Program-made: the position numbers and the translations under genes
The notes under the pieces: generated by a model
Database searches by the model: none
Told to the model about the DNA's origin: nothing
Seen by the model: the letters and a program-made list of their open reading frames with translations, nothing else
Origin: a virus
IMG/VR virus record: IMGVR_UViG_3300022074_000029
Span: 4,169-68,168 of that record
Strand: one strand, 5' to 3'
Length of the DNA stretch: 64,000 nucleotides
Shown: one piece after another, positions 1 through 64,000 of the stretch
Layout of the letters: every line of letters starts with the position of its first letter
Position numbering within the stretch: position 1 is the first letter of the stretch

Positions 1-273
1 AATGGTCTCACTCATACTATCTTATTGAGAAACCTACCTATCATCGAAATGGCACAAACTATTGGTAGGGTCATCAGAGTCCATAAAGATGATCGCAAGG
101 CGGTTGCAGAGGGTCTCATCCCCTCAGGAGCGTTCCATTTATACAAGAAGGCATTTGGACAAGTGACAATGCCGATCGGGTATCGTATGGGAGACGTTAC
201 AAAGATGAGACTTGAGCAAGTTGTAAACAGTATCTTTATTGAAGGAGTACCACCCCTCGCTTATTGCATCTAA
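1..273 (+). CDS. C-terminal end of a superfamily-2 (DEAD/type III restriction-like) helicase, 5' truncated by the window
   Basis: The frame is open from position 1 (NGLTHTILLRNLPIIEMAQTIGRVIR...). QTIGRVIR matches SF2 motif VI (QxxGRxxR). Confidence 0.7.
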   Translation, partial: NGLTHTILLRNLPIIEMAQTIGRVIRVHKDDRKAVAEGLIPSGAFHLYKKAFGQVTMPIGYRMGDVTKMRLEQVVNSIFIEGVPPLAYCI

Positions 274-1193
274 TGAAAGACACAATTTTATATGGAGATT
301 GTAGAGATACAATCCCAACAATAACAGAACCAGTTCAAATGTGTGTTACATCACCACCTTATTATGGTCTTAGAGACTATGGTGGAGAAGACAAACAGAT
401 TGGACAAGAAGGAAGTCCAGAGGAGTTTATCGACCAACTGGTAGAGGTATTCAAAAAGGTTAGGAATGTTCTAACTGATGATGGAACTCTATGGGTTAAC
501 ATGGGAGACACATACTATAACTATAGGAGTGATGGGAACTATCCTAAACAAACAGTAAGTAAAACTAATCAAGACCTACCTAGTTTCTCACCTGCTAGAG
601 GAAACAAACTAAAAGGACTAAAGAGTAAGGATTTAATTGGCATCCCTTGGATGTTGGCATTCGCACTAAGGAAGGATGGATGGTATCTTAGACAAGATAT
701 CATTTGGCATAAACCTAATCCAATGCCAGAGTCAGTTAAGGATAGATGCACTAAATCTCATGAATATATTTTCTTACTGAGCAAGAGTAAGAACTATTAC
801 TACGATAATGAAGCAATCAAAGAACCTGCAAAAGACTGGGGAACTAGAGACCGCACAAATGGCAAGTATCATAATAAAGGAACTGGTTTACAACCTCATA
901 GCGGATTGAGTAAGAGTTATCCTACAAAGAATAAGAGATCAGTATGGACAGTAACGAGCAAACCATATAAGGAAGCACATTTTGCTACCTATCCACCCGA
1001 CTTGATTGAACCTTGCATCAAAGCAGGTAGTAAGAAGGGTGATATAATCCTAGACCCATTCATGGGTAGTGGAACAACAGCAATGGTATCTAAGCAATTA
1101 GATAGGCACTTTATAGGATGTGAGTTACATGACTCATATAAAACTCTTATAAATGGAAGACTACCAAACACAGCATTGAGTGACCTCTTCTAA
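273..1193 (+). CDS. Beta-class amino DNA methyltransferase (N4-cytosine/N6-adenine family)
   Basis: Catalytic TSPPY near the N-terminus, IIWHKPNPMP, HFATYP, and SAM-binding DPFMGSGTT near the C-terminus. ATG at 273 overlaps the upstream stop (TAATG). No cognate restriction gene nearby. Confidence 0.92.
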   Translation: MKDTILYGDCRDTIPTITEPVQMCVTSPPYYGLRDYGGEDKQIGQEGSPEEFIDQLVEVFKKVRNVLTDDGTLWVNMGDTYYNYRSDGNYPKQTVSKTNQDLPSFSPARGNKLKGLKSKDLIGIPWMLAFALRKDGWYLRQDIIWHKPNPMPESVKDRCTKSHEYIFLLSKSKNYYYDNEAIKEPAKDWGTRDRTNGKYHNKGTGLQPHSGLSKSYPTKNKRSVWTVTSKPYKEAHFATYPPDLIEPCIKAGSKKGDIILDPFMGSGTTAMVSKQLDRHFIGCELHDSYKTLINGRLPNTALSDLF

Positions 1194-1253
1194 TGTGCCA
1201 CTTCAGGTACTGTCACACATATGGTTGCATATGACTAGCATATGCCTTATATT
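1194..1253 (+). promoter_or_regulatory. Palindrome-promoter unit 1
   Basis: TGTGCCAC-TTCAGGTA-CTGTCACA (1194-1217), then TTGCAT (1225-1230)-N17-TATATT (1248-1253). Internal inverted repeat GCATATG/CATATGC. Confidence 0.8.
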
Positions 1254-1259
1254 AAGAAT

Positions 1260-1482
1260 GTCGAAACAAACCAACGTAAAACTTTCAAGGTTGCGTTCAG
1301 TCGCATTTAAATCGAACTTAAGTAGTTGAGTTTTGTTTCGACCCATCCAAACACAGGGCAAAGATCTATGGTTGTTTCAATTCAGTTGAGAAATTACGTC
1401 TTTTAAGTCCCACCATAGAGGTCATCTAGTCAAACCTAACATTGCGTTGGAGCATCTAGTTTAACATGACATTGACCTCTAT
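1260..1482 (+). ncRNA. Putative structured non-coding RNA or 5' leader, family unassigned
   Basis: Begins about 7 nt after a -10 box and has no long ORF. Perfect stems: GTCGAAACAAA (1260-1270)/TTTGTTTCGAC (1332-1342), TCTATGGT (1365-1372)/ACCATAGA (1412-1419), ATAGAGGTCA (1415-1424)/TGACCTCTAT (1473-1482). Confidence 0.55.
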
Positions 1483-1510
1483 ACCCCTATTCAAATTATT
1501 TTCAAAGGTC

Positions 1511-1738
1511 ATGGAAGACACACTCGATCTAAATTTTGAGAGACAAACATCAATCGATAACATGATTGATTCACTCTATGAAGCAATGACTAACAATGGA
1601 CTGAAGGGAAACATCCCCGAAGCAGCAGCATGTTACGAGGAGTGGGTAGTAGATGGAGTTGACCCTCAAGAAGTTGATAAGTATGAATTCACATTCTTAA
1701 ACAACATGACCCTACCTACATTCGAGAAGGACTTTTAA
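1511..1738 (+). CDS. Small acidic hypothetical protein (early cluster)
   Basis: ORF 1466..1738. ATG 1511 after AAAGG is preferred because 1466 lies inside the RNA stem. Confidence 0.65.
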   Translation: MEDTLDLNFERQTSIDNMIDSLYEAMTNNGLKGNIPEAAACYEEWVVDGVDPQEVDKYEFTFLNNMTLPTFEKDF

Positions 1739-1918
1739 ATGAAAAACTTTTCATCAATTTACTATCCTGATCTCGACCCCTACGAGCAGCAGTATAATGA
1801 CATTTGGTTTATGCAAATGTTATCACGTTTAACACTTGACGGTATTTTGTTTATACCTGATCTTAACAAATCATTTAATAAAAAAGGAGAAGAGATTAAT
1901 GACAACCGCAGCACCTAA
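1739..1918 (+). CDS. Small hypothetical protein (59 aa, not in ORF track)
   Basis: MKNFSSIYYPDLDPYEQ...NDNRST*. ATG directly follows the previous stop. Confidence 0.55.
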   Translation: MKNFSSIYYPDLDPYEQQYNDIWFMQMLSRLTLDGILFIPDLNKSFNKKGEEINDNRST

Positions 1919-2036
1919 GTTACGGTATCCAAAATATAAACTTAAAAGATTCTCTCATAAAAAGTGGGGAGCAGATAAAGTTTATAGAAATGTATACTAC
2001 TTACAGTTTTTTGTAAACAGTACGTGTGACAGTTAA
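1899..2036 (+). CDS. Small basic hypothetical protein
   Basis: MTTAAPKLRYPKYK..., preceded by AAAGGAGA. The stop lies inside palindrome 2. Confidence 0.45.
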   Translation: MTTAAPKLRYPKYKLKRFSHKKWGADKVYRNVYYLQFFVNSTCDS

Positions 2037-2083
2037 TTATGTGTCACACACTACCACGCATAGGGTATAAACTACCCTATAAT
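2025..2083 (+). promoter_or_regulatory. Palindrome-promoter unit 2
   Basis: TGTGACAG-TTAATTAT-GTGTCACA (2025-2048), 29 bp, TATAAT (2078-2083). Hairpin ATAGGGTA/TACCCTAT lies between. Confidence 0.85.
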
Positions 2084-2105
2084 AAGAATAACGAAACAAA
2101 GGAAC

Positions 2106-2363
2106 ATGACTATCCCAACTCAAAACCTTTACGAACAAATGTTCATGAAACAAGAAGAACCAATTGACTTTCTAGTCACTATCTACGAGGACTATCTAAG
2201 CAAGCATAATCTACCAGAATATGATGCAAGCGATATGCTTCATGCTCATCATATTGGAGAGATCGAACTACATGATGGTCAAATCGGTTGGTTCAACAAC
2301 TTTATTCGCTTATGGGATTTTGTAAGCGAAGCAGAATATCAAAACTTTTCATCAGGAGTTTAA
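2106..2363 (+). CDS. Small hypothetical protein
   Basis: 85-aa ORF directly downstream of promoter unit 2, with AAAGGA before the ATG. Confidence 0.7.
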   Translation: MTIPTQNLYEQMFMKQEEPIDFLVTIYEDYLSKHNLPEYDASDMLHAHHIGEIELHDGQIGWFNNFIRLWDFVSEAEYQNFSSGV

Positions 2364-2364
2364 A

Positions 2365-2622
2365 ATGGACAAAGCACTAATCAATGAACTAAAATCATTT
2401 TTAGTTGAGAGATATGTAGATAACATGTCAACAAAAGATCTAGTTCAATATGTCATGGATGATCTTGATGACCTATACAAAAACATGCCAGATGAAGAGT
2501 TTATTGATGAAGCAAAAAACTACTGGGATGACGGTTTTGGCGAAGTAATTGATGAGATTCAAGATTATATGAAAACACCTTTTAAACAACCATTAAGAGA
2601 ATCATTCGAGGAGACTAACTAA
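2365..2622 (+). CDS. Small acidic hypothetical protein
   Basis: 85-aa ORF tightly coupled to both neighbours. Confidence 0.7.
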   Translation: MDKALINELKSFLVERYVDNMSTKDLVQYVMDDLDDLYKNMPDEEFIDEAKNYWDDGFGEVIDEIQDYMKTPFKQPLRESFEETN

Positions 2623-2798
2623 TGAACTACAAACAACAAATTGAACTTGATGGTTACATCAATATCTGGGAAGTAATACCAGAGGATGAACATTCACATA
2701 TTTCTAACAAGATATGGGAAGCACTTGATAGAGCAGGAATTGAGTTATCTCAAGATGCAGAGTTATCAGTTAGAGTCTATGATGAGAGGGTAGATTAA
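2622..2798 (+). CDS. Small hypothetical protein (58 aa, not in ORF track)
   Basis: MNYKQQIELDGYINIWEVIPE...; TAATG overlaps at both ends. Confidence 0.6.
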   Translation: MNYKQQIELDGYINIWEVIPEDEHSHISNKIWEALDRAGIELSQDAELSVRVYDERVD

Positions 2799-2965
2799 TG
2801 AAAATCAAAGACGTGACCAACTCACAAAAAGACTGGGATGACTTTTGGTATCATTCTACAGATAAGATAAGTGTTTCAGAGTATCAAAAGAAAGCATACG
2901 ATGAAACTACATCCATATCTGAATTAGAGAGTCTAGCAGATGACCCTATGGGAATTGGCAAGTAG
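2798..2965 (+). CDS. Small hypothetical protein (55 aa, not in ORF track)
   Basis: MKIKDVTNSQKDWDDFWY...GIGK*. The stop abuts palindrome 3. Confidence 0.55.
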   Translation: MKIKDVTNSQKDWDDFWYHSTDKISVSEYQKKAYDETTSISELESLADDPMGIGK

Positions 2966-3024
2966 TGTGACAGTTTAGGTACTGTCACATAGTTCCCCTA
3001 TTCCTATTTCATTCCCTTTATAAT
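2966..3024 (+). promoter_or_regulatory. Palindrome-promoter unit 3
   Basis: TGTGACAG-TTTAGGTA-CTGTCACA (perfect arms, 2966-2989), 29 bp, TATAAT (3019-3024). Confidence 0.85.
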
Positions 3025-3046
3025 AAGAATAACAAACGAGGAAACT

Positions 3047-3322
3047 ATGCAATTCAAATCTCAAAACGAAGAAACAGTAATTGACTATTACGAGGTTCAT
3101 AACGTTAACAGAGAGATAGTTAAAAATGCTAGATTGAGAGTCATTACATTCTTAGGTAAGACAGTTGCAAATGCACCTATCAACGTTTTTGACATGGCAG
3201 AAGAGATTGATGTTCTACTAGAAAAGAACTATGCAGTTACTTGTAACACAAAAAGACCATCACAGTATATGCTTAATGTGACAGCACAGAAAGTGGCACA
3301 ATCACGCACATCTTTCTACTAA
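3047..3322 (+). CDS. Small hypothetical protein
   Basis: 91-aa ORF with a GAGG RBS. Its 3' end reads through palindrome 4. Confidence 0.7.
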   Translation: MQFKSQNEETVIDYYEVHNVNREIVKNARLRVITFLGKTVANAPINVFDMAEEIDVLLEKNYAVTCNTKRPSQYMLNVTAQKVAQSRTSFY

Positions 3323-3335
3323 TCCCCATTATAAT
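3277..3335 (+). promoter_or_regulatory. Palindrome-promoter unit 4
   Basis: TGTGACAG-CACAGAAA-GTGGCACA (3277-3300), 29 bp, TATAAT (3330-3335). Confidence 0.85.
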
Positions 3336-3358
3336 AATAGTATAAACAAACAAACATC

Positions 3359-3811
3359 ATGACCGAAACACTTACATTAAAAGAGAGAGTTGAAGATTGG
3401 ACAGCAGAGCATTGTTTAGCACTTGAGCAGAATTATCTTGATTATCATAGGAGAATGATAACAAATAACTTTGAGAGATACTCAGGAGTTAGATCAGATT
3501 TATCTGACTATGCAAAAGAGCAACTTGATGCTATGGACAATGGAACTTTCAGAGGTAAGAAATTCACATTCAGCGAAGGTAAGAAGTACCTAAAAGTTGT
3601 TATGAATGACTATAACAACTTAACTGGAAAGTATGACGGAAGAGGAGTCCATTGCTTTATCGATAAGAATACTGGCGAAGTGTATAAAGCAGCATCTTGG
3701 AAAGCACCAGCGAAGGGAGTTCGCTTTGATATGAGAATTATTAGAGAAAGGGAACTAATGCATAATTCTAACTTCTGCGGATGGTCAGGAGGGTATCTAT
3801 ATGCCAGATAA
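3359..3811 (+). CDS. Conserved phage hypothetical protein
   Basis: 150 aa. VHCFIDKNTGEVYKAASWKAPAKGVRF is a motif I recognise from marine phage hypothetical proteins. Confidence 0.75.
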   Translation: MTETLTLKERVEDWTAEHCLALEQNYLDYHRRMITNNFERYSGVRSDLSDYAKEQLDAMDNGTFRGKKFTFSEGKKYLKVVMNDYNNLTGKYDGRGVHCFIDKNTGEVYKAASWKAPAKGVRFDMRIIRERELMHNSNFCGWSGGYLYAR

Positions 3812-3862
3812 TAAACTGTCACATGGGAGGTTGCAATTCCTCTCATTATTTCCTATTATAAT
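3800..3862 (+). promoter_or_regulatory. Palindrome-promoter unit 5
   Basis: TATGCCAG-ATAATAAA-CTGTCACA (3800-3823), then TTGCAA (3831-3836)-N17-TATTAT (3854-3859), overlapping TATAAT (3857-3862). Confidence 0.8.
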
Positions 3863-3886
3863 AATAACGATACATACATCACTATT

Positions 3887-4120
3887 ATGAGATCACCTAA
3901 AGGTTGGAACATCGAACTCAGCACAACACAATTCGATTATCTTTGTAACGTATTAATGGAAGCAAATGATGACGCTAAAATTGTAGGAAAAGGTTGGGAC
4001 ATTCAAACATTTGATAATCTAGTTGATAATGTTTGCAATGCTAAAGAAACATACTTATCCCTAGACTGTAAAGGTGTTAGGAGTATAGTAGAAGGTAAAA
4101 TTCAATTGGAGAGAAACTAA
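3887..4120 (+). CDS. Small hypothetical protein
   Basis: 77-aa ORF downstream of unit 5. Confidence 0.7.
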   Translation: MRSPKGWNIELSTTQFDYLCNVLMEANDDAKIVGKGWDIQTFDNLVDNVCNAKETYLSLDCKGVRSIVEGKIQLERN

Positions 4121-4251
4121 TGAACACATTTGAAATTACATTTGATGAGCAATATCAACTCATTAAATTATATGATCTCTTGAGAGATAACGGTATGATT
4201 GATGATCTACCTAAAGAGATAGAAACCTTTTTTGATAAACTAACCTACTAA
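4120..4251 (+). CDS. Small hypothetical protein (43 aa, not in ORF track)
   Basis: MNTFEITFDEQYQLIKLYDLL...; TAATG coupling at both ends. Confidence 0.55.
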   Translation: MNTFEITFDEQYQLIKLYDLLRDNGMIDDLPKEIETFFDKLTY

Positions 4252-4427
4252 TGGAAGATTTAACAGAAAAGCAAAAGTTGCTTATTCACTTGAATGAATC
4301 TAAGAAGATTCTTGAAAAATGCACCTCACTTGATGATGAGAATGTAGGCATCTTCCAGGAATTCAATCGTATCATATACGAAGAGATTTTGAAACCTATG
4401 GTGGACAGTAATAAGACTGGCACATAG
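4251..4427 (+). CDS. Small hypothetical protein (58 aa, not in ORF track)
   Basis: MEDLTEKQKLLIHLNES...VDSNKTGT*. Reads through palindrome 6. Confidence 0.55.
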   Translation: MEDLTEKQKLLIHLNESKKILEKCTSLDDENVGIFQEFNRIIYEEILKPMVDSNKTGT

Positions 4428-4459
4428 TACTCCCATTTTTATTTTATTTCCTTTATAAT
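4401..4459 (+). promoter_or_regulatory. Palindrome-promoter unit 6
   Basis: GTGGACAG-TAATAAGA-CTGGCACA (4401-4424), 29 bp, TATAAT (4454-4459). Confidence 0.8.
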
Positions 4460-4480
4460 AAGAGTAATTAAACAAACAGC

Positions 4481-4774
4481 ATGACTTCACTTCAAATCGT
4501 AAACGCTCACAGACAGATCTCAGATTTCGTAGATTATGTAGATCTATTCTATGGCACTTCAGATGGTGACGAAACACTTTATCCCCTATATCTAAAAGGT
4601 CAGAGATTGACTAAAGAAGATATTCGTCACGCTACTATCGTATATTTGGATAGATGTAATAATGATGATTTTCAAAATTGCACATGGGGTGACGGAGATT
4701 CATTAGACAGAGAAAGAGTAAGAGACATTCTAACAGAGAAATTTGGATATGATTACGACAGTGTGACAGTTTAA
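4481..4774 (+). CDS. Hypothetical protein
   Basis: 97 aa, containing WGDGDSLDRERVRDIL. The stop lies in the spacer of palindrome 7. Confidence 0.75.
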   Translation: MTSLQIVNAHRQISDFVDYVDLFYGTSDGDETLYPLYLKGQRLTKEDIRHATIVYLDRCNNDDFQNCTWGDGDSLDRERVRDILTEKFGYDYDSVTV

Positions 4775-4820
4775 TTACTGTCACATATAAACCCCATTCT
4801 ACGGAGTGGGGTCTTATAAT
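4762..4820 (+). promoter_or_regulatory. Palindrome-promoter unit 7
   Basis: TGTGACAG-TTTAATTA-CTGTCACA (4762-4785), 29 bp, TATAAT (4815-4820). Hairpin ACCCCATTC-TACG-GAGTGGGGT lies between. Confidence 0.85.
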
Positions 4821-4842
4821 ATTAATATACAAACAAAGAAAC

Positions 4843-5085
4843 ATGAATTCAACAGCAACTTACATCGAACCAGTTAATCGAATCAAACAGCGTATTTTGT
4901 TTGATGATAACCTCGATAACCTTACATGCTTATGTGCTAACTGGGAAGAGTATGTTATTGAGATCTCAGAGTGGGGCATTTACAAGTTAGGAGGAGTTGA
5001 TTTTGATACTCTTACTAAGCAAGATATTGCTAAACTAGATCAGTTCATGGTCTCACAAAATGGTTATGAAAAGGAGGAAGTTTAA
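4843..5085 (+). CDS. Small hypothetical protein
   Basis: 80-aa ORF after unit 7. Confidence 0.7.
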   Translation: MNSTATYIEPVNRIKQRILFDDNLDNLTCLCANWEEYVIEISEWGIYKLGGVDFDTLTKQDIAKLDQFMVSQNGYEKEEV

Positions 5086-5379
5086 ATGAGAACATTTGAT
5101 TTTAAAAAGTCTCAAGAGATTAGTCACTCTAATTTCTTACCAGTTCAGACTATTGTAAGCGAAGAATTTGGTAGGCACTTCTTTATTGATATTGCATTTG
5201 AGTTCATATCAGCAGCATCCTTAAAAGATGGTGGATATGATAAAAACACTCTCGGATATGTTTCAGAGTGGGATGACTGGGAAGGGGTCAACAAAACTGA
5301 ACTATTTGAAATATATCGAAAGTTAGTCGCAGATGAGTATCATGAAGAGACTACCAGAATTTTAGAAAGATTTCAATAG
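5086..5379 (+). CDS. Hypothetical protein
   Basis: 97-aa ORF with an AGGAGG RBS. Confidence 0.75.
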   Translation: MRTFDFKKSQEISHSNFLPVQTIVSEEFGRHFFIDIAFEFISAASLKDGGYDKNTLGYVSEWDDWEGVNKTELFEIYRKLVADEYHEETTRILERFQ

Positions 5380-5383
5380 TATA

Positions 5384-5442
5384 TGTGACACTTTAAATAG
5401 TGGCACACGTACGCCCCATATGTGGATCGGGGCGACTATAAT
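5384..5442 (+). promoter_or_regulatory. Palindrome-promoter unit 8
   Basis: TGTGACAC-TTTAAATA-GTGGCACA (5384-5407), 29 bp, TATAAT (5437-5442). Hairpin CGCCCC/GGGGCG. Confidence 0.85.
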
Positions 5443-5467
5443 TAGAGTATACAAACAAAGAAACATC

Positions 5468-5758
5468 ATGAATTTATTTGACGCAGTTCCATTTTTCGTA
5501 GATCAAGAGTTAGGTTACGAAGTGGACGAAGAGAACATCAGTTCATACGATGTTCAAAGGGTATTTAAAATTGTTGTTGATAATTGCGATAACTTCTCAC
5601 TAGGCACTTTGACACCTAAAAATCACATGATGATTAAAAGAATGGTAAGGAATGCAATTTCTCTCATGGTATCCGATGATAGTGAAGAGAGAGATCAATT
5701 CAATCAAATGGTAAGAGAAGTTAAGCAAGATTTATCAAAGAAAGTGGCACTAGCATAA
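5468..5758 (+). CDS. Hypothetical protein
   Basis: ORF 5420..5758. The start is moved to ATG 5468, downstream of the -10 box. The stop lies in palindrome 9. Confidence 0.7.
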   Translation: MNLFDAVPFFVDQELGYEVDEENISSYDVQRVFKIVVDNCDNFSLGTLTPKNHMMIKRMVRNAISLMVSDDSEERDQFNQMVREVKQDLSKKVALA

Positions 5759-5802
5759 GTGTCACAAAGGGGTTGCCAAAAACCCCATTTATCCCTTATA
5801 AT
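5743..5802 (+). promoter_or_regulatory. Palindrome-promoter unit 9
   Basis: AGTGGCAC-TAGCATAA-GTGTCACA (5743-5766), TTGCCA (5773-5778), TATAAT (5797-5802). Hairpin GGGGTT/AACCCC. Confidence 0.8.
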
Positions 5803-5833
5803 AAGAGTAACAAACACAATGAGACCGAGAATT

Positions 5834-6016
5834 ATGTCACATGCAGTAAACGATTCAATCCTAGAAAATCTTTATGATGAAGTATGGGAGGATTACAGAA
5901 AGTCAAACAATCTAACACTAGATCAAATGTATCACTTAGAGCAAGATGAAAATTCTGGTATTATGTCAATGCTAGGAGATCAAGCAATGAGAGCATTTGA
6001 AGCGAGGTGCATTTAA
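5834..6016 (+). CDS. Small hypothetical protein
   Basis: MSHAVNDSILENLYDEVWE...; alternative start at 5819. Confidence 0.65.
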   Translation: MSHAVNDSILENLYDEVWEDYRKSNNLTLDQMYHLEQDENSGIMSMLGDQAMRAFEARCI

Positions 6017-6219
6017 TGGAACTAACACCTAAACAACTTGAATATCTACTCACATGCCTAGATTTTCATTATACAGAGTATGAAGGTTCTAAGGATGACA
6101 TAATCGAAATTAATGCTAGTATAGGCAGATTGATTAATCATGAATTAGAGCAATTTAAGAAAGTTCAAAAGAAGATAGATAAGAAGAGAGAATTGCTACC
6201 TAAACCAGAATGGGGTTAA
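6016..6219 (+). CDS. Small hypothetical protein
   Basis: MELTPKQLEYLLTCLDFHY...; TAATG coupling with GAGG upstream. Confidence 0.65.
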   Translation: MELTPKQLEYLLTCLDFHYTEYEGSKDDIIEINASIGRLINHELEQFKKVQKKIDKKRELLPKPEWG

Positions 6220-6222
6220 AAA

Positions 6223-6450
6223 GTGCATCACGTTTTGTACGAATGGAGCGAACTTGTTGAAATAGATCAACGATTAAAGAGAATAGAGGAAGCAATCCAA
6301 CTTACGAAGGATTTAAACACTATTCTCTATAATAGCGATAATAAAGACCTATTGCAACATAGTCACATTATACAAAAGGAATTAGAACAGCAATTCCAGG
6401 AGATTCAATCTATTTTCGAGAATAGACTTAAAAAAACTAACTTATCCTAG
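6223..6450 (+). CDS. Small coiled-coil hypothetical protein
   Basis: 75-aa ORF with a GTG start. Confidence 0.6.
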   Translation: MHHVLYEWSELVEIDQRLKRIEEAIQLTKDLNTILYNSDNKDLLQHSHIIQKELEQQFQEIQSIFENRLKKTNLS

Positions 6451-6684
6451 ATGAATTTTAAACTCTTTGACTTATACCGTATAGGGAACGATATAGGTTA
6501 TATCTCTTTTATTTCTAAGGCACATTATATAACCTTAGTTGTAAGAGAATGGGAGGATAAAGAGACTATGAACGGAAAAAGACAAGTTAAAATTCTTGTA
6601 TTTCCTCATGAGTATGAATCAATGGAATTACTAGATCGTGATACATATGCGGAACAGTTCCCGCACACATTTGTAAAGGGATGA
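6451..6684 (+). CDS. Small hypothetical protein
   Basis: 77-aa ORF abutting the previous stop. Confidence 0.65.
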   Translation: MNFKLFDLYRIGNDIGYISFISKAHYITLVVREWEDKETMNGKRQVKILVFPHEYESMELLDRDTYAEQFPHTFVKG

Positions 6685-6806
6685 GAGACGAAGAGAAAAT
6701 AACTAAACCTAAGCAGTTGCAATATATTTGGACGATTCTTAAGGAGTTGGTAGTTTTGCAATGGATGGAAGTAAGAAAGCATAAAAGATGGAATAAAGGG
6801 GAATAA
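6681..6806 (+). CDS. Small hypothetical protein (41 aa, not in ORF track)
   Basis: ATGA overlap; MRDEEKITKPKQLQYIWTILKELVVLQW... Confidence 0.45.
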   Translation: MRDEEKITKPKQLQYIWTILKELVVLQWMEVRKHKRWNKGE

Positions 6807-6925
6807 CTGAAAACCTTTTAAATATGTAAATAAATCTAGTTTAGTGTTCAATCTGTTACACTCTTAGCACGTTTTTTATCGACTGTCAAGGGTTGCGAGT
6901 ATACCGACACATTTCTCAGAAGGGG

Positions 6926-6954
6926 TTGACTTTAATATATAAAGATGATACAAT
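6926..6954 (+). promoter_or_regulatory. Sigma70-type promoter without the upstream palindrome
   Basis: TTGACT-N17-TACAAT upstream of ATG 6983. Confidence 0.7.
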
Positions 6955-6982
6955 AACACTGCAAGGGTTCAGAAAAAGATCT

Positions 6983-7198
6983 ATGGTTTATTCACTCTAT
7001 GATGATAAGCATAAATTGATAGGACAGTTTAAAAGCATCTATGAGTTACAGACATTTATTCATGACTTCAGAGTGAACAGAGAAGAGTGGAGGATAAGAA
7101 AGAACCAGGATATTAGCACTTTCGATTATATCAAATCTATTGGATATTTTTGGGATTGTGTGCCAGTACAACAAGTGTCACAAGAGGACTTCTCATAG
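6983..7198 (+). CDS. Small hypothetical protein
   Basis: MVYSLYDDKHKLIGQFKSIYELQ... The start is placed downstream of the promoter. Reads through palindrome 10. Confidence 0.65.
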   Translation: MVYSLYDDKHKLIGQFKSIYELQTFIHDFRVNREEWRIRKNQDISTFDYIKSIGYFWDCVPVQQVSQEDFS

Positions 7199-7217
7199 GG
7201 TCATGGGTTGCTATAAT
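7159..7217 (+). promoter_or_regulatory. Palindrome-promoter unit 10
   Basis: TGTGCCAG-TACAACAA-GTGTCACA (7159-7182), 29 bp, TGc-TATAAT (7212-7217). Confidence 0.85.
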
Positions 7218-7243
7218 TAGTATAACAACACAGAGAAACCCAA

Positions 7244-7564
7244 ATGAGAAAGATTGAAAGACAAATGAATCAAGCAATCAGAACAGGCAATAACTTCTCA
7301 TCATCTAATACAATGGTTAGGCACGGTTGGGAGAATGAAGCGGATGTTTATCTACATGGCAATCATATAGCAACAGTTAAGAACAATTCAATCATCATCA
7401 AAGATGGCGGTTGGCAATCCAATACAACCAAATCACGCTTAAATGCTCTACTTGATGAGTTTTCATATGGCATGAGAGTATTTCAAAAGAATTACGAGTG
7501 GTTCGTATCTTATAAGAATGTCAAGCAAGATTTTATAAGCGGTATGGAGTTAGCAATCGACTAA
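7244..7564 (+). CDS. Conserved cyanophage hypothetical protein
   Basis: 106 aa; VYLHGNHIA...DGGWQSNTTKSRLNALL...VFQKNYEWF motif. Confidence 0.8.
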   Translation: MRKIERQMNQAIRTGNNFSSSNTMVRHGWENEADVYLHGNHIATVKNNSIIIKDGGWQSNTTKSRLNALLDEFSYGMRVFQKNYEWFVSYKNVKQDFISGMELAID

Positions 7565-7591
7565 CTTGACACACTCACACAAATATGTCAT

Positions 7592-7618
7592 AATGGGGTA
7601 TAACAACCCCATTTTTTT
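7592..7618 (+). terminator. Rho-independent terminator ending the early cluster
   Basis: AATGGGGT-ataaca-ACCCCATT followed by a T-run. Confidence 0.75.
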
Positions 7619-7778
7619 ATGATCTAGTAATCTCACAGTCTTATCACAGTCTCATTACGGGAAAGGCAGTATTTTCGCCCCCCGTTAAATAAAAACGAGC
7701 CACTACCCTAACCTACAAAGGTTCCCCAAAGCGATAGATATATTAACATCCTTTTAAAAAAAATTTCCAATTAAAAAA

Positions 7779-7994
7779 ATGCCTCCAGAGAAAAAATCCA
7801 GTAGACAAGATTTAAGAGTATGGTGTATCGAGCAGTTGATTCGCTATGAAGGTCTCTTAGATAATCGTATGTACGAATGTGCAGACCATGCAGCGTCTGT
7901 TCTTAATGTAGACACTAAGGAAACGCTATATACGTTATGGTCTGATTGGAAGCTTAGAAACCCAGTCAGAGACCATCAAACTAATCGAATGTAA
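7779..7994 (+). CDS. Small hypothetical protein
   Basis: 71-aa ORF. Confidence 0.6.
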   Translation: MPPEKKSSRQDLRVWCIEQLIRYEGLLDNRMYECADHAASVLNVDTKETLYTLWSDWKLRNPVRDHQTNRM

Positions 7995-7999
7995 TACTT

Positions 8000-8167
8000 A
8001 TGTCACACCGTTTCACAACTCAACTCGAAGAAGATGATTATGGAGATCTTATATTAACTATACCTTATGAAATATGTGAAGAGTTGGGTTGGAACGTAAA
8101 TACTGAATTACAGTTTGAAATAGGTGATGATGATAGTAGTATTATATTGAAAAAAGCGATCGACTGA
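8000..8167 (+). CDS. AbrB/MazE/SpoVT-like DNA-binding protein (55 aa, not in ORF track)
   Basis: MSHRFTTQLEEDDYGDLILTIPYEICEELGWNVNTELQFEIGDDDSSIILKKAID fits the swapped-hairpin pattern (l.ltIP.ei.e.LGw..g.el.f.....iil). Confidence 0.65.
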   Translation: MSHRFTTQLEEDDYGDLILTIPYEICEELGWNVNTELQFEIGDDDSSIILKKAID

Positions 8168-8231
8168 ATATAAGCTATAACTCTCGGAGAAACCATACAG
8201 TGTATGTATACAAAATGAATTTTACAACATT

Positions 8232-8450
8232 ATGGATGAAAAACAACTGGTAGAAGCATTAAATACTCTTAATGAATGTTTAATTACCATAGGTAAGCGT
8301 TTAGATGCATTAGAAACTTATGTTACAGAAATGCCTACTCCTGATAAAACCTTCTATAAACCAGAAGGTGAGAAAGATTATAAGAACTATAAAGAAAACT
8401 TAGACTTCATTTACCAAAGATTAAAATTCTTAGAGAAATATGGGTTGTAA
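8232..8450 (+). CDS. Small hypothetical protein
   Basis: 72-aa ORF overlapping the next gene. Confidence 0.65.
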   Translation: MDEKQLVEALNTLNECLITIGKRLDALETYVTEMPTPDKTFYKPEGEKDYKNYKENLDFIYQRLKFLEKYGL

Positions 8451-10992
8451 AACAGGACTATCAAATGGAGGATGTAGTGGAGATAATCTACTAACAACGT
8501 CATGTACGAAATATGATCCCAAACAAGATGGTGTAACGTTTACTTATACAGAATACCCTCAAAGTCCTATCCGATCAGGCAGTCATAATGTGCCTACCAG
8601 AGAAGCAAACTTTGTAATGTATGAAGGTGTTGAAACTACTGGCACTGTTACAGCAGGTAATTGTGGTAAGGTTGAATTAGATAACCCTTGCAGTAATGAA
8701 GCAAACGCAAAAATAACATTCGATTACTATCCCTCTCAACTCTCATTTGATTTTGCCTATTCTGATAGATTCTTTGCATACCTATACGATACTTCTAATA
8801 AAGGTGGAGTAGTAGGAACACCTTGTTATCATATCGAAGACTCAAATGCTTCTACAAGTGGTGGAACTAATGATGGTAACGTAGCAACTTCTTCTAATTG
8901 TTACCCTTGTTCTGGTTTTACTTGTGTACCCGCAACCACAAGTCTCTCTTATACTTGCGAAACTGATTATACGGGCGATCCAGACTGCCCTCATCCGTCG
9001 CTGTTCGGGTTTGGATCCACAAGTTATAAAGTCGCGTTCCAATATGACGCTTTATCCACTCAACTGCCTGATGGAGTAGTTGATGTAAGTCTCTCTTATG
9101 ATGGGGTAACCTATACTGATGCATGGAATCAGACCACTGAAGATGGTATACCGTATAATACAGCACAAAATCCGTGGCAAAGTGGGGACGAGACGCTCGA
9201 TGACTTTACTATCTACGAATTGAATGGGTCGGGAGCGACCACAGGACTCCGAGTAAAGGTGAGGATACGACCTATTGTAGATGAATCAGGATCTACGGTT
9301 GCCTTTACAGGGACTCAATGGGAGATTACAGAGATATTATCACCTGGTACTGCTTATAGTGTGGGTGATACGTTTAATCTAACCTATACACACACTCATC
9401 CAGACACTACAACAAGCACTTTAACTGCTACACTCAAGATTACAGTCGTTGCTCCAGTCGATACTACCTCTAGTTCATCTGGTTTTGACGTGTTAAGAAC
9501 AGGTGATACTGTAAATGGACATACCCTTACCCGCGTTTTCCACATGGATGAGGGTAACTTCCCTTATCATGTAGCGTATTTGGATGGGAGTGGTAATAAT
9601 TTTGCAAAAGATACTCAGTATACCTCTAGTAGAGCACATCTAGTCACTGTGAAAGCAGGTTATGGCATCTCTGACCGTGCAATACTGGTTGGTAAGTATG
9701 AATTCTCCGATAAATCGATGCAATTTGTAACTGCGGACATAGATCCAGCTGCACCTGACATCTTTAATACTATAAAACAACCTGATGTGACCCTTACAAT
9801 TGAGAATGGTCGTGTAACAGGTTCTACAATTACCAACGGAGGAACTGGTTGGAATCAATTAAAGGAAGAACCAGACGTAATTATCACTCCTCCTATTATT
9901 GATTCGGGAAAACAAGCAGAAGTTAAGGCAACTTTTAGTGCAGGTGTACTATCTGCGATAGAAATTACGAATGGAGGTAGCGGATACGATGAAAATAACC
10001 CTCCTCAACTTTGGATACGCAATAATTATAAGAAAAAAACGGAAACTTTCATAAATGATGCGTATGATTCAACATTTACGCAAAGAAATGAGGAATTAAT
10101 GACCTCTTTTCCAAAACCAGAGTATAATGAAGTCGATATATCCTTTCAACAAGCGTTAGATCCGACTACTTACGACAGATTACTCGAATTAGGCATTACT
10201 CCGAGCACATTGAACCAAATAATTACTGAAAATACATCAAATGCGGTAAAAGGAACGAATGTTGAGGCTCCAGAAATGTCAAGTGCGGATATTAAGTCAC
10301 TAGATGACGCATATCAGCAAGTTTTACAGACAGATACTACTATAACCCGTGAACCTACGGTAGAAATCAAGTTAGATCCTGATAGAAGACGGGTTTCTGT
10401 GATGCCTCAGCGTAAATATTCAACAAGTGCGACTGAATCACTGCGTGAAGTTGTAGAAGCGAAGTATGATCTTAACTTCTTAGACAAAGATGCGTATGTT
10501 GACTCATCATTAAAGCAAGTATTGATAGAAGAACTTGCAAGAACACAGATAGAGCGTAGTCAGTCTATTGATGATGTTACACAAACTCAAATTCCAGAGG
10601 TAAGTAACTTCAAAGAGAGTTTCGTTGAGACCGTACAAGGGTCGTTTACGGAATTACCTGCTGCCTCAAGCAACACTAAATACTTTATGACACAATACCG
10701 TGCGGATCAAGCCAAAGAAACCACTCTAACCGTAACGTTGTCTATGAATCCCGTGAATACAGGATGTGCACATTTTACATGTAATGCACCAAGCGGAACA
10801 TCAAATTCAACAGGAAGTGATGGTAGCGGAGGAACCGTAACTACGAACTATACTATGTCAGGTCTTTTAGGATCAGGTTGTAAGGCATGGAGTGCAAGCG
10901 GAAGTTTGCGAATGTTCCATGATCTAAGTTCAGCTGCGGTTCAAGCAGCAAATGCGGGAGAAGCATACGGTAATCCTTTCCAGATAACGTAA
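8440..10992 (+). CDS. Putative virion structural protein (baseplate/tail associated)
   Basis: 850 aa. Cys-rich termini and ITNGGSGY-type beta repeats shared with the baseplate proteins. Lies upstream of PAAR and gp25. Confidence 0.6.
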   Translation: MGCKTGLSNGGCSGDNLLTTSCTKYDPKQDGVTFTYTEYPQSPIRSGSHNVPTREANFVMYEGVETTGTVTAGNCGKVELDNPCSNEANAKITFDYYPSQLSFDFAYSDRFFAYLYDTSNKGGVVGTPCYHIEDSNASTSGGTNDGNVATSSNCYPCSGFTCVPATTSLSYTCETDYTGDPDCPHPSLFGFGSTSYKVAFQYDALSTQLPDGVVDVSLSYDGVTYTDAWNQTTEDGIPYNTAQNPWQSGDETLDDFTIYELNGSGATTGLRVKVRIRPIVDESGSTVAFTGTQWEITEILSPGTAYSVGDTFNLTYTHTHPDTTTSTLTATLKITVVAPVDTTSSSSGFDVLRTGDTVNGHTLTRVFHMDEGNFPYHVAYLDGSGNNFAKDTQYTSSRAHLVTVKAGYGISDRAILVGKYEFSDKSMQFVTADIDPAAPDIFNTIKQPDVTLTIENGRVTGSTITNGGTGWNQLKEEPDVIITPPIIDSGKQAEVKATFSAGVLSAIEITNGGSGYDENNPPQLWIRNNYKKKTETFINDAYDSTFTQRNEELMTSFPKPEYNEVDISFQQALDPTTYDRLLELGITPSTLNQIITENTSNAVKGTNVEAPEMSSADIKSLDDAYQQVLQTDTTITREPTVEIKLDPDRRRVSVMPQRKYSTSATESLREVVEAKYDLNFLDKDAYVDSSLKQVLIEELARTQIERSQSIDDVTQTQIPEVSNFKESFVETVQGSFTELPAASSNTKYFMTQYRADQAKETTLTVTLSMNPVNTGCAHFTCNAPSGTSNSTGSDGSGGTVTTNYTMSGLLGSGCKAWSASGSLRMFHDLSSAAVQAANAGEAYGNPFQIT

Positions 10993-11537
10993 TGGCAGCA
11001 GGTACAGGAGCAGCAATCTATATGGGTAGTGACAGTGGTCACGGAGTCGGAGTCGGTGCATCGCATCATCCTGGCTTGGGTGGTGGTGTGTTACCTAATT
11101 GTCCACATCCATCACTTAGTCCTACAGTTGTTCCTAGACAAGTAAATTCTATGGATGCTACAACCATTTGGCCACCGCATCCGCAATTACCTGCGGGACC
11201 TTATCTAAGGACTGTTATTATCAATGGTCAACTACCAATTATTGATCAAGATATTCTCATACCTCATCCTACACCCACACAGCACACAACAACGTCTGTT
11301 GGGTTCAAATGCCTTACTGTGCGAAATACACCTGCCTGGTGGTGCACAATAGGGACTGCAGGTGGTAGAGAAGCAGCTGTAGGTCATTCAAGGAAACTTC
11401 TTGCTACAAGTAAGACAGTTTTTATCAATGGTCGTCGAGCAGGTAGGTTCGGAGACCCACTGGGTGATAATACACCCGCATTCCCTTGTAATTCTAAAAT
11501 TACAGGATGTTCACCTAATGTATTCGTCGGAGTTTAA
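10992..11537 (+). CDS. PAAR-like spike-tip protein (T4 gp5.4-like)
   Basis: VIINGQLPIIDQD..HP, SKTVFINGRRAGRFGDPLG, C.SKITGCSPNVFVG. His/Cys metal ligands. Confidence 0.8.
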   Translation: MAAGTGAAIYMGSDSGHGVGVGASHHPGLGGGVLPNCPHPSLSPTVVPRQVNSMDATTIWPPHPQLPAGPYLRTVIINGQLPIIDQDILIPHPTPTQHTTTSVGFKCLTVRNTPAWWCTIGTAGGREAAVGHSRKLLATSKTVFINGRRAGRFGDPLGDNTPAFPCNSKITGCSPNVFVGV

Positions 11538-11539
11538 TT

Positions 11540-11680
11540 ATGGCAACTAGATACAACACTGGTTTACCTTCTATTGACACAAAACCTAAAAAGACCCGTC
11601 AAGGAAAAGGAAAGCACACAAAATATGCTGCTTCTTCAAGAAATGGAGCAAAAAAGAGAAATCGTGGTCAAGGTCGCTAA
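11540..11680 (+). CDS. Small very basic protein (46 aa, not in ORF track)
   Basis: MATRYNTGLPSIDTKPKKTRQGKGKHTKYAASSRNGAKKRNRGQGR, located between PAAR and gp25. Confidence 0.65.
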   Translation: MATRYNTGLPSIDTKPKKTRQGKGKHTKYAASSRNGAKKRNRGQGR

Positions 11681-11705
11681 ATAATACAGGACACTTCCTG
11701 TACTA

Positions 11706-12125
11706 ATGGCATTAAAACCCGTAACTGGCACTTCTTTTAAGAAATCTCGATCATTTAAAGATCTTGCGATGAATTTTGCACGAAATGCAAATACTAAAGA
11801 TGCTGCTGCTGTGTTAAACGATAATGCTATCAAACAATCTATTAGGAACTTACTTTTAACAGTTCCTGGCGAGAAACCATTTCAACCTACAATAGGTTCT
11901 CGTATCTCTGAGCTCTTATTTGAACCACTTGATAATTTCACTTCTGATGCTGTTCGCCAAGAGGTAATAAATACTATTACACAATATGAACCTAGAGTAA
12001 ACCTCTCCAAGGTTAATGTTAGAACTAGATTTGCTGAGAATAGTTTTGATATACAAGTTGAGTATAAAATTGTAGGACTACCAACTGTAGAAACTATCGA
12101 GTTCGTTCTTAAGAGACCAGAATAA
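11706..12125 (+). CDS. gp25: Baseplate wedge subunit gp25
   Basis: AIKQSIRNLLLTVPGEKPFQPTIGS...LLFEP...ITQYEPRV, the gp25/GPW signature. Confidence 0.93.
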   Translation: MALKPVTGTSFKKSRSFKDLAMNFARNANTKDAAAVLNDNAIKQSIRNLLLTVPGEKPFQPTIGSRISELLFEPLDNFTSDAVRQEVINTITQYEPRVNLSKVNVRTRFAENSFDIQVEYKIVGLPTVETIEFVLKRPE

Positions 12126-14149
12126 TGCAACCAAACAACCTAACAGCATTAAATTTCGAGGATATTAAAGCTTCGATTAAATCATACCTTAGAACAAGGT
12201 CAGAATTTACCGATTATGACTTTGAAGGATCTGCACTTTCATATTTGATTGATACTTTAGCTTACAACAGCTATTATACTGCTTTTAATGCAAATATGTC
12301 GATGAATGAGGCATTTTTGCCATCGGCAACTGTTAGAGATAATATTGTTAATATTGCAAAACTTTTAAATTATGTTCCACGCTCTATTGTTTCTGCAAAA
12401 GGGTGTTTAAAACTTAGTGTACAGACAACTGCTTCAAATGGAGCATACCCTTCAAGTGTAACTCTTGCAAAAGGTGCAGTTGCAACTGGTGGAAACTACG
12501 TTTTTAATATTTTAGAGTCAATCACCTCTATAGTTAATACTACTACTGGTATTGCTGAGTTTGATAATGTAATGGTTCAAGAAGGTAGTATTGTAAACTT
12601 CTCATATACCGTAAATACCTTTACACAGCAAACTTATAAGATTCCTTCTGAGGATGCTGATATTGCAACTCTATCAGTTCGTGTAAGACAAAATGAATCA
12701 TCTACAAGTTCTGATTTATACAGTCGTGTAGATACCATCACTGACCTAACATCATCTACTCGTGCATACTTCATCTCTGAAGGTGAAGATATGCGTTATG
12801 AAATTAAATTTGGAGATAATACAGCTGGACGAGCACTTAATGATGGTGAAATCGTTCAATTAGAATATTTGGTGACTGCGGGTGCCGAAGCTAATGAAGT
12901 TAACCAATTTTCCTTCATAGGAAGTGTAACTGACTCGAATAGTGTTTCATATTCCCCTTCAGCAATTACAGTAACTATAAAAGATCGTTCTCAACTAGGA
13001 TCTGCTGCAGAAACTGTAGAATCTATCAAATATAACGCTCCAAGATATTACTCTGCTCAATATCGTGCAGTAACAGCACAAGACTATGCTTTAATCACAA
13101 AAAGAGTGTATTCTAACGCTGATTCTGTAGTTGCCTATGGTGGTGACACTTTAAACCCTCCTGTATATGGAAAAGTTTATATTGCAATCAAAACTAAGAC
13201 AGGATCTCTTCTAAATGACGCAACTAAGAAAACTATTGCTGCAGATTTAAGAAAATACGCAATGGCATCTATTGATCCTGTTGTTATTGATCCAGAAGAC
13301 ATTTATATTTACTTAAAAGTGTATGCACAGTACAATACTGCTACTGCAACCAATACTTCTGATATTAAAACAAATATTCAGAATGGTATCAATGATTGGG
13401 CAACACAAACTCAAATTAATAACTTTAACTCTACATTTAGATCTGGAGACTTTGAAAAGGCAGTTGCTTTATCAGATGACTCTGTTACTGATGTATCAAC
13501 ACAACTTTCACTACTAAGATACATTAGACCAACCACTAACCAAACTAATACTTATTGTATTGCTACTGGTGGTGCATTATATGATAGTAATCCTAGTAAT
13601 AATGATGGAACTTCTTGTAAGAAAGAACCAATCCTTTTATCTGGAACATTTAGAACTGCTGATAGACCTGGTGTTGATCAACAGTTTGAAGATGATGGAT
13701 TTGGTAATTTAAGATCTTTCTATAATACTGGTAATAAAAAGGTATATACGAACAACGCTGCTGGTACAGTAAATTACACAACTGGTGAAGTATGCTTTGG
13801 TCCTGTAGCTATTATCGGTGCAGGTGTAAATATTCCAACAGCAGGTACAACAATTACAAATACTACAACTGGTGCTGGTTCTGTTACTGACGCAACAGTG
13901 CTACCAACAGATTTAGCGATTCCTGTTCTGTTTATACCTGCTAACGTGTCAACTGTACCTGCTTCAACACCTGGTACAATTATTAACATTATCAGTCCAG
14001 AAGTAACAGTAGTTCCACTTGGTTCTACTCCACCTCCTACTATCCCACTAAATAGTTTGACACCTGCGGTATTCAATACTACACCTACAACTTTAACTGT
14101 AGGAGATATTGGAAACGCTGGCAACTTAACCGATACATCCTGTTTCTAA
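12125..14149 (+). CDS. gp6: Baseplate wedge subunit gp6
   Basis: FTDYDFEGSALSYLIDTLAYN, ESIKYNAPRYYSAQYRAVTAQDY, and synteny. Confidence 0.93.
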   Translation: MQPNNLTALNFEDIKASIKSYLRTRSEFTDYDFEGSALSYLIDTLAYNSYYTAFNANMSMNEAFLPSATVRDNIVNIAKLLNYVPRSIVSAKGCLKLSVQTTASNGAYPSSVTLAKGAVATGGNYVFNILESITSIVNTTTGIAEFDNVMVQEGSIVNFSYTVNTFTQQTYKIPSEDADIATLSVRVRQNESSTSSDLYSRVDTITDLTSSTRAYFISEGEDMRYEIKFGDNTAGRALNDGEIVQLEYLVTAGAEANEVNQFSFIGSVTDSNSVSYSPSAITVTIKDRSQLGSAAETVESIKYNAPRYYSAQYRAVTAQDYALITKRVYSNADSVVAYGGDTLNPPVYGKVYIAIKTKTGSLLNDATKKTIAADLRKYAMASIDPVVIDPEDIYIYLKVYAQYNTATATNTSDIKTNIQNGINDWATQTQINNFNSTFRSGDFEKAVALSDDSVTDVSTQLSLLRYIRPTTNQTNTYCIATGGALYDSNPSNNDGTSCKKEPILLSGTFRTADRPGVDQQFEDDGFGNLRSFYNTGNKKVYTNNAAGTVNYTTGEVCFGPVAIIGAGVNIPTAGTTITNTTTGAGSVTDATVLPTDLAIPVLFIPANVSTVPASTPGTIINIISPEVTVVPLGSTPPPTIPLNSLTPAVFNTTPTTLTVGDIGNAGNLTDTSCF

Positions 14150-14155
14150 GCGTAG

Positions 14156-17100
14156 ATGAATATCAATAAAGTATCACAGTCGATTGCAAAACAATCACCT
14201 GCTTTTATTGAAAACGATTATCCTTTATTCAATAAATTTATTGAGTATTACTATCGTTCTCAAGAGAAGACGGGTCTAGGACAAAATATTGTCAATGAAT
14301 TTTTACAATACCTCGATATCGATAAACTTAATATCGAAGTATTGGATGGTGTTACGAAAGTTGTAGAAGCATTTACTACAACTGATGATGAAATTGTTGT
14401 AGAGAGTGTAGATCAATTTTTAGAGAATGACGGATCAGTATTAATCGGTAATGAGGTAATATATTACGAAAAAACCAGTCATGCACCAAATATTGCGTTA
14501 AGTCCTGGTATTTCATATGAACAGGTAAAATTAAAGTGGACTACACTTGCAAGTCCTATTGATTCATTTGATGGATCAACAGTTACTTTTAATTTAACAT
14601 CTCAAGACAGTCCTGTTGCTGCACCTTCAGCACAACACCTTATTGTTTCTGCATATGGTAAAGTATTAGTTCCAAACATTGATTATACAGTTTCTGGAAC
14701 ACAAATTACCTTTGCTACTGCACCAAGAACAAGAATTCCTGCAGATGACTCTTCTTCAACTTATATTACGTACTTAAGAGGTTTTGTAGAGAATCCAATT
14801 GTAGCTATTGATAATATATCTTCCTCATTTGGTGGTGGTAAGACACAATTCACTGTGACTAGAAATGGTGTTAGATATGAACCAGTTGCAGATGAATATA
14901 TTGCTGCAATTTACGATAATCGCCTTTTAGTTCCAAAAGTTGACTATTTCCTTGATGGTGATCAGTTTATCTTCTTAACTGCACCTTTAAATGGTCGTTT
15001 CTTATCTTTATACTCCATTGAAGCACCTATACCTTCATTTGGTTCTAATGCTATTGGATATTCTCGTGTAGATAATACTGGACAGTTAACCAGTGTCGCT
15101 ATAAATGCGAGTGGTAGTAATTATAGATTTGAATATCCCCCTCAAGTATCCGTAAACTCTGATGAAGGTAGCGGTGCATCTGTAAGTAGTTTAGTTAATG
15201 GTATTAAATCACTATCCTTAATTGATGGCGGTAAAGGTTATAGTGATACTAACCCTCCTGTTGCTCAAGTTCAAACTCCAACAAAACCAGGTTCTACAGC
15301 AGCAGTATTAAAAGCAACTGTTACTAATGGTGCGGTTTCTGGAGTAGAAATAACAACTTCTGGTTCTGGGTATACATTTACCCCTAGAATCACTTTTAGA
15401 CAACCAGGCGGTGCTGTACTAGGCACCTGTCCTCTTGTAAACGGTCAAGTGGTAGGCACTATTCCTATTACTGACGGTGGATTTGGATATACTACTGTTC
15501 CTACCATTTACATCGATGAACCTACTGGAACTAATTCTATTAAGGCAGCTCTACAAGCAGTTTTAACTAATGGTGTAATCACATCAATCAATATTCTTAA
15601 CGCAGGTCAAGGATATACAACTACTCCTAGAATTGCTGTAATAGATCCTGTAGGTGCTCAAGTTCTTGAAACTACAGTTGATACTGATGGAAGAGTTATT
15701 AGAATTGAACTTTTAAATGGTGGTAGTGGATTTGATGATATTCCTTCTGTTTATATTGTCGATAGTAGGACTGATGCAACTGGAAACTATGCAGGTGGAA
15801 CTGGAGCAACTGCAGTCGCTTCTATTTTTAATGGTCAAATTACTGATATTAACGTAACTGCATTTGGAACTGGGTATAGTTCTGCTACACCTCCTAAAGT
15901 AATAATTCAGAGTCCTCCAGAAGCAAAAGCATCTGCTGAGATTGGTTTGAACGAAGTTACTGGTTTTACAGTAAATCAGAAAGGAAAGGGATATAGTAAA
16001 GCAAAATTTATTGGTTGTGCTAGAGCAGCAAGTGGAGTTACTTCATATACAGAAGATGGTAATGCAGTATTTACAAATAATACTGTTGCAGAAACTGGTG
16101 CTATAGATGCATCTGTAAAATGTCTGGATGCACTCTTTATTAAGAGATTATTAGACAAATATACAGAACAATATTTACCTGACGTTCCAGAACTTGATTA
16201 TAAGAAAATTGATGTTAGAACAGCAATTAAAACTATAAAAGATTTCTATACTGCAAAAGGAACATCCTTCAGTATCAGTTATCTTTTTAAATTGCTTTAT
16301 GGTGAGCAAGTTAGTATATCTTACCCTAAAGACCAAATTATCAAACCATCTGCTGCAACATGGTCTATTGATACCATTTTGCGTGCAACTTTGGTTAGCG
16401 GAGATCCCGTTAACATCAGAGATGGTTTAGTTACTCAAGATGCAGATATTGCAGATCCAAGTATTCTAGCAGCGAGTGCTTTGGTTGAAAACTATATTTC
16501 AATTAAAACTTCTGATGTAGAAATTTTTGAATTAGTATTATCAGAAGAAACTATTGTTGGAACCTTTGTTGTTCCTTATAAAACAAAATTAGCAGAACCT
16601 CTTAATGCAACTGAGTCTATTATTACAGTTGACTCCACTATAGGTTGGCCAGAGAGAAACGGTGAGTTTATTATTGGTGCAAGTGAGGTAGTTCAATATA
16701 AAGAGAAATCATTAAACCAGTTTATTGAGTGTACTCGTTCTACAAACGGTATTGTTGAAGATTGGGATTCTGCTACAGAATTAACATCTAATTTTCAAGT
16801 TTTTGTCAATAAAGGAACTACCCAAGAGGTTGTTTTAAATGTTGTTGGTATTGTTGATGCACAACAGACAGTATTAACTGATACTGGTTCATATTACTTA
16901 CCAGGCGATAAATTAACTGTTTCTAAATTAGGTGGAACAGGAACCTCTCCTGAGTTAACAACTTGGTTGTATAATGTTAAAAAGTTAATCTCAGTAACCA
17001 GTATTATATACGGTGGTGTTAATAATCAGTCTGCAACTGTAACTTGTTCTAATCCACATGGTCTTTTAGTTGGAGATCAGGTTACAATTTATGGTGCTAA

Positions 17101-20100
17101 CCCAATTTTGTTCAACGGAACGTTTGAAGTAACATCTAGAGATAGTACAACAGTATTCCAATATAATTTACCACAACCTGCAACAGTTATTCCACAAGGA
17201 AATATTCTTGTATCTGTTGACTTGAATAAAGGTAAATCTAATGATACACCTGTATTAAATGCTATAGGACCTTATACAACTAACGTTCAAAACTCTTTCT
17301 TCAATACTACTCACGTTTACGTTGCATCTACAGGTATTCCAAACTATATTATAGGACCATTTCCTGGTTCTGCACTATTACCAGGCAACCAACGTAAATT
17401 AAACAGGTTCCCTCTTGTTCCTGTCACTATATCTACAAAAGATGCTATTAGTCCTGGTCCAATTGGAACTTGGGTAAATGGTGTTTCAATTTGGTCTTAC
17501 AAGTCTAGTATTAAGAAAACATTTGGTGCTGTTACTTCCATTAATATTACAAATGCAGGTAAAGGATATGATGCTGCATTCCCTCCAACTATTACTGTTT
17601 CTGGTGGTAGTGGAACTGGAGCAACTGCATCTGTTGTTGTCAATGGATCAATCTCTGAGATCACAGTCACAGCAAGCGGTTCTGGGTATACATCTTCTCC
17701 TCTAGTTTCTATAGTTGGTGGAGGAGGTTCTGGTGCTGCTGCAACTGCGATTATCACTAAAGGTGTTGTATCTAGAATTTTGATTAATGATGGAGGAACA
17801 GGATATACATCACAACCTGCAATTACTATTGTTGGTGGTGGAGGATCTGGTGCAACAGGAACAGCAAACGTTAGAGGTCCGATTCAATCTATTGCTGTAA
17901 CAAGTGGTGGTGCTTCATATACATCTAAACCTAGTATCGTATTAAGTTCTGGATCAGGTGCTGTTGCACAAGCAATTGTACAGAATGGTCGTATTATATC
18001 AATCGCTATTATTTCTGCAGGATTTGGTTATACTACTGCTCCTGAGATTGGTATTCAAGGTGATGGTTTTGGTGCTGTTGCAAGAGCAACTATTGATGTT
18101 GATGGTGAAAATGCTGGTAGAGTTACTGGTATCACTATTGTTAACAGAGGTATTGGATATATTCAAGGAACAACTATTATTAATTTGACCTCTGTTGGTC
18201 AAGATGCTGCATTTAGTGCGAACGTATTTGAGTGGACATATAACTTACAAGAAACAACTTCTCTAGATGCTGCTAAAGGTGGAGTATTTGACGGATTTAA
18301 TATTCAATATGGTGGTGAATATGCTCACCCATCTAATCCTCAAACTTTAAGATATATTCTTGGTGACAACCTATTCAAGAATACTCAACAACAAATTAAA
18401 GAACAGGAAACTCAATTAGTTCACTCACCTATTATTGGATGGGCATTTGATGGTAACCCAATTTATGGTCCTTATGGATACTCAGATCCTACTGATCAGA
18501 ACTCTTCTGTTGCAAGATTAAACACTTCATATCGTTTGAAGACAAATCTTGTATATGATGCAAATACAAACCCATATCCCGTAAGAACTGCTGGTCCTCT
18601 TCTTACTGCAGAAGTAGCAGGTAAATTTGTTGAAGATTATGAATACATCTTTAGTTTAGGTGATTTAGATCAGTATAATGGTCGTTTCTGTAAAACACCA
18701 GAATATCCTACTGGTAGATATTGTTACTTCGTTACTATTGATACTACAGAAGATGGTAACCCACTTTTCCCTTATATTCTTGGTCCTAGTTTTAACTCTG
18801 TTGTTGATACTTGGAACTTGTCAGCAAGTGCTGTTCAGCAAAATATTCCTACTGGTGTTGTTAGATATCGTGATCCTTATGAGAACGTTGATATTGACGT
18901 TGAGAGGGCACCAAATGCCTCTACAAACGCTCTAACTACTGAAGGGGGTGATATACTCCTATTCGAGATAGAAGACGAAGATAGAAGCGGTGTGATTGAA
19001 CAGGCAGAAATTGATGATCCTGATCAAATCTTTGAAGAATCACCTTTACAACTTTTCGATTACTTCCCTAAAGTTAAACTTGATTCTAAAGTTGATATTG
19101 AAGTTGAAACTATCACTAAATTTGAAGATGCTTCTGTAACTGGATTTACTATTGAAAACTCAGGTTTATCTTATCAGGTTGATGACCGTTTAATCTTTGA
19201 TAATGATGGTACTGATGGAACAGGTGTTTCTGGTCGTATTTCTAGAATTGTCGGTGAAAGTGTTTTAACATATGGATTTGAGAATGTTAATGGTGATAAT
19301 TTTGGTGTATTAAAGACTACTAACCCACACAACCTAGTGGCAGGTGATACAGTCTTTATTGACTATGAACCTATCATGAACAACACAAATAAAACATTTG
19401 TTGTTCGTCAATTTAAAGGTATTGAAGAAATTGTTGTAAATCAAACTGGTTCTGGTTATAATAGTGATATACCTCCAGTAATTACGATTGTTCCTAGAGA
19501 TAATTTAGGAAAGTCTGCTAGTTTACAAGCAGTTGTAACCAGTGTTGGTTCTATTGACACAGTTAATATTCTTAACTCTGGATCTGGTTATACACAGAAT
19601 CCTCGTGTTATCCTATCACATCCTCAAATCTTTAAGAAAGCAGATTACTATGTTTCTAAGATTGAGAATCAAAATTATGTAAAAGTTAATGACGTTGTTG
19701 TTAACACAGATAAAGAAGTTTATATTTGTGGTATCACTCAAGACGCTAGTGGTAATAAAGTTGGATTTGTTGCAAAATTATCTGCAACTGGTGTTAAAGA
19801 ATGGCAGAAAACTTTAGAGAGTACAGCTGGAACTTATTACACGGAATTTGAAAAACTTTATGTTGATGGCACTAGCATTTGGGTTGTTGGTAACAATAGA
19901 CCCAACAGTAGTCTTTTGGATGCCTATAATCCTGATATAATCCTTGCAAAATATACTGAAGCAGCAAATGGTTTAAGTGCCACATTAGACTTCCAAAAAG
20001 CATATGCAGGTATTTCTGGTGCAACTCGTGCAGATCATGTAACTGCTATTCAAAAATATTCTGATACTAGATTTATTATTGGTGGTTTTACTAATACTAA

Positions 20101-23100
20101 CTCTGGTAATCCTTATGATGCATATCTTGCCTTTATTGATACTAGCGGTAACTTCTCTATTAAAAGAAAAATTGCTACAGCAAATGCTTCTGAAAAAATT
20201 ACAGATATTATTATTAATGGCACAGATGTTTATTTCTCAATGGAGACTGCAGTATCTTCAACTGCTACTGCTGTTAACGCTGCATTTGGTAAAGCAACTG
20301 TCGGAACAATTGATATTTCAGTCGCTTGGATCAAAGAATATACAAATACTCTATATTCATTCTTTAATACCTCTTGTTGTATTGATGAATTCCAAGAAGT
20401 TTATCTTACATCAACTCTTAGATTAAAATCAAATAATACAACTCAAGATAGTTACTGGGTTGGTAAAGTTGATACTGATGGTGATTTAATTTGGAATTAT
20501 CGTTATCTAGTTTCTAATGGTCAAATTACAATGGCAGGCAAGTGCACCATTGATATTTTTGGAGATCTTAACTTAACATTTGGTAAAACTGCTACTACAG
20601 ATAGTCTTAAGACAGTTGAAAGTGTAAAAATTGGATATGATGGTGTAATTAAAAATCATACTACCAATCAATTCAATCTTAAGAATATTGAAGGTATTAC
20701 ACCTTATAGTCTTGCTACTGATACTTCTGGCGACATTCATATCTTTGGTCAGAGTTCTTGGAATAGAAATGAGTTTATATTCCCATTCACTTCTGGTGCA
20801 ATTACAGATACTACAGGACATTATACATTAACAAATACTAATACAAGTGGATCTGTTACTCTTGCTGATAATGTTGCTAAGATTTATGGATATCAAACTG
20901 GACAATCAACTTGGACTCAGGGTAATCTTCAAATTACCTCTGCTCAATTAGGTACTAGGTTAAACGATAGTTGGACTCTTGAGATGATGCTGTATAAAGA
21001 TTCTACAGTAACATCACTATCTCAAACTATACAAACAATATTTGCTATTGGCGATGCTGAAGATGCTACTGGTGGACTTTGGTTGTATTATGATACATCT
21101 TCTGGAAATCTAGAACTTAAAGTTACTAATAGTTCTACTAAGTTAAATGCTGCTGGTAGTGCATTACAATCTGGTTCATCAACCATGTATGCTAATAATA
21201 CATGGCAATTTATATCTCTTGTTAAGAATGGAAATGTATTCACTGCTTATGTCAATGGTATACAGGCACTTACTGGTACTATTGCAAGCACAGCATTAGG
21301 TAGTAAAGATCTTTATATTGGTAATATTCCTGGTAGGACTGCAACACCAGGTCAATTCCGTGTTAATGAGCAAGGACAATACTTTGTTGATAATTTGAGA
21401 TTAAGAAACAGAGCAATTACTCCAACAGTTCCTACTGATGTAACTGCATTCCCGACTGCTGGTGCATTTGCCTTTGCATATACTTGGACTGACACTGCAT
21501 GGTTTACAACTAATCTTAATCAATATGATTATATCGATTATACTGGTTGGGGTATTAAAGTTGATAAGAATGCTGATGCAGCAAGAATTGGAACTTATGC
21601 ATTACAAACAAATACACAAGTAGGTTTTATTAGAACAAATGTAACACCTGTAACTGGATCTACTCTTACTATAGTATCTACAGGTTTGAATTTAGGTGAC
21701 GCAGGTTTCCAAAACTTAGACTTTGATGATGCTACAACAACTATGTCTCAAGATACTGAGACACTTACATACACACAAGATGTATGGAGTTCTAGAACTG
21801 CTACAGTTCCTTCACCAGGTTCTCAAAAGTTATCAGTTACTGCAGTTGTTAAAGACAGATATTACTTTAAAATAACACCTACTCTTAAGATAGATAACGT
21901 TCAAGAATTAACTCTTAATCAATCATTTAGATTTACAACTGGTGCAAAACTAAGACTTAACAATGATGCTGGCACATTTGTTAACTCTGGATATATTGTA
22001 AAACAAGATACTACTAATAATAAGATATATCTTGCTATTAACAATAATGACTGGACTAATGACACAGCGACTGGTTTATTAGTTACAGAACAGTTTAGTG
22101 AGCAATCTTCTTATGGTATTGTTGGTCCTATTCCTAACGATATTAATGAAATTGTAGCATTTACTTTTGCTAACGTTAATAATACAACACCAGGTACATT
22201 TGATATTGATTTAAACAGTTACAATCATCCTGAGGGTGGTAGTAATAACTTAGATGAACTTGCTAAGTTTAAACCTCATAGTGATATTGATTACTCTATT
22301 AGAATTGATGAAATAACTACTGGATCACCATTCATTGTAGGATCTGTTGTATTCATTACTGCTTCTGATATTTCATTCAACGCTGCATATACTACAGCAC
22401 AAATTACAAACTTAACTGCTGTTACTAAGATTACATTAGTAGCAAATCTAACTAAGAGATTACAGGTTTCATCTGTTGCTAATAGTGATGAAGTTTATGT
22501 TATTACTTCAAACAGTCACTATCTAAATGCTAATGAAATGTTATTCATTGATGGTAACCCAACTCAAACTGTTGGTGCTACAACATATGATGAATATGAT
22601 GGATCATTCTCAGTTGACAGAGTAATTAGTTCTAAAGAATTTGTATATAAACTTCCACAGGCAGCAGTTACTTCACCTGCTACAACAGGATCTAGTGTCA
22701 ATATCTTTGTCAAATCACCTGTTATCAAAATGTATAACGGTCACCAATATCTGTTTGACTTAAGTCATTCTTCAATGCTTGGTGGTAACTTATCATTCTC
22801 TAAAGATAACTTAAACAAACTTGAATATTCATTCAACTCTATTGAACGTGTTGGAACTCCTGGTGTTACTGGAGAGGGTGTCACTTCACCTACAGTAAAA
22901 CTAAAAGTTGATTCCTCTATTGTTACTAATATTTCATACTACTTTGATCCTTCTAGAACAGGAACTGATTCACCAATTGTAGAAGGTAGTTACTTAGATG
23001 TTACTAATTCACCTTATCTTGGAAATTTCGTAATTACTAGTACTTCTGGTCAAACTATTACTCGTGGTGCAGATACTTTCAAATTCTCTCTTGTAAATGA

Positions 23101-26100
23101 ACCTGAGGGTGCTGCTGATATTACACAGGCAACTTATACAACAAGTTCTAAGAAAGCAGTTGGATCTATTGGTGCTGTTCGTATTGTAAACTCTGGTGGA
23201 TTCTATACAAGATTACCTATTATTACTTCAATCCAATCAAATAGACAGATTGAACGAGTTGCTATTAATACACCAGGTACTGAATATGCTGTAGGTGTTT
23301 ATAATGGAGTTCCTATCGGTGGTGATGGTGAAGGTGGTCTAGTTCAAATCACAGTTGCTGATGGAACTGATGATAGCGGTGGAGTAATTCCTGGTCAAAT
23401 CAACTCTGTTGTAGTTACATCACCAGGTAAAGGTTATACAACTGCTACGATTGATATTGAAGCGATTGATGGTATTTTAGGAGCAGGTCTAGCTGGTTCT
23501 GGTGCAGAACTACAAGTTGTGATACCTGCGTTTGGTTCTGGTGCTTCTATCTTTACTAAAGGTGATAAAGTTGGTAAAATTAAGAAACTTAAAAACAATA
23601 ACTTTGGATATGATTATCCTCATGACTATACTTTACGTCCTGAGATTACATTCCCAATTAATGCTCAATTAACTAGCACATCTATACTTGCTAGTATTAC
23701 AGTAACCAATCCTGGTTCTGGTTATTCTCAAGCACCTACTGTTGTAATTACAGGTGGTGGTGGAAGTGGTGCTGTCGCTGAATCTACAATTAGAAATGGT
23801 AGACTAGATCAAATTTTAGTTAAGGATCCTGGTGCTGGTTATTCATCTACACCAACAGTTGCACTTAGATCTGCATTTAACTATGTTGTTAACCTTGATT
23901 TAGGTTTACTACAATTTGCTTTTCCACATGGTATTACTAGCGGTTCTGCTGTAACTGTAACTGTAACAGACACTGGTGATGGTGCAGAGTATCCTCTTGC
24001 TGCAGGTGCTGTTGGTCGTCTTAATGCAAGCACAACATACTATGCAATTGCTGGTGCTGCTAACTCACTTGAGGATGATCAATTAAAACTTGCTATTACT
24101 GCTTCTAACGCTGCATTAGGTGATGCTCTTTCTTTCGTTAACGCAGGTAATGGTAGACAAACAGTATTGACTGAATCATTTGGTGGTGCTGCCACAGCAA
24201 ACGTTGTTACATCTACGTTCCTTGAGGGTGAACTTGTTTATCAGGGTGATAGTCTTGAAACTGCTACTGCACAAGGATATGTTTCTACTAACCAAGGTTG
24301 GCAGATTGGACCTAGAATTATTAAGATTGTTGATTATACTGGTGATTTTTCTGAAGGTCAAAAAGTAACTGGTGTTATTTCTAAGTCTTCAGGTACTATT
24401 AGTGATCTAAACATTGCTAAAGGTGTTCTTGAGATTGGTTCTATCACCAAGACTACAGGTCAATTTATCGATGATGTTGGTAAACCATCTGAAATTATTC
24501 AAAAGATTCAAGATAGTTACTATTATCAAGACTTCTCTTATGCAATTAAGTCTGCTGTTTCTATTGGTGAATGGAAAGATATTCTTATCAAGAACGTTCA
24601 TCCCGCATCATTTAAAGTATTTGGTGAATTAAATCTTTCTGATTATGGATCTATTCCTAACAAAACTACAGATTTCCAAATTACAAAATCTGTTGAACTT
24701 GCTAGAGAAGCAATCGTTCCTAACATTCAGAACTTTGCTTTAGTTGAACCAATCTACTCAGAGTTTAATAATACAGAAGTATTGTTTAGACAGAAACGAT
24801 TAACATCTTCTGAGAATATTTTAACTTCTGTTGTTCAAAGATTAGATGATATTTCTAATCTATTTGATGGTGAAAGAATATCATTCCCTCTAACAGTTAA
24901 TCAACAAAACGTTGTTGCTAACGCTAATCAGTTAATGATTGTGTTAAACGGTGTTACACAAAACCCTGGCACATCATTCCAAATTCAAAGTGATTCTATT
25001 GTATTCTCTGAACCACCTCAACCTCCTGCAAGTATTAAGTATGTCAATGTTACTATAAATCAAATTGGAACTAAGGATCTTACATTTACAAATATTAGTG
25101 GTATTTTCCCTAATGTAGGTAATACTTTAACAGGTACTGTTTCTGGTTCTAGGTTAACTGTTACTAAAGTTCTTGGAAATACAATTTCTGGTTTCGTAAC
25201 GGAAGGAACATTTGTTGTTGGAGAACTTGTTAACGTTGGTGCTACTGGATTTGCTGCTAACATTGCTGCTGTAACTGATGTTGTAAGTAATGGATTATAT
25301 GCTTTTGGTGAGACAGTTACTAACCTTACATCTGATACTGCTATTGTTGAGCAAATTAACTTAGCAACTGGTCAAGAAACACCTTTAGCACAGTTAAGAT
25401 ATACTGTTGGTCCTTCTACCGCTTCAATTGAAGTCGTTGCATATAAAGTAGTTAATTCAGATGCTGATGCTGTTGTTCCTCTTAATACATTTACAGTAAC
25501 TAAAAACTATCAGTTTGGTGCTGAAATATTCAGAGTTGATTCTATTACACAAAATAGTAATTCTACAACTCTTGGAGTTACAAGAGCACAGAGTGGATCT
25601 GCTGCTGCATCTCAACAAGAATTTACTCCTGTATATGGAACTGATATATCGGTTACTACTTTCTTAACTTTAAGTAAAACTGCTGGTACCTATCAATCTA
25701 CACCTGGTTTATTTGATATTCAATTAAACGATTACATTATTGGTGCTTCATCTGGTGTTGTATCTCAGATTACTGCAACTTCTGCATATCAAGATACCAC
25801 TACAAACGAATTTATTAGTCAGATTAATATTTCAGAAGGTTCTTCATTCTTTGGTCTGTTATTCAACAGAATTACATCACAAACATATCCTAACGTAGTT
25901 CTTGACAATATTTCACAGTCTCAAGTAAGTATCGTACAATTCCAAGATAATACAACTGCATTTGACTTGGACTTCCCAAATAATGAGATTCTAAACAGTT
26001 ATATAATTCCTTACGATAATCTTGTTACTGGTCCTATTCAACAAGATGAAGATATCCGTAATTACAAGTTTGATTATGGTAATGCAAGTGGAGACTTTAA

Positions 26101-29100
26101 TGTTGGTGAAATTGTTAATGTAAGAAAACTTGTATTTAAAGATAGAGTCGGAGATGGTTTCTTTGCTGCAGGTCAAGTAATTAGAACAACGGATACTAAG
26201 GCAGAAGTTATTGGATATAGTCAAGCAAGAAGCACTGTATATCTTGGTAAGATTGGTAGAACTCAATCTACTGGCGAAGATTATCATGTTGCAACATTTA
26301 CCAAAGCAACAATCAATACTGCTAATAAGAAATTTGGACAAGCATGTTTAGCATTAACACCTGGTCTTTCTCCTCATACTTTCACAAGTGGTGTAACTGA
26401 TGCTATTACTGCAAGTAATGGAGCAACTGGATCATTCACTGCTGCTACTGGAACTACTTACAACCCAGTGACAGGTGATATGGTTCTTGAGATTGGAACC
26501 CATACTTTAACTACATCAAATAAAGTGACTATCGCTGATGGTGGTGTCACATTTACATGTGCACAAGATGGTAATACTTCTGGAAAAGCATATCCTAGAG
26601 CAACTGATCCTGCCTCTGGATCTGCCCTTACTATCACTGCAGTTACAACTACTACAATCACAGTTGGTGTAGGTGTCGCATCTCCGATAGATGAGTATAT
26701 TAGTATTCCTTCTTCTACTGAATTTGCATTTGGATCAGGAGCATTTACTATTGAGTGTTGGGTTAAACCATTATCTGCATCTCTAACGGGTGAAAAAAAT
26801 ATTATTGATACTAGAGCAAGTGGTGCTACTGAAGTTGCAGGTCGTTTATATCTTAATGCTGCTCAATTACGTTGGCATGTGAATGGTAGTGATCTTGTTA
26901 ACACAGGTTCAACAGTACTTACTGCTGACACTTGGTATCATGTCGCAGTTGTTAAATCTTCTACAACTACTAAAATCTATATCGATGGTGTAGAAAGAGG
27001 AACAGGTACTGACTCTACAACATATACTGCCAAACCAATTAGAGTTGGTATGGATTATAACGCTGCTAATGGATTTGCAGGTTATATTGATGAGTTAAGA
27101 GTATCTAACACAAACCGCTACACAGGTGCCTTCACTGCTCCTCTAGGGGTCTTCCAAGGTGATGCTAATACAAAACTACTATTCCACTTTGATGGTGCTA
27201 ATGGTGATCAATTTACACAAGACTGGTCAGGTACACAATCATTCACTAAGGGTGAAGACTTTAATAATGATGCCATTCTTGCAACATCTAGAGTAACTGG
27301 TGCACCAGCTGGATTTGCTTCTAAATCACAAAGATATTACGATGCTGCTGATCTAATCATTGCAAACAGCGACTTCATTAAGAAAGAAGTTGTTTATCAA
27401 ATGAGACAGAGATATCCTGAGTTAGTAATCTTAGGAACTCGTTATACACCGACTGCTGCAACTTATGATGCTGCTACTGGTCTATTGTCTATGACAGTGA
27501 CTGGTAACAATCTAGTAAATGGTGGAACAATAACTCCTCAGACAGCAACATACAACGCTGCTACTGGTGTGATGGTAATTACTAAGTTGGCACATGGTCT
27601 TAAGAATGGTCAGAGAGTTAATATTAAGGTTGGTGGTGTTACATTCACTTGCACACAAGATAGTGGTGCATCAGAACATGCATACCCAAGATCAACAGAT
27701 CCTGTAGCTGGTCAATGGATACCAGTTGCTAACGTAACTGATCACACATTTGAAGTAAATGTTGGTGCATCTCCATCTGGTCAGCAATATACACATACAT
27801 TTGTTTCTGCTCTTGCTAATGGAATTACTGTTGAGAAAGATAGAATTAAAATTAATGATGGTGCATTGACATTTACTTGTGCTATGGATAGCAATGGTTC
27901 TAATAAAACATATCCTCGTGCAACAGATCCAGCATCTAAAGATGTTGCTCTTCCAATCGTATCTTCTAGCACTACTAATTTAACAGTTAATGTTGGACCT
28001 TCTCCTTTAGTTAATTTCCAACCAACTAACGCAACTTACGATCCTGCAACTGGTGCATTCGTAATGACGATTGCAAATCATACAATCAACGTTGGAACTG
28101 ATATTAGATTGACTGCAGATTCATTTACGTTTACTTGTACTCAAGATGGTAACAGTGCACAGAAGACTTATCCTCGTGCAACTGCTGGTGATGGATCTCC
28201 TGATCCTGCATATAATACTGCTCTTGCAGTTACTGCAGTTGGAACAACAACTCAGGATGTTAGTTCTGCATCTTACGATCCTGCAACTGGTATTTTAACA
28301 ATCAATACTAACTCTGCCCATTCATTATCAACTGGTAATAGAGTTCAAATTGCTGATAATTCTCTTACATTCACTTGTGCTTATGATAGCAACGCTACAA
28401 ACCATACATATCCAAGACAAACTGATCCTATTAGAGGAGAATGGGTTGAAGTAACTGTTGTTGATTCTGATACATTTACAATTGATGTTGGAACATCTAG
28501 CGATACTTCTACACATTCTTTTGTATCTGCAACTGCTGGTGCACTAATCAAACAAACTGGAACTGTAACTATTAACGTTGGTGTTTCTGCTCAGGCAGAT
28601 CAATATGCACATACATTTGTATCTGCTGCAGCAAATGCAGTTGTTACTGGTGGTAACTACTTACATACATTTGTTTCTGCTGTTGCCAACAGTGTCATTG
28701 GTGATGAAGGTATTAACTGTGAAGATGATATTCGCGACACATTAAATGCGATTGTTCAAGATATTCGTAACGGATCAAATAATCATATTTGGGATGCTGC
28801 ATCCTACTATGTCAATAGAACAACTAACCCAGTTCAAATTGCACAGATTGAACCTGCAGTTAAGGAAACATTATTTGCTTATGAAAAAGTTGATGACATG
28901 CTTCAGTACATCATCACTAATACTTTATGGACAGTTCAAGGTGATCATGGATTAACACAGAAGACTGATACTACAATCACTGATTCTTCAAATCCATCAT
29001 ACACAAATTTTGATGTAACAAATGCAACTTATAATCCTGCAACAGGTGATATGGTGTTGACCATTGGAACTCATTCACTCACCACTTCCTCTAGAATTGA

Positions 29101-32100
29101 CCTTGCGATTGGTGGCATCGTATTTACATGCACTAAAGATGGTAACGCAAGTAACCATGCTTATCCTAGAGCAACTGATCCTGCTGCTAACGCTGTTCTT
29201 GCAGTTACTTCTGTTGTTGCAAACACATCTATCACAGTTAATGTTGGTGTATCTGGTGCAAATGATCAATATGCACATACCTTCGTATCTGCTGCTCAAA
29301 GTGTTGTTAGAGTTCTTGATTACTCAACAAGTGATTGTGCAGATGTATTCACAACTGTTGGTAACTTAATTAATATTCTCACAGATACAATCACCAATGC
29401 TTCTGCTAATACACCTGTTGATCATTTAGCAAGTGTTACTAAAGTTCTACCTGCATTTGAATTTGTAGGTGCAACAGTTGATTCGTTCTTAGATACAGAA
29501 TTCACTTCTTCATATCAAGATACTACTAATGATATTCTTTATACTAATCAAATTGATTCTGATACACGTTATAGATTTAGAGACGCTGCAAGATTAATTC
29601 GTTCCAATCGTTCTGTAATTGTTGATAAGGCAGCTGCTGATATGTTAACCAGATATCCAGCTCTTGCTCAGGATATGCCTAGAAATGCTAATGGTGGAAG
29701 TACAGATGGAACATTGCGTTGTAAGACTGACCTTGGATTGATTCTTGATGGTGTTGCTGATGATGTTGAGAACGATGGTAACTTAGGAACTATTACTGCT
29801 GCTAAGTTCTATATTGGCAATAGTGGTGAATTACTCCATATTCGTTTACAAGTATTCCAGTCAGTTTATGCACACGATCGTCTTGCTTACTATGCAAAAC
29901 AAGCAGTTTTAGGAACTTTAGATTATACAAATACTGATAATATTATTGTTGGAAACTGGGGAGTTACTGGTGCGGGTGTGGCTAATTACTTTGATGCTGT
30001 TACCACTTATATTGATACTTTAACTACAACTATTAATGACATAATCGCTCCTACAGCTATTGATTACAATATTGCTGCTGATAGATTATACTTCAACAGA
30101 CTTTGGATCAGAGAAGAAGTAACTGGATACACAATAAACAATTTCCAATACGATCTTAACAGTACAACTTATAACGCATTTACATATGGTGCTGGTCAAA
30201 AAGATATTGCTGAAGATGCTCTTGAAGATCTTCTATTAGCTATTATTTCCGACCTTCAAACAGGTGGAAGTAACTCCACTATTGCAGAGATGGAGAAGTA
30301 TCTAACTGCTACTTTAACTATTAACAATACAGTTCTTTCTGAGAAAGGACTTCCTGCTAGAATTTACTCTATTGAAAAAATGAAGACTATTGGTGAATAT
30401 GCATTGAAAAATTATGCATATCCCTCAACTTCTAATGAAACTGCACCAAATTACTCTGCCATATACACAGGACAAGCAGCTTATAGAGATTCTGAATCTC
30501 CTAGTGCCATCAATGATGTTGCATTTAGATTTAAAGAGTTGATTGATATTTCATTAAACATTCTCGCACCTGGTAGAAATGTTGCTAGAAGTGCTGCTAA
30601 GAATATTCAATATAATACAAACTACTATCAGAATGAAATTGGAAACCAAGTCAACGCTCAGTTTGGTAGCGGTTCTTGGGTATATGATTCATTCGTTGAA
30701 GAGTTAGTTGATAACTTTGTTGCTGATAGTATTACAACTGATATTACTAAAAAATCTGACGCATATACAATCACTCTAAGTGCTCAAAATGGAACTAACT
30801 TTGTTGTTGGTGAAGTTGTAACTTCTAGTGGTGGTGGAATAGCAACAGTACTAGAATGGGATCCAGAAAATGATTTACTATATGTTGGACCATTTACTTC
30901 AACAGCATGGGTAGCAACTAATACTCTTAGTGCTCCTAGCGGTGCAACAGGAACTATTGGAAGTGGTGGTGTAAGTAGTGCTTATACTTGGTATACTGAA
31001 CCTTCAAACGTTGAGTATCTTAAGAGTGCAAGATCTATTACTAGCAACATTGCAGGTCAAGTTTCTGGAACTAACCTTTGGACTAATCCAGAGGCATTTG
31101 GAACTAATTGGACTGCATCTAATCTTACTAAAACAGATAATGCTTTTGCAGGACCTGATGGAACAGTAACTTCAGAAAAATATGTTGGTCAAAGTGGTGT
31201 ATCAGGTAATCACATATTACACAGAGACTTCAGTTTGACTGCGTTTGAAACCTTTGATACTGACAGTGTTAAATTTGACTCTAGTGGTGAAACATTTGAT
31301 ACTGGTTCTACTAGCGATGTATCTCAAACATTTACTGCATCTGTATTCTTCAAAGCAGTTGGATCACAATCTATAAGATACAAATTACAACTTGATCAAG
31401 GACAAGCAGGTGAGCAGAATATATTCTTCGATCTAAATCTCACTAACGGAACTATCGGATCTCTATTCATACCTCAAGGTGGTATTACTGGAGATGCTTT
31501 TGGTGCAATTCCTTATGGTAATGGTTGGTATAGAGCATATATTACAGCAACATTCTCCTTCGGTTTCTCAAGTCTTAGAACTCAAGTAACAGTTAATAGT
31601 TCTACAGGTTCTGCTAGTTGGACTGGAGATGGAACAACTGGTGCATACTTCTGGGGTGCTAAACTTAATAAGGGTGCTGTAGACCCATACACAGCAGTTA
31701 GCGGACAGATATTCTATGCTAATACAGAATACAATATTAAGAACTATACTATTGATCTATTAGAAACTTACATGAGTCAAGCACTTGATAATACTCTTAC
31801 ATCCCCTTCACCAAATTCGGGATTCTATTCTTACTATGATTCTACTGCAGCAAGTGATTATGCTAAAGTTTCTGTTATGGGATTCGTTAGATATGGATTA
31901 AATATCATCCGTAATCAACTTGATGTTGATAGTTACTACACAACTGTCATACAAAATACTGGTATAACTGTTCCTACTAAAACATATGGAACTAGAGAGA
32001 TTCCTGTTGGAGTTTCTGGAGGAGTAACTGCATCAGATTATATTTACGGAATTGTAAGTAGTCAGTACGCTGAAATAGAAAATATAACTGAAAATACTGG

Positions 32101-33964
32101 TAAAGTTGTTCAAGTATATCAAAGATTCCGTATTGATGGTGATATTACAGATGGTCCTTACACCATGAATGAAGTTGTTGCTAAACAAGGTAATCCTTCT
32201 GTGACTGGAGTTGTGTATGGTTTCTGGTCAGATGCCAATTATAAGTATCTTGATGTTCGTGTAACTGCAGGTCCTTGGGCAGTAGCAGATAACATTGTTG
32301 GTGCTACTAACTCTACAACTGCACAAATTAGTGCAGTCGAAGACAGGATTCATGTTATAGATCTTAAGGGTGAATTTGCTGATAATATTCCATTCAAAGG
32401 ATATACATCAGGTGCAACTGCAACACCTACATCATTCATTAAATCTCAAGCAGCGATCATCGATAATACTGGTGGTAAATTAACAGTTGACACTGAATCA
32501 TTACTAGGAACATTTGAAACAACGACTGTTGTTTATCCAGAATCTTCCAGATCATATCTTGATGTTGTTAAGTTCTCTGGTCTTGATATATCTGTTGGTG
32601 ACAGAATTGCATCTACAGGATATAAGAGACTTGGTATTTCAGTTATAAGTGGATTAAATGTATTTACTGAGGGTAATAGACTTTATAAAGTTAACTCAGG
32701 TATACAAGATACAAATACATATGCCATTATTACTGAAGTTGACATAGCAAACAACTTCATTTACATCGCAGAATATCAAGGAACATTTACTAATGGTGAT
32801 ATTATTGGTGACTATGGTGTTGCTGCTAGTTTCCCAGTAGGTTATGGTTCCGTTCTAACTGCAACTACAACTGCAGGTGCAGCAGCTGGACTTGTTCAAG
32901 ATATTCGTGATGTTGGACTTAATAAGAGATTATATCTCAGTAATATTGTTGGAACATTTGATGATAAGGATGGAATCAAAGGACCAGATTCTTATGGATC
33001 TGTAATCATTGGTAAGGTTGAACTTAAAGCTCGTGTTAAACGTTCCTTTAGAGGATTTGATGGTGTTCAAACATCATTCAAACTTACACAGAATAATGGA
33101 ACTCAATATCTACCTGATCCTGCAGGACATATGCTCATCTTTGTTAATGGTATTCTACAACCACCAGGTGCTACTAATGCATATACAGCGTTCTCTGATA
33201 CTATTCAGTTTACTGAAGCACCTGATCTTGGAGCATCATTCACAGGATTCTATGTTGGTAAACTTAGACAGTTAGATGATATATCATTCGAGTTTGATTC
33301 ATTACGTCAGTCATTCAACTTGAAACGTAATGATGTATTCTACTCACTAACTCTTACAGAGGGTGTACAATCTAGCGTTATCAGACCTGAGAATAATATT
33401 ATAGTTTCTCTTAATGGTGTTATTCAAGAACCAGGCGTTGGTTTTGAGATTGTTGGTTCTAGAATTATCTTCTCTGAGATTCCTAGATTTGGATCAACAT
33501 TCGTTGCCTTCTCTTTTGTTGGTTCTGAAGCAGACGTTGATGCTGCTGAAGTTATTCCACCAATAGAACCAGGTGACTTCATTGATATTCAAGGTGAAAC
33601 CTCTGATAGACAGGTTGCTGTTATTGAATCTTCAAACTCATTGATTACATTCGATTATCTTGGATCTGTATTTGGTCAAGGTGCAGTTGGACAATCTGTT
33701 ATAACCTCAGGGTATATTAAGAATGTTCAAGTAACATCTGGTGGATCTGGTTATACATCAAGACCTACTGTTAGACTTGATTCTATCTCTGGTTTTGAAG
33801 GAAATATTAAGGCACTTGTTGGGGTAGCAGGTGTTGAAATGAGTGCTGCAGGATCTGGTTATCAGAATCCAGGCATCAGCGTTGACACTGTTGTTCCTGA
33901 TGATTATGTTGCTCCTGACCTTTCATTGTATGGTGAAGAGTTAGTAGACCCCGAAACCCCATAA
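14156..33964 (+). CDS. gp7: Giant gp7-like baseplate wedge initiator / virion protein (6602 aa)
   Basis: N-terminal QSPAFIENDYPLFNKFIEYYY, IKDFYTAKGT..SISYLFKLLYG, and IQDSYYYQDFSYAIKS...VHPASFKVFGE are typical of cyanophage gp7. Also carries YHYH-like, LamG-like and many Gly-rich beta repeats. Follows gp6. Confidence 0.8.
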   Translation: MNINKVSQSIAKQSPAFIENDYPLFNKFIEYYYRSQEKTGLGQNIVNEFLQYLDIDKLNIEVLDGVTKVVEAFTTTDDEIVVESVDQFLENDGSVLIGNEVIYYEKTSHAPNIALSPGISYEQVKLKWTTLASPIDSFDGSTVTFNLTSQDSPVAAPSAQHLIVSAYGKVLVPNIDYTVSGTQITFATAPRTRIPADDSSSTYITYLRGFVENPIVAIDNISSSFGGGKTQFTVTRNGVRYEPVADEYIAAIYDNRLLVPKVDYFLDGDQFIFLTAPLNGRFLSLYSIEAPIPSFGSNAIGYSRVDNTGQLTSVAINASGSNYRFEYPPQVSVNSDEGSGASVSSLVNGIKSLSLIDGGKGYSDTNPPVAQVQTPTKPGSTAAVLKATVTNGAVSGVEITTSGSGYTFTPRITFRQPGGAVLGTCPLVNGQVVGTIPITDGGFGYTTVPTIYIDEPTGTNSIKAALQAVLTNGVITSINILNAGQGYTTTPRIAVIDPVGAQVLETTVDTDGRVIRIELLNGGSGFDDIPSVYIVDSRTDATGNYAGGTGATAVASIFNGQITDINVTAFGTGYSSATPPKVIIQSPPEAKASAEIGLNEVTGFTVNQKGKGYSKAKFIGCARAASGVTSYTEDGNAVFTNNTVAETGAIDASVKCLDALFIKRLLDKYTEQYLPDVPELDYKKIDVRTAIKTIKDFYTAKGTSFSISYLFKLLYGEQVSISYPKDQIIKPSAATWSIDTILRATLVSGDPVNIRDGLVTQDADIADPSILAASALVENYISIKTSDVEIFELVLSEETIVGTFVVPYKTKLAEPLNATESIITVDSTIGWPERNGEFIIGASEVVQYKEKSLNQFIECTRSTNGIVEDWDSATELTSNFQVFVNKGTTQEVVLNVVGIVDAQQTVLTDTGSYYLPGDKLTVSKLGGTGTSPELTTWLYNVKKLISVTSIIYGGVNNQSATVTCSNPHGLLVGDQVTIYGANPILFNGTFEVTSRDSTTVFQYNLPQPATVIPQGNILVSVDLNKGKSNDTPVLNAIGPYTTNVQNSFFNTTHVYVASTGIPNYIIGPFPGSALLPGNQRKLNRFPLVPVTISTKDAISPGPIGTWVNGVSIWSYKSSIKKTFGAVTSINITNAGKGYDAAFPPTITVSGGSGTGATASVVVNGSISEITVTASGSGYTSSPLVSIVGGGGSGAAATAIITKGVVSRILINDGGTGYTSQPAITIVGGGGSGATGTANVRGPIQSIAVTSGGASYTSKPSIVLSSGSGAVAQAIVQNGRIISIAIISAGFGYTTAPEIGIQGDGFGAVARATIDVDGENAGRVTGITIVNRGIGYIQGTTIINLTSVGQDAAFSANVFEWTYNLQETTSLDAAKGGVFDGFNIQYGGEYAHPSNPQTLRYILGDNLFKNTQQQIKEQETQLVHSPIIGWAFDGNPIYGPYGYSDPTDQNSSVARLNTSYRLKTNLVYDANTNPYPVRTAGPLLTAEVAGKFVEDYEYIFSLGDLDQYNGRFCKTPEYPTGRYCYFVTIDTTEDGNPLFPYILGPSFNSVVDTWNLSASAVQQNIPTGVVRYRDPYENVDIDVERAPNASTNALTTEGGDILLFEIEDEDRSGVIEQAEIDDPDQIFEESPLQLFDYFPKVKLDSKVDIEVETITKFEDASVTGFTIENSGLSYQVDDRLIFDNDGTDGTGVSGRISRIVGESVLTYGFENVNGDNFGVLKTTNPHNLVAGDTVFIDYEPIMNNTNKTFVVRQFKGIEEIVVNQTGSGYNSDIPPVITIVPRDNLGKSASLQAVVTSVGSIDTVNILNSGSGYTQNPRVILSHPQIFKKADYYVSKIENQNYVKVNDVVVNTDKEVYICGITQDASGNKVGFVAKLSATGVKEWQKTLESTAGTYYTEFEKLYVDGTSIWVVGNNRPNSSLLDAYNPDIILAKYTEAANGLSATLDFQKAYAGISGATRADHVTAIQKYSDTRFIIGGFTNTNSGNPYDAYLAFIDTSGNFSIKRKIATANASEKITDIIINGTDVYFSMETAVSSTATAVNAAFGKATVGTIDISVAWIKEYTNTLYSFFNTSCCIDEFQEVYLTSTLRLKSNNTTQDSYWVGKVDTDGDLIWNYRYLVSNGQITMAGKCTIDIFGDLNLTFGKTATTDSLKTVESVKIGYDGVIKNHTTNQFNLKNIEGITPYSLATDTSGDIHIFGQSSWNRNEFIFPFTSGAITDTTGHYTLTNTNTSGSVTLADNVAKIYGYQTGQSTWTQGNLQITSAQLGTRLNDSWTLEMMLYKDSTVTSLSQTIQTIFAIGDAEDATGGLWLYYDTSSGNLELKVTNSSTKLNAAGSALQSGSSTMYANNTWQFISLVKNGNVFTAYVNGIQALTGTIASTALGSKDLYIGNIPGRTATPGQFRVNEQGQYFVDNLRLRNRAITPTVPTDVTAFPTAGAFAFAYTWTDTAWFTTNLNQYDYIDYTGWGIKVDKNADAARIGTYALQTNTQVGFIRTNVTPVTGSTLTIVSTGLNLGDAGFQNLDFDDATTTMSQDTETLTYTQDVWSSRTATVPSPGSQKLSVTAVVKDRYYFKITPTLKIDNVQELTLNQSFRFTTGAKLRLNNDAGTFVNSGYIVKQDTTNNKIYLAINNNDWTNDTATGLLVTEQFSEQSSYGIVGPIPNDINEIVAFTFANVNNTTPGTFDIDLNSYNHPEGGSNNLDELAKFKPHSDIDYSIRIDEITTGSPFIVGSVVFITASDISFNAAYTTAQITNLTAVTKITLVANLTKRLQVSSVANSDEVYVITSNSHYLNANEMLFIDGNPTQTVGATTYDEYDGSFSVDRVISSKEFVYKLPQAAVTSPATTGSSVNIFVKSPVIKMYNGHQYLFDLSHSSMLGGNLSFSKDNLNKLEYSFNSIERVGTPGVTGEGVTSPTVKLKVDSSIVTNISYYFDPSRTGTDSPIVEGSYLDVTNSPYLGNFVITSTSGQTITRGADTFKFSLVNEPEGAADITQATYTTSSKKAVGSIGAVRIVNSGGFYTRLPIITSIQSNRQIERVAINTPGTEYAVGVYNGVPIGGDGEGGLVQITVADGTDDSGGVIPGQINSVVVTSPGKGYTTATIDIEAIDGILGAGLAGSGAELQVVIPAFGSGASIFTKGDKVGKIKKLKNNNFGYDYPHDYTLRPEITFPINAQLTSTSILASITVTNPGSGYSQAPTVVITGGGGSGAVAESTIRNGRLDQILVKDPGAGYSSTPTVALRSAFNYVVNLDLGLLQFAFPHGITSGSAVTVTVTDTGDGAEYPLAAGAVGRLNASTTYYAIAGAANSLEDDQLKLAITASNAALGDALSFVNAGNGRQTVLTESFGGAATANVVTSTFLEGELVYQGDSLETATAQGYVSTNQGWQIGPRIIKIVDYTGDFSEGQKVTGVISKSSGTISDLNIAKGVLEIGSITKTTGQFIDDVGKPSEIIQKIQDSYYYQDFSYAIKSAVSIGEWKDILIKNVHPASFKVFGELNLSDYGSIPNKTTDFQITKSVELAREAIVPNIQNFALVEPIYSEFNNTEVLFRQKRLTSSENILTSVVQRLDDISNLFDGERISFPLTVNQQNVVANANQLMIVLNGVTQNPGTSFQIQSDSIVFSEPPQPPASIKYVNVTINQIGTKDLTFTNISGIFPNVGNTLTGTVSGSRLTVTKVLGNTISGFVTEGTFVVGELVNVGATGFAANIAAVTDVVSNGLYAFGETVTNLTSDTAIVEQINLATGQETPLAQLRYTVGPSTASIEVVAYKVVNSDADAVVPLNTFTVTKNYQFGAEIFRVDSITQNSNSTTLGVTRAQSGSAAASQQEFTPVYGTDISVTTFLTLSKTAGTYQSTPGLFDIQLNDYIIGASSGVVSQITATSAYQDTTTNEFISQINISEGSSFFGLLFNRITSQTYPNVVLDNISQSQVSIVQFQDNTTAFDLDFPNNEILNSYIIPYDNLVTGPIQQDEDIRNYKFDYGNASGDFNVGEIVNVRKLVFKDRVGDGFFAAGQVIRTTDTKAEVIGYSQARSTVYLGKIGRTQSTGEDYHVATFTKATINTANKKFGQACLALTPGLSPHTFTSGVTDAITASNGATGSFTAATGTTYNPVTGDMVLEIGTHTLTTSNKVTIADGGVTFTCAQDGNTSGKAYPRATDPASGSALTITAVTTTTITVGVGVASPIDEYISIPSSTEFAFGSGAFTIECWVKPLSASLTGEKNIIDTRASGATEVAGRLYLNAAQLRWHVNGSDLVNTGSTVLTADTWYHVAVVKSSTTTKIYIDGVERGTGTDSTTYTAKPIRVGMDYNAANGFAGYIDELRVSNTNRYTGAFTAPLGVFQGDANTKLLFHFDGANGDQFTQDWSGTQSFTKGEDFNNDAILATSRVTGAPAGFASKSQRYYDAADLIIANSDFIKKEVVYQMRQRYPELVILGTRYTPTAATYDAATGLLSMTVTGNNLVNGGTITPQTATYNAATGVMVITKLAHGLKNGQRVNIKVGGVTFTCTQDSGASEHAYPRSTDPVAGQWIPVANVTDHTFEVNVGASPSGQQYTHTFVSALANGITVEKDRIKINDGALTFTCAMDSNGSNKTYPRATDPASKDVALPIVSSSTTNLTVNVGPSPLVNFQPTNATYDPATGAFVMTIANHTINVGTDIRLTADSFTFTCTQDGNSAQKTYPRATAGDGSPDPAYNTALAVTAVGTTTQDVSSASYDPATGILTINTNSAHSLSTGNRVQIADNSLTFTCAYDSNATNHTYPRQTDPIRGEWVEVTVVDSDTFTIDVGTSSDTSTHSFVSATAGALIKQTGTVTINVGVSAQADQYAHTFVSAAANAVVTGGNYLHTFVSAVANSVIGDEGINCEDDIRDTLNAIVQDIRNGSNNHIWDAASYYVNRTTNPVQIAQIEPAVKETLFAYEKVDDMLQYIITNTLWTVQGDHGLTQKTDTTITDSSNPSYTNFDVTNATYNPATGDMVLTIGTHSLTTSSRIDLAIGGIVFTCTKDGNASNHAYPRATDPAANAVLAVTSVVANTSITVNVGVSGANDQYAHTFVSAAQSVVRVLDYSTSDCADVFTTVGNLINILTDTITNASANTPVDHLASVTKVLPAFEFVGATVDSFLDTEFTSSYQDTTNDILYTNQIDSDTRYRFRDAARLIRSNRSVIVDKAAADMLTRYPALAQDMPRNANGGSTDGTLRCKTDLGLILDGVADDVENDGNLGTITAAKFYIGNSGELLHIRLQVFQSVYAHDRLAYYAKQAVLGTLDYTNTDNIIVGNWGVTGAGVANYFDAVTTYIDTLTTTINDIIAPTAIDYNIAADRLYFNRLWIREEVTGYTINNFQYDLNSTTYNAFTYGAGQKDIAEDALEDLLLAIISDLQTGGSNSTIAEMEKYLTATLTINNTVLSEKGLPARIYSIEKMKTIGEYALKNYAYPSTSNETAPNYSAIYTGQAAYRDSESPSAINDVAFRFKELIDISLNILAPGRNVARSAAKNIQYNTNYYQNEIGNQVNAQFGSGSWVYDSFVEELVDNFVADSITTDITKKSDAYTITLSAQNGTNFVVGEVVTSSGGGIATVLEWDPENDLLYVGPFTSTAWVATNTLSAPSGATGTIGSGGVSSAYTWYTEPSNVEYLKSARSITSNIAGQVSGTNLWTNPEAFGTNWTASNLTKTDNAFAGPDGTVTSEKYVGQSGVSGNHILHRDFSLTAFETFDTDSVKFDSSGETFDTGSTSDVSQTFTASVFFKAVGSQSIRYKLQLDQGQAGEQNIFFDLNLTNGTIGSLFIPQGGITGDAFGAIPYGNGWYRAYITATFSFGFSSLRTQVTVNSSTGSASWTGDGTTGAYFWGAKLNKGAVDPYTAVSGQIFYANTEYNIKNYTIDLLETYMSQALDNTLTSPSPNSGFYSYYDSTAASDYAKVSVMGFVRYGLNIIRNQLDVDSYYTTVIQNTGITVPTKTYGTREIPVGVSGGVTASDYIYGIVSSQYAEIENITENTGKVVQVYQRFRIDGDITDGPYTMNEVVAKQGNPSVTGVVYGFWSDANYKYLDVRVTAGPWAVADNIVGATNSTTAQISAVEDRIHVIDLKGEFADNIPFKGYTSGATATPTSFIKSQAAIIDNTGGKLTVDTESLLGTFETTTVVYPESSRSYLDVVKFSGLDISVGDRIASTGYKRLGISVISGLNVFTEGNRLYKVNSGIQDTNTYAIITEVDIANNFIYIAEYQGTFTNGDIIGDYGVAASFPVGYGSVLTATTTAGAAAGLVQDIRDVGLNKRLYLSNIVGTFDDKDGIKGPDSYGSVIIGKVELKARVKRSFRGFDGVQTSFKLTQNNGTQYLPDPAGHMLIFVNGILQPPGATNAYTAFSDTIQFTEAPDLGASFTGFYVGKLRQLDDISFEFDSLRQSFNLKRNDVFYSLTLTEGVQSSVIRPENNIIVSLNGVIQEPGVGFEIVGSRIIFSEIPRFGSTFVAFSFVGSEADVDAAEVIPPIEPGDFIDIQGETSDRQVAVIESSNSLITFDYLGSVFGQGAVGQSVITSGYIKNVQVTSGGSGYTSRPTVRLDSISGFEGNIKALVGVAGVEMSAAGSGYQNPGISVDTVVPDDYVAPDLSLYGEELVDPETP
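26366..29320 (+). repeat. Six copies of a ~95-aa module (ATYdpaTG...FTC..D....YPRaTDP...ITVNVG...HTFVSA) inside gp7
   Basis: Visible in the translation at about 26450, 27450/27840 (split copy), 27540, 28030, 28265 and 29020. Confidence 0.85.
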
Positions 33965-33967
33965 ATA
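33960..33967 (+). promoter_or_regulatory. T4-type late promoter
   Basis: CATAAATA (TATAAATA-like) about 20 bp before ATG 33988. Confidence 0.7.
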
Positions 33968-33987
33968 ACTAAAAATCGTAGCAAGAA

Positions 33988-35208
33988 ATGGCTAAACAAT
34001 CCCTAGGTCTTGGATCATCAGCTAATGATAACACAGGTGATACCCTGAGAGCTGGTGGTGACAAGATTAATGACAATTTTAATGAAATATATACCGCTAT
34101 TGGTAACGGTACAACTTTGAACGTCAGTGTATCAAACCCTGCCAATGGTCAGGTTCTTCGATATAATGGTTCAACATTTTTACCATCTGATTATAGTGCC
34201 TTAACTTCATCATTAGATGTAGCAGGTAATTCTATTATATCTTCTTCCAACGGTAATATAAATATTAACCCAAATGGAACTGGTAATGTAGTAGTTAATA
34301 ATGGAAGTATTGTTAATACTTTTAATGGAACTACAGGTATAATTGATTTCCCTACAAAAGTTTATTATAAAAACGAGTATACAGCAATAGGAAATGCACC
34401 AGCTGCTTCAACATATACGGGTTATTTTTTCACTGTTGATGGTGATGATAGTCCATATGTAAATATCAATATCACAGCTGGTGGTGTTGGTGATACTAGA
34501 GCAAAACTTCTTACTCAATATTCTAGTATTGATGCATTAAGTGACGTAGATACTACAACTGTTGCACCAACTGCAAACCAAATTTTAAAGTGGAATGGAA
34601 CTAACTTTACACCAGCTGATGAGACTGGTGGAGGTGCTGCATCCCAGAATATTTTTGCATCTGTAGCTGGTGATTCTGGTTCAACAACTGCTGATAGCAC
34701 GAGTGATACCTTAACTATAGCTGGTGGAACTAATATTACAACTGCAGTTTCTGGAGATACTCTTACAGTCAACTTCAGTGGAACGTTGTCTACAACTCTC
34801 GCTGCTCTTACTGATACTGATGTCTCTGGTATTACTCAAGGTGATTCATTGTTCTACAATGGAACAAGTTGGGTTGTTACTAGATCACCTATTACATGGT
34901 GGGAGTTAGCTGCACCTGATGCTTCTGGTTACAACTTTACAGGACCAGGTTTTGCAGCTGCAACAGCAGATCCTACTTTATATGTTATGAGAGGTGCAAC
35001 ATATGCTTTCGATAATAATGCTGGTGGAGCACACCCATTTAGAATTCAAAGCACTCAAGGTTTAACTGGAACTCCATATACTACAGGTCAAACTGGTAGT
35101 GGAACATCAGTTCTTTATTGGACTGTCCCTATGGATGCTCCTAACACGCTGTATTATCAGTGTACAATTCACGCAGCAATGGCTGGTCAAATAAACGTAG
35201 TCGCATAA
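33988..35208 (+). CDS. Virion structural protein with a gp9/gp10-like N-terminus and a C-terminal cupredoxin-like motif
   Basis: MAKQSLGLGSSANDNTGDTLRAGGDKINDNFNEIY at the start; HPF...YYQCTIHAAMAG at the end. Confidence 0.75.
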   Translation: MAKQSLGLGSSANDNTGDTLRAGGDKINDNFNEIYTAIGNGTTLNVSVSNPANGQVLRYNGSTFLPSDYSALTSSLDVAGNSIISSSNGNININPNGTGNVVVNNGSIVNTFNGTTGIIDFPTKVYYKNEYTAIGNAPAASTYTGYFFTVDGDDSPYVNINITAGGVGDTRAKLLTQYSSIDALSDVDTTTVAPTANQILKWNGTNFTPADETGGGAASQNIFASVAGDSGSTTADSTSDTLTIAGGTNITTAVSGDTLTVNFSGTLSTTLAALTDTDVSGITQGDSLFYNGTSWVVTRSPITWWELAAPDASGYNFTGPGFAAATADPTLYVMRGATYAFDNNAGGAHPFRIQSTQGLTGTPYTTGQTGSGTSVLYWTVPMDAPNTLYYQCTIHAAMAGQINVVA

Positions 35209-35211
35209 TAA

Positions 35212-38200
35212 ATGACAAGAACGGTTCCTGGTACTGGTGCAACAATCAACCCTATCTTCGATGAAGTATTTGGGGTTCGTGCAGTTGAAGTTACGAATGG
35301 AGGATCTGGGTATTCTCCTACAGATCCACCACGTCTAACCATAACTGGTTGTGGAACTCCAACTAAAGAGGCAATTCTATATCCAATTATTGATACAGAT
35401 TCTGGAAGAATTATTCATGTTCGTGTTTTGGATAGAGGTCAAGGATATGATCCTCTAAGATTACAAATTATTCCTCAAGATGAAACACCAACTATTGTTG
35501 ATTCATTTGATATCAATAGAATTTGGCAAAGTCATCCAAACGCACCTACCACAGGGTCTTTTGCGGGCACTACAGACAGACTTACAATACAATCTGATAA
35601 TCATCCTAAACCTACTTGGACATTAGCAGAAGCTGCACCTGGTGGAGGTCCTTTAGTTGATAGAACTTTTAATCAAGCATTTATATATCGTGGTGGTAAA
35701 GATGTTCCTAATCCAGGTATAAGATCTTTTCAAAACGATAGAGTAAACGGTATATTAGCAAACGGAGGTTTATTACATACACCTGAGTGGGGTGTAGATG
35801 GTAATGCTCCTTCTGGTCATCAAATTGATGTTGTTAAGTATCCATATGTAAAATCTATGGATACTTATGATGTTGTTACTGAAAGCAATGTTAACTACTA
35901 TCATTCAAATGAGGTAATTCCAGAGTTTGAATTGACTAATGGTGTTTTCGATTGGGGAAATATTCAACAGTTTACTTGGAATATTAAAGTAGAATTAAAT
36001 AATTTACAATTTGATGTTATTGAAGTTGATGAAACATTAGGAACTGTAGAAGTTGGTAGAATAGTTGATGAAGTATCTGGTGCTGCAAGAGGAGAAATTG
36101 CTAAAGTTGTAAGAAATGGATCGAACGTTGTAACAAGAATCTATTTAAGAAATGTATCTACAGGTGCATCTTTTACAGATCAAGATGTTTGTTTAGGTTC
36201 AAATGGTTTTCAGTTTAAAATTAATACGATTCCAAGAATACTTAAACCATATTATATTGATTTTGGAACAAGTGCTTCTAGATTTGGTGCTTTTGTACCT
36301 GGTCAATATTATTTCGCTCCTGAGAATATTCAAGTTAGAGCAAATGATCTTATAATCTTTAATCAATCTGATGCTTCTAATAATGAAGGAACAAATGGGC
36401 ATCCAATTAGACTTAGCACAACTGCTGATGGTCCTCTAAATCAAAGTCCTGGCACAGTATACTATCAAAGTACTGGTGTATCTCAAGGACCTGCTGCAGA
36501 TTACGAAACTAATTTCCAAACAGTCTTTATTATGAACTCTGATGAGAGTTCTAGAATTTATTACCACTGTGCATATCATACGCACATGGCTGGTTATACA
36601 GGTGATGAAGGATATATTACTTTAAATACTGCTTCTGAAACATACACATCTACTAATAATTATTATTCAGAAGATTTTTATCAATCAGATTCAAATGATC
36701 CTAATACTATTGATAGATCCCGTCATGTAAATGGTCATTCTAAAATTCTTGGTATGTCATATGATGGTTATCCTATTTACGGTCCTTGGGGATACAATTC
36801 AAGTAATGCTGTAGCAAGAGAGATATCATCATATCGCTTAAGGACAACTGCTGAATTAGCAGGTAATAGACCTCAGGTAAATACAGTATCTACTGTCACA
36901 TATGCAGTAACAATATCTAATGGTCAATTCTTGTTTGATGGATCTCGTCCATCATTCTTAGATTTAGATCGTGGAAAGACATATATTTTCAATCAAAATG
37001 ACTCATCTAATGATAGTCAACATATTCTAATTTCTACTACAACTGATGGATGGCATGGGATTAACCCTGTTGTCATTGGAAATACTGCAAATGTGTATAC
37101 TGGTAATGGAATTAAATATTATATTGATGGAAGCGAAGTAACATATCAATCATACTTGTCAGGATTTAACTTGGCTTCTACTCGTGAACTAAGGTTTACA
37201 GTTCCTGTTGATTCACCTGCACAGTTATTCTTATTTGCATACACCACTGCAGGACATGGTATTAGAACAGTTCAAGAAGGATATGTCTTAGGTGATTTAG
37301 TTGGTGATTATATTTACGACTCATCTGTAGGAACACTAGACGAATATAATGGTAAGTTTGATTCTACACCTGAGTATCCAAACGGAACATACGCATATTA
37401 TATGACAGAGGATAGTAGTGCTGATCCTACATATCCATATGCTATTGGTCCTAAAATGTATGGTGTGCCTATTGTTGAGGGAGATACTTTACCAGATGCA
37501 CCGACTATATTCCCAACTATTGCTGAAGGAGATGTAATACTAAACACTGATGGAACAGTATCATATGTCAAGATGACAAAGAAAGGTGATAATTTCTTTG
37601 GTACTGCTAGAGCTGAGATATTAGGTGGACAAGGAACAGGTGCTTTAGGATCTCCTATTGTTCAAACTGTTACTGGTTTATCACTTCTTACAACAGGTAG
37701 AAGTTATGCAACTCCTCCAACACTTATTTTTGAAGGTGGTGGTGGACAAGGTGCTCAAGGTGCTGCTGAGATTGATACATTAGGTAGAGTTACTTCTATT
37801 AATATTGCAGATGACGGTGAATTCTATCAAGAACCTCCTTTTGTATTGATCTCAGGTGGAGGAGGTATTGGTGCTAAAGCAGTAGCAACTATTGATCAAG
37901 GTAAGATTACTGCTATCACAGTTACAGAACCTGGTAGTGGATATACCTCTGCACCAAATGTAATTTTCACTAAGTTAGTAAATCTTAAACGTAGAGCAAG
38001 AGCACGTCAGGCAAATAACTCTGGTACAATTTACTTAACTGGTTTAGTTAAAAATGTAACTGCAAATGATTCAGAAATTTTTGTAGATTCTACTGATGCG
38101 TATCCTGGTTCTGGTCAAATTATTCTAAATAAAGAAACTATCACATATACTGCTAAAGTAGCTGGTAAGTTTTCTGGTCTTACCAGAGGTGTAAACTTTA

Positions 38201-39372
38201 ATTATGATCAACGGGTAATTCTTGATGCAGGTCAGAATGATTCTGCAGGTAATTCAACATATGCATTTAATGTTGGTGATAGAGTTATAAGAAAGGTTGA
38301 GAACTCAGCCAATAAAGTTGCAAAGGTATATGATTGGGATCCTGCATCCAGAGAACTTTTAGTTACATTTGAGGTTGATGAATTAGCATTCATTGATGGT
38401 GGAAGACCATCTACAGAAGATGCTATTGTTCAATTTGATGCAGGTGTTGCTGCTTCATCTGGAACAGGTATTCTTCCTCATACTACTGAAGCGAATGTAG
38501 GAAGTTCAATTTCAACATTAACAGTTCCTATTGCAACAATCTCAGATACTAGATTTGTTGATACTGCTGAAAATGCTGGTGCTGGTGATGGTATTCCTGA
38601 CTTAGTGAATACTGCTACTGATTTTCTAAATCAAATTAGTCTTGATGGTGGTATCTACAGTTCCTTATATGGTATTGAAGAAACACAAGGAGGAACTAAC
38701 ACAACTTTATTCCAAGTTGGTGATAATATTAAAGATGGTAGTATTCCATTCAAATACGCAAATATTGACACTGCTGGTGCATTAAGTGATGGTGTTGAGC
38801 ATAACTCAACGCTTAAGATATTCTTGGATGCAACAAATGCTAATGGACAGAACTATAGTGTCAACGAAGTTGTCACGGGTGCTGTATCTGGTGTTCAAGC
38901 AACAGTAGTGTCTTGGGATCCTTCTGAGACTTCAGTTGTTGTTCAAAATGTAACACCATATAACACAGGTAATATTGCTATCGGTATTGCTGGTTATCTA
39001 TATGAATTTTCACAAGATGGCACGATTGTTGATTTCAATGTTCAAAATCCTGGTACTAACTACTCTGCTGCTCCAACAGTAGCAATAGAGAATACTGGAG
39101 ATATACAAGCTACAGCAACAGCAGTTCTAACAACTGCAGGTGACCAAGTTGCTTCATTAACAATCACTAATGGTGGGTATGGTATCCCACAAACAGTTGA
39201 CGGAACTTATAATCTACATCCTACAGTGACATTCAGCAATGCTAGTGGTGATACTACTGGTGCTGGTGCAGTTGCACAAGCAATTTTAGGTGGAGAAAAT
39301 CTTGTTGGTAACGCTGGTGCAACCTATCGTATCAAAAGAATTGAGTATCAAACAACTGTTCGTTCAAAATGA
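35212..39372 (+). CDS. Virion structural protein with YHYH-like and cupredoxin-like domains
   Basis: HSKILGMSYDGYPIYGPWGY...LDEYNGKF..TPEYPNGTYAYY; HPIRLST...YYHCAYHTHMAG; GGGG.GA.A repeats. Confidence 0.75.
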   Translation: MTRTVPGTGATINPIFDEVFGVRAVEVTNGGSGYSPTDPPRLTITGCGTPTKEAILYPIIDTDSGRIIHVRVLDRGQGYDPLRLQIIPQDETPTIVDSFDINRIWQSHPNAPTTGSFAGTTDRLTIQSDNHPKPTWTLAEAAPGGGPLVDRTFNQAFIYRGGKDVPNPGIRSFQNDRVNGILANGGLLHTPEWGVDGNAPSGHQIDVVKYPYVKSMDTYDVVTESNVNYYHSNEVIPEFELTNGVFDWGNIQQFTWNIKVELNNLQFDVIEVDETLGTVEVGRIVDEVSGAARGEIAKVVRNGSNVVTRIYLRNVSTGASFTDQDVCLGSNGFQFKINTIPRILKPYYIDFGTSASRFGAFVPGQYYFAPENIQVRANDLIIFNQSDASNNEGTNGHPIRLSTTADGPLNQSPGTVYYQSTGVSQGPAADYETNFQTVFIMNSDESSRIYYHCAYHTHMAGYTGDEGYITLNTASETYTSTNNYYSEDFYQSDSNDPNTIDRSRHVNGHSKILGMSYDGYPIYGPWGYNSSNAVAREISSYRLRTTAELAGNRPQVNTVSTVTYAVTISNGQFLFDGSRPSFLDLDRGKTYIFNQNDSSNDSQHILISTTTDGWHGINPVVIGNTANVYTGNGIKYYIDGSEVTYQSYLSGFNLASTRELRFTVPVDSPAQLFLFAYTTAGHGIRTVQEGYVLGDLVGDYIYDSSVGTLDEYNGKFDSTPEYPNGTYAYYMTEDSSADPTYPYAIGPKMYGVPIVEGDTLPDAPTIFPTIAEGDVILNTDGTVSYVKMTKKGDNFFGTARAEILGGQGTGALGSPIVQTVTGLSLLTTGRSYATPPTLIFEGGGGQGAQGAAEIDTLGRVTSINIADDGEFYQEPPFVLISGGGGIGAKAVATIDQGKITAITVTEPGSGYTSAPNVIFTKLVNLKRRARARQANNSGTIYLTGLVKNVTANDSEIFVDSTDAYPGSGQIILNKETITYTAKVAGKFSGLTRGVNFNYDQRVILDAGQNDSAGNSTYAFNVGDRVIRKVENSANKVAKVYDWDPASRELLVTFEVDELAFIDGGRPSTEDAIVQFDAGVAASSGTGILPHTTEANVGSSISTLTVPIATISDTRFVDTAENAGAGDGIPDLVNTATDFLNQISLDGGIYSSLYGIEETQGGTNTTLFQVGDNIKDGSIPFKYANIDTAGALSDGVEHNSTLKIFLDATNANGQNYSVNEVVTGAVSGVQATVVSWDPSETSVVVQNVTPYNTGNIAIGIAGYLYEFSQDGTIVDFNVQNPGTNYSAAPTVAIENTGDIQATATAVLTTAGDQVASLTITNGGYGIPQTVDGTYNLHPTVTFSNASGDTTGAGAVAQAILGGENLVGNAGATYRIKRIEYQTTVRSK

Positions 39373-39373
39373 G

Positions 39374-39381
39374 CATAAATA
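39374..39381 (+). promoter_or_regulatory. T4-type late promoter
   Basis: CATAAATA upstream of gp8. Confidence 0.7.
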
Positions 39382-39408
39382 AACAGGAGGACATATAGTC
39401 ACTAGGAC

Positions 39409-40941
39409 ATGGCAGCTCTATTAACTGATCAATTTAGAATTTTTTCAGCGAAAAAATTCATCAAGGCACTTGAAGGTCCCGATGCGACTCAGAGCGATGA
39501 CGCTGCTGGTTCATCAAGAGACCGAGTATATTTGTTTATTGGAAGACCACAAATTTGGGATAATGAAAACTCGCCCCCACAGGCAGTAGATTCATTCTCT
39601 GAATTTTCTGGTTCTTATGATGACATGATATCTCTGAAAAGAGTGCTTGCATCTGACACTGTACAGGTGGTAAGACGTATCGACTGGGTTTCTCCAGAAG
39701 AAACTACTGGTGGACTAGGTTTTACTTATGACATGTATCGTCAAGATTATTCTCCAAGTAAAACTGCTGCTTCTGGTGCTACTAAATTATATGACTCTGA
39801 CTTTTATGTTGTAAATTCACAGTATCAAGTATACAAGTGCATTTACAATGGAACCTCACCTTCTGATCCAAATGGTAAACCTTCTACTGTCGAGCCTACT
39901 GGGACTAGCACTAGCATCATCACTACTGGCGATGGGTATCGTTGGAAGTATATGTACACTATTCCAGTTGCATCCGTCCTTAAGTTCTTTTCCAATGACT
40001 ATATGCCAGTCTTCACGAATGCTGCGGTGAAAACCAATGCTGTTGCTGGTGAAATTGATACTGTTGTAATTAATGCAGCAGGTTCTGGATATAACAACGG
40101 AACTTATGACAACGTTGCCATCAATGGTGATGGAACTGGTGGTCGTGTTTCTATTGTTATTGATGGTGGTAAAGTTATCTCTGCTACTGTTACATCTGGT
40201 GGAACTGGATATACGTTCGGTAAAATCAGTATTGATAACATAACAGGTGTTGGAACAGGAACAGGTGGACAAGTGGATGTTATTATTCCACCTCCAAATG
40301 GTCATGGTTCTGATGCTGTTGTAGAGATCGGTGCATTCCGTGTCATGATTAATGCCAAACTTTCATATGATGAAGGTGCAGGTGATTTCCCGATTGATAA
40401 CGATTACCGTCGTATTGGTCTTATCACTAACCCTTTAAAATTTGGAACTGAGGAACTTATTTCTGATTTGACTGTATCTGCTACAAAAGCAGTTATATTC
40501 TCTCCTACATTCCAAGGTAACTATGTGCCTGATGAAATTATTACACAAACACGAGTTGTTGGTGGAACCAACGTTACTGCTCGTGGTAGAGTAATTTCTT
40601 GGAATGCTACAACTAAAGTTTTGAAATATTATCAAAACGCAGTTGATGGTATCTTCCCTGAGGTTACAGGTACTCAAAATGAATTTGATGGTTCTAATGT
40701 CATCAATGGTGCAACATCTGGTGCTGCTGGTCAACCCGATGTTAACTTTCCAGCCGTGCCGAACTCTTCTTCTAGAACAATTAACAACACCGAGTATGAC
40801 TTGGGTATGAAATTCAACAATGGATATTCTAAACCCGAAATCAAATCAAATAGCGGTGACGTTGTGTATATAGATAACAGGAGAGCAATCAGTCGTGCTA
40901 ACGACCAAGTAGAAGACATCAAAATCGTAATCGAGTTCTAA
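39409..40941 (+). CDS. gp8: Baseplate wedge subunit gp8
   Basis: VYLFIGRPQIWDNE..PP, VVRRIDW, YQVYKC, DGYRWKYMYTIP, IYIDNR-like end ...QVEDIKIVIEF. Confidence 0.9.
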   Translation: MAALLTDQFRIFSAKKFIKALEGPDATQSDDAAGSSRDRVYLFIGRPQIWDNENSPPQAVDSFSEFSGSYDDMISLKRVLASDTVQVVRRIDWVSPEETTGGLGFTYDMYRQDYSPSKTAASGATKLYDSDFYVVNSQYQVYKCIYNGTSPSDPNGKPSTVEPTGTSTSIITTGDGYRWKYMYTIPVASVLKFFSNDYMPVFTNAAVKTNAVAGEIDTVVINAAGSGYNNGTYDNVAINGDGTGGRVSIVIDGGKVISATVTSGGTGYTFGKISIDNITGVGTGTGGQVDVIIPPPNGHGSDAVVEIGAFRVMINAKLSYDEGAGDFPIDNDYRRIGLITNPLKFGTEELISDLTVSATKAVIFSPTFQGNYVPDEIITQTRVVGGTNVTARGRVISWNATTKVLKYYQNAVDGIFPEVTGTQNEFDGSNVINGATSGAAGQPDVNFPAVPNSSSRTINNTEYDLGMKFNNGYSKPEIKSNSGDVVYIDNRRAISRANDQVEDIKIVIEF

Positions 40942-43900
40942 TGGCACAAAATACAAATCTAAACGTCACACCTTATTACGACGATTTCGATAAAACGAAA
41001 AACTTTTATCGAGTTTTATTTCGTCCTGGTTTCCCGATTCAAGCAAGGGAACTAACTACGCTGCAAAGCACTATGCAGAATCAGGTTGAGAATGTAGGTT
41101 CTCACCTATTCAAAGATGGTGCGATGGTTATACCAGGTCAAATTGGTTATGACCTAGAAGTCGATGCTATCATGCTTCAAGAATCATTCTTGGGTGCTGA
41201 TGTTGAATTGTATAGAACACAATTAGAAAATAAAATTATCACTGGTTTAACATCTGGTGTTAAAGCAAAAGTATTATTCAGTGTTTCTGAAACTATTTCT
41301 GAGAAAGGATATATCACTCTATACGTTAAGTATATTGAATCTGGTGGAACTACCCAGACTCAAACAACATTTACAAATAATGAACAGTTAGTTACTGATA
41401 CTGAAATTACATTTGGAACCACTCTAATTGAAATTGGTTCTCCTTTTGCACAGTTACTTCCTACTGCTGCAATTCAAACTGGTTCTGCTGCATACATTCA
41501 ACCTGGTGTTTATTTCATCAGAGGTTTCTTTGTAGACGTACCATATCAATATATTCTCCTTGATCAATATGGAACAACACCTGCCTACAGGATCGGACTC
41601 GAAATCTTGGAGTCGATCGTTACCCCAGAAGATGACTTATCACTCAATGATAATGCTGCAGGCACATCTAATTATGCTGCTCCTGGTTCTCACAGATTCA
41701 GAATAACAACCAACTTAATTAAGAAACTTCTTACAGACGAAGCAGATAAAGACTTTATTGAATTACTCCGTATTAATGGTAGTAAGGTTGAGAAATTAGT
41801 TGATCGTAGTGCATACGATGAACTAGAAAAATCCATGGCTCTTAGAACTTTTGAAGAGTCTGGTAACTATGTTGTAAATGATTTTCAGATTACAAATAGA
41901 GAAAACCTAAACGATGGATTTAATAATGGTGTTTATAACACTGGAGATACGACAGCACAAGGAAATTCAGCAACAAATCAAAAGTATGCTGTAGAATTTG
42001 GTCCTGGTACAGCATATGTTAGAGGTTATAGAATTAAAACTCTATCACCAACATATGTTGACGTAGATAAACCAAGATCAACTAATAATGCTCAGAACGT
42101 TATCATTCCTTTTGAACTTGGAAACTATTCTAATATTCAAAATGTATATGGATTCTTAAATTGTTCTGGTTCTACTATTACAAATGCATATCAAACTATT
42201 GAATTAAAAGATACTTTCACATCTACACCAGGAACTGCTGCAGGTAATGTAATTGGATATGCTCGCGTATCTTCTATCGAACATGTACAAGATCCAGATA
42301 CTACATTCGGTAATGCTGATGATAGATATCGTTTGCATATTTTTGATGTGCAAATGTTCACTCAATTACAACTAGCAACTTCACAAAGTATTACTGCTGG
42401 TTCTCTTGTAATTGGTAAAACATCTGGTGCTAGAGGATATGTTGTAGACGCTGTTAGTTCAGATCCTGATGTAACTTTATATGCAGTAGAAGGTACATTC
42501 CAAGATGGTGAAATGATCACTGTTGATGGTCTTGACAAAGATACAATTTCCAAAAATTATGTTTATGAATATTCCGATACTCGTCAAGTTGTCTCAAAAG
42601 ATGAAAGCACAAGTGCTGTAGAATTTACAGCAGATGTTGTTCTTGAAGATCTACAACAACTTCAAGGTGCTACATTCACTTATGATGCAACAGGTTCTGC
42701 TGAAAAAATTACTGGAACAAATAGTAATATATCTATCGATTTAAGAGCTGGTGATAGAATTTATTTCAGTGCTACAAAATATGTTGATGTTGATGCTATT
42801 GATCCAACTAACTTAGCGTCTTCTAACAACGGAACAATATTTAACTATGCTAGTCAGTCAGTTAATGTATCACCTGGTGCTGGTGGTGCTGCTCCTACTG
42901 CTGGCGATTATACAGTCTTAGTTAGGTATAGAGCTAAACTATTTGATCAATTATCAGCTTCTCTTCTAGAGCAAATGCCTAGACCTTATGTTAAGAGTAT
43001 TTCTGATGAATCTATGATTGTCAGAAGGACTTTTGACTCACAGACAGTTGCTTCTAGTTCTATTGCTATTACTCTTCCTGCAAATGAACAATTTGAAGCA
43101 TTATCTAATTCAAACTATACGTTCACCGTTCTTGCAAGTACCAACGGTACTTATCCAGTTGGTGACCAAATACCTATTGATACTACTAATACTGGTGCTT
43201 TAGGATATACAACATTTACTTCATCTGACAGAACAACTCTTCAGATGGATAATCTTACAAACATTACTTCTGTTAAGGTAACTGCGTCTATTTCTAAGAA
43301 CGTTACTACTAAGAAAACTAAATCTCCTCAGAAAATGTTTGTTCTCAAGGCAAACAAAACTATCAATAACCTTGATAAACAAAATTATAATTTAGCTTAT
43401 TCCAATCTTTACGGAACTAGAATTGAAGATCAGGATCTATCTCTAGGTCTTGTTGATGCTTATAAGATTCATGCAGTATATGAATCCCTTGATGATAGTG
43501 ATCCTGTTCTTCCTTCTATAACTTTAGTTGAGCCAACATTCTTTGCGACTGGAAGTATTGTTACAGGTAGAACTTCAAAAGCAAGAGCAAGAGTTGTTGA
43601 CTTTAACTCAAGCACACTTAAATTAACTATCGTATATCTAAGTGGTCAGTTTATTGTTGGTGAAACAGTAGATGGTTTTGATAGCACTCCTACTGCTATT
43701 ACTGGAATTATTAATGACTCAGCAGGTTCTATTGTTGTTGGTTCTAAAGTAATTACAGATAGATACAATTTAGATAGTGGTCAAACTAATTTCCTATATG
43801 GTATATCAAGATTAGTAAGAAAGACAGGTGTTTCAAGACCAATTAGAAAACTAAAAATTGTTTTAGACTACTATGCACATGCTGCAACTGGTGATTATTT

Positions 43901-46900
43901 TGGTGGACAATCATATCTAGATACCAATTACGAAGATGTTCCTCTATTTGACGGACTATTCTTACCAGATTACCTAGACTTTAGACCAGGTGTAAAAAAT
44001 CTATTCAGTGGAACAGGAACAGTTGCATCTCCTGCATTTGTAAACTGTTCTACATTTGACTTTAAGTCAAGAGTATTCCCAACTTCTAGTACACCTGCTG
44101 CAACTCTATTTGATGTTCCTAAGGTTAACAGCGATTTCCGTTGTGATTTTGATTGGTATCTTCCTCGAATTGATAAAGTATACTTACTTCCTACAGGTGA
44201 ATTCCAAATTATTAAAGGTAAGTCTGAAGAGAGACCTTCTCCTCCAGACGATCTACAAGATGGTATGCTTCTAGCAACCATGTCACATGCACCATATGGT
44301 TTTGATCCTGTTGATGATGTAATTATTCAAAAGTCTGAGAACAGACGATATACCATGAGAGATATTGGTAAAATTGAAACTAGACTTAACCAAGTTGAAT
44401 ATTATACATCTCTCAACATGCTTGAGACAGATACATTTAATACTGACATTACTGATGCATCTGGAAAGAGTAGATTGAAGAATGGATTTATTGTTGATGA
44501 CTTTACAGATCATTCTAAATCAGATACAAGTAATCCTGATTACAGTGCTTCATTAGATTATATTGAAGGATCTGCTCATCCTTCACATTTTACAACTAAT
44601 ATTTCTCTAATTATTAATACTTCGTTATCTACAAATTATCGAAAAACAGGTCCATTAATCACACTTCCATATACAGAAGAAAAATTAATTGAACAACCAT
44701 ACGCATCTCGTGTTGAAAACGTAAACCCATTTAACGTTTTTGCATACATTGGTCGTATTGATCTAGTACCTGCAAGTGATGACTGGGTAGATACTAATCG
44801 TCTTCCTGTTAGAGTTACTAATATTGAAGGTGATTTCCAAGCAACTCGACGTGAATTAAATGTTGACCAAAATGGATTTTCTCCTATTCAATGGCAATCT
44901 TGGAGAACTACATGGACTGGAGAAAGTACAAGTGGTTGGAGTAGAAGAAGAGAACATACCTTTGCTAACTTTGTTAGTGGTAGAGGTCGTCGTGTTATGG
45001 GAACAAGAACCGTAACGTCAACTAGCAATCAAACAAGACAGGGTATTAGAACTAGAGTTGTTCCTAGAATTGATCGTATATCACAAGGAGATAGAACTGT
45101 ATCCTCAACTTCTATTCCTTGGATTCGTTCTAGAAATATTGATGTAACTGTTGCAAGAATGAAACCTAGAACTACTTTCTACGGATTCTTTGATGGAACA
45201 AAAGTTGGTGATTATATGATTCCTAAAGTTCTTGAAGTTATCAAAGATCCTTCTACTGATAGTAGAACCAACTCCACACCATTTGTTATTGGTGAAACTG
45301 TAGTTGGTCAGACTTCTGGTGCAACACTTAGAATTGCAGCACCTAATGACTTCTATGATTTTAACCCATATACTGATGTAGCGATGCCTACATCATATTC
45401 TTCAACAACAGACTTTGTAAATCTTGACACAGATTCACTTGCTGCACAAGCAGTTGGTCAATACTTTGGTAATATTCAAGTTGGAGAATTGTTAGTTGCT
45501 GCCTCAGGTGCAACAGCAGTTGTTAAAGATCGTCGTTTGTTAACTGATAGATTAGGACAGTGGAAAGGTTCATTATTCATTCCACAACCTTCTATAGATA
45601 CAAACCCACGTTGGGCAACAGGAACAAGAACTCTAAGATTTACTACAAACGAAAATGATTCTCGTGTTGGAGGTACAGTTGCATCTGCTGCAGAAGTTGA
45701 ATACAAAGCAGAAGGAACATTAAATACACTTCAAGAAAACGTCCTTTCAGTTAGAAATGCTGATGTTGTTAGAGATACTGTTAGTCAAGATCGAACAATT
45801 AATTCTACAAGAACTGAATCACGTCAAGTTGGTTGGTGGGATCCACTTGCACAATCATTCTTAGTTACTGAAACAGGTGGAACATTCTTAACTTCAGTTG
45901 AAATTTATTTCAATGCTAAAGATAGTAATATTCCTATCTCAATGCAAATCAGAACAATGGAAAATGGTTATCCAACAACAGCTATTCTACCTTTCTCTGA
46001 TGTAACGATAAATCCTGCAGATGTTCAAATCTCTGAAACTGGTGCTGTTGCAACTAAGTTTACATTCCAAGCTCCTGTATACATTCCTCAGTCAATTGAA
46101 CATTGTTTTGTTCTCTTCTCAGACTCTAATGAATATCAAGTCTGGATTTCTAGGATGGGTGAATTAGATATATCTGGAGACAGAACAATATCTGAACAAC
46201 CATATGCAGGTGTGTTATTTAAATCGCAGAACGCAACTACATGGACTGCAGACCAATATGAGGATCTTAAGTTTATTGTAAATAGAGCATCGTTTGATAA
46301 CAGTGGAGCAACAAGAATTACTCTTAATAATGCTCCCCTTGATAGAGGTAACAACGGTAAGATTACACTACAAAATGATGCAATTCAAACATTCCAACCA
46401 GAATTGCAATTAGTAATGAACTCAACAACATTACCATTTACTATCGGAGCAAGAGTATATCAGAAGACAACTCTTGCAGAAGGTACAATTGTTGGCATTG
46501 GAGCAAGTAGTTCTGGTGTATTGTTAACTATTAATGATATCTCTGGAACATGGCAAGCAGGTAGTAACACTGGTGGTGTTATTACTAACCGTGTTGTATC
46601 ATCTAAAGCAACTGCAACTATGGTTGTATCAGGTGCATCTGGAGACTTTGTTGTTGGTGAAACAATTACAGGTAACTCTTCCACAACTCCTACTGCAGAA
46701 GTTGTGACATGGACTGCTGGTACTAATACACTAACGTTAAGATATGTTTCAACTGATTTCACTGCTTCAACAGAGACAGTCACTGGTGCAGGAGGTACAA
46801 CAGCAACAGTAAGTTCTGTAACCTATGCGGGTGATGTTATTGAAGGTGGTGCAGTTAGTGATGCTTATGTCGGAACAGCTCCAACATATACAACTACACA

Positions 46901-48116
46901 AAGAAAGGTTCGTGTTTCACACTCAAGTCATTGTATGCATGACTTAGATAATAATGTCATTGTTTCTGGCGTTATTTCTGAGGTTTCTGATACTTACTTA
47001 ACCTCTTCTATATCTTCTACTGATACTACTATCAATATAAACGATGCTAGTGCTTTCCATAAAATTATTAATGGACAAGCAATTAGTGCTTCTAATGTTG
47101 GATATATCAAGATTGGTGCTGAAGTTATGTCTTACTCAGCAATCGCTTCAAATGGTAAATCTATTACTGTTCATGAAAGAGGTGTTGACGGATCAACTGG
47201 TGTAGCACATGCAGACGAAAGTGTAGTTAAATGTTACAACATTGATGGTATTCCTTTACCAGAAATCAACAAAACTCATGCAGCAATTCAAAGTCCTAGT
47301 TTAGATACATATGATCTTGCAACAACTTCCATTGCAAGATTAGGTATCAGATCTGGTGGTGATGGTATTGTTGCTACTCAGAATATTCAGTATGAGATTC
47401 TCGTTCCTCAAATCCAGAAAATGCTACTTCCTAAGACGGATGTGACTGCGAGAGTTCAAACAATTACTGGATCATCTATTAATGATGGACAAACCTTATC
47501 ACAAAGTTCATTCAGTAACACTGGTGAATTTAGTGACGTTAATCTGTCAGAGGATAATTACTTTAATTCTCCTCAATTAATTTGTTCTGCAATTAATGAA
47601 TCTGCAGAATTAAGTGGTGATAAGTCATTTAGAATGGATTTAACACTTTCTAGTCAATCTTCAACAGTTTCACCTGTTATGGATACAGATAGAATGTCTA
47701 TTACTATGGTAAGTAGTAGAGTTAATAATCCTAGCGATGCAAACGTTGCTAAGAGACCTTTTGGTGATGAACACTCAGCAATCTATATTAGTAAGGTTGC
47801 AGATCTAGTTAACCCTTCTTCTGCTATTAAACTAATCTTTGCGGGTTATCGTCCACCTAACACTGTGATTAAACCCCTATATAGAGTATTACCCTCAGGA
47901 TCTACAGATCCTATTGAGACACAGGGATTTGAATTCTTCCCAACAACAGGTGCTACCATTCCTGGTACAACTGAAGTAGAAGAATATAAAGATTATGAAT
48001 ACGAAGTATCAGGTCTTTCCTTCTCTCAATATCAAATAAAGATCGTGTTTGTTTCTCCGAACCAAGCATATTCTCCAGTTATTAAAGACTTTAGAGCAAT
48101 CGCTCTCGCTGTATAA
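40941..48116 (+). CDS. VrlC-like / DUF4815 virion structural protein (2391 aa)
   Basis: NLNVTPYYDDFD...FYRVLFRPGFPIQARELT, RLKNGFIVDDF, DPLAQSF, FKSQNATTWT. Confidence 0.85.
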   Translation: MAQNTNLNVTPYYDDFDKTKNFYRVLFRPGFPIQARELTTLQSTMQNQVENVGSHLFKDGAMVIPGQIGYDLEVDAIMLQESFLGADVELYRTQLENKIITGLTSGVKAKVLFSVSETISEKGYITLYVKYIESGGTTQTQTTFTNNEQLVTDTEITFGTTLIEIGSPFAQLLPTAAIQTGSAAYIQPGVYFIRGFFVDVPYQYILLDQYGTTPAYRIGLEILESIVTPEDDLSLNDNAAGTSNYAAPGSHRFRITTNLIKKLLTDEADKDFIELLRINGSKVEKLVDRSAYDELEKSMALRTFEESGNYVVNDFQITNRENLNDGFNNGVYNTGDTTAQGNSATNQKYAVEFGPGTAYVRGYRIKTLSPTYVDVDKPRSTNNAQNVIIPFELGNYSNIQNVYGFLNCSGSTITNAYQTIELKDTFTSTPGTAAGNVIGYARVSSIEHVQDPDTTFGNADDRYRLHIFDVQMFTQLQLATSQSITAGSLVIGKTSGARGYVVDAVSSDPDVTLYAVEGTFQDGEMITVDGLDKDTISKNYVYEYSDTRQVVSKDESTSAVEFTADVVLEDLQQLQGATFTYDATGSAEKITGTNSNISIDLRAGDRIYFSATKYVDVDAIDPTNLASSNNGTIFNYASQSVNVSPGAGGAAPTAGDYTVLVRYRAKLFDQLSASLLEQMPRPYVKSISDESMIVRRTFDSQTVASSSIAITLPANEQFEALSNSNYTFTVLASTNGTYPVGDQIPIDTTNTGALGYTTFTSSDRTTLQMDNLTNITSVKVTASISKNVTTKKTKSPQKMFVLKANKTINNLDKQNYNLAYSNLYGTRIEDQDLSLGLVDAYKIHAVYESLDDSDPVLPSITLVEPTFFATGSIVTGRTSKARARVVDFNSSTLKLTIVYLSGQFIVGETVDGFDSTPTAITGIINDSAGSIVVGSKVITDRYNLDSGQTNFLYGISRLVRKTGVSRPIRKLKIVLDYYAHAATGDYFGGQSYLDTNYEDVPLFDGLFLPDYLDFRPGVKNLFSGTGTVASPAFVNCSTFDFKSRVFPTSSTPAATLFDVPKVNSDFRCDFDWYLPRIDKVYLLPTGEFQIIKGKSEERPSPPDDLQDGMLLATMSHAPYGFDPVDDVIIQKSENRRYTMRDIGKIETRLNQVEYYTSLNMLETDTFNTDITDASGKSRLKNGFIVDDFTDHSKSDTSNPDYSASLDYIEGSAHPSHFTTNISLIINTSLSTNYRKTGPLITLPYTEEKLIEQPYASRVENVNPFNVFAYIGRIDLVPASDDWVDTNRLPVRVTNIEGDFQATRRELNVDQNGFSPIQWQSWRTTWTGESTSGWSRRREHTFANFVSGRGRRVMGTRTVTSTSNQTRQGIRTRVVPRIDRISQGDRTVSSTSIPWIRSRNIDVTVARMKPRTTFYGFFDGTKVGDYMIPKVLEVIKDPSTDSRTNSTPFVIGETVVGQTSGATLRIAAPNDFYDFNPYTDVAMPTSYSSTTDFVNLDTDSLAAQAVGQYFGNIQVGELLVAASGATAVVKDRRLLTDRLGQWKGSLFIPQPSIDTNPRWATGTRTLRFTTNENDSRVGGTVASAAEVEYKAEGTLNTLQENVLSVRNADVVRDTVSQDRTINSTRTESRQVGWWDPLAQSFLVTETGGTFLTSVEIYFNAKDSNIPISMQIRTMENGYPTTAILPFSDVTINPADVQISETGAVATKFTFQAPVYIPQSIEHCFVLFSDSNEYQVWISRMGELDISGDRTISEQPYAGVLFKSQNATTWTADQYEDLKFIVNRASFDNSGATRITLNNAPLDRGNNGKITLQNDAIQTFQPELQLVMNSTTLPFTIGARVYQKTTLAEGTIVGIGASSSGVLLTINDISGTWQAGSNTGGVITNRVVSSKATATMVVSGASGDFVVGETITGNSSTTPTAEVVTWTAGTNTLTLRYVSTDFTASTETVTGAGGTTATVSSVTYAGDVIEGGAVSDAYVGTAPTYTTTQRKVRVSHSSHCMHDLDNNVIVSGVISEVSDTYLTSSISSTDTTININDASAFHKIINGQAISASNVGYIKIGAEVMSYSAIASNGKSITVHERGVDGSTGVAHADESVVKCYNIDGIPLPEINKTHAAIQSPSLDTYDLATTSIARLGIRSGGDGIVATQNIQYEILVPQIQKMLLPKTDVTARVQTITGSSINDGQTLSQSSFSNTGEFSDVNLSEDNYFNSPQLICSAINESAELSGDKSFRMDLTLSSQSSTVSPVMDTDRMSITMVSSRVNNPSDANVAKRPFGDEHSAIYISKVADLVNPSSAIKLIFAGYRPPNTVIKPLYRVLPSGSTDPIETQGFEFFPTTGATIPGTTEVEEYKDYEYEVSGLSFSQYQIKIVFVSPNQAYSPVIKDFRAIALAV

Positions 48117-48343
48117 TGTCTAGAGTTACTCCTGTCAAAGATCATGCAGGATGGTATCGTGATTCAAACGGTGCTATTCAATGTTCAAATACTTATTCAT
48201 ATGATAAGTATATGAAAAACTACAATGCTAATTTAGATAAGGAAAAGCAAATGGAGACTTTACAAACTGAAGTTTCTGAGTTAAAATCAGATATGAGTGA
48301 GATAAAATCACTCTTACTAACGTTAGTCCAATCACAAAATTAA
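48116..48343 (+). CDS. Small coiled-coil protein
   Basis: 75 aa; LQTEVSELKSDMSEIKSLL heptads. Confidence 0.7.
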   Translation: MSRVTPVKDHAGWYRDSNGAIQCSNTYSYDKYMKNYNANLDKEKQMETLQTEVSELKSDMSEIKSLLLTLVQSQN

Positions 48344-48345
48344 TT

Positions 48346-48564
48346 ATGGAAAAAGTCTCACAAGAGTCTATGCTCCAAGAGTTCAAAGAGAGGTTCCAAA
48401 AAGTCACAGCTGAGACTTCTCAACTTGCAGCAAAAATCAAAGAAAACGAAGTGACAGCACTAAAATTACAAGGTGCTATTGAAACACTGGAATACTACAT
48501 TACTCCTCCTGCAGAAGAAACTGCATCACATCCCCCAGAGGTTGATGAAGTAACAGCAGAATAA
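48346..48564 (+). CDS. Small coiled-coil protein
   Basis: 72 aa; ALKLQGAIETLEY. Confidence 0.7.
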   Translation: MEKVSQESMLQEFKERFQKVTAETSQLAAKIKENEVTALKLQGAIETLEYYITPPAEETASHPPEVDEVTAE

Positions 48565-48570
48565 TTTTCG

Positions 48571-48594
48571 AGGGGTTTTAAAAACCCCTTTTTT
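48571..48594 (+). terminator. Rho-independent terminator
   Basis: AGGGGTTT-taa-AAACCCCT followed by TTTTT. Confidence 0.8.
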
Positions 48595-48599
48595 ACTAG

Positions 48600-48607
48600 C
48601 ATAAATA
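48600..48607 (+). promoter_or_regulatory. T4-type late promoter
   Basis: CATAAATA just after the terminator and before the fibre gene. Confidence 0.75.
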
Positions 48608-48645
48608 ACTTGGAAGCATTACCCATTATAGAGTTGTCGTAACAA

Positions 48646-51600
48646 ATGGCAAATAGAATTCAATTAAGACGAGGTGGAGCCCAAGAATGGGCAAACTCGA
48701 ACCCTACACTAGCTCAAGGTGAGTTAGGTATCGAACTCGATACGGGTAGATTTAAAATCGGTGACGGAGTTACCGCATGGAATACGCTGCGATATGAACG
48801 ACCAGTAGAATCCGTAACTAATACTGCAAATACGCTTGTACAGAGAGACGCTGATGGTAACTTCTCTGCAGGTACTATAACATCAACGTTGATTGGTAAT
48901 GCTTCAACAGCCGCTCGACTTGCTTCCTCTAGACAAATTCAACTCTCTAGTGATGTTACTGCTTCTGGTGTATTTGATGGATCTCAAAACTTAAACTTAG
49001 TATCTTCTTTAAGTCTTGTATCTACACTTCCTCACTATGACGGAACTGCATCTGCAGAAGGAACTTATACTAAGGTAGTAATTGATGCAAAGGGTAGAAT
49101 TAAAAATGCTTCAAACCCAACAACTCTCGCAGACTATAATCTTAATGGAACTGTAGAAGGATCTTCTGCTCAACCATATGACTTAGACCTTGTTGCAGTT
49201 GCAGGTCTTACTACTACTGGAATAATTGCTAGAACCTCTGGTGGTGCAATGGCAACCAGAACTGTTACAGGTACTGCTGGTAGAGTTTCCATCACTAATG
49301 GTAATGGTGTATCAGGAAACCCAACTATTGATTTAGTTACTACAACTGTTAGTGCTGGTGATTATAATACGGAATCCCTGACATCTGTAGCAGGTTCACA
49401 GACAGTTAATGCTGTAAAATTCTCAGTTGATGACAGGGGTCGTTTAACAAGTGCTACAACTGTGCCTATTGCTACTGCAGTTGAAGGAACAACTGCCCTA
49501 GATTATGCAGCAGGTACAGCATACGTTAGATATGATATTATTAAGAATGCTTCTAAGGTATACCAAGCACTCCAAAGTATTAATGCGGGTGCAGGTGCTC
49601 CTACTCATTCTGATAGTAGCGACGCTGGCGGGTGGAGATATCTCGCTGCCGAGGGAACTGAACAAAAGGGTCTTGCATCCTTTGCACAGGAAGACTTTGA
49701 CGTAAGTTCTGGTCATGTTACTATTGCTGCAGCAGGTGTTGATAATCCACAATTACAAAATAGTAGAGTATCCTTTGCTGATGGAAATGCTGTAGAGCAT
49801 TTTGATTTAGATCAAGAACTTACCGCAACCTCAGGTTATAGAGGATTTAATAAATTAAATTACATAAAGATTAATGATACCTCAGGTAATCTTCTGTTTG
49901 GTGCTAATAACACTGGCGATAGTAGTGCTGGTGAGATCGATGTCAATGTAAGATCATACTTTAGTGATCCAGACATTACATTAGATGGTAGTGTTGCACA
50001 AACATTAGACAAAACTGGTGATGGAAATCTAACATTCCAGACTACACAGAACTCATCTTCTGCTAGATCATTAAGTATCTTAGCAACTAACTCTGGTTCT
50101 GGTAATAGTAGTGTTATAGTAACTGCAGAAAATGCTGTTACAATCACTGCATCAGAAGCTGCAGGTAAAGTACAAGTAGAAGACACATACTTCCAAGGGG
50201 ACTATATTGCTTCCTCTGCTGCTACCATGATCTTGGATCCTGGTGATGACAGAGCAGTAAGTGGTAAAGTTCAGATAATGGGGGACTTACAAGTAGATGG
50301 AACGACTACAACAATTAATTCAACCGTTACTACGGTGGATGATCCTATCATCACTCTTGGTGGTGATAGTGCTCCAGGTTCGGATGACAACAAGGATAGA
50401 GGAGTTGAATTCAGATATTACGACGCAAGTGCAAAGATTGGATTCTTTGGATACGATGATTCTGCCACTGATACTGGAGGACATACAGGAGCGTTCACCT
50501 TCCTCTACGATGCCACAAATACCTCAGAAGTATTCTCTGGAACAGATGCAGGGATCGTTGCAGGTAATTTAAAACTTACAACAAATACTAACTCAACATC
50601 TAATACTACTGGAGATCTAGTGGTCGCAGGTGGTGCGGGTATCGGTGATGATGTTAATATTGGTGGACTATTAGATGTAGATGGCACATTCCGTGCTAAT
50701 AGCACATCTAGATTTGATGATAATATTGTATTCCAAGGTGCTTCTAAGACATTATCATTGAATAATGGTAGTGGCACAACTAAAATTCAACTGCATACCA
50801 CTACAGGTAATGCTGAAATTGGTGGTATCTTAACTAATACTGGTGCTATCGATGCTAATTCTAGTTTAAATGTAAACGGTCTTGTTCATTTTGAATCTAC
50901 AGATGTACCTACCATTGTCTCAGGTGCTCCTCATACTATTGGTTCTGGTGATTATGGTTCATTTAGATTTGATGGTGGTGGATATGTTGCAGGTAATGTT
51001 CTCTTTAATGGTGATATATTCCTTAATGGTGACTTCAACCAACAAGAAGACGCAACTGAAAACTATGGTCTAAGAAACTATCTATCTATTCGATATAAAC
51101 TAAGAACAGGTTCTATTGCTGCATACAGTCCTTCTTATGCAACACACGGTCAATCTAACCTAAGAGTATATGGTGGTGCAGGTGTTGCTCAGAATTTACA
51201 TGTTGGTGCAACATCATCTGGTGAAGGTTTCTTTGTAGGTAAGAAAAACTCTGGAGACACAGCTAAGTTTACAGTCTTAGGAGCAACAGGTAATACAACA
51301 ATCGTTGGCACACTAAACGTTAATAATGATGTTGATTTCGATCAAGCATTAAACGTAGATGGTGCAGCAACATTCCAAGATAATGTAACTATCAATGCCG
51401 ATAATAAAATGTTTATTATCGAGAATCAATCAGGTGTTGATAAGTTTACAGTCGATACAGATAATGGTAATACAACCATAGCAGGTACACTAGATGTCAC
51501 AAGTAATGTCGGCATTGATGGAGATTTTGATATTGGTACTAGCAAGTTCACAGTTGCAGTCGCATCAGGTAATACAGTTATTGATGGCACACTCAACGTA

Positions 51601-54600
51601 GATGAAGATGCAACCTTTACATCCAATGTCACAATAAACGATGCCAATAAATTCTTCAAAATTCAAAATGGTTCTGCTGCTGACAAGTTCACAGTAGACA
51701 CAGATAATGGTAATACAGTAATAGTAGGTGAACTTAATGTCAACTCAGCAGTTGATTTAGATTCAACTCTAAATGTTGATGCTGGTGCTACATTCCAAGA
51801 TGATGTAACAATCAACGCTGACAGTAAGATGTTTAAGATCCAGACGAATTCGTCTGTTGATAAATTTACAGTTGATACTGACAATGGTAATACCAACATT
51901 GTTGGAACATTAACAGTCGGTAATGCAACTCAAATTAATAATACTCTTGGTGTTTCTAATGTTGTAACCATAACAAGAAACACTCAACAAACTCTAACTG
52001 GTTCTTATGCTGCTGATGGTGCATTCAAACTAACTGGTGGTGCAGCGATTGGTAAGAACCTTGCTATCGGTGAAGGACTAAGAGTCTACGGTGGAACTGA
52101 ACTTACTGGTGCACTTGATCTTAACAGTAGTGCTGATATATCTGGTGCTTTAGTAACTCATGATAATGTTACTATCACTGCAGATAATAAATTCTTTAAA
52201 ATACAGAACGCTTCTGCTGCGAACAAATTTACAGTAGATACTGATAATGGTAATACTGATATTCGTGGAACATTAGATATTGGTGGAGATTTAACTGCTG
52301 AATCTAATTTCACTGTTACAGGAAATCTAACTGTAAACGGAACAACAACTACAGTTAATTCCACAGTAACAACTATCGATGATCCTATCATCACTGTTGG
52401 TGGCGACACAGCACCAGCATCTAACGATGGTAAAGATCGTGGTGTTGAATTTAGATATTATGATGGATCTGCTAAGGTTGGTTTCTTCGGTTTTGATAGA
52501 TCATCCTCTGAATTTGCATTCTTAACAAGTGCAACTAATAGTTCAGAAGTATTAGCAGGAACTGATGGTGCTCTAAGAGCAGGTTCAATTCATGTAACTG
52601 GTGCAGGTACATCTGTAGATATTGATAATAACTTAAACGTTGATGGAACTGCAACTGTAGATGGTCAGATTATTTCTAATCTTTCTACAGGAACTGCTCC
52701 TTTGTCTATTGCTTCTACTACTAAGGTTGCAAATCTAAACGTAGACTTACTAGATGGTATGACAACTGCGACTGCTGCAACAGCATCTACAGTTGTTAAT
52801 AGAGATTCTAATGGGGACTTTGCTGCTAATCAAATCACTGCTGCTAGTGCTGCAGGATCTGGTGCAGGTTTCTTAGGAAACGCATCTACTGCTGATGCAT
52901 GGAAGACTGCTAGAACATTCACTATTGATGGTGTTGTATCTGGTTCTGTATCTGTAGATGGTAGTGCTGCTCCAACAATCACAACAACATATGTTGATGA
53001 TGATATTACTGCTTTAGCAGCGATGGCTGGCACAGGATACGTTGTAAGGACTGCTGCTAACACTTATGCACAAAGAACATTCTCTGCTACAGCATCCTCT
53101 GGTATTACACTAACAAACGCTGATGGTGTTTCTGGTAATACTGTAATCAACGTTGCTTCTGCATCTACTAACTCTGCTAACAACCTTGTAATCAGAGATG
53201 GATCTGGTAACTTTGCTGCTGGTACAATCACTGCTGCGTTGAGTGGTAACGTAACTGGAACTGTTTCAGACATATCAAACCATGATACTGATGCATTATC
53301 TGAAGGATCAACCAATAAGTATTATACGGATGAGAGAGTTGACGATAGAGTTAATGCTTTAATCGTTGCAGGAACTGGTATTACTAAAGTTTATGATGAT
53401 ACTGCAAATACATATACATTAACAGTTACACAGGCAGATGTTAATACTGACACAATAACTGAAGGATCAACTAATCTCTTTACTACTGCTGCTAGAACTA
53501 GAACTCACTTTACATACGGAACTGGTATTACTCATAGTTCTGGAACTCTATCAGTAACACAAGCAGATATCGATACAGACAATGTAACTGAAGGATCAAG
53601 CAACCTGTTCACCACTGCTGCTCGATCAAGGACACACTTTACTTACGGAACAGGTATCGCGTTGTCTGGTGGTGGTGAACTAACTGTTACTCAAGCAGAC
53701 ATTAGTACTGATAACGTAACTGAAGGATCTTCTAATCTCTTTACGACTGCTGCTAGAACTAGAACTCACTTCACATATGGAACTGGTATTGCACATGATG
53801 GATCAGGTGCTCTTTCTGTAACACAGTCAGATATCAATACTGATAATGTAACTGAAGGATCTACAAATGTATTCTTTACTAACGCTCGTGCAGATGCAAG
53901 AGTTGCTGCTGCTACTGGTGCAAACTTAGATCTATCCAGTAAGTCTACAACTAACCTTTCTGAAGGAACTAATCAATATTATACAGAAGCAAAAGTCCAA
54001 ACAAAACTTGATAATGCATTTGCACAACTTAGTGCAATGTTAAATAATCTTGCAACCTCTACTACACTTACATTGGGTCTTAGTGGAGATCCAACACCTG
54101 GTGCTGTTGTTACCACTGGTGTTAGTGTTGGAGGTGGAGGTGGATTCACAGGAGCAACAGGAGTCGCAACTTCTGGTGGAACTGGATCTAGTTTAACTGT
54201 TGATACTACAGTTGATTCTGATGGAAACATTACTGCTGCTGCAGTAAATGCAGGTGGTTCTGGATATCTAATCACAGATACCGTTACAATCACCAATGCT
54301 AATGCAGGTAAGGTTCTTACATTGAACTTAGCATCTCTTGTTGGAGGAACTGGATACACCAGTGCAACTGGAATCTCTGCTACTGGTGGAGATGGATCTG
54401 CACTGACTGTTGACATTACTGCATCTGCAGGTGCTATAACTAACGTAACAGTCAATAACGCTGGTACTGGATACGCTGCTGCTAACACAGTTACAATCGC
54501 TAACGCTAACGCTTCTGGAATTAAGACTCTTGGATCTATTAGTGCTGCAGGATCTGGATATTCAACAGGAACTGCTATTGCAACATCATCATCTGGATCT

Positions 54601-55269
54601 GGATCTAGTGCAACATTGAACATCACTTCTGTTGATGCTAGTGGTGGTATCACTGGTGTTGCAATCAATGATGATGGATCTGGTTACGCTGCATCTGAAG
54701 TCTTGACAATTACTAATGCTAACGCATCTGGTATCGCAACAACAGGAAACGTTGGTGCTGCTGATGCATCAAGAACTGCAGGAACTTACACCTTAGGAAC
54801 ATCTGATTATATCACTCAAGCATCAGGTGCTAACGCAACATTCACTGTTGTTGTTGATTCAAATGGTGCTGCTACTATCACCGTAACAGATGATGGATCT
54901 GGTTTCATTGTCAATGAGACAGTCACAGTTGCTGATGCTCAACTTGGTAGTGGCGGTGGTGCTGCTCTTACATTCGATGTAACAGCAATTCATGGTAGTA
55001 CTGCTACAGTCCCAGTATCTGCGATCCATGGTAATGGTGCAACAGTTGATGTTGCTACTGTTGCAACAAATGCAACATTGACTCTTACCGACATTACCAC
55101 TATGGAAGTCGGAGCGACTGTCACAGGAGCAACCAGTGGCACTACAGGAGTCGTTACTGCTCTTGGCACTAATGCCATTACTGTTGATAATGTAGATGGA
55201 TTCTTCAAATCAGGAGAAGTCGTCAGTGCTAATGATGTTACTACTTTGACAATATCCTCATTCAGTTAA
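48646..55269 (+). CDS. Long fibre protein (2207 aa)
   Basis: N-terminal IQLRRG...W..NPTLAQGELGIELDTGRFKIGDG (Mtd/hyaluronidase-type attachment domain), YTKVVIDAKGRI fibre motifs and several repeat families. Sits before gp13. Confidence 0.8.
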   Translation: MANRIQLRRGGAQEWANSNPTLAQGELGIELDTGRFKIGDGVTAWNTLRYERPVESVTNTANTLVQRDADGNFSAGTITSTLIGNASTAARLASSRQIQLSSDVTASGVFDGSQNLNLVSSLSLVSTLPHYDGTASAEGTYTKVVIDAKGRIKNASNPTTLADYNLNGTVEGSSAQPYDLDLVAVAGLTTTGIIARTSGGAMATRTVTGTAGRVSITNGNGVSGNPTIDLVTTTVSAGDYNTESLTSVAGSQTVNAVKFSVDDRGRLTSATTVPIATAVEGTTALDYAAGTAYVRYDIIKNASKVYQALQSINAGAGAPTHSDSSDAGGWRYLAAEGTEQKGLASFAQEDFDVSSGHVTIAAAGVDNPQLQNSRVSFADGNAVEHFDLDQELTATSGYRGFNKLNYIKINDTSGNLLFGANNTGDSSAGEIDVNVRSYFSDPDITLDGSVAQTLDKTGDGNLTFQTTQNSSSARSLSILATNSGSGNSSVIVTAENAVTITASEAAGKVQVEDTYFQGDYIASSAATMILDPGDDRAVSGKVQIMGDLQVDGTTTTINSTVTTVDDPIITLGGDSAPGSDDNKDRGVEFRYYDASAKIGFFGYDDSATDTGGHTGAFTFLYDATNTSEVFSGTDAGIVAGNLKLTTNTNSTSNTTGDLVVAGGAGIGDDVNIGGLLDVDGTFRANSTSRFDDNIVFQGASKTLSLNNGSGTTKIQLHTTTGNAEIGGILTNTGAIDANSSLNVNGLVHFESTDVPTIVSGAPHTIGSGDYGSFRFDGGGYVAGNVLFNGDIFLNGDFNQQEDATENYGLRNYLSIRYKLRTGSIAAYSPSYATHGQSNLRVYGGAGVAQNLHVGATSSGEGFFVGKKNSGDTAKFTVLGATGNTTIVGTLNVNNDVDFDQALNVDGAATFQDNVTINADNKMFIIENQSGVDKFTVDTDNGNTTIAGTLDVTSNVGIDGDFDIGTSKFTVAVASGNTVIDGTLNVDEDATFTSNVTINDANKFFKIQNGSAADKFTVDTDNGNTVIVGELNVNSAVDLDSTLNVDAGATFQDDVTINADSKMFKIQTNSSVDKFTVDTDNGNTNIVGTLTVGNATQINNTLGVSNVVTITRNTQQTLTGSYAADGAFKLTGGAAIGKNLAIGEGLRVYGGTELTGALDLNSSADISGALVTHDNVTITADNKFFKIQNASAANKFTVDTDNGNTDIRGTLDIGGDLTAESNFTVTGNLTVNGTTTTVNSTVTTIDDPIITVGGDTAPASNDGKDRGVEFRYYDGSAKVGFFGFDRSSSEFAFLTSATNSSEVLAGTDGALRAGSIHVTGAGTSVDIDNNLNVDGTATVDGQIISNLSTGTAPLSIASTTKVANLNVDLLDGMTTATAATASTVVNRDSNGDFAANQITAASAAGSGAGFLGNASTADAWKTARTFTIDGVVSGSVSVDGSAAPTITTTYVDDDITALAAMAGTGYVVRTAANTYAQRTFSATASSGITLTNADGVSGNTVINVASASTNSANNLVIRDGSGNFAAGTITAALSGNVTGTVSDISNHDTDALSEGSTNKYYTDERVDDRVNALIVAGTGITKVYDDTANTYTLTVTQADVNTDTITEGSTNLFTTAARTRTHFTYGTGITHSSGTLSVTQADIDTDNVTEGSSNLFTTAARSRTHFTYGTGIALSGGGELTVTQADISTDNVTEGSSNLFTTAARTRTHFTYGTGIAHDGSGALSVTQSDINTDNVTEGSTNVFFTNARADARVAAATGANLDLSSKSTTNLSEGTNQYYTEAKVQTKLDNAFAQLSAMLNNLATSTTLTLGLSGDPTPGAVVTTGVSVGGGGGFTGATGVATSGGTGSSLTVDTTVDSDGNITAAAVNAGGSGYLITDTVTITNANAGKVLTLNLASLVGGTGYTSATGISATGGDGSALTVDITASAGAITNVTVNNAGTGYAAANTVTIANANASGIKTLGSISAAGSGYSTGTAIATSSSGSGSSATLNITSVDASGGITGVAINDDGSGYAASEVLTITNANASGIATTGNVGAADASRTAGTYTLGTSDYITQASGANATFTVVVDSNGAATITVTDDGSGFIVNETVTVADAQLGSGGGAALTFDVTAIHGSTATVPVSAIHGNGATVDVATVATNATLTLTDITTMEVGATVTGATSGTTGVVTALGTNAITVDNVDGFFKSGEVVSANDVTTLTISSFS
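51260..52280 (+). repeat. KFTVDTDNGNT repeats in the fibre
   Basis: About six copies, e.g. at 51442, 51685, 51862 and 52225. Confidence 0.85.
53280..53990 (+). repeat. TDNVTEGS.NLFTTAAR repeats (~43 aa) in the fibre
   Basis: About six copies. Those at about 53458 and 53719 are near-identical in DNA. Confidence 0.85.
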
Positions 55270-55275
55270 TAAACC

Positions 55276-56082
55276 ATGTCTGCTACTAAACCCGCAAGTA
55301 AAACAGAATTAAAAGATTATGCTCTTCGTAGATTAGGATACCCTACGATAGACATTAACGTTGCTACAGAACAACTAGATGATCTAGTCGATGAAGCTAT
55401 TGATTATTATCAAGAATATCATTATAACGGCAGTTATAAAACTTTCATGAGAATATTAGTCACTGAGGGAATTAAAACTGCAGCAAAGGGATTTTCTCAA
55501 GAAGGTTCTACCGATTGGTATGAAATGGACAACTACGTTTCATTGCCACCTGGTTGTTTAGGTGTTAATCATGTATATTCTCAAATCGGTGCATCAAGTA
55601 TTGTTCCAGGTAATATATTCAATATTAAATATCAAATATTTTTAAACGATATCTATGCTATGACGCATGGACATATCTTACATTACTTTATGACTTCTCA
55701 ATATCTTGAGACGTTAGACTTTGTAACCAATTCACAAGCAAATCGTAGAGTAAGATTTAACGAACATCAAGGTAGATTATATCTAGATATGGACTGGGGA
55801 GATATGACTGTAGGTGATTACTTGCTAGTTGAAATGTCTTTAAGACAGGATCCAACAACCTATACAACCATGTTTAATGACAACTGGTTGAAGGATTATG
55901 TAGAAGCATTATTTCAACAGCAATGGGGAAGAAACCTAAGTAAGTATGATGGTATTCAAATGATAGGTGGTGTCACTCTTAATGGTCGCCAAATTTTAGA
56001 TGACGCAAGTACATTTAAAAAAGATCTTGAAACTACACTTCGTAGCACTTATGAACTACCACCTTTAGACTTAGTAGGGTAA
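55276..56082 (+). CDS. gp13: Neck protein gp13
   Basis: ELKDYALRRLGYPTIDINV..EQLDD, WLKDY...QQWGRNLSKYDGIQMIGGVTLNG. Confidence 0.93.
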   Translation: MSATKPASKTELKDYALRRLGYPTIDINVATEQLDDLVDEAIDYYQEYHYNGSYKTFMRILVTEGIKTAAKGFSQEGSTDWYEMDNYVSLPPGCLGVNHVYSQIGASSIVPGNIFNIKYQIFLNDIYAMTHGHILHYFMTSQYLETLDFVTNSQANRRVRFNEHQGRLYLDMDWGDMTVGDYLLVEMSLRQDPTTYTTMFNDNWLKDYVEALFQQQWGRNLSKYDGIQMIGGVTLNGRQILDDASTFKKDLETTLRSTYELPPLDLVG

Positions 56083-56088
56083 TCACTA

Positions 56089-57021
56089 ATGGCAATTTCT
56101 AATACACCAGCACAGGATTACGTTCAAAGTGACTATAGTAATAGTGCAAGACTTAATATTAATGGGTCTGCACAAGAGCAAAAATTCATTGAAAACCTTA
56201 TCGTAGAAACTATTGAAATTTATGGGCAAAATATTTACTATGTTCCGAGAACGATTGTCAACAGGGATACAGTCCTTGGAGAAGACTCGGATTCGCAATT
56301 TGACAGTGCAAAAGCAATTAGAGCATATGTCAATAATGTTGAAGGATGGGAAGGACAAGGTGAGTTACTTAGCAAATTTGGAGTCCGTATCGAAGACAAG
56401 ACAACTTTTGTTTTCTCCCGTGAAAAGTTTAAAGAAAAGGTTGACGACTCTACGGTTCTTAATGTCGAAGGACGACCCAACGAAGGGGATTTAATTTGGT
56501 TTCCAATAACAAAACATTTATTTGAAATTAAATTTGTAGAAGCAGAAAAACCATTTTACCAATTAGGAAAAGGTTATGTTTGGGAATGTCAATGCGAACT
56601 CTTTGAATACAGCGACGAAGATCTCGACACAGGAATCGCAGAGATTGATGCAATCGAAACTGCCTTTGCTAATGCTATTACAGTTAACTTTGCTACTGGA
56701 GGCTCTGGTGATTTCACAGTTGGTGAGATCGTTGCTGGAGGCACATCTAATGTAACTGCTGAAGTTAAGGCATGGGATTCTAGTACAAGACAGTTACAAG
56801 TCTTTAATAGAAGCGGTATCTTTACTATTCCTGAGACTGTCACAGGACAGACCTCAAGTGCTGCATGGACATCTGCATCCTACAATACCCTAAATAATGT
56901 GAACACTGCGGACTCTATAGATCAAAATTACGATTTTGAGACACTAGATAATGATATTATAGACTTCACAGAAACAAATCCATTTGGATCATTTGGTTCA
57001 TCTACTGACACTACGGTTTAA
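56089..57021 (+). CDS. gp14: Neck protein gp14
   Basis: ETIEIYGQNIYYVPR, LLSKFG, RPNEGDLIWFP, FYQLGK, DFTETNPFG. Confidence 0.93.
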   Translation: MAISNTPAQDYVQSDYSNSARLNINGSAQEQKFIENLIVETIEIYGQNIYYVPRTIVNRDTVLGEDSDSQFDSAKAIRAYVNNVEGWEGQGELLSKFGVRIEDKTTFVFSREKFKEKVDDSTVLNVEGRPNEGDLIWFPITKHLFEIKFVEAEKPFYQLGKGYVWECQCELFEYSDEDLDTGIAEIDAIETAFANAITVNFATGGSGDFTVGEIVAGGTSNVTAEVKAWDSSTRQLQVFNRSGIFTIPETVTGQTSSAAWTSASYNTLNNVNTADSIDQNYDFETLDNDIIDFTETNPFGSFGSSTDTTV

Positions 57022-57023
57022 TT

Positions 57024-57809
57024 ATGCTAGGCACTTATTCATATCACGAGATCTTTAGAAGATCAGTTGTTGCGTTTGGAACTTTATTCAACAATATCGA
57101 ATTACGTCGTAATGACGAGGTAATGAAAGTTCCTCTAGCTTATGGACCTAAAGCAAAGTTCCTAGCACGTCTTGATCAAGTTGATCCTACTAATAAAAGA
57201 ATTCAAATTACTTTACCAAGAATTTCTTTTGAGATTAATGGTCTTGAATATGATTCAACTAGAAAAGTATCACCAACACAAAAGGTGAAAATTGCTTCTA
57301 CTTCAGATAAGAATAAGAATATGTTTATGCCTGTTCCTTATAATCTATCATTTGAAATGGGGATTATAGCAAAGAATCAGGATGACTCATTACAAATTGT
57401 AGAACAGATATTACCATATTTCCAACCTCATTATAACTTGTCAATCAAGTTAGTTCCTACTGTGAATGAAACTAGGGATGTTCCTATTGTATTAACTAAT
57501 GTAGAGTACGAAGATATTTACGAAGGTGAATTTGCAACGAGGAGAGCGATTACTTATACTCTTCAGTTCACAATGAAGACATACTTATACGGTCCTGTTA
57601 CAGAGCAGAAAGTTATCAAGAAGGCAATCACGGACATGTATACAGATACAAATACTACATCTGCACCAAGAGAAGTTCGTTATACTATTCAACCAAACCC
57701 AATCTCAGCAGATGCTGATGATGACTTTGGATTTGGTATAGTAGATTCTGACTTTACAGATAATAAGAAACGTAATCCTACAAGTGGTGCTGACGAAACA
57801 ATAACATGA
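57024..57809 (+). CDS. gp15: Tail sheath stabiliser / tail terminator gp15
   Basis: VVAFGTLFNNI, VPLAYGPK, LPRISFE, PVPYNL, QIVEQILPYFQP. Confidence 0.93.
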   Translation: MLGTYSYHEIFRRSVVAFGTLFNNIELRRNDEVMKVPLAYGPKAKFLARLDQVDPTNKRIQITLPRISFEINGLEYDSTRKVSPTQKVKIASTSDKNKNMFMPVPYNLSFEMGIIAKNQDDSLQIVEQILPYFQPHYNLSIKLVPTVNETRDVPIVLTNVEYEDIYEGEFATRRAITYTLQFTMKTYLYGPVTEQKVIKKAITDMYTDTNTTSAPREVRYTIQPNPISADADDDFGFGIVDSDFTDNKKRNPTSGADETIT

Positions 57810-58072
57810 TTTTCTTTTCCTTTATAATGTCACTATTTGCAAATCATTTACCAGTGATGTATGTTCAAGTACCTCAATGGGCAGATGATTGGGCAGTGTG
57901 TGCAGTTGATGTGCCTGACGCTAAGTGTCATTGGTATGTTATGTCACCTGATAATACCTTCGGTGAAGGATTTGATTGGGAAGAAGCACCTTGGTTTGAT
58001 GCAAATGGTCTAAATGATATTGCACCAATGCAAGCAAAAACAGTTGTAGAAAGGTTACAGGAACATGACTAA
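57806..58072 (+). CDS. Small Trp/Asp-rich hypothetical protein with a hydrophobic N-terminus
   Basis: 88 aa, inserted between gp15 and gp16 and overlapping both. Confidence 0.65.
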   Translation: MIFFSFIMSLFANHLPVMYVQVPQWADDWAVCAVDVPDAKCHWYVMSPDNTFGEGFDWEEAPWFDANGLNDIAPMQAKTVVERLQEHD

Positions 58073-58496
58073 TCCTTTTGATGGTTTAAATGATGCTTTT
58101 GGTTCTGAACCTTCAGAACTACAGAAACATGTTGAGAAAGTAAAACCAATTTTAAAGAAAACTGATACAGAGGATGTCAAATATGATTATGAAACTTCCC
58201 GTGCTCAATTACATCAACTCGTATCGAAAGGACAGGAAGCAGTTGATGGTATTTTAGATGTTGCACGGGCATCAGATCATCCTCGTGCATATGAAGTTGC
58301 AGGTCAATTAATTAAACATGTTGCAGATACTGCTGATAAACTAATCGATCTTCAGAAGAAGATGAAAGAATTAGATGCTGACGATAAAAAGAATGCACCA
58401 GCTACTGTTAATAATACAATGTTTATTGGTAGCACTTCAGAGCTACAAAAGATGTTAAAGAAACAAAAAGAGATAAATAAAGAGGACACGAAATAA
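58065..58496 (+). CDS. gp16: Terminase small subunit gp16
   Basis: DYETSRAQL, ASDHPRAYEVAGQLIK, NNTMFIGSTSELQKML. Confidence 0.92.
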   Translation: MTNPFDGLNDAFGSEPSELQKHVEKVKPILKKTDTEDVKYDYETSRAQLHQLVSKGQEAVDGILDVARASDHPRAYEVAGQLIKHVADTADKLIDLQKKMKELDADDKKNAPATVNNTMFIGSTSELQKMLKKQKEINKEDTK

Positions 58497-58502
58497 CACG
58501 AC

Positions 58503-59039
58503 ATGACAGTTTTAAACGTTTTAAGCACGAATTCTGTTGCAGCAGGTGCATCAGAATATCAAGTAATACAAACAGGATATTACAGAGTTGGATCTACTGC
58601 AGGTGCAGCAACTGTATCACTCAATGGTGGTCCTGCAATCACACTTGTTCAGAATGAATTCATTCTTGTCAAAGGTGGTAAACCTGGTCAAGCAAAGATT
58701 GTAAAAGGAGTAGATGATTCTACTGCGGATTATATCTTAGGTCATCATGCACTGGCAACAGGAGATGCTCATCCATTCTCAGTAAACGACTTTATTGCTG
58801 TAGAAGATAATGGAACTGCTGGACCAGCTATTGACAGTAACTTCCTTTCTGCAGGTACTGTTGGTAAAAAAATTACTGCAGTAGCAGGTAATAAAATAAC
58901 AACTGATATTGATTCTTCATCAGCGTCTGCTGATTATGTTTATGCATCAGGCAAACAAGCAATTGTGAAAAGATGTATAAAAATTACTGCAGCAACAAGT
59001 GCAGTAATAATAGAAGAAGTTCAAGTCGTTGGCGGTTAA
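58503..59039 (+). CDS. Hypothetical, probably virion-associated protein
   Basis: 178 aa, beta-rich. ATAAATA late-promoter-like site at 58473-58479. Confidence 0.6.
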   Translation: MTVLNVLSTNSVAAGASEYQVIQTGYYRVGSTAGAATVSLNGGPAITLVQNEFILVKGGKPGQAKIVKGVDDSTADYILGHHALATGDAHPFSVNDFIAVEDNGTAGPAIDSNFLSAGTVGKKITAVAGNKITTDIDSSSASADYVYASGKQAIVKRCIKITAATSAVIIEEVQVVGG

Positions 59040-59770
59040 TGCAAGAGGCAAAGAAATACTACGGAGGTAAAAATACTAAACCTAAAGGGTTTGGTGCTCC
59101 CGAACTTGGTCCTGTTAACCAAGAAGCGGAGAGAATTATCCGTGGTATGAAATCCAAAAGTGCCAATAGATTTAAAAGTCTATATGGCAAACGTGACAAG
59201 GATGTCATGACACTTACTGCTAATAAGTTGGCATTAAAAGACAATTTAAAAGTTATGTACTACAAAGATTTCATTGATTTAGTTGAAGGTAATCCTACTA
59301 CTAGGATGCTTTCTAAATCGAAGTCGAAAACGACTGGAAACATTTCTGCTGATCGAGGAACAGATGAAAAGAAAAATCGAGAAAGTAGAAAATCACTTGA
59401 AAAAGACCTCAAGAAAAAAGGCATCGGTTACAAAAAAGGGGTTGGAGAATATAAGTATTCATCAGGTGAAGGCACAGGTCGTGAGGTATCATACCAAACA
59501 AGTCCTAAAAAAGGAATGTCTAAACGTCGTTTCGGTAAGGTCATGCGTCGCCTCGGTAGAAAGCATGGTCAAGAATCAGTAATCACTAAGAAAGCAGGTA
59601 AACCTGCTAGACTACATGATACTGAGTCTAAGAAACCATCTAAATCCTTTACTCTAGGTAAAGCAAAACCAGGTAAGAACCCATCTGGTCAAGGAGAAAC
59701 TTCTGGCACAAAAGTCAGAAAAGGTAAACTAGGTAAAACTAACAAACCTGCAATGCATTATGGGAACTAA
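59039..59770 (+). CDS. Lys-rich putative internal head protein
   Basis: Start at the TAATG overlap (MQEAKKYY...). Very basic, with internal MYYKDFIDLVE. Confidence 0.6.
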   Translation: MQEAKKYYGGKNTKPKGFGAPELGPVNQEAERIIRGMKSKSANRFKSLYGKRDKDVMTLTANKLALKDNLKVMYYKDFIDLVEGNPTTRMLSKSKSKTTGNISADRGTDEKKNRESRKSLEKDLKKKGIGYKKGVGEYKYSSGEGTGREVSYQTSPKKGMSKRRFGKVMRRLGRKHGQESVITKKAGKPARLHDTESKKPSKSFTLGKAKPGKNPSGQGETSGTKVRKGKLGKTNKPAMHYGN

Positions 59771-60785
59771 AAAACCAAATCCATTCGGTAAGCGTGCTGT
59801 ATTAAAGATGCTTATCAAGTCAGTTGCTGAAAAACAACGAGCGAAAGCTGGTGTTACAAGAGAATCAGTGACTACTATTGAAAAACCTCATAAGGCAAAT
59901 GTTGAAACTGTAATGAGACACAATGGAATTCAAAAAGTTATGGGAAAAACTAAAGCCAAATCAAATGGCACCCCAATTAATGAGAAGTCGAAGAGTGGTG
60001 ATAGTTCTTTGCGTGACTGGTTTGGCAAGAGTAAGTCTTCTGATGGTACCCCTGGTTGGGTTCAATTGGGTGGGAAATATGCAGGAAAACCTTGTGCCAA
60101 ACAACCAGGTCAAACAACAAAACCAAAATGCGGTTCCTCTAAAATGAAGAGAAACCTAAATAAAGATGAGGAAGATGCAGCCTTTCGTCGCAAAAACACA
60201 AAAGATCCTAATCCAAATAGAAAAGGAAAAGCAATCAACGTGAAAACAGAATCTACACAAATACAAGAAGGCGAAAAAGATGCATGTTACCATAAGGTAA
60301 AATCACGTTATTCAGTTTGGCCAAGTGCTTATGCAAGCGGTGCACTTGTCAAATGCCGAAAAGTTGGTGCAAAGAATTGGGGAAATAAAAGTAAGAAAGA
60401 AGAATTTGAAGGCAACCTCTCATTCCAAGAGTTTCAAGAGAAGAGTATGAAATGTTGGAAAGGTTATGAAAAGAAAGGATCCCAAACCTTATTCGGAAAA
60501 ACGTACAATCGCTGCGTAAAGAAAGAAGAAAATGAAATCGAAGAAGGAGCAGCCTGGACAAAAAAATCAGGAAAAGCAAAGTCAGGAGGACTTAACGAAA
60601 AAGGAAGAAAAAGTTACGAACGCGAAAATCCTGGATCTGACCTTAAAGCACCTAGCAAGAAAGTTGGAAACCCCCGCAGGGCATCGTTCTGTGCTCGAAT
60701 GAAAGGTATGAGAAAGAGACAAAAACCCTCTAATAATACAGGAGATGATAGACTATCTAAGTCACTACGAGCATGGAATTGCTAA
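59760..60785 (+). CDS. Lys-rich modular putative internal head (poly)protein
   Basis: Basic modules separated by INE, IQE, FQEFQE and IEE linkers. Confidence 0.65.
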   Translation: MGTKKPNPFGKRAVLKMLIKSVAEKQRAKAGVTRESVTTIEKPHKANVETVMRHNGIQKVMGKTKAKSNGTPINEKSKSGDSSLRDWFGKSKSSDGTPGWVQLGGKYAGKPCAKQPGQTTKPKCGSSKMKRNLNKDEEDAAFRRKNTKDPNPNRKGKAINVKTESTQIQEGEKDACYHKVKSRYSVWPSAYASGALVKCRKVGAKNWGNKSKKEEFEGNLSFQEFQEKSMKCWKGYEKKGSQTLFGKTYNRCVKKEENEIEEGAAWTKKSGKAKSGGLNEKGRKSYERENPGSDLKAPSKKVGNPRRASFCARMKGMRKRQKPSNNTGDDRLSKSLRAWNC

Positions 60786-60986
60786 ATGAAAATTTGTCCT
60801 AGGTGTAATGCTACATGGATGGAAGAACAGTTATATTGGTCAACAGGTAAAGAAGGATGTCCTCATGATCTTGCAGGATTAGTCTGTAATGTTGTTGATG
60901 ATGACAATTGTATCAACCCATGTAAAGGATCTACCAGTGGTCAGACATGGGAACATCGTCGTGCTATGCTAGATAGTATAGAGTAA
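60786..60986 (+). CDS. Small Cys-rich protein
   Basis: CPRC...C..DLAGLVCN....CINPC. Confidence 0.7.
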   Translation: MKICPRCNATWMEEQLYWSTGKEGCPHDLAGLVCNVVDDDNCINPCKGSTSGQTWEHRRAMLDSIE

Positions 60987-60995
60987 TAATTACAA

Positions 60996-61259
60996 ATGCC
61001 AGTCTATCGTGATTATGAGATTAGACTTAATCTCAATGAACTTATAGAACAAAGAATTCCAACTTGCGATTTGTTACATCCAGATCACTGTTTATCAGAA
61101 TCTCAAGTAGCAGATATTGCACATGACATTAATATGGATTTGGATTTACATCCTATCTTTCATCAAATAGATGATCATATTATGAGATATGTAAAAGCAG
61201 CTGGAATTAAAAATGACGACCATTGGGTCGAAGAAAAATTGAAGGATCTTAAAGAATGA
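60996..61259 (+). CDS. Hypothetical protein
   Basis: 87-aa ORF, His/Asp-rich. Confidence 0.7.
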   Translation: MPVYRDYEIRLNLNELIEQRIPTCDLLHPDHCLSESQVADIAHDINMDLDLHPIFHQIDDHIMRYVKAAGIKNDDHWVEEKLKDLKE

Positions 61260-61486
61260 AACCTACTGAATCTTCTGAACAACTTATTCAACGTTTTACT
61301 AAACGTACTATGCAGTTGTCTCAGAGAAAACAAGAATTACAAGAAGCATATGATGAGTATGTAAAGTTAGAAAGAGATCTAACTAGACTTGAAGGTTCTA
61401 TGCAAGCAATCGAATATGTTGCTTTCGGCAAAATGCCAGGAGATGGTAACCATGGGGGTATGAAAGACCATAACCCACATAAATAA
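61256..61486 (+). CDS. Small coiled-coil protein
   Basis: 76 aa; LTRLEGSMQAIEY resembles LKLQGAIETLEY in 48346..48564. Confidence 0.7.
   Translation: MKPTESSEQLIQRFTKRTMQLSQRKQELQEAYDEYVKLERDLTRLEGSMQAIEYVAFGKMPGDGNHGGMKDHNPHK
61478..61485 (+). promoter_or_regulatory. T4-type late promoter
   Basis: CATAAATA upstream of the small-ORF/nuclease/pcyA/gp17 run. Confidence 0.6.
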
Positions 61487-61511
61487 TAGACGAAATGGAG
61501 TTGAAACTATC

Positions 61512-61670
61512 ATGTCCCATTACACTGTTGGTTATCACGATAACCTAAACCATCATTATGAAATTTGTGAATATGCAAACGATGCATACAATGCGATAAA
61601 GCAAGCAAGAGAAGACCTAGAAGGTTTTAGTAATCCACACGCTGCTGAGTATTGTCTCAAGGAGGATTAA
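61512..61670 (+). CDS. Small hypothetical protein (52 aa, not in ORF track)
   Basis: MSHYTVGYHDNLNHHYEICEYANDAYNAIKQAREDL..., with GGAG upstream. Confidence 0.65.
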   Translation: MSHYTVGYHDNLNHHYEICEYANDAYNAIKQAREDLEGFSNPHAAEYCLKED

Positions 61671-61671
61671 G

Positions 61672-61836
61672 ATGAACGGAAGATTAGATAAGGTTGCGAT
61701 GACAGACAGACTTATGAAGCTCAAAAGAGAACTACACTATAAGTGTGAGATCGGAGAGAAAGGTAAATGGGAATGTATCGGAGCAAACGAATACTTAAAT
61801 AAAACACTTGATGTTTTGAATGAGTATTACCAGTAA
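61672..61836 (+). CDS. Small hypothetical protein (54 aa, not in ORF track)
   Basis: AGGAGG RBS; MNGRLDKVAMTDRLMKLKRELHYKC... Confidence 0.65.
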   Translation: MNGRLDKVAMTDRLMKLKRELHYKCEIGEKGKWECIGANEYLNKTLDVLNEYYQ

Positions 61837-61976
61837 TGGTTGTCTGGGGTGTCATCTGGATGGTAGGAATACTTGTAATAATGGTCACTTGGTATATCGT
61901 CTATATACTAAGGATGGCATTTATGGAGATGAACGATGGGAGCAATGGTTCCACCAAGTCGGAAAAGTTGTTATAA
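61836..61976 (+). CDS. Small membrane protein (46 aa, not in ORF track)
   Basis: TAATG coupling; hydrophobic helix MVVWGVIWMVGILVIMVTWYIVYIL. Confidence 0.55.
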   Translation: MVVWGVIWMVGILVIMVTWYIVYILRMAFMEMNDGSNGSTKSEKLL

Positions 61977-62400
61977 CTTCCGAGTTGTATCGATCGATAG
62001 AGTTGTTGATGGTGATACCATTGATGTTTCAATAGACTTAGGATTCGATCTTATAAAAAAAGAAAGGGTTCGTATAGCTGGTATTGATACTCCTGAGAAG
62101 AGAACTAGAGACTTGGAAGAGAAGGCATTAGGTATTGATGCTACAAACTGGATGAAAAAGAATTTGGAGGACACCATTGCTGGAGATGACGAACTCACTA
62201 TCAGAACAGAACTTGTTGGTGGTATGGGTAAGTACGGCAGGCTTCTTGGTTGGTTATACGTTGGCGAAAGCGATGTCTCGTTAAACGAAATTATGATTCA
62301 AGAAGGGTATGCATGGGCATACGATGGAGGAACGAAGCAAAAGAACTTCGAGGAACTACGAGAAATTCGTAGAGCAAAAGGAACACTAATGGAGGGTTAA
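61936..62400 (+). CDS. Thermonuclease (SNase-like) family nuclease
   Basis: RVVDGDTID, RVRIAGIDTPE, GKYGRLLG, LNEIMIQEGYA. Confidence 0.9.
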   Translation: MGAMVPPSRKSCYNFRVVSIDRVVDGDTIDVSIDLGFDLIKKERVRIAGIDTPEKRTRDLEEKALGIDATNWMKKNLEDTIAGDDELTIRTELVGGMGKYGRLLGWLYVGESDVSLNEIMIQEGYAWAYDGGTKQKNFEELREIRRAKGTLMEG

Positions 62401-62401
62401 A

Positions 62402-62575
62402 ATGTCTTGTGAAGATCACGAAAAAATGAATCCCGTTGTACATGCTTTACATCATGTAAAAGAATGGGATAAAAAAATGGCAAAGAAACTTCAAGATAAG
62501 TTTGGTTTATCAGACTATCAAATGATGTGTCTTGCCTTTGCAAAAGGATTTATTATTGGAGCAATTTTACTGTAA
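62402..62575 (+). CDS. Small protein with a C-terminal hydrophobic helix (57 aa, not in ORF track)
   Basis: GGAGG RBS; ...KFGLSDYQMMCLAFAKGFIIGAILL. Confidence 0.65.
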   Translation: MSCEDHEKMNPVVHALHHVKEWDKKMAKKLQDKFGLSDYQMMCLAFAKGFIIGAILL

Positions 62576-62799
62576 TGAGAGAACAACTACTTAAAGCACT
62601 TCTTGCACATGCTCAAGGAGATATTCAAAAACACGTTGCAAACGTGGAAGTTTATCTTACTAACCCTGCAGGAATTGGTGAACACTCTAATATTGTTGAA
62701 GCGATCGAACAAGAACTAAATGAGATTGCTAAGTATCAAGATCAAATTGACGTGATACAAAAATACTTTATGAAAAAAAGTGACAAGTCTAACGGCTGA
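62575..62799 (+). CDS. Conserved phage hypothetical protein
   Basis: MREQLLKALLAHAQG...NPAGIGEHSNIVEAIE; start at the TAATG overlap. Confidence 0.75.
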   Translation: MREQLLKALLAHAQGDIQKHVANVEVYLTNPAGIGEHSNIVEAIEQELNEIAKYQDQIDVIQKYFMKKSDKSNG

Positions 62800-63478
62800 A
62801 GTATCTAATTATATTAGAAAAGAATTAAAAAGTTTTCCAGATGTTAGACCTCTGGAAAACAAATATCCTATTGTTGAAAACGATAAGGTATTCATTATGA
62901 ATGAAATGCATCAGAGTAAGAAACTCAGAAAAATGCATTTAGAGACTGGGTATACGGATAATATTGAAGTGATGCATTGTGTATTGTATCCTTCAGTCGA
63001 TTATCCTATACCCATTTTTGGTGCTGATATTGTAGAAACACCAAAAGTAATTACTGCTGCAATCATAGATATAACTCCTGTATGTGGCACAGAAAGATTA
63101 ATAGAATTGTATAAAGATATATCATTGAAGTATAAGTTTAAAGAGAATAGACATTTACCACAATGGGGTGAAGAGGTCTTTTCAGAGGGATGTAAGTTTG
63201 TTCGTATTAAGACTGAAGAAGAAAAATATATGTATTTGGATATGATTAAAGAATCACTTCGTTTGTATAGGGGCATAGTAGAGAATGCAGTGTTCGATAT
63301 GCAATGGATAAATACTATGAAAAGGATTGATGAACAATGCTGGTACTGCACGTCTCAAAGAAAAAATACAAAGACCAAAGCAGTTCTCAGTCAGTGGTTT
63401 GATCCTCAATGGGCAGACGATTACATCAATGACGTTTTATTTGACAAACCAAAATGGCAGCAACTGACCAATACTTAG
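62780..63478 (+). CDS. pcyA: Phycocyanobilin:ferredoxin oxidoreductase (ferredoxin-dependent bilin reductase)
   Basis: RKMHLE, MHCVLYP, FGADIV (Glu76/His88/Asp105-equivalent motifs), LPQWG..FS, Q..YC..Q.KN.KT..VL...F...WA..Y...VLFD. Confidence 0.88.
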   Translation: MTSLTAEVSNYIRKELKSFPDVRPLENKYPIVENDKVFIMNEMHQSKKLRKMHLETGYTDNIEVMHCVLYPSVDYPIPIFGADIVETPKVITAAIIDITPVCGTERLIELYKDISLKYKFKENRHLPQWGEEVFSEGCKFVRIKTEEEKYMYLDMIKESLRLYRGIVENAVFDMQWINTMKRIDEQCWYCTSQRKNTKTKAVLSQWFDPQWADDYINDVLFDKPKWQQLTNT

Positions 63479-64000
63479 GTAATCCTAATTTAAAAAAAGC
63501 AAACGTTGCACAGAGCTTCACTAAAAAAGAAGTTGCTGAGGTAATTAAATGTGCTGAAGATCCTGTATACTTTATTAAGAAGTATATTCAAATAGTATCA
63601 TTAGACAAAGGTTTAATACCTTTTGATATGTACGATTTTCAAGAGGAGATGGTTGGTAAGTTTCATAAGCATAGATTTAATATAGCAAAACTACCACGTC
63701 AGTCTGGTAAATCAACTATTGTTACCTCATACTTATTATGGTATGTGTTGTTTAACGATAGTGTTAACGTCGCAATCTTAGCAAACAAAGCAGCAACCGC
63801 AAGGGAGATGCTTCAACGATTACAATTATCATATGAAAACCTCCCAAGATACCTCCAACAAGGAATCCTCCAATGGAACAGAGGATCACTGGAATTGGAG
63901 AATGGAAGTAAGATCATGGCTGCATCTACTTCTGCTTCTGCTGTTAGGGGTATGTCGTTTAACGTTATATTTTTGGATGAATTCGCTTTCATTCCGAATC
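63454..64000 (+). CDS. gp17: Terminase large subunit gp17, N-terminal part truncated by the window
   Basis: YLGNPNLKKA, DPVYFI, Walker A LPRQSGKS, AILANKAATARE, ELENGS, Walker B IFLDEFAF. Confidence 0.95.
   Translation, partial: MAATDQYLGNPNLKKANVAQSFTKKEVAEVIKCAEDPVYFIKKYIQIVSLDKGLIPFDMYDFQEEMVGKFHKHRFNIAKLPRQSGKSTIVTSYLLWYVLFNDSVNVAILANKAATAREMLQRLQLSYENLPRYLQQGILQWNRGSLELENGSKIMAASTSASAVRGMSFNVIFLDEFAFIPN

Follow-up and report, generated by a model that had tools for sequence, protein, structure and literature searches.

Three portable structured RNA modules behind a putative early promoter of an uncultured T4-like cyanophage

We analysed a 64-kb stretch of DNA (hereafter the window) from a 68-kb IMG/VR record whose completeness is estimated at 39%. 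The baseplate region is ~72-75% identical to that of the Synechococcus phages S-SM1, S-SSM5 and metaG-MbCM1, and the window therefore belongs to an uncultured T4-like cyanomyovirus. It begins with the end of a helicase-like gene (i.e., the counterpart of a metaG-MbCM1 gene that comes after one annotated UvsW), followed by a DNA methyltransferase gene, a putative promoter, the structured segment 1260-1482 and a series of small open reading frames (ORFs). The features around the structured segment are as follows.

1-273: 3' end of a helicase-like gene, its C-terminus 67% identical to the metaG-MbCM1 gene annotated "helicase"
273..1193, + strand: N6/N4 DNA methyltransferase gene, directly upstream of the putative leader (Pfam PF01555, E 4.7e-59)
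1194..1259, + strand: PeSL-like cassette head as read from the sequence, with a putative promoter
1194-1217, + strand: degenerate TGTG..CACA stem-loop of unit 1, from sequence reading
1225-1230, + strand: -35-like TTGCAT, 17-nt spacer to the -10, from sequence reading
1227-1245, + strand: terminator-like hairpin in the promoter spacer, from a terminator scan
1248-1253, + strand: -10 TATATT, from sequence reading, with G1260 7 nt downstream
1511..1738, + strand: first ORF behind the putative leader, 75 aa, no Pfam family

Promoter-early stem-loops (PeSLs; Comeau, Arbiol and Krisch) are composite terminator/promoter cassettes of T4-type phages, as the accessible parts of two reports describe them (PMC4122927; PMC2839356); "cyanophages" has no occurrence in the text of the PeSL paper (PMC4122927). 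The left end of the window resembles them in carrying an array of units, each a stem-loop plus a sigma-70-like early promoter, before small variable genes. The PeSL characteristics are found in the surroundings (1194-1259) and not in the RNA modules described below. The first-pass annotation of this DNA had counted ten promoter units with an ATG 16-31 nt after the -10 in all except the first; a regular expression recovered the array with eight stem-loop plus promoter units carrying a -10 hexamer in the first 12 kb, and in the other seven the ATG follows the -10 by 16-26 nt. The later cassettes consist of a TGTGACAG..CTGTCACA stem-loop, a spacer of ~30 nt, TATAAT, a short ACGAAACAAAGGAAC-type leader and an ATG. 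Three exact TGTGACAG..TGTCACA palindromes occur, and there are five matches over both strands where 0.01 were expected. A CRP-like reading of TGTGA..TCACA was rejected on its spacing. At least eight stem-loop-plus-promoter cassettes lie in 1194-7250, ahead of small ORFs without a Pfam family. ORFs 1511 and 2798 have metaG-MbCM1 homologues, whose order relative to the first RNA module is different, as cassette shuffling predicts.

Judged by consensus, segment 1260-1482 appears to adjoin a sigma-70-like early promoter; this unit 1 promoter is absent from the list of a consensus promoter scan because its -35 matches only 3/6 positions. The hairpin at 1227-1245 (7 bp, GCATATG..CATATGC, then a T-rich run) covers the final four bases of the -35-like hexamer, and may end the methylase message, the TGTG..CACA stem-loop of unit 1 being degenerate. 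The next credible start is ATG 1511, with AAAGG at 1504-1508; it lies 251 nt after G1260, in agreement with the gap of ~250 nt reported earlier. We preferred it to ATG 1466 because ATG 1466 sits within the third module, because the metaG-MbCM1 homologue aligns from residue 5 of the 1511 frame and has its own start there, and because a 5-base deletion between both ATGs in relatives of the third module would break the extension. That homologue (47% identity by tblastn) stands behind an ordinary short leader. The first-pass annotation had held that the promoter drives a structured RNA instead of a gene. This does not fit the locus: no terminator-like site lies between 1260 and ORF 1511 (the only one in 1100-2200 is the upstream hairpin at 1227-1245), and in relatives an ORF usually begins a few tens of bases past the end of the last module. 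The lack of a terminator-like site after the third module thus points to a long structured 5' leader.

Segment 1260-1482 folds on the + strand with a minimum free energy of -54.8 kcal/mol, compared with -40.1 ± 4.1 for shuffled sequences (z -3.60; 0/200 as good), whereas the - strand scores z -1.60 (12/200 shuffles as good). This agrees with the earlier proposal of a multi-domain structured RNA on the + strand, and the three closing helices on which that proposal was built are present: the perfect 11-bp stem 1260-1270/1332-1342 (also found as an 11/11 inverted match), GGG..AAAGA/TCTTT..CCC at 1356-1411 and the 10-bp stem 1415-1424/1473-1482. The domains are not a single RNA design: blastn against cultured phages divides the stretch, with 1247-1349 and 1357-1410 matching different phages, and the domains are three independent, portable modules that occur apart in relatives (D1, 1260-1342; D2, 1356-1411; D3, 1415-1482). 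Their parts are listed here.

1260..1342, + strand: module D1 (invariant junction strands; covariation in 36 sequences)
1260-1270/1332-1342, + strand: D1 outer stem, 11 bp
1272-1275/1325-1328, + strand: D1 Pa, enclosing helix
A1280-T1323 plus 1282-1284/1320-1322, + strand: D1 inner pairs
1292-1295/1302-1305, + strand: D1 hairpin Pb
1356..1411, + strand: module D2, an irregular hairpin (covariance model and 19-pair covariation count)
1355-1359/1407,1409-1412, + strand: D2 P1
1361-1364/1399-1402, + strand: D2 P2
1370-1373/1392-1395 and 1375-1380/1386-1391, + strand: D2 P3
1381-1385, + strand: D2 loop TTCAG
1415..1482, + strand: module D3 (covariation in 23 sequences)
1415-1424/1473-1482, + strand: D3 outer stem, 10 bp
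1429-1432/1467-1470, + strand: D3 P2
1437-1440/1459-1462, + strand: D3 P3
1441-1458, + strand: D3 invariant 18-nt loop

By blastn, module D1 and its immediate flanks (1247-1349, 103 nt) share 100% identity with metaG-MbCM1 and 83.5% with P-RSM4 and S-TIM4, and in the latter two phages the hairpin is exchanged for another. A pattern of the two junction strands recovered 65 IMG/VR loci, which reduce to 36 distinct core sequences. Across these, 81.7% of cells were paired, compared with 19.0-47.9% in slid alignments, and the covariation score was 0.512 against 0.175 for shuffled alignments (0/500 shuffles reach it). Hairpin Pb was paired in 100% of cells, with 4/4 pairs changed on both sides; the lone purine-pyrimidine pair (A1280-T1323) is GC in 30 sequences and AU in 6; and Pa has a wholly different sequence in each sub-family, with 9/9 pairs changed on both sides. 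Only 65% of Pa cells pair in one fixed register because the bulges differ. Two caveats go with these results: RNAalifold alone recovered only hairpin Pb in D1, the other helices having been set by eye and then counted, and the search patterns for D1, D2 and D3 fixed many columns, so that their invariance is partly by construction.

Some of the inner helices first drawn for D1 gave way to this fold. The TTGCG of the proposed CGTAA/TTGCG helix is part of Pb, where 4/4 pairs co-vary, and the two compete; GTTC/GAAC occurs only in some hairpin variants. The word TTAAGT, reported as unpaired and shared by domains 1 and 2, is indeed present in both (1318-1323 and 1403-1408), but in D1 it is partly paired. 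D1 sub-families range from 72 to 89 nt, and their length differences (2, 10, 11, 16 and 17 nt) shift the frame, which argues that D1 is not coding. The 23-codon frame from ATG 1258 measures only 11 codons in P-RSM4, and other sub-families lack its ATG. The metaG-MbCM1 GenBank record annotates a 264-nt minus-strand "helicase" coding sequence across D1 (L001:2358-2621), which is probably spurious given the evidence for a D1 RNA.

Module D2 (1357-1410 in blastn) matches P-SSM5 (92.6%), P-SSM2 (85.2%) and four single-cell-associated marine virus records. A D2 covariance model found a single copy in the window (1348-1419, 79.6 bits, E 2.8e-20). After chance matches were removed by eye and with a stricter pattern, at least 63 distinct 72-nt sequences remained; the D2 counts that follow in this paragraph are among the matches listed. 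Over 19 pairs and 63 sequences, 94.6% of 1197 cells held standard pairs, compared with 41.4-52.8% when the 3' partners were slid by 1-3 columns. Eight pairs changed on both sides (73 cells), and the covariation score of 0.207 was reached by 0/500 shuffles (0.111 shuffled). In P2, GC became AU independently at two positions; in the apical stem, UA/GC became AU/AU in 13-16 sequences; and P1 includes GC, AU, UA and CG, its junction-side C-G being once U-A. Two G-U pairs are present in 63/63 sequences, in addition to further U-G variants. Since these would be A-C mismatches on the opposite strand, the folded strand is +. Both internal-loop strands were fixed by the D2 search patterns, and their invariance is again partly by construction.

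For D3, the loop pattern recovered 16 IMG/VR and 17 metagenome loci, corresponding to 23 distinct sequences. Pairing held in 70.8% of cells (31.6-42.0% slid), with a covariation score of 0.431 compared with 0.202 shuffled (0/500 shuffles reach it). Three pairs of P2 are kept in 22/23 sequences through double changes (UA/CG/AU to or from CG/UA/CG), the loop-side pair of P3 is AU in 17 and CG in 6, and the outer stem differs by sub-family, with 9/10 pairs changed on both sides. The AAAC/GTTT and CTAAC/GTTGG pairings first suggested inside D3 were replaced by (T)AAC/GTT(T) beside the loop, which is what relatives back. Thus, the covariation among homologues that had been named as a check was found in the helices of all three modules. 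In the window, the D3 loop is complementary over 9 bp to the 5' side of D1, a match that was discarded because it is not kept in the sub-family that carries D3 and D1. TTCAG is displayed by both the D1 hairpin (1292-1305) and the D2 apical loop (1381-1385), and the D3 loop opens with TTGCGTT, a word also in the D1 hairpin; these common words hint at either a common reader or a common descent of the modules.

We counted module combinations over 139 distinct contexts (D2 among the matches listed). Joint occurrence is undercounted because the flanks extend only 150-400 nt.

D2 alone: 83 contexts
D1 alone: 40 contexts
D3 then D1: 7 contexts
D3 alone: 3 contexts
D1 then D3: 2 contexts
D2 twice: 2 contexts
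D1 then D2: 1 context
D1, D2, D3: 1 context, the near-identical contig of the window

The cores sit in two outer scaffolds. One is the early leader sequence and its complement (G..GAAACAAA with TTTGTTTC..), which begins directly after the -10. A short helix whose junction reads GCA / (A or G)TAAGTC forms the second; it surrounds the D2 core and, in other contigs, a D1 or D3 core. Because the outer helices are exchanged among cores, the modules are nested building blocks. Taken together, these data establish the folds, their + strand, their conservation and covariation, and their independence of one another.

Upstream of D1, a -10-like hexamer occurs within 70 nt in 41/58 contexts (downstream control, 18/58), and upstream of D2 in 48/90 (control, 22/90; among the matches listed), while D3, which is usually the inner module, showed no enrichment (6/24, control 4/24). 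Where D1 is the last module, an ORF of at least 50 codons starts within 80 nt of the core in 25/47 contexts and within 150 nt in 36/47; where D2 is last, the corresponding numbers are 32/86 and 58/86 (among the matches listed). No ORF start was found within 150 nt in 9/47 D1-last and 11/86 D2-last contexts, and none at all within the available flank in a further 2 and 17, respectively (D2 again among the matches listed). The ORFs behind D1 differ from contig to contig. Modules thus occupy the space between a -10-like hexamer close upstream and an unrelated ORF a short way downstream. They travel with PeSL-like units, and the gene that comes next varies with the phage. One sub-family has D3 and D1 behind a stop codon, where no promoter is visible.

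A methylase C-terminus lies within 400 nt upstream in 18/58 D1 and 20/93 D2 contexts (D2 among the matches listed), and these methylases are 23-98% identical to that of the window (e.g., at loci L310, L312, L303, L054 and L004); a helicase C-terminus lies there in 4 D1 contexts and 1 D2 context (D2 among the matches listed). In P-SSM2, D2 likewise follows a methylase (23% identical to that of the window), whose stop codon overlaps the -10 hexamer. This neighbourhood may reflect functional linkage or just a shared genome position. No more than one copy of D1 or D2 is present in any of the four phage genome records, or in the contig of the window itself, and neither blastn-short nor the D2 covariance model found a second copy in the window. 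A match to promoter words at 33713 was set aside because it lies inside a coding region.

Searches of known RNAs agreed with the first-pass view that the segment is not a tRNA and belongs to no assignable family. ARAGORN found no tRNA or tmRNA gene in the window, and Rfam 15 gave no match at gathering thresholds in its 64,000 bases; at E up to 10, segment 1190-1520 gave three matches of 11.2 bits each, compared with thresholds of 34 to 180. The manA, wcaG, glnA and PhotoRC-II motifs, which the accessible parts of two reports describe as conserved folded RNAs in the 5' UTRs of marine T4-like cyanophages, mostly metagenomic (PMC2864571, PMC10665884), are matched by none of D1-D3 at gathering score or E up to 10. 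In those same texts the four motifs precede particular gene classes, whereas D1-D3 do not. Likenesses to hammerhead, pistol, kink-turn, T-loop and anticodon-loop structures were dropped by eye. Palindromic 4-mers as methylation sites are expected by chance, and an R-loop origin analogous to T4 oriF had no evidence behind it.

Exact patterns searched in one genome for each of 185,579 prokaryote species gave no match to the D2 consensus and two to D1, neither of which is a true cellular copy. One (L396) is a 1,079-base contig in a Weeksellaceae metagenome-assembled genome, with a promoter and a complete D1 behind a P-SSM2-like methylase end, and looks like a wrongly binned cyanophage fragment; the other has an unrelated sequence context and flanks without likeness. 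The D3 18-mer had eight cellular matches, also with flanks lacking likeness, a number that is about what chance would give by our estimate. We found no published description of these motifs in the accessible text of the literature searched, including PMC2518516, PMC2864571, PMC10665884 and PMC10690425 (a scope that excludes subscription journals), and six motif strings were absent from four supplement files of PMC10690425, as far as those files are accessible. D1-D3 are therefore three RNA families, in no catalogue or paper searched, that are attached to a known kind of cassette. The 2023 IMG/VR structured-RNA survey reports, in its accessible text, over ten thousand unnamed candidates (PMC10690425), and D1-D3 may be among them, the data source and kind of object being the same.

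Metatranscriptome contigs from four marine runs in three studies map to the locus and cover 675-1802. One contig of 1237 nt spans 675-1802 with 2 differences, one starts at 1260, and two from two studies end at 1354. Pieces of 1264-1338 with foreign flanks also occur, and the assembler probably broke contigs near 1354 and 1264/1338 because the repeats there are shared with other phages. These contigs indicate presence in RNA libraries only, and gaps in their coverage carry no meaning; DNA carry-over is possible, and strand and ends are not readable from them.

How might the modules act? Our preferred hypothesis, held tentatively and at somewhat below an even chance, is that 1260-1482 is the 5' leader of an early mRNA, built of three portable, phage-only RNA modules that act in cis. 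Transcription would start at G1260, so that the first base would already be paired in the 11-bp helix, which should protect the transcript from 5'-end-dependent decay. One conserved partner, for which host RNA polymerase, a ribonuclease, the ribosome and a phage protein are candidates, would dock in cis on the invariant bases of the junctions and loops and, once bound, would determine stability or expression for any early gene that the cassette happens to carry. The differing ORFs behind D1, and the ordinary short leader of the metaG-MbCM1 homologue of ORF 1511, count for such independence from the gene. By the accessible text of the PeSL paper, PeSLs combine a terminator and a promoter, with no conserved folded RNA past the start site (PMC4122927); here, by contrast, the co-varying part lies downstream of the predicted start.

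The ompA and T4 gene 32 messages have leaders with 5'-terminal stabiliser hairpins that are not known to need invariant loops. Segment 1260-1482 is like them in placing a helix at or beside the predicted first transcribed base and unlike them in having three distinct conserved cores. Stabilisation of the 5' end alone would not call for as many as three different invariant cores, and this counts against the leader hypothesis. The absence of promoter enrichment for D3, the contexts without a near ORF and the promoter-less D3 and D1 sub-family also count against it. Furthermore, at most one copy of D1 or D2 per record fits a stand-alone RNA gene as well as it fits a leader.

Indeed, the modules could be such genes: cut out of the leader or terminated, they would yield stable early small RNAs whose target, a conserved host factor or a defence, would be decoyed or sponged in trans. 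We consider this unlikely, though it deserves the first hearing among the alternatives. Besides the low copy number, the unpaired bases are invariant across Prochlorococcus and Synechococcus phages, and in roughly a quarter to a third of contexts the neighbour is a DNA methylase gene, whose function is anti-restriction. On the other hand, the window has no terminator-like site after D3, an ORF is usually close behind the modules, no processing site or target is known, and cellular genomes hold no copy or complement by exact patterns, which miss short seed pairing.

A broader form of the same idea is that cyanophages keep a library of interchangeable, nestable RNA modules, from which each would assemble one early composite RNA of ~100-300 nt for takeover or anti-defence, acting in trans or on polymerase and gripping a host machine conserved from Prochlorococcus to Synechococcus. 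It too strikes us as improbable, to a like degree. The low copy number, the loop invariance across hosts and the methylase neighbourhood are what keep trans action alive, and if the composite reading were true, that neighbourhood would stem from a role common to both during the first minutes of infection.

Less probable again is processive antitermination. The put RNAs of phage HK022 are structured, lie directly after an early phage promoter and act regardless of the downstream gene, and D1-D3 might likewise carry RNA polymerase through the downstream cassette stem-loops. The segment, too, comes directly after a putative early promoter, in the window the first of at least eight stem-loop-plus-promoter units, and antitermination would explain both the indifference to the next gene and the conservation across hosts; cyanobacteria are not known to have Rho, a further point in its favour. 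However, we saw no sequence or fold likeness to put on which to build. The downstream hairpins are unlike intrinsic terminators (the cassette stem-loops have no following T runs, and none is listed as terminator-like in 1100-2200), every cassette has its own promoter, and D1 of P-RSM4 lies in the middle of a gene block rather than at its head.

Similarly doubtful is the view that the modules are DNA-level elements, extensions of PeSL recombination cassettes that shuffle early genes, with incidental RNA folds. The modules sit at the borders of cassettes and have been shuffled among phages, and the 100% identity of D1 to metaG-MbCM1 over 103 nt, against ~72% elsewhere in the genome, suggests recent exchange. 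Yet homologous recombination has no need of strand-specific G-U pairs or double compensatory changes, and at most one copy of D1 or D2 per record speaks against a spreading repeat.

Two further readings we regard as very improbable. At least one module could be a riboswitch aptamer sensing a metabolite, as invariant internal loops between co-varying helices are a classic aptamer signature, but there is no consistent downstream gene or pathway, no expression platform (i.e., no terminator or start-codon-masking helix after the modules) and no Rfam riboswitch match, and a module can nest inside another scaffold. Finally, D2 could be a translated 12-codon mini-ORF (start 1368, stop 1404-1406) that provides a leader peptide or ribosome-loading site; among the matches listed, the frame is kept in 60/63 distinct D2 sequences, most have a purine-rich run 3 nt ahead of the ATG and the last two codons change mostly synonymously, but 1/63 has a stop at codon 7 and 2/63 lose the stop, the S to F, R to G and Q to L replacements all preserve base pairs, the Shine-Dalgarno-like run lies inside P2 and degenerates to AAAGA in the window, and the search pattern kept many D2 columns constant.

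The main photosynthetic bacteria of the ocean lose a large share of their numbers to T4-like cyanophages. A 2023 report lists, in its accessible text, only four cis-regulatory RNA motifs for these phages (PMC10665884), and D1-D3 add three further families, each with many compensatory changes. D2 is common, with at least 63 distinct family sequences among the matches listed. Their build is unusual in that the cores swap between shared outer helices and can be placed before any early gene. Should a single partner recognise the invariant loops, the modules would offer a handle on how a phage controls its first transcripts or disarms its host. Cultured phages carry D2 (P-SSM2 and P-SSM5) and D1 (P-RSM4 and S-TIM4), which makes the question amenable to bench tests. 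P-SSM2-type leaders hold further conserved pieces around D2 (e.g., one starting CGAGGAGATGGATGTG and a GGGGTTCAGGTGT motif), as well as C/U-rich tails such as CTCTCACC after the closing stems. These extra pieces, seen at L004:2340-2480 and 2545-2610, at L003:2560-2690 and at many D2 loci, are probably more modules of the same library.
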